DNA from: Eledone cirrhosa | Lineage: Eukaryota | Assembly: GCA_964016885.1 (NCBI GenBank) | Contig: OZ024742.1 | Coordinates: forward strand, 328,538,001-328,602,000 | Reading direction: 5' to 3' | Length of the DNA: 64,000 nt | Part shown: positions 1-64,000 of the stretch, piece by piece | Numbering within the stretch: the first letter of the stretch is position 1 | Layout of the letters: each line of letters begins with the position of its first letter | Made by a program: the position numbers and the translations under genes | The notes under the pieces: generated by a model | Database searches by the model: none | The model's input: only the letters and a program-made list of their open reading frames with translations | Told to the model about the DNA's origin: nothing

Positions 1-151
1 CGCTAAATCACAAAGAATAACTCATTATAAAAAGCGATGGCGATTTTTTTTTCCAGTTCGTATCGTCTTTATGGAAATCAAATATAACCAATATTGTGTA
101 GTAGAAGGACCATAGACAGTGAATGTTACAGACAGGAATATTTTAAAAAAT

Positions 152-325
152 CATGGCGCATGTAGGATTTTGTGGTTAAGGAGAGCATGCTTCGCAATCA
201 TGTGGTTCTAGATTCAATGTCACTGAATGGAATCTTGGGCAAGTGTCTTCTACGAGAGCCTCGAGTTGACCAATGACATATGAGTGGAATTTGGTTGAAG
301 AGAACTGTAGAAAGCTGCCGAACAT
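152..325 (+). mobile_element. Diverged tRNA-derived SINE followed by a (TG)n-rich tail
   Basis: A-box-like gtggttaag, B-box-like gattcaatgtc, central cttgggcaagtgtcttct motif; (TG)n-like tract at 327-420. Confidence 0.65.
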
Positions 326-984
326 ATGGTGTGTGTGTGTGTGCGTGTATCTGTGTGTGCGTGTGTATGTGTGTATGTGTGTGTTTGTGTGTGTGTGTAC
401 GAGCGTGTGTGTATGCGTGTATTTATATCTCGTAATTCAAGAAACATATGTATTTCAATTATACCATGAATAAACAGCATTCAATTCTTCAGATACAAGC
501 AAAATATAAAATAATGATAAGGAATTCAGCTCCTGTTTGGTTATTCAGAGGTTGAACCGTCTCTCCTTTTCATTTGTACCTGATGTTAATATATTTAACT
601 AACATACCAATCCAGACTGGACATTGGTTCAAATGCTAAGCGAAAACAATAAGACATCTTTAATATATAGATGACTTTACTTTCTACAGTGAAGGGGATA
701 TGCAACACGAAACACTTTTACACAGATTTAGTTGTATAATTGAGATGGATTTTTCCTTTAAGAAAGGAAAATTAATAAAAGAAAAAAAAACAACAAAACA
801 ACACTAATATCATGTTTTATGAATAGAAATAAAGAAATTTAATTCAACAGGATTACAATTACAAATACTTTGGTCACAATAAACTAATCCAATTACAACA
901 CAGACAAATGAAAAATGATAGGATTGAATATGATAAATTCATTTGATGAATTCTGACAACAGAACTAAAATAAAATAAGATAAT

Positions 985-1162
985 TGTTTCTACTTTAGGT
1001 ACAAGGCCAGCAATTACCCTGTGCATTACTGGTACTTTATTTTATCGACCTCGTAAGGATGAAAGGCAAAGTAAACCTTGGCGGGATTTGAACTCAGACC
1101 GTAAAGGGACGTAACTATGCTGGAAAGCATGGCGTCCGACTCTCTACCGATACTGCCAATCC
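985..1162 (-). mobile_element. Young ~180-bp tRNA-derived SINE (family B)
   Basis: Reverse complement of the copies at 5036 and 9728; 11-bp TSD aataagataat (974-984 / 1163-1173); B box gagttcaaatcc. Confidence 0.9.
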
Positions 1163-2049
1163 AATAAGATAATACATTAATAATTTGGCTGTACATACAT
1201 TAGATATTAGTATTAGAGTTTCTGTTCTGTTACTGTTATATTTTCAATTAAAGCCAAATAAATTTTCATTTTACTGATTATCTGAACTGCAACCTAACAA
1301 AATACTAAAATATATCAGATGCTAAAGTTTAAAACCACTACCAAGATAATAATACAAGAACCAAAGAAATGATGAATATGTTTAGTTTGTATGTCATTTA
1401 ATTCTTCTGCCATACAAAAATGTTTAATTTATTTATATTCAATTAAGTACGAGTATTGTAAATAATTACTATGTAATATTATAACTACTTTCTACGTTCG
1501 TCTTAATTTTTAGTTGTTTTGTTATCAGCCTGGATAAAGGTTACGATAAATGCGCAATTGACACATTAAGATGAAATTTCTTTATTGAAATCTTCGATGT
1601 TGTCCTTTGTGTGGATTTACATACCTTCTCTGTTGAAAAATATAAATTTTTTGATCATATTTTTTAGCATAACGCATACCGTGCATCGAAATATTACCTA
1701 TAAGTAGATTTTACTGGTTTATAATCAGAATCAAAGTGTGTGAGTCTTAATGAAGTACAACACCTGTTGAATTTCGTTTATTTCTTGACTGCTTGCCCTC
1801 CTGCCATCTGTAATTAGTTTTAGCAATTCACAGACAAAAACGCTAGCTCGCAAACATATTATAATCTCAATCTAACACGTTCACTCCAATACGTAAATAC
1901 TAAATATTTATTTATATAGTTATCTATATATAATGGATATACTTCTGTTATTGCTTTACAGGAATTGTGCTAATAATTTTGAATTTGTACTTACAAATTG
2001 AAAATGAAAAACATTAGACTGATTCTACAATTCAATTTTAAACAATCAG

Positions 2050-2700
2050 AGATTGTTCGGGAAAGAACTAATGGCTACCGTAACCTTGATATTTTGATCA
2101 TTTATCAACAAGAGTTACAATATTTTACAATGTTTTAAATCTCTCTTTTTAGTGATTTGCGGTTTGTTTCGTTGCTTGACTAGTAATTGCATAAACAGCA
2201 ATGAATCCACTTCCGGCCACGTATGATAATGGAGAAATGCGAAGCAGTAATTTTATTCGTTTCCAAAGTTAGATATATTAGACATAATGCTCGATGGTGT
2301 GATTTTGTCGAAAACGTACATGTTTATCAATGTCACCTTGCAAGTCAATTTCTTCTCCGTGTAGATTTCTTCCAGCATTATTTGCAGAAATTTGAAATAG
2401 CACTGTCTGGTAATTTCAGTTCATCAAAATCTTTAGAACTTGTTAAAATATCTTACTTCAGTGGTCGAAAATGAGAAAAATATCTGTCCAGATTCTCATC
2501 TAACTAAAATAAATCCGCTATATTGTGTTCCTTCACTGCTTGTAATCTTGTAAACCAATAAAAATTCAGTCCTGTAAATCCAAAGTGCCATCTTTCTGTA
2601 GAATGTTCAACCTGTGCATGTTAATTTCATGAGCAGGCTGTTCGTTGTTCGTTAGACTGAGTCCATGCCGAGGCATTGCATTAAAAAGTCTTGCATCAAA
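2050..2700 (-). pseudogene. Highly degraded hAT (Charlie/Buster-like) transposase fragment
   Basis: Broken minus-strand reading gives SY..SGF..QLLVKQRNKPQIT (hAT dimerisation-region-like) and a TEVR-like motif; many frameshifts. Confidence 0.45.
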
Positions 2701-2919
2701 ATCTTTCTTATTAATCAAATTAATTGCGTATACATAGAGTTAGTGTTAAGTTGGAGTCAAGATTAGGACTCGTTAGAAATCAGTTACGATTTGTTAAGTA
2801 TGGGTTAATTGTTATGATTAGTAGTAGCTTTAGAATTACTGTTAAGGTCACAGTTTACACACACACACACACACACACACTTATATATATATATGGGTGG
2901 GAGGTGTATCTATGTATTA

Positions 2920-3075
2920 GGCGGCGAATTGGAAGAATCGTTAGAACGTTAGATAGAGTGCTTTGTAGTATTCATTTTGGTTCTCTGCGCTCTGAGTTCA
3001 GATCCCGCCGACGTAAACTTTCTCTTTCATCCATTAGTGATCGATAAAATATGTACAGTCAAGTATTGGGGTGGA
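2920..3075 (+). mobile_element. Old SINE related to family B
   Basis: ggcggcgaattggaagaatcgttag ... gagttcagatcccgccg ... ctttcatcc ... cgataaaat. Confidence 0.65.
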
Positions 3076-3474
3076 TTTTTCCTCTATATTTCTTTCTCTC
3101 CTCATTTGTCTCACTATCTCTATCTGGAGAGAAGATGGGCTCCGCCAGGTTTAAAGAAAAGCCCTAGAAACGCAGTATGTCTATATGGCTCCCCTACAAG
3201 TTCTCAGGAGTTACTGTCCATACTACACCATATCATCTATATATTATGTAAAGGAGACCGTTATTCAATCAGTGGCAAAGCACTTAGCACGCAACACACA
3301 CACATATATTAATTGCGTACTTGCAGATGTTACGTTCTAAACATGTGTGTAAATAAGAGCTTGCAAACATATTCGTATTTAAATAAATATTTCAATATGT
3401 ATTCCCTTTCTCACTCTCTCTCTCACGCGCGACCACCCTTACACACACACGAAAAAGCACAAGCACATGTACGC

Positions 3475-3518
<44 letters not shown>

Positions 3519-4324
3519 CATACATATATATATATATGTGTGTGTGCGTGTGTATATATATATATGAAACAAAAATAATATTTTAGGCTATGTTTACATA
3601 ATTTTGATCGTTTAAGTTGTTAATTAGAGACTATGGATGGAAAAGTTAAGTAAATACGATGGCAGAAAGATAAATAAATTAGTTTCTAAGTTTGTCACAA
3701 GGCCACACACATGTATGTGAATAGATTGAATCTACCGAAGATTATTACCGGTATTTGATCACACTGGTCAATGTAATCTTTCCGGTCTAATAACATAAAA
3801 TACCAGTCCGAGATTGGGGAGGGTAATTGGCAAAATTGGTGCTTGCCTTAGCTTGTTTGTCTCATCTTTTTGCCTCCTTGGTTCAAATTCCGCATGGCAT
3901 ATTTTAGATTTACTTCAGCTTGAAGGCTTCTGTATTCCTTCCATGAAAATGTTAGGAACACTACATACTAAAATTGTTCAAATGGATTTAGCAAACCTAC
4001 CTAGGTGGTTATGAAGTTCAGTATGCAATCATGAGTACATTAGTTCCTTCCTGAGAATTTGGGAAAAGAAAATATGGTTGGTAAAATAAATAGCGGAATC
4101 AACACCAAATAAAATGTCCCATTTGTTGTAATATTTCCCAGAATCTAAACACTTTTGTTAAGTGTACGAGTAAAGTAGCGTGTTTCCAAAGAAATTGTTT
4201 AAAATAACATTCAACATGCAAACAACATACAGATATGCATATATATACATATATATACATATATATACACATATATATATACATATATTTATGATGTAGT
4301 CATCGAGTAAATTGAAAATATTTT

Positions 4325-4420
4325 AAGGTGGGTGCTTGACATAGGGGTTAGGGTATACGCTTCCCAACCATGTTGAATTTGGTTTACTCCTACTCAGTGT
4401 CACTTTGAGAAAGTGTTTTC
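4325..4420 (+). mobile_element. SINE head fragment
   Basis: ggttagggtatacgcttcccaaccatg resembles the head of the SINE at 152-325. Confidence 0.5.
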
Positions 4421-5035
4421 AAATTTAGAAGAAAGAAACTGCATAACTCCGCTGCAAAGCGAAGATCATCCCCATAATTTCAAACATCGACCTTATGATA
4501 TTTTCCCAAAAGAGCTAACTGAACAGAAGCGAGCTTTTTCTCTAAAAATCTTTTTTCGCATCTTTTCCTTTTCTCACTTTCTTCTATCTTTCTATTACTT
4601 CCTTTAATTTCATTCCGTCTTCTGATGAAATGAAATTAAATCCTGCGAAACCATTTTACTGCCTTGAGAGCTGATGAGGATGAAGATGTGTGTGTGTAAA
4701 CTTGTCTGATACATCGCCTTTCTTTCTTTATTTATTTCAGTCATTTCTATGTGCCAACACACTTCTCCTTATCCCCCTCCTCTTTCAATATTTTCCATAC
4801 TTCATCTGCCTGTGTCCAACCTTGACGACTGACTGTTGACGACTGACTGCTGGTACTGTCCTCTGAGGCATGTTTGCCCATCACTGTTCTTGACAACCTT
4901 TAGCTGAATTAACGGGTTTTCTAGCGATGAGTTTTCTCATTTTTAAAAGTATATAAATATATATATATATAAAAAATTAAGGGAAAGCAAATAAAGCAAA
5001 AATTTCAAATGTATCCCTGTGTGTGTTAATTACAT

Positions 5036-5217
5036 GGTGGATTGGCAGTATCGGTAGAGGGTCGGACACCATTCTTTCCAGCATAGTTACGTCCCTTTAC
5101 GATCTGACTTCAAATCCCACCGAGGTTGACTTTGCCTTTCATCCTTACAAGGTCGATAAAATAAAGTGCCAGTAATGCACTGGGTAATTGCTGGCCTTGT
5201 GCCTAAAGTAGAAACAA
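5036..5217 (+). mobile_element. SINE family B
   Basis: ggtggattggcagtatcggtagag ... gtagaaacaa; TSD ttaattacat (5026-5035 / 5218-5227). Confidence 0.9.
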
Positions 5218-5283
5218 TTAATTACATGTAGGAACACAAGAAATAGATCCCGTCGCATTTGTTGGTATAACCCACCATATAAT

Positions 5284-5934
5284 ATGGAGGTGGCCACACC
5301 ATTAGCTAAGATCTTTCTCTCCCTTATTACGAAGCATTTTCCCCCTACACATAAATATAGTAACATTTTTAATAGAAATACTATTAAAATTTCTTACTCT
5401 ACGACTCCTAACCTTGAACATAACATCACAGCTTCAAATTTAGCTAAACTACCTAGCCGTAGGAACACGTGCAACCCTGTACATAGTACTAACTGTAATT
5501 GTAGGAATCGGGCTGATCGCCCCCTATCCGGGAAATGCCTCTCTAGTAACATTGTCTACAAATGTAAGGTTGTAACACCCACGTCCCGTAGGGCCTACAT
5601 AGGGTTAACCGCCAATAGTTTCAAGCAGCGTCTTTACATGCATACCCATTCTTTTCGTTACCCTCTAAGAAGGAATATGATGTCACTTTTAGCTTATATC
5701 TGGAGTCTAAAAGACAACCACACCCAATATAAGTTACACTGGGAGATCCTAGCTAGGGCTAGATCGTATAACGGAAATAAAAGACCATGTGACCTCTGCG
5801 CCGCTGAGGCCCTGGAAATACTCTACGCCACAGACCACATCTTAAACAAAAAATCTGAGGCAATTTCGGCTTGTAAACATAAATTGCACAAAACTTTCCT
5901 GTATTACAGCCCCACGTTATACCCTAACGGATAG
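5284..5934 (+). CDS. C-terminal part of PLE ORF: linker + GIY-YIG endonuclease
   Basis: The frame continues upstream through WYNPPY; KHFP..IFNRNTIKISYS, CNCR..GKCL, IVY..YIG.T..FKQR..H, YIW.LK, C.LC..E, LNKKSE..CKH. The RT is absent (truncated). Confidence 0.85.
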   Translation: MEVATPLAKIFLSLITKHFPPTHKYSNIFNRNTIKISYSTTPNLEHNITASNLAKLPSRRNTCNPVHSTNCNCRNRADRPLSGKCLSSNIVYKCKVVTPTSRRAYIGLTANSFKQRLYMHTHSFRYPLRRNMMSLLAYIWSLKDNHTQYKLHWEILARARSYNGNKRPCDLCAAEALEILYATDHILNKKSEAISACKHKLHKTFLYYSPTLYPNG

Positions 5935-6875
5935 TACGATCTATACGTGGATATTTTACGTCTTGATGTGGGAGCTAAATATATGTTTTCTTTATACCAT
6001 TACTTATTTGCATAGGTAAGTTTATATTACCCGTATGTTTTGTGAAGGTACGTATACCTTCTCGTACGTATATTTGATTGTTTATGTTATGGCGTATAAT
6101 TTTATATATTCTGATACATATGGTTTGGCTATGTGTATACGGGAGTTTTGCGTCTGTGTGAGTATGCAGGTTCGTACGTATGTAGGGTGTGTGTATATGT
6201 GTACTTCATGTTTTGGTTGACTTACGTCTCCGAACATTCGTGTATTTACATGTAGGTATGTGTGTGCGATTGTTATATACGTAATTATTTATTTATATAC
6301 CTTTATATAATTATTTATTTATTTGTATACACGCATACACACACACACATATTTATATGTGCGTGGTTTTGTATACCTATGGTAAGTGTTTTGCGTATGC
6401 TTGTGTATGTACATATTTGTCTGCGTGTATGTATTTATTTATTTATTTCTATTACTTCCGTATTGTATTTACTTACTTTGTTCTTAACTCTGTAGCGGAG
6501 ATTCATTCGGTCTCCTAGTTAGTATTTTAGTCTACGACTTCTTCTATACCATTTACGTGGTTTTGTCTTTGCGTGCTATTGTTCTCCACGCTCCACATAT
6601 GACGTATTATCTTCGATTTTTTCGTTCATTGCCATAGAACGTTTCTATGAACCACCTAAGAGAACATTAGTCTACGACCTCTTTTATACCATAAACGTGG
6701 TTCTGTCTTTGCACGTAATTGTTTTTCACCGCTCCTATTAATGACGTATTATATTCGTTTTTTCCCGTTCTTTGCCAGCGAACGTTTCCACGAACCAAAG
6801 TATCGTCTTCCTGTCTTCCTCCGGTTGCAACGTTTTTTGAAATATCCACTTCTGCGTTTACAGATTGACTTTGTT

Positions 6876-6926
6876 AGTTTCAGAAGATCCCGTTAAGGGT
6901 GAAAGCAGCGATTCTTTGCTTAAACT
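6876..6926 (+). ncRNA. Type I hammerhead-like motif, variant core CAGAAGA
   Basis: agttt-CAGAAGA-tccc gttaa gggt-GAAA-gca...tgc-TT-aaact; stems I-III pair; U4 is replaced by A. Confidence 0.6.
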
Positions 6927-7052
6927 TTAATCTGTTATTTTAATAAATATTTGCTCTATGGTTCTTATATATTTGATATATATTTATCCTTATCGAGCCC
7001 TCTTTGGATTTTAGTCTTCAAATTTATTATTATTACTATATATATATATATA

Positions 7053-7187
7053 TTGAGAATTAGCCGTCGAAACGGCTTGAGCTCAGCTGTCGGGATCTTA
7101 CTGGTTCCTATTACCCACTCTACTACCCCAAGTATTGAGTACTTTGGTGCGTTATGGTCCACCTGGTTCCTTACCACATTTCCTTCG

Positions 7188-7190
<3 letters not shown>
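7053..7190 (+). mobile_element. PLE 3'-terminal fragment (3' half of HHR + tail) within (TA)n
   Basis: ccgtc-GAAA-cggc..gctg-TC-ggg; same family at 25785-25953, 53776-53971 and 55447-55503. Confidence 0.7.
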
Positions 7191-7249
<59 letters not shown>

Positions 7250-7251
7250 CA

Positions 7252-7711
7252 GAGAGAGAGTGGAAGCAGTAAGAAAGAAACAGACAATCGCAGCTGCGGA
7301 AAAAATATAAATATAAGAAAAATGGAGAGCTGCGTGGTTGCACTTGGGTTACATACGAATACAATTAGTCCTTCATCAGTGATCTTCCAACCTTCATTGG
7401 TATTTCATCGCTTTAAAAATCATATACCGCTGGTTGGTGGAAGCAATAACTAAATAAAGTTATTGGGACAAGTAAAATAGCGTGAAGCGAGTGAGACATG
7501 TAAACAAAGATGGTATTGCAACGGAAAGATAGGAAGATACATGATTTTTAAAGCGATGAAATACCAAAGAAGGTTGGAAGATCACTGATGATGGACTAAT
7601 TTTATTCATATGTAACCCACGTGCACCCACGCAGCACTCCATTTTCCTTATATTTATATTTTTTCCTCAGCTGCGATTGACTGTTTCTTTCTTACTGCTT
7701 CCCCTCTCTCT
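7252..7711. repeat. Fold-back element with ~170-bp inverted arms (7252-7423 / 7541-7711)
   Basis: The arms are reverse complements; related to 30741-31760; next to (TA)n. Confidence 0.85.
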
Positions 7712-7755
7712 GTATCTCTCACCTATGTGTATATATTATACCCCATATATATACA

Positions 7756-8024
7756 TTATACCCTAACGGATAGTACGATCTATACGTGGATATTTTACGT
7801 CTTGATGTGGTAGCTAAGTATACGTTGTGTTTATACCATTACTTATTTGCATAGGGAACGTTTCCACAAACCAAAGTATCGTCTTCCTGTTTTCCTCCGG
7901 TTGCAACGTTTTTTGAAATATCCACTTCTGCGTTTACAGATTGACTTTGTTAGTTTCAGAATATCCCGTTAAGGGTGAAAGCAGCGATTCTTTGCTTAAA
8001 CTTTAATCTGATATTTTAATAAAT
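7756..8024 (+). mobile_element. Second copy of the PLE pLTR lacking the 763-bp segment 6016-6778 (apparently spliced)
   Basis: 7756-7854 matches 5917-6015 and 7855-8024 matches 6779-6950; degenerate HHR at 7952-8002. Confidence 0.85.
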
Positions 8025-8045
8025 ATATATATATATATATATATA

Positions 8046-8208
8046 CCGTATTTCCCGGCACCAAAGAAGCTTCGTCCACGAGGGCGCACCCTAATTTTGA
8101 CAATCAAACATTTGAAAAAGACAATAAACAAACTTCGGCCTCCAGAATGCATGGTAGATTTTTTAGACTTATTTCAGGGAAAAAGTAGCGTCTTTGACGC
8201 CGGAAAAT

Positions 8209-8210
<2 letters not shown>
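8046..8210. mobile_element. Tc1/mariner-pogo-type MITE
   Basis: TA|ccgtatttcccggc ... gccggaaaatac terminal inverted repeats. Confidence 0.65.
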
Positions 8211-8255
<45 letters not shown>

Positions 8256-8306
8256 ATAATGAAATGACAGGAGGCTCGATTTGTGTAAATCCTTGAAAGG
8301 TTTATT

Positions 8307-8364
8307 ATACTATGATCATTTCAATGACCGGGTTCCGTATGAATCCGGTGATATCATCAGGTAT
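8307..8364 (-). ncRNA. Type I hammerhead ribozyme motif
   Basis: Reverse complement of 9621-9678; stem II accgg/ccggt. Confidence 0.7.
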
Positions 8365-9620
8365 TCGAAATATAATACGTGAATGTAATAGGTAAAATCC
8401 ATGGGGCTGAAAATCGAGACCCGAGGGCGACCGCTATTCTGTTCCTTCAACCTCCGCCGGTCGCCCTGGAGTGACGTGGCTAAATTTTATAGTATGCTAC
8501 TACCGGTTAGATGAACGAAAACAGAAAGGGATGGGAGCATAAGTTAACGTCGATCTCATGACACAAGGTAAAAGAAAGAAAGAAAGGAAGGAGAGAGAAG
8601 AAGGGGGAAGAAAGAAGAAGAGAAGCCAGGGTTAATGTCAGCTAAAAGAAGAAAGGCAACTACTACTGGTCAGATATAGGCAAGCAAGAGGGGGAAGGAA
8701 GATAAGTCTGCGGGAGGAAGACAGGAGGAGGGGAGAAGAGAAGGAAGGGAAGACAGAAGTAGAAAAGTAAGGGTTGATGGCTACAAGTAGGAAGATAGAA
8801 AGAAAGAGGAAGAAAGGTCGATATTAATGTCAGACCACAGTCAAGCCAAGAGTGACGCGAGAATACTCGGCGTAGCTTAATTCGCCATGGGGCCCGGGGC
8901 GCGGCCGGTGTTTTAACCGCCACATAGTACCTTTAAATTACAGAACAAATCGGAACTATTATATAATTAAATGTTAAACTGTTGAACTTTAAATTTTCTA
9001 ACCTCTTTAATATTGAATATTGATTATTAATTTGTTTAACTTCATCCTAGAAGTCTAAACACTGTAACACACTGACTCCCAATATATTCATCTCTGCTAA
9101 GATGCGGGTCCCTGTGAACATTTTCTCGCGCCACTCCTGGCTTGACTGTGGTCTGACATTAATATCGACCTTTCTTCCTCTTTCTTTCTATCTTCCTACT
9201 TGTAGCCATCAACCCTTACTTTTCTACTTCTCTCTTCCCTTCCTTCTCTTCTCCCCTCCTCCTGTCTTCCTCCCGCAGACTTATCTTCCTTCCCCTCTTG
9301 CTTGCCTATATCTGACCAGTAGTAGTTGCCTTTCTTCTTTTAGCTGACATTAACCCTGGCTTCTCTTATTCTTTCTTTCCCCTTCTTCTCTCTCCTTCCT
9401 TTCTTTCTTTCTTTTACCTTGTGTCATGAGATCGACGTTAACTTATGCTCCCATCCCTTTCTGTTTTCGTTCATCTGACCGGTAGTAGCATACTATAAAA
9501 TTTAGCCACGTCACTCCAGGGCGACCGGCTGAGGTTGAAGGAACAGAATAGCGGTCACCCTCGGGTCTCGATTTTCAGCCCCATGGATTTTACCTATTAC
9601 ATTCACGTATTATATTTCGA

Positions 9621-9678
9621 ATACCTGATGATATCACTGGATTCATACGGAACCCGGTCATTGAAATGATCATAGTAT
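9621..9678 (+). ncRNA. Type I hammerhead ribozyme motif
   Basis: atac-CTGATGA-stem II-GAAA-tgatca-TA-gtat; palindromic stem III atgatcat; followed by aataaa. Confidence 0.7.
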
Positions 9679-9727
9679 AATAAACCTTTCAAGGATTTAC
9701 ACAAATCCAGCCTCCTGTCATTTCATT

Positions 9728-9908
9728 GTGGATTGGCAGTATCGGTAGAGGGTCGGACGCCATGCTTTCCAGCATAGTTACGTCCCTTTACGATCTGAGT
9801 TCAAATCCCGCCGAGGTTGACTTTACCTTTCATCCTTACGGGGTCGATAAAATAAAGTACCAGTAATGCACTGGATAATTGCTGGCCTTGTGCCTAAAAG
9901 TAGAAACA
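9728..9908 (+). mobile_element. SINE family B
   Basis: Near-identical to 5036-5217. Confidence 0.9.
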
Positions 9909-10053
9909 ATTATAATATTTAACTCCGTAATAGCACCACCAACTACAAAAACAAAGACGGTTGAACTGCTTTACGTTGAGTACTCTCTATATTATTGCAT
10001 TACGATTGACCATACGGAATAGACCAGCTCTATACAGTGGTGAACCTCAAACC

Positions 10054-10102
<49 letters not shown>

Positions 10103-10353
10103 CTTTATGTACATACGTAAACAGAACTGCTAAACATTACCTGAATACTTAATATACGTGGGCAGAATATGTTATATTTTCCCAACAATTATGTTACATT
10201 GAATTTGAAGTTTCAACAATTATTCTTCGTATTTATCAATATATTCTCATTCTAATAGTCGATCTATATATCTAAATACCTATATAATTATCGCTTTATT
10301 TGTCTCTCTATCTACCTTTTTATCTATTTGTAAATACACCGCTCTATCTATCT

Positions 10354-11432
10354 ATCTCTACGTATTCCTTACCGGACAACCGGTGTGGGCCCCGTTCGTG
10401 AGGCGAGCCTTCCCACGACTCGTCTCGCTGACCGAGCTGCAGTCCTGTGTCAAGCAAAGACCGAGGAAAATGGGCGACTGGCACATCGAATGTGCTCAAG
10501 CGCTCATAGCCCTCTAGCAGGCGGACCCGGCGATCAGTGGAGACTCCACTTCGTCATTCTATAGAGGGTTGATCCGCAGCAAGTGCGACGACGCGCTCGG
10601 TGAAACTCTAGGCGTAGGGGAAGATGAACTGGCCAGTCTGTTCGGTAGGACCTTCCACCCGGGACCGATGGACAACTTCAAAAGTCCCTGGCCTGGCAGT
10701 GCTACCGAGGAGCTCTACCAGTTCGAGACAAGCTCTACAGACATGGGTGCCCGGGCAGGGACCCTGCAAAAAAGATCTGTCCGAGGTGCGTGCAAGACGA
10801 AGAAACCGTCGCGCATGCATTCATACACTGCCCGGGCGTCACTGACCTGTGGGGCTATGTAGAACGACTATTGTCGCGGGTGGGACCAATCTGGTTGACC
10901 ACCGAGTCCATTGTCATGATCAAACCGCCACTCTCCTTCAAAAACGAAGGAGAGGCGGTTTTCCTTTGTGTGATAGCTATGGCGAAAGAGGTTGTATGAT
11001 GGACAAGGTTGAAAGGGCTGAGGTCAGACACCTTTCTCTCCGGCCAACAACTGATTCTTTTTTTCAAATACCACTTTGGAAGAAGAATCAGCATGGAGAG
11101 AGAGGTGCTGTACCCCAGCAAGTTTTATGAAAGGAGGGTGAAAGTGGCGAGAATGGCCCGAGTGAATGGGCCTTCTCTCTATATCAGCCTGTAGGTTGAG
11201 GAAAAAGAGGAGGAGAGGAAAAGAGTACAAACTCTTCGTACTCCTGGAGATGAGGGTTGCACATTTTTTCGGGGGTATGTGTTACCCATATGAACTGTTT
11301 CCCCCTATTGGGGAAAATCGACTAATTTTTAAATTGCATTTGTGATAGCATTTTACACGTTTTTATCGTATGTAAACTTCCCCCTTTGTATTTGTCCCCT
11401 ACTGTTGTGCCCCTGTAGCTAATAAAGAAACA
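10354..11432 (+). mobile_element. 5'-truncated Tx1/L1-type LINE (3' end of ORF2 + 3' UTR)
   Basis: Highly similar to 16204-17287; CPRC..ETVAH..IHC zinc finger; aataaa; (ATCT)n on both sides. Confidence 0.92.
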
Positions 11433-11688
11433 TATCTATCTATCTATCTATCTATCTATCTGGTTTTACTTGAGACGTGTGCCAGTTCGCTGGTATGTTT
11501 TTGTTGATTTTCTAAGTAAGAAATCAACAATTTATCGTTAAGTTTATTACTATTTTATAGCTTCACCCCACGTCTGGACTTTCATACGGTGGGTCAAGTC
11601 ATCTTCACCCCTGCCTGGGGTGACATTTTCGTTTTGAAAAAAAATTCCACGGTGGAAAAAAAAGTGTAAACAAACCTTGCATTCAGTC

Positions 11689-11883
11689 ATGAACGCTGCG
11701 TTCATAACTAGAAGTGGTGGTGAGGCGGTAAGAATGTTAAGCTCGCAGTCACCTCCTCTCACCACCTCATTGAAAGACATCCAAAATGTCGTCAGTTTTG
11801 AAAACACGATGTCGGACGTTGATTGTAACATCAACACTAACACAAACACCAATAATATGCAAAATATAAACAACACCAACCAG

Positions 11884-11916
<33 letters not shown>

Positions 11917-54003: not shown

Positions 54004-54077
54004 CAAGTAAGAGGCATGTTCAGCTAAGTACTCGATTCTTGGGAGAGTAGAGTGTATCTGTAGTGAAAAGTTGGTTT

Positions 54078-54172
54078 AGGCAACGACCGAACTCAAGCCG
54101 TTTCAACGACGAATAGAAAACTGAATTATTTGTTCTATTTCGGCTATTTGAATAGGCTGGTTCGTCAGGGGC
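54078..54172 (-). ncRNA. Degenerate hammerhead motif of a diverged relative
   Basis: Reverse complement: ccc-CTGACGA-long stem II-GAAA-cggc..gtcg-TT; stem I is not paired. Confidence 0.45.
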
Positions 54173-54542
54173 AGATCAGTATGGGGTAAATGGAGAAAAG
54201 AGTATGTTGCGATGACCGTGTGCGGGCGCTTTCCTTTATGTATTAATTACATAACCCCTTAATTATATGTGTATGGATGCGGCCTTTCTGTTGTTTTGAT
54301 TTATTGATATGCCCTCAACTGATGGCATTACTGTTGCATACCGGTTATTACAGAAATATATATAACAGTGATTATGTATAAATGACGTGAATTATAACAC
54401 TTTGACTTGTACTTCATGTTTATTATTATACTCCGAAATAAACATACCAGCTTGCGTACTTCGTTGCATGCTCTACCCTGCATACAAACAAAAGTGTCGG
54501 TGATAAACGAAAACATACTGTAATTAATATTATATATATATA

Positions 54543-54897
54543 TGTAGGAGGTGAGTTTTAGTGTAGCGCAATAATGTAATGCAAATATCGGATAAATAGC
54601 ACTCAACAATTTATAAGACTGGAGTATAAATAATATAAAATCAAAAGATGGTTAAGAGTTCCATGTATTTTATTATGCGCATTTCAAAAACAAATTTCAT
54701 CATGGGATGATATTTGCGTCCTCATCAGATAAAATACGGAGACATGATATGGTCGCAAGTGTTTTTTAAGTTCCATATCATGTCTCCATATTTTATCTGA
54801 TGAGAACGCAAATATCATCCCATGATGATATTTGTTTTTGAAATGCGCATAATAAAATACATGGAACTCTTTTAATCATCTTTTGATTTTATATTAT
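54543..54897. mobile_element. PLE fold-back with HHRs at 54666-54736 (-) and 54789-54859 (+)
   Basis: Inverted arms ~54630-54751 / 54772-54897; the tail is related to 25678-25746. Confidence 0.8.
54789..54859 (+). ncRNA. Type I hammerhead ribozyme
   Basis: tattttat-CTGATGA-gaacg caaatatcatc ccat gatgatatttg ttttt-GAAA-tgcgca-TA-ataaaata. Confidence 0.85.
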
Positions 54898-55094
54898 ATA
54901 TATATATTAGATATAGGATTATCCTAGATGTAGTAATGGTTAATTACTACACTGGATATGGTTGACGTTCGGTGAGAGGTTACTCAACGAGTTATGGAAG
55001 AATTGTTGAATAAACTTAGTTCCTGATCCTTCTGTATTCCGGAGTGTAGATAAAGAATGAATAATAACATGATGTCTACCTGTTATTATTCATT

Positions 55095-55142
<48 letters not shown>

Positions 55143-55835
55143 GCAGAAAGCCATACAATGCAAGTGGGTTCAATGACCAAGGCGATTCAGAAGGTAATTG
55201 ATAGATTTGAAGTAGAAAGCAAAAGTGGGAGAAGAAAAATAAGGTAAGTTTTAGTCATTCTTTTTTTCAGTTATTTTCCTTCTTCTCCCAACTTTGCTCT
55301 CTAACTCAATGTTCACAGTTCCTCTCTGACTTATTACCTTGGTTATCTAACCCATCTGCATTGTACTGCTTTCTAAACACACTTTCATATTCCGAAATGC
55401 TTCAAACAACCTATCACGCCATATACATACATACATACATACAAACATAACGCACCAGAGTACTCAATACATAGAGTAGTAGAGTGGGAAATAGGAAAAA
55501 GTAGTATGTATATATATACACACATATATATGCACGTATCGGTTTACCGAACATTTATTATAATGTTCGGTTTGTTTGTTTGTAAACAAACAAACAACCC
55601 GAATTACGCCGTACAGTGTTTAGGCAACCACGTCACCTTTTTGTTCAACACTGACACATGAAGGATGTAATAGTTTCAAGCTTATTAGCTATCGTCAGCA
55701 TCGTATACCTTCCTGCCAGATGGTTGAACGTCTGAAAGTATATACTTTCCTTATGCATATTAACGGCTGAGCAGCCTAATTTGCATATCGAGTGAGTTCA
55801 GTCGGCCGGGCACACCGAAAACGATAAATGGAATA

Positions 55836-55894
<59 letters not shown>

Positions 55895-55897
55895 TAG

Positions 55898-55930
<33 letters not shown>

Positions 55931-56228
55931 CTGTATATATATAAATATATATATATATATAAGGGGCAGTGCAGTACAGACAGGTAAATGTATTCACTCA
56001 AATTGTTGCATTTATTCCCAGATACTGAAATAATAGAATAATTATGTTTCTCTTATGCTTTTGAGAAAAGTTCACATCGAGTTCGTATGTACATAAAAAA
56101 TCGATTTTGCCAATTAAATGTATATATATTGTATTTAAAGAATTTCGAGAGAATAAAAAAAAAGAAAAACCAATTGACTCAATGAAGACAGTATATATAT
56201 TGACTATTCAGAGGTGTGTAATCGTATG

Positions 56229-56375
<147 letters not shown>

Positions 56376-56695
56376 GTGTGTCTATATTTTATTTTGATAA
56401 ATTGTTACATAGTCCATAGTATATATATGTAAATATATATACAGGGTGTCCCAAAAATGTATGCACCCTGTGATTAGAATGGTGATGAAGTGTCGATACA
56501 TTTATAGGGCACACACTGTATAATTACATGCAGACAGCCACACACACACATACACACACACATACACGCACACATATATATATATGTCTATATATTCATA
56601 TATATGTATATATATATATTTATATATACATGCACACACATATATGTATATATACATACATATATATGTATATATACATACATATATATGTATAT

Positions 56696-56780
<85 letters not shown>

Positions 56781-56785
56781 TATAC

Positions 56786-56819
<34 letters not shown>

Positions 56820-56824
<5 letters not shown>

Positions 56825-57007
56825 TGAGATTCTACAGGACTAGAACTGTTTCATTCTTTAGAAATCGTCAGCGATTACTGATGATTTCTAAAGAATGAAA
56901 CAGTTCTAGTCCTGTAGAATCTCATCTATATTAAAACTTTTATACTCTGCTATGCATTGAGTACCTTACTTACTGTGGTTACCTCCGATTCAACCCGGAA
57001 TAACTTA

Positions 57008-57010
<3 letters not shown>
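56820..57010 (+). mobile_element. PLE fold-back fragment with HHR at 56873-56921
   Basis: gatta-CTGATGA-tttc taaa gaat-GAAA-cag..ctg-TA-gaatc; palindrome at 56820-56930; (TA)n on both sides. Confidence 0.8.
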
Positions 57011-57071
<61 letters not shown>

Positions 57072-57476
57072 CACTGTGCCCCAGAAACCTATCACAGGAA
57101 AAACTTTGAAGATGTCATGCAGTACACTCTGGTGTATTGGCATGTTGTTGTTTATTGAACTGTAATACCTCAATACTTCAAATGTCTTTCAATAAAAAGC
57201 TTTCATTTCTTATATACTAGCAACAACTCTACAGAAGTGATTGGAATATCTTAGATGCAGTTATGTTCTATTCAATGTATTATCATTTTCATGTTTTCGT
57301 CATAGTAAGGACGTTGGGATGGGAATTGATTCATTGGTGCCTAACTTACTGTACTTGTTATTCTTCACATTGTGGTACGGGATTCTGTGATTTTGTAAAT
57401 GCAACAACAACAATGACTGACATTAATATAGGAAAATAGAAAGAAAATGTTAAAATTAGAGCAAAGACGGGAAAAG

Positions 57477-57528
<52 letters not shown>

Positions 57529-57828
57529 CTGTGTCTGTGTGTATATATATATATATATATACCATTTATCATTGAATATATACATACGTGTGACGCATAT
57601 GCATTCATATATTCCCAGACGTGTACACACGAACACATAGTCTCACACACACACACACACATGCATTTCTCTCAGTATCTCCCTCTCTCTCATCACCTCT
57701 CTTTCTCTATATCTCTCTCCCTGTATCTCCCGGTCTCTCTCTATATATCTATATGTGTGTGTGTGTGTGTGTGCGCGCGTGTCTATAGGCGAAGGTTGTG
57801 CACAAATACAATCACACACACATGTATA

Positions 57829-57872
<44 letters not shown>

Positions 57873-58461
57873 CGCGCGCGCGCGCGTGTGTGTCAATAGA
57901 CGCATGTCGTGCACAAATACATACACACACACACACACACTCACACATGCACATACACACACACACGCACACATGCACATACACACCTACACGCGCGCAC
58001 ACATACACACACATATGCACACATCCACACAAGTAGACTTACAAAGATATGACTCCCACCATTCATTGGACGAGATGAAGTGATGAGAATGTATGAGGAG
58101 AAAATCAGGAAATAGTTTCGAAAACGACCTAATGAGATGACAACAAAGTTTTGTCTAATATTTGACTACTATGGTGAAGACGGTGTGTAGGACAGCAGGG
58201 TGTGTGATTTATTTATCTATCTGTTTATTTTATTTTCTTAGGTGGGGGCTATACACATTCGAACCAATTTTGTCTATTGTGAATTTTTCTTTGAAAATGT
58301 TATCTGGTGCAAGTATTGATATGTATTAATAGAAATAGAGGTTGATGCACTCAGATAAACAGCAGTCACCATAACAATGACATTAACATCAACAACAACA
58401 ATAACAAAAACAAACTGTAATATATTTTTTCTCTCTCTCTCTCTCTTCCTCCCCTCTCTCT

Positions 58462-58518
<57 letters not shown>

Positions 58519-58789
58519 CATGTGAATCAGGATGGATTCAGTTTATATCTGGTTAGACAATTACTCAACAGAGTACTCGATACTTAGCGTATGGTTATAT
58601 TATAAAGAATCTGAACCTGACGGCTCATCCCTTGCCGTTTAAATTTCGGGTCCAGAATCTTTATAATATATATAAATATATATATATGTGTGTGTGTGTG
58701 CGTGTGTGTGTAGTTCAAAAGAACAAACAAACGCAGGAATCAGTTGTATATAGTTGTATTAGGCTCCCGCTTGGTGAGAGTGGGGGAGG

Positions 58790-58825
58790 TTTCGACGTGT
58801 CGGACATAAGTCCTTCATCAGGAAA
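58790..58825 (-). ncRNA. Minimal hammerhead motif, core mutated (GACA for GAAA)
   Basis: Reverse complement: tttc-CTGATGA-a-ggac ttat gtcc-GACA-cg-TC-gaaa. Confidence 0.55.
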
Positions 58826-59393
58826 TTAGAGATGAAAATAGAGGGAATTTAACAGTGTGTGTGTGTGTGTATATATACAACAATATTCTGATACTATTAC
58901 TACGACGTCTACAGCGATAGAAAACAGCCGAAACAACAAGAGTATTCCGAAATACACTGAATCATGCACAAAACAACAACCACATCGAAAACAACAACAA
59001 AAACAGCAGCAACAACAACAAAAGTTGCACCGCGAGAAAAAAAACGAAAAAAAAAACTAAAAACCACTAAAATAAGACTCCGGCAAATCATTGCATGTAT
59101 AATTAAACTTATTTTTCCATAAACATCATATGTGCAACATTTGCAGCTGCACAGAGTATGTTGTTTGAATAATGGTGGTGAGGTGATGGTTTGTTTAAAG
59201 TTCACAGGTTCGTCGAGTATCGTCTGGTATGGCGGCGTGTAGCACTAAGATGTTGAGTTTGAAATATTTGGTCGCATATATGTACATGGAGAAACGATTG
59301 AGCTGTACAAACTGACATACAGACAAATAGACACAGGTTGGCAGACAGACTGACAGGCAGATTGACAGACAGCCGCCCAGGCAGCCGGATATA

Positions 59394-59578
59394 GTTGTTT
59401 CTACTTTTGGCACAAGGCCAGCAATCACCACCAGTGCATTACTGGTACTTTATTTTATGGCCCCCGTAAGGATGAAAGGCAAAGTTAACCTCGGCGGGAT
59501 TTGAACTCAGAATGGCAATGATCGTAACTCTATGCGTCAAAGCATAGCGCCCGACCCTCTACCTATACTGCCCAATCC
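59394..59578 (-). mobile_element. SINE family B
   Basis: Reverse complement of the 32207-32389 subtype; TSD cagccggata. Confidence 0.9.
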
Positions 59579-59814
59579 ACAGCCGGATAAATATAGTGAC
59601 AGACAGACAGTGAGAGACGGGAAAGAAGGGTGTCAGAGAGAGAATCCCCCAGACTGGTACACCGACAGACAGATGGACAGACAGGCAGTCAGACATAAAG
59701 AATATCGGACAGGCATAATGAGAGATACATACATGCGTTCATGTGTATGTATGTATGTATGTATGTATGTATGTATGTATGTATGTATGTATGTATGTAT
59801 GTCAGGTCAGCAGT

Positions 59815-60397
59815 TGGTGTTACTGGTAACATGTATCCCAGTACAACCTGTCCCATGGTCGGGTCGTTGGCGACTAAACTGGCAACCCCACCAAGGTTTC
59901 TTGGTGAGGAGGGTAACTTTGGACATCCTGCGGGACTAAAAACAAAACCTGTCAAAGGGCAAATGAGCTCTTAAGAATCAATGGCCATCCAAAATCACTG
60001 GGAGAGATGACCCCTTAGCCTTTGTCCAGGCAGAATTCTAGAAGGAAAACTCTGATATAACACATGCAACTCTGATGGTATCTAATGATGTTGACGTGTT
60101 CTTCTTTTTGGTAAATATCATCTTGGTTAAGAGAGTGGGACTGGCTTTGTGCAGTGCCTTTGCTCACTATAAAAGCTTAACGGCACAGGCATTTCTTTAT
60201 ATCTCTGCACTTCTCGTCACATGGTACCATGGGCCCAGCACTATGTGTTAATAATTGTCACAAGTGTAGTGTTTGTACCAGGGTTTTCAAGTCGCTGGCT
60301 GGATTAAAAAGTCACACTTGTTCAGCGCATCGGTAGGGGTTCTCATACATGGATATAAAGTAGTGGCCGTACTCGAAAACGAGTTGGCAGCCACCAT
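59815..60397 (+). mobile_element. Non-coding interspersed repeat (LINE 5' UTR-like); further copies at 60766-61258 and 63080-63490
   Basis: Shared ggcaaccccaccaag..gaggagggt..aaacaaaacctgtcaaagg; flanked by (TATG)n. Confidence 0.6.
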
Positions 60398-60410
60398 GTA
60401 TGTATGTATG

Positions 60411-60745
60411 TTATCTCTATCTCTTAATTTCGAGTATATTTTTGACCGGCCACCTTCCTGGTGGCAAGGTTGTAAAAGAAAAGAAATTGTCATCCCTTGA
60501 ATTGCAAGAATGTTTTGCAAATTTTGAAGGTGACAGCTATCGCCGCCATTTGTAGACTATGAATTAGGGAGCTACGCTCTTTGTCCGAAAATCCAAGTTC
60601 AGTCATACATTGGTCCAAGCGCGTTGGTATATAACCCGTAGCTCCAATAATGATGGGTATGAAGCTAAAGGTGTATCTTGGATACTGGAATTGTAAACTC
60701 CTCATCAATAGTCCGTAGATGTCCTCCTTCTCCTGTATTTTTCAT
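60411..60745 (-). mobile_element. R4/Dong-type LINE 3' end (restriction-like endonuclease C-terminus)
   Basis: KIQEKEDIYGLL...FIPIIIGATG...LQ.....KICKTFLQF; (CATA)n tail. Confidence 0.75.
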
Positions 60746-61870
60746 ATGTATGCATGCATGTATGTATCCTGCAGGTCTAAAAACAAAACCTGTCAAAGGC
60801 CAAAGAGCAAAGGAGCTCTTAAGAGTCAATGGCCATCCAAAATCAGCGGGAGAGATGACCCCTTAGCCTTTGTCAAGGTAGAATTCTAAGAGAAGGAAAA
60901 CTCTGATATAACACCTGCAACCCTGATGGTATCCAATGATGTTGACTTGTTATTCTTTTTGGTAAATATCATCTTGGTTAAGAGAGTGGGACTGGCTTTG
61001 TGCAGTGCCTTTGCTCACTATAAAAGCTTCACGGCACAGGCATTGCTTTATATCTGGAGATCTCTCTGCACTTGTCGTTACATGGTACCATGGGCCCAGC
61101 ACTATGTGTCAATAATTGTCACAAGTGTAGTGTTTGTACCAGAGTTTTCAAGTCGCTGGCTGGACTAAAAAGTCACACTCGTTCAGCGCATCGGTGGGGG
61201 TTCTCCTACATGGATATAAAGTAGTGGCCGTACTCGAAAACGAGTTGGCAGCCACCATGTATGTATGTATATATGTATGTATGTATACATGTATGCATGT
61301 AAGTATGTATGTACGTATATTAGTATGTATGTATATATTTATGTATGTATGTAAAAATATATACATGTAAACATGTATGTATGTTTGCATATATATATGC
61401 ATACCTGTATGTTTGTTTGTATGTATGTATGTTTCAATGTGTGTATGTATTATGCGTGTATGTTATATTTATAATGTTTTTGAATTTCTCACTAAGAGAG
61501 AAAAATAATCAATTTCTCATGTACAAGCAATCTAATTATCATATGGCTGTCTGCTTGTGTTTTTGTGTGCAGGTGGGTAAGTCATTGCATGTGTGGAGCT
61601 ATATGTTTTGGATCATTTATATGCGAATATAAATATATTTCTATATCTATAAGTGTTAATATGAAGTTATTACATGATATGTTCACACATATTTTACATA
61701 ATTTTACAGTTCCATAATTGGAATTAACTTGTAATTTCGTACTTAGCAAATCTCTCTCTAGCTGGATGAAACTTAGCTTCTCAGTATTTATTCCGAGGCC
61801 TAATGTAATATATCCAAATGCCGCAATGATCATCGATGCAAATCTAACGCTTTTGCCAGGAGTTAGTAAC

Positions 61871-62052
61871 TGATGGGTTGACAGAATCGGTGGAACATCA
61901 GACACCATGCTTTGTAGCTTTACGTTCTGATTTCAAATCTTGCCGAGGTTAGCTTTGCCTTTCATAAAGTACCAGTAATATACTGAGGTCCACATAATCG
62001 ACTTTCCCCTTCCCTAAAAAAATATTGGTCTTGTGCCTGAATCAGAAACCAT
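61871..62052 (+). mobile_element. Old SINE related to family B
   Basis: ttgacagaatcggtgga..ttcaaatcttgccgaggttagctttgcctttcat..ttgtgcct. Confidence 0.7.
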
Positions 62053-62124
62053 TATTTCCTCATATATATTCGTCTTTTCACACTCGTCATATATATTCTC
62101 CTTTAACACTATATATACATGTGC

Positions 62125-62400
62125 TGAGTGCAATGTCAACTCTGGATGTCGGTGAGCATGTCCAGCTAACCCCAGTCTCCTCTGTGTCACTTTTGAGCTG
62201 ACGTTTGGGAGGCTCCCATACAGCCCTGAGCTTTACATCCTCAGTGTATACTGATTAATGTTCAGAGCCATCCTCACCATTCTCGTGTAGCACCCATCCA
62301 CCATCTGAGTGAGTTTCTTGGTCAGTGTCCAAGTCTCAGACCCGTACAGTAGCACAGACTCCACTACAGCAATCAAGAGGTGGATTTTCAGATATTTTGT
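62125..62400 (-). pseudogene. RTE LINE fragment (post-RT region)
   Basis: KIHLLIAVVESVLLYGSETWTLT....VDGCYTRMVRMALNI. Confidence 0.8.
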
Positions 62401-63001
62401 TTTAGTCTCATTCATTCTCAGCTCCACACTCATCGACACAGTCTCAACCTCCTGCATCAAATCCTCTACATGGACACACTGGAAGAGGACGACCAAGGAG
62501 CCCGAAGGACAGACACTGGTCTGTTGGAGACATGGCAGCAATAATGAGGGACAGAGACCGCTGGAGAGAACTCGTCCGTGGATCTCGGGAAGTTTACCCG
62601 CCCTAGAAATACATGTACTACGTAGCTGATTTCCAATAGTGTGTCTGCCTTCTTTTCTATCTCACATCGTTATGTCTTGCCTATAATATTTACAATTTAT
62701 AGGGGTCTTGATAATAACATTCCATCAATACTATTTTATATGTTTGAGTATGCCCTACATATCATTGTGATGTTTGACATATTATCTTCAGTACTATCTT
62801 TTCTCCGGATTAAATTAAATAGTGTTTTAGCCATTACATCATGCCCCATGAGCAAATAGTGCCGGGATGAATTCTTCGAACAGCTGCTTAAGATTGGTGA
62901 CATCCATCAGACATTGCAAAATAGAGTTCTTTACTGCTGCTCTACACCCCGTTATTTTCGATGGATACTATGTATTTATGTATGTATGTATACATACATA
63001 C

Positions 63002-63067
<66 letters not shown>

Positions 63068-63706
63068 ATGTGTGTGTGTGTGTTACTGGTAACATGTAAC
63101 CCTGTACAACCTGTCTCATGGTAAGGTCGTCGACGACGACTATACCGGCAACCCCACCAAGCTTGCTTGATGAGGAGGGTAATATTTGGTGGACACTCTG
63201 CGAGATGAAATACAAGACCCGGCAAAGGGCGGAAGAACAAAGTCAACGGCCATTCAAATAGTACTTTCTTTTCTACCTGGGAGTGAAAGGCCCCCAGAGG
63301 GAAACTTTGAAAGAAAAAAAAAATGCGGCTTCGGAAGCATCCGATGATGTTGACAAGTTCTCCTTTTCGGGTAGTGTTTTCGATGCTCAGAGAGTGGGAT
63401 TGGTCGAGTGAAAGGCCTTTCCCCACTTAAAAAAGACCTTCAAAGCACAGGCATTGGTTGTTCAGGATCTGTTACAAGCGATTGCAATACTCTTAGCAGA
63501 GTCTGCAGCCATCATATACATATATATATATATATATATATATTGTTATACTTTGGGAGGGTCATGTTGCCAATAAGAAACACACGCACCAGTTGCTTTC
63601 ACTTCAATTTATTATATATTTATATAATAAATCTACAAACTTATAACAATATCGGTTTCAACACACGATTTCAGATAAAGAATCTTGCTAAACAAATTCA
63701 GAAACG

Positions 63707-63846
<140 letters not shown>

Positions 63847-64000
63847 TGTGTCTGTATGTCTGTGTGTGTAGGGAAATATTAGAGAAAAACTGAAGATGTA
63901 TGCGTTTTTTTCTATATACTTGCAAATTTACACAACGTAAACAAATTAGTTTATATGAAATAGATTATAGTTTTTATACTCAAACACACACACATACATA

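What the first reader, a model, noticed from the sequence alone, without database searches (positions are those of the whole stretch)
5917..8024. Unspliced and spliced copies of the same Penelope pLTR about 1 kb apart
Seen: copy 2 (7756-8024) equals copy 1 (5917-6950) minus 763 bp. The missing segment starts at catag|GTAAGT (6016) and ends at ttttttcccgttctttgcCAG| (6778), a consensus donor and a polypyrimidine acceptor. One base just after the junction differs (c vs g), so a 1-nt-shifted plain deletion fits equally well by alignment alone. Established: PLEs can retain introns through retrotransposition. Inference: both unspliced and spliced RNAs of this family were reverse-transcribed.
Basis: partly seen in the sequence, partly recalled or inferred. 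Interest (0 to 1): 0.75.

Follow-up and report, generated by a model that had tools for sequence, protein, structure and literature searches.

The report
Spliced and unspliced Penelope-like retrotransposon copies
Two neighbouring copies of a Penelope-like retrotransposon differ by exactly one 763-base segment with intron-type (GT...AG) borders, and hundreds of copies elsewhere in the genome lack it at the same borders, so RNAs of this family were likely reverse-transcribed both before and after splicing.

Summary
Window 5914-6015 plus 6779-6949 recurs at 7753-8025 without the 763 bp at 6016-6778 (GTAAGT...polypyrimidine-CAG).

The element is a 5'-truncated Penelope-like retrotransposon. By its motifs it belongs to the Hydra clade. 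The repeat is its 3'-terminal (pLTR-forming) region.

Exact-pattern counts in the 3-Gb genome:
- 2,556 copies keep the exon1/intron border.
- 236 carry the exon1|exon2 junction.
- 98 carry a second junction, from an alternative donor (GAAG|GTACGT, 6047|6048) to the same acceptor.
- Reversed-pattern controls gave 0.

Both C and G occur after the AG in intron-containing copies and in intron-less copies, each linked to its own flanking markers. Short copies are therefore not one clade (AU test p=0.0005). Removal at GT-AG borders happened at least four times.

The two window copies belong to different lineages. They are independent insertions, not parent and offspring.

No RNA data could be laid, so splicing is inferred from DNA only.

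Intron retention in PLEs and spliced retro-copies of other elements are both known. This is a well-documented new member of a known kind, of moderate interest.

The parts
5238..5934 (+). 3' part of the single ORF of copy 1: end of the RT region, CxCx5C linker and GIY-YIG-type endonuclease. The copy is 5'-truncated at about 5238. The stop codon is at 5932-5934.
   Evidence: ORF 5212-5934. It aligns at 96.7% to positions 1668-3412 of the full-length relative L141. Motifs were found in the full-length protein P0001. Pfam gave no hit.
5914..6015 (+). Exon 1 of the 3'-terminal (pLTR-forming) region of copy 1, ending ...TTATTTGCATAG. It carries C-lineage markers (5972 G, 5988 T).
6016..6778 (+). 763-bp intron-like segment: GTAAGT at the 5' end, and 21 of 25 pyrimidines followed by CAG at the 3' end. 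It holds low-complexity DNA and a ~140-bp tandem duplication.
   Evidence: It is absent at exactly these borders in 236 genomic copies.
6048..6053 (+). Alternative 5' splice site GAAG|GTACGT. Copies that used it keep 6016-6047 and join 6047 to 6779.
   Evidence: 98 exact genomic junctions, control 0. A joint 6048>6780 of depth 498 stands in the contigs of run X1.
6527..6797 (+). Two units of a ~140-bp tandem duplication (6527-6654 and 6667-6797). The second unit spans the acceptor and the first bases of exon 2. In most copies the first unit carries a look-alike CCAG that is not used.
   Evidence: (D8, D9). The junction to the unit-1 site gave 0 matches.
6779..6949 (+). Exon 2 of copy 1, ending ...TTTTAATAAATA. 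The first base is C (C lineage).
6950..7036 (+). Optional 87-nt 3' tail of copy 1, followed by (TA)n. Its last ~33 nt are the reverse complement of the first ~33 nt of the full-length element.
   Evidence: element positions 140-189 match window 7053-7004 at 100%. One search shows the two types of 3' end among the copies.
7753..7854 (+). Exon 1 of copy 2. This copy is heavily 5'-truncated and has no ORF. It carries G-lineage markers (T at the site equivalent to 5972).
7855..8025 (+). Exon 2 of copy 2, joined directly to exon 1 (CATAG|GGAACG). It has no tail and is followed by (TA)n.

Best explanation
The 763-bp segment 6016-6778 lies in the sense strand of the 3'-terminal region of a Penelope-like retrotransposon, is bounded by GT and AG, and is likely a spliceosomal intron that most template RNAs of the family still carried, and a minority had lost, when they were reverse-transcribed. 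Shown directly: the family has thousands of copies, and about 12% of those that reach exon 1 lack the segment. They lack it at one of two donors (CATAG|GTAAGT or GAAG|GTACGT), always joined to the same acceptor (polypyrimidine-CAG|). Both the intron-containing and the intron-less forms exist in at least two sequence lineages, with lineage markers intact on both sides of the junction. Intron-less copies have many different 5' truncation points, so each is a separate insertion. Inferred: removal was done by the spliceosome on sense transcripts. Unspliced RNA is the usual template, which is the known PLE habit of intron retention. Spliced RNA is used occasionally, or spliced full-length copies seeded further short copies. 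In the window, copy 1 (C lineage, unspliced, with tail) and copy 2 (G lineage, spliced at donor 1, no tail) are two independent 5'-truncated insertions. They likely lie close together because the family targets (TA)n tracts.
For: Exact-pattern counts in the own genome (reversed-pattern controls 0 in every case):
- exon1|exon2 junction: 236, of which 156 have C after the junction;
- exon1|intron donor: 2,556;
- intron|exon2 acceptor: 5,635, of which 1,618 have C; by my count the first 100 rows are 67 G, 29 C, 2 A, 2 T;
- alternative-donor junction 6047|6779: 98, which I read as 91 G, 6 C, 1 A.

Linked markers, with classes named by form (L = long, intron-containing; S = short, intron-less) and by the base at 6779 (C or G):
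- site 5972 is G in 32 of 35 LC and 35 of 35 SC, and T in 6 of 8 LG and 33 of 33 SG;
- site 5573 is T in 25 of 28 LC and 22 of 22 SC, and A in 3 of 5 LG and 18 of 18 SG.

Haplotypes shared by long and short copies: GCGTAACC (13 short, 15 long), ACTAAAGC (15 short, 2 long), GTGTAACC (6 short, 2 long), GCGTTTCG (2 short, 3 long).

Alternative-donor copies: 11 of 11 G-type carry G-lineage markers, and 4 of 5 distinct C-type copies carry C-lineage markers.

Tree tests:
- The AU test rejects one clade of short copies among 86 rows (52 short, 34 long): p=0.00048, lnL difference 84.5.
- Within the C lineage alone (27 short, 29 long): p=0.011.

In copy 1 only 3 sites fit AG|GTRNGT in exon 1 plus the intron (6014, 6046, 6254), and two of them are the junction starts used. 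The acceptor AG has 21 of 25 pyrimidines upstream, the most of any AG from 6479 to the acceptor.

In the contigs of run X1 the three deepest joints are 6016>6780 (depth 601), 6048>6780 (498) and 6013>6777 (143, labelled GT..AG). The other 12 joints have depth 25 or less.

Of 20 spliced copies fetched with 2.5 kb upstream, the 5' ends lie at element positions 1, 189, 362, 395, 704 ... 1646.

Literature (passages read): PLEs keep introns through retrotransposition, and Penelope RNA is mostly spliced (PMC2377424, PMC8557442, PMC3846280).
Against: - No RNA evidence: no RNA run was listed for this sequence. Because the joined form exists as DNA, RNA reads across the junction would not by themselves prove splicing.
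- A look-alike acceptor in the upstream repeat unit (TTCATTGCCAG|AG, present in most copies) is never joined to donor 1 (0 matches).
- The third AG|GTATGT site (6254) is never used (0 matches).
- One C-type alternative-donor copy (L147) carries G-lineage markers. So some base change or recombination occurs.
- 5 of 43 long copies mix markers.
- Two copies in L035 have a junction that keeps the last 4 intron bases (CATAG-CCAG-G/A), which the majority sequence does not explain by a canonical AG.
- The trees are poorly resolved. There are 21 long/short changes against 22-28 in the 10 printed of 200 shuffles, so the number of events cannot be counted from them.
- The long C-lineage sample was taken from the BLAST hits nearest to copy 1, and the G-lineage short sample from the hits nearest to copy 2, so neither is random.
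Confidence: 0.8

Rival explanations
1. Splicing, or one precise deletion, happened only once or a few times. The hundreds of short copies were then made by full-length intron-less master elements, so short copies say little about which RNAs are normally used as templates.
For: Short copies of each lineage are uniform at the junction. The lineages differ strongly in donor use: C lineage 156 at donor 1 against 6 at donor 2, and other lineages 80 against 92. That pattern looks like founder effects. One full-length (L176) and one nearly full-length (L183) spliced copy exist among the 20 examined.
Against: At least four lineage-by-donor combinations exist with linked markers, plus a sub-haplotype (5996 T, 5999 T, 6849 G) present in both forms. 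Monophyly of short copies is rejected overall and within the C lineage. None of the 20 spliced copies examined has an intact ORF; the longest is 548 of 713 aa.
Confidence: 0.3
2. The short forms are not products of the spliceosome. They arise from reverse-transcriptase template jumps, or from DNA-level deletion, between the 2-nt AG microhomologies, possibly helped by the similarity of TTATTTGCATAG (exon 1 end) to TTCTTTGCCAG (intron end).
For: BLAST extends the exon 2 match 11-15 nt into the intron end because of that similarity (query start at 91, 100-106 or 144). The junction is ambiguous by 2 nt, AG ('cut +2'). PLE reverse transcription is unusual in that it initiates internally (PMC11167929, passages).
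Against: There are 21 AG dinucleotides in exon 1 plus the intron, but only two are used, and both are followed by GTAAGT or GTACGT. The near-identical CCAG of the upstream repeat unit is never used. The sequence just 3' of the jump points (GTAAGT against CGAACG) gives no homology for a minus-strand jump. The other joints seen in X1 contigs are at least 5 times lower in depth.
Confidence: 0.08
3. The short form is ancestral, and the 763 bp is an insertion (another mobile element or an expansion) into the long form.
For: The segment is rich in low-complexity DNA and holds a tandem duplication. Short forms are compact, like the <3 kb described for the Hydra clade (PMC8557442, section 11).
Against: The 98 copies that keep exactly the first 32 nt of the segment, ending at a second GT, cannot arise from an insertion model. 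The segment has no terminal inverted repeats and no target duplication beyond AG. It carries lineage markers that co-vary with the flanks, for example 6032 C/T. The same insert would have to enter both lineages at the same base.
Confidence: 0.02

Closest known systems
Penelope of Drosophila virilis, with its 75-bp intron in the pLTR / 5' UTR (Arkhipova et al. 2003, known to me only through passages in PMC2377424 and PMC8557442)
   Same: An EN+ PLE whose terminal-repeat region holds a GT-AG intron. Genomic copies keep the intron although the RNA is spliced. It also shows tandem and inverted arrangements, 5' truncation and an optional tail.
   Different: Here the intron is 763 bp rather than 75 bp. 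It starts 81 nt after the stop codon, in the 3'-terminal region. It has two alternative donors. Intron-less genomic copies number in the hundreds. The element belongs to a different clade. No hammerhead motif abuts the intron end, unlike Penelope (PMC4209133, passages).
Chlamys-3_cRei of Chlamydomonas reinhardtii (PMC8557442, passages)
   Same: A PLE with an intron of several hundred bp (398 bp, alternative isoform 751 bp) that spans the pLTR boundary, with alternative splice isoforms.
   Different: That case rests on Iso-Seq RNA reads of one active copy in an N-terminal-EN clade. Here the evidence is integrated DNA copies of both isoforms in a C-terminal-EN element of an animal.
Hydra clade of C-terminal EN+ PLEs (PMC8557442, section 11 read whole)
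   Same: A single ORF of about 700 aa, RW[K/R], DKT instead of DKG, a CxCx5C linker, CxxC and CxH in the EN, and insertion into (TA)n.
   Different: Canonical hammerhead ribozymes, 'readily detected' in that clade, were not found here by Rfam. With the intron the element is about 3.2-3.3 kb, not under 3 kb. Placement in the clade's phylogeny was not tested.
Human LINE-1 SpIREs, spliced integrated retrotransposed elements (PMC5860796; search listing and start of abstract only)
   Same: Genomic retro-copies that lack a segment bounded by functional splice donor and acceptor sites inside the element show that spliced element RNA can be retrotransposed.
   Different: L1 is a non-LTR element in which unspliced full-length RNA is the norm because the splice sites are weak. 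In PLEs intron retention is a class-wide peculiarity, so the ratio of spliced to unspliced copies bears on the still-open question of which template is used.

Membership tests
Penelope-like elements (EN+, C-terminal endonuclease) | A single ORF with a reverse transcriptase followed by a GIY-YIG endonuclease | tested here: inconclusive
   The 713-aa ORF of the full-length relative L141 has YRDD, DKT, IVYKC...YIGLT and CxxC/CxH by regex. It has 834 homologues of about 700 aa. No Pfam RT or GIY-YIG profile hit came at E<=1 for it or for 4 homologues.
Penelope-like elements (EN+, C-terminal endonuclease) | Tandem and head-to-head inverted insertions (pLTR structure) with variable 5' truncation | tested here: met
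   Inverted pairs. The tail is joined directly to the next unit's 5' UTR in L016, L017 and L019. Variable 5' ends.
Penelope-like elements (EN+, C-terminal endonuclease) | Optional short 3' 'tail' extension in a fraction of copies | tested here: met
   There are two 3'-end types...TTTTAATAAATA followed by (TA)n, or followed by an ~87-nt tail. The concept comes from PMC11167929 (passages).
Penelope-like elements (EN+, C-terminal endonuclease) | Hammerhead ribozyme motif in the terminal repeat | tested here: not met
   No hammerhead hit at E<=1 in window 4800-8300 or in L141 1-4000. The only box-like string in exon 2 is CAGAAGA in 111 of 123 copies, not CUGAUGA. Minimal PLE hammerheads may escape Rfam models.
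Penelope-like elements (EN+, C-terminal endonuclease) | Introns retained in genomic copies | tested here: met
   2,556 donor borders and 5,635 acceptor borders are retained, against 334 spliced junctions.
Hydra clade of PLEs | RWK motif, DKT in place of DKG, CxCx5C linker, CxxC and CxH in the EN | tested here: met
   RWR at residue 41, DKT at 119, CNCRNRVDC at 568, CDLC at 666, CKH at 694 of P0001. The criteria are from PMC8557442, section 11.
Hydra clade of PLEs | Insertion into (TA)n | tested here: met
   (TA)n directly follows the 3' end in nearly all copies printed, and precedes the 5' end of L141.
Hydra clade of PLEs | Groups with reference Hydra-clade proteins in an RT/EN phylogeny | not tested
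   No named reference sequences were on hand.
Spliceosomal (GT-AG) intron | GT...AG borders, consensus-like donor, polypyrimidine tract before the AG | tested here: met
   CATAG|GTAAGT and 21 of 25 pyrimidines followed by CAG|. The donor is intact in 31 of 33 long copies and the acceptor AG in 37 of 40.
Spliceosomal (GT-AG) intron | Precise removal at those borders, recurrently, with alternative splice-site use | tested here: met
   at the DNA level.
Spliceosomal (GT-AG) intron | Spliced and unspliced RNA observed | not testable with these tools
   No RNA run was listed. The runs laid are contigs of unknown kind.

The most novel reading that the evidence does not exclude
This family gives a natural read-out of which RNA a Penelope-like element copies. 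Spliced sense-strand RNA was integrated hundreds of times, and both arms of head-to-head pairs always share one splice state, down to a rare 4-nt-shifted junction. So PLE insertions, inverted pairs included, are templated by a single sense RNA molecule. Intron retention would then reflect capture of the pre-mRNA before splicing, not an antisense template. The ~12% spliced copies are mostly dead ends, because the intron carries sequences that a source element needs.
Probability: 0.35. Interest if true: 0.65.

Novelty: new member of a known kind. Interest (0 to 1): 0.5.

Why it matters
How Penelope-like elements keep their introns through an RNA intermediate is unresolved. Published proposals include an antisense template or an unspliced sense template (PMC3846280, passages). 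This family has thousands of young copies and a long intron, with integrated products of two splice isoforms in marker-defined lineages. It shows that sense-strand spliced RNA can be integrated, and it gives a rough ratio: about 12% of copies that reach exon 1 are spliced. It also warns annotators that 'subfamilies' differing by a clean internal deletion may be splice isoforms. Three searches of the held paper library found no paper describing intron-less genomic PLE copies on this scale. The founding 2003 paper is not held and may mention some.

Tried and rejected
- MAFFT placed the short copy's exon 1 against the intron's 3' end. I replaced it with reference-anchored BLAST alignments.
- Pfam gave no hit for the window ORF, the full-length ORF or 4 homologues.
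- Rfam gave no hammerhead or other credible RNA family. All hits were below the gathering score and lay on TA repeats.
- A first regex for a hammerhead-like box was mis-written and found nothing. It was corrected.
- The search of earlier findings returned nothing for this genome.
- The look-up of sequencing runs listed no RNA holder.
- Contigs of X4, X7 and X8 (other organisms; 63, 59 and 3 contigs laid) showed no joints at all, which says nothing either way.
- Junctions predicted for a pseudo-acceptor in the upstream repeat unit and for a third AG|GT site gave 0 matches each.
- Of 40 randomly chosen acceptor-bearing copies, only 14 reach exon 1. The rest are 5'-truncated inside the intron, so they could not be used for linkage.
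- Arkhipova et al. 2003 could not be read.
- The 2026 retrozyme preprint held nothing on PLE introns.
- I rejected the idea that copy 2 descends from copy 1: they belong to different lineages.
- I rejected the insertion model (see rivals).
Full report
**Observation.**
5914-6019 matches 7753-7858 at 93%, and 6777-6950 matches 7853-8026 at 97%. Copy 1 reads ...TTATTTGCATAG(6015)|GTAAGT...TTTTTTCCCGTTCTTTGCCAG(6778)|CGAACGTTTCC. Copy 2 reads ...TTATTTGCATAG(7854)|GGAACGTTTCC. The piece missing from copy 2 is 6016-6778, 763 bp. The first base after the junction differs (C at 6779, G at 7855), so from these two copies alone a deletion of 6017-6779 fits as well as removal of 6016-6778. A global MAFFT alignment misplaced exon 1 and was not used.

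**What the element is.**
- Upstream of copy 1, an open frame (5212-5934) runs into the repeat and stops at 5932-5934.
- It has no Pfam hit.
- Other genomic copies continue further 5', so copy 1 is 5'-truncated at about 5238.
- A full-length relative (L141) has one ORF of 713 aa (P0001). It also has no Pfam hit, but it has 834 homologues of about 700 aa in public data.
- By regex the ORF carries RWR (residue 41), DKT (119), YRDD (350), CNCRNRVDC (a CxCx5C, 568), IVYKC and YIGLT (587, 602), CDLC (666) and CKH (694).
- These are the features that Craig et al. list for the 'Hydra' clade of C-terminal-endonuclease Penelope-like elements: RWK, DKT instead of DKG, a CxCx5C linker, CxxC/CxH in the EN, and (TA)n targets (PMC8557442, section 11, read whole).
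- The family also shows head-to-head inverted pairs, tandem joins (L016, L017, L019) and variable 5' truncation.
- It has two alternative 3' ends, with or without an ~87-nt tail. This fits the PLE 'tail' signature described in PMC11167929 (passages).
- One expected feature is missing. No hammerhead ribozyme was found by Rfam at E<=1, either in the window stretch or in the full-length copy. The only box-like string is CAGAAGA in 111 of 123 copies.
- I therefore file it as a PLE, Hydra-like by motifs, without a phylogenetic test. It becomes a pLTR in tandem or inverted arrays.

**Does the junction recur?**
BLAST of copy 1 against the window's own 3.0-Gb genome returned 40 or more intron-containing copies at 95-97% identity, with 3,183 candidates. 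BLAST of copy 2 returned 40 or more contiguous intron-less copies at 96-98%, with 2,541 candidates.

Exact pattern counts (reversed-pattern controls were 0 in every case):

| Pattern | Matches |
|---|---|
| exon1\|exon2 junction TTATTTGCATAG-N-GAACGTTTCC | 236 |
| the same with C after the junction | 156 |
| retained donor TTATTTGCATAG\|GTAAGT-N-TATA | 2,556 |
| retained acceptor GTTCTTTGCCAG-N-GAACGTTTCC | 5,635 |
| the same with C after the AG | 1,618 |

In the first 100 acceptor rows I count 67 G, 29 C, 2 A and 2 T. The acceptor count is higher because most copies are 5'-truncated inside the intron: 26 of 40 randomly picked ones do not reach exon 1.

Intron-containing copies therefore come with either C or G after the AG, and so do intron-less copies. 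The junction CATAG|CGAACG is exactly what canonical GT-AG removal from copy 1's own lineage predicts. Copy 2's CATAG|GGAACG is what it predicts for the G lineage.

**A second splice isoform.**
Laying contigs of run X1 (kind unknown, same organism label as the best holders) on 5700-6950 showed three deep joints:
- 6016>6780, depth 601;
- 6048>6780, depth 498;
- 6013>6777, depth 143, labelled GT..AG.

The 12 other joints had depth 25 or less, and several of them skip 141-170 nt, about one unit of the tandem repeat.

The 6048>6780 joint corresponds to a second donor, GAAG|GTACGT, joined to the same acceptor. Its junction pattern occurs 98 times in the genome against 0 in the control. I read the rows as 91 with G, 6 with C and 1 with A. 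These copies keep donor 1, so they are included in the 2,556.

Among copies that reach exon 1, the spliced fraction is (236+98)/(236+2,556) = 334/2,792, about 12%. All counts are exact-match counts and hence lower bounds.

In copy 1 only three sites in exon 1 plus the intron fit AG|GTRNGT (6014, 6046, 6254), out of 21 AG dinucleotides. Two of them are the ones used. The acceptor AG has the most pyrimidine-rich upstream 25 nt (21 of 25) of any AG from 6479 to the acceptor.

**One event or several?**
I fetched 80 further loci by pattern position, 20 alternative-donor loci and 20 extended spliced loci. I aligned ORF tail plus exon 1 plus exon 2 to the window copy. After removing overlapping duplicates there were 114 copies: 35 long-C (LC), 36 short-C (SC), 8 long-G (LG), 33 short-G (SG) and 2 others.

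Markers upstream of the junction co-vary with the base after it, in both forms:

| Site | LC | SC | LG | SG |
|---|---|---|---|---|
| 5972 | G in 32/35 | G in 35/35 | T in 6/8 | T in 33/33 |
| 5573 | T in 25/28 | T in 22/22 | A in 3/5 | A in 18/18 |

Haplotypes over eight sites are shared by long and short copies:
- GCGTAACC: 13 short, 15 long;
- ACTAAAGC: 15 short, 2 long;
- GTGTAACC: 6 short, 2 long;
- GCGTTTCG: 2 short, 3 long. This differs from the main C haplotype by three transversions that flank the junction on both sides.

Alternative-donor copies follow the same rule. 11 of 11 G-type copies carry G-lineage markers. 4 of 5 distinct C-type copies carry C-lineage markers; the exception is L147. 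The single A-type copy carries G-lineage markers.

On a tree of 86 rows (488 columns, intron excluded) long/short state changes 21 times. The 10 printed of 200 shuffles gave 22-28, so the tree has little resolution. An AU test rejects a single clade of short copies (p=0.00048, lnL difference 84.5). It does so within the C lineage alone as well (27 short against 29 long, p=0.011).

Mean pairwise distances are 2.7-4.5% within classes and 3.1% between long-C and short-C.

Of 20 spliced copies followed 2.5 kb upstream, the 5' ends fall at many different element positions, from 1 to 1646. None has an intact ORF; the longest is 548 aa.

I conclude that removal at GT-AG borders happened at least four times (two donors by two lineages), and probably more often. 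Each short copy is a separate insertion.

**Results that do not fit neatly.**
- In most copies the upstream unit of the ~140-bp tandem repeat inside the intron carries a look-alike acceptor, TTCATTGCCAG|AG. No copy joins donor 1 to it (0 matches).
- The third AG|GT site is unused (0 matches).
- Two copies forming an inverted pair in L035 keep the last four intron bases at the junction (CATAG-CCAG-G/A). One long copy has TCTTAGCCAG, which would create an AG at that spot. That is a possible source, not a shown one.
- 5 of 43 long copies, and L147, mix lineage markers.
- The lineages differ in donor use: C lineage 156 at donor 1 against 6 at donor 2, others 80 against 92. This may reflect sequence effects on splice-site choice, or amplification from a few spliced founders.
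- No RNA run was listed, so the step 'spliceosome acted on a sense transcript' is inferred from DNA.

**Mechanism and rivals.**
- Best explanation (0.8): a spliceosomal-type intron in the pLTR-forming region. Unspliced sense RNA is the usual template and spliced RNA an occasional one.
- How many short copies come from fresh splicing, and how many from spliced master copies, is open. I give the 'few events, then masters' variant 0.3. It is a variant inside the best explanation (0.8), not an alternative to it, so its confidence is part of the 0.8 and is not to be added to the other figures.
- A non-spliceosomal template jump at AG microhomology (0.08) is disfavoured. Only consensus-like donors are used, and the near-identical upstream CCAG is never used.
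- An insertion into an ancestral short form (0.02) cannot explain the 98 copies that keep exactly 32 nt up to a second GT.

**The window itself.**
- Copy 1 (5238-7036) is of the C lineage, unspliced, and has the tail.
- Copy 2 (7753-8025) is of the G lineage, spliced at donor 1, and has no tail or ORF.
- They differ at the lineage markers. So they are independent insertions, about 0.7 kb apart in a stretch full of (TA)n, which is the family's target.
- They are separated by an unrelated 0.5-kb foldback (7228-7736).

**Comparison with what is known.**
- PLEs are known to retain introns. Penelope's 75-bp pLTR intron is spliced in most transcripts yet is kept in genomic copies (PMC2377424, passages; PMC8557442, passages).
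- An antisense template or an unspliced sense template has been proposed to explain this (PMC3846280, passages).
- Chlamys-3_cRei has a 398/751-bp alternatively spliced intron at the pLTR boundary.
- Spliced integrated copies are documented for human L1 (PMC5860796; listing and start of abstract only).
- New here are a Hydra-like family with a long intron downstream of the stop codon, integrated copies of two splice isoforms in the hundreds, and a rough retained-to-spliced ratio.
- Searches of the held library found no description of this for PLEs. The 2003 founding paper is not held.

**Verdict.**
This is a new member of a known kind, with interest 0.5.

Noticed in passing
window 6950-7053; L141, L016, L017, L019: The optional 87-nt 3' tail ends in the reverse complement of the element's first ~33 nt (GTAATAATAATAAATTTGAAGACTAAAATCCA). 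In tandem joins, the tail runs straight into the next unit's 5' UTR just after those 33 nt. The element ends thus form a short palindrome around the (TA)n target.
   Followed up: partly
genome-wide; e.g. L034, L035, L038, L052/L053, L060, L048/L056, L033/L046, L005/L015, L019: Both arms of a head-to-head inverted pair have the same splice state in every pair I looked at: 7 short/short and 2 long/long among the fetched loci. I also count at least 16 short/short pairs of the same C or G type among the first 100 rows. The two arms of L035 share the rare junction that keeps CCAG. This fits one template per inverted insertion.
   Followed up: partly
genome-wide counts: Donor choice differs by lineage. 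The C lineage has 156 junctions at donor 1 against 6 at donor 2. The other lineages (mostly G) have 80 against 92. Lineage-specific bases near the donors (5988, 6032) or founder effects could explain it.
   Followed up: no
window 5029-5207 and 9720-9898: A 179-nt dispersed repeat (94% between the two copies) abuts the 5' truncation point of copy 1. It looks like a short interspersed element.
   Followed up: no
window 8258-9727: A large, nearly perfect foldback: arms 8258-8693 / 9292-9727 (436 nt, 98%) and 8691-8863 / 9123-9295 (173 nt, 98%). A smaller foldback lies at 7228-7426 / 7538-7736 (199 nt, 88%), between the two PLE copies.
   Followed up: no
window 10518-10999: Open frames with a Cys/His-rich stretch (…CPRCVQDEETVAHAFIHCPGV…) that, from memory, resembles the C-terminal region of non-LTR retrotransposon ORF2 proteins. 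Not searched.
   Followed up: no
Contig sets labelled as several other organisms hold 22-45% of the sampled 31-mers of this stretch. Near-identical copies of the family therefore occur in related genomes. Too few contigs were laid to see their splice state.
   Followed up: partly
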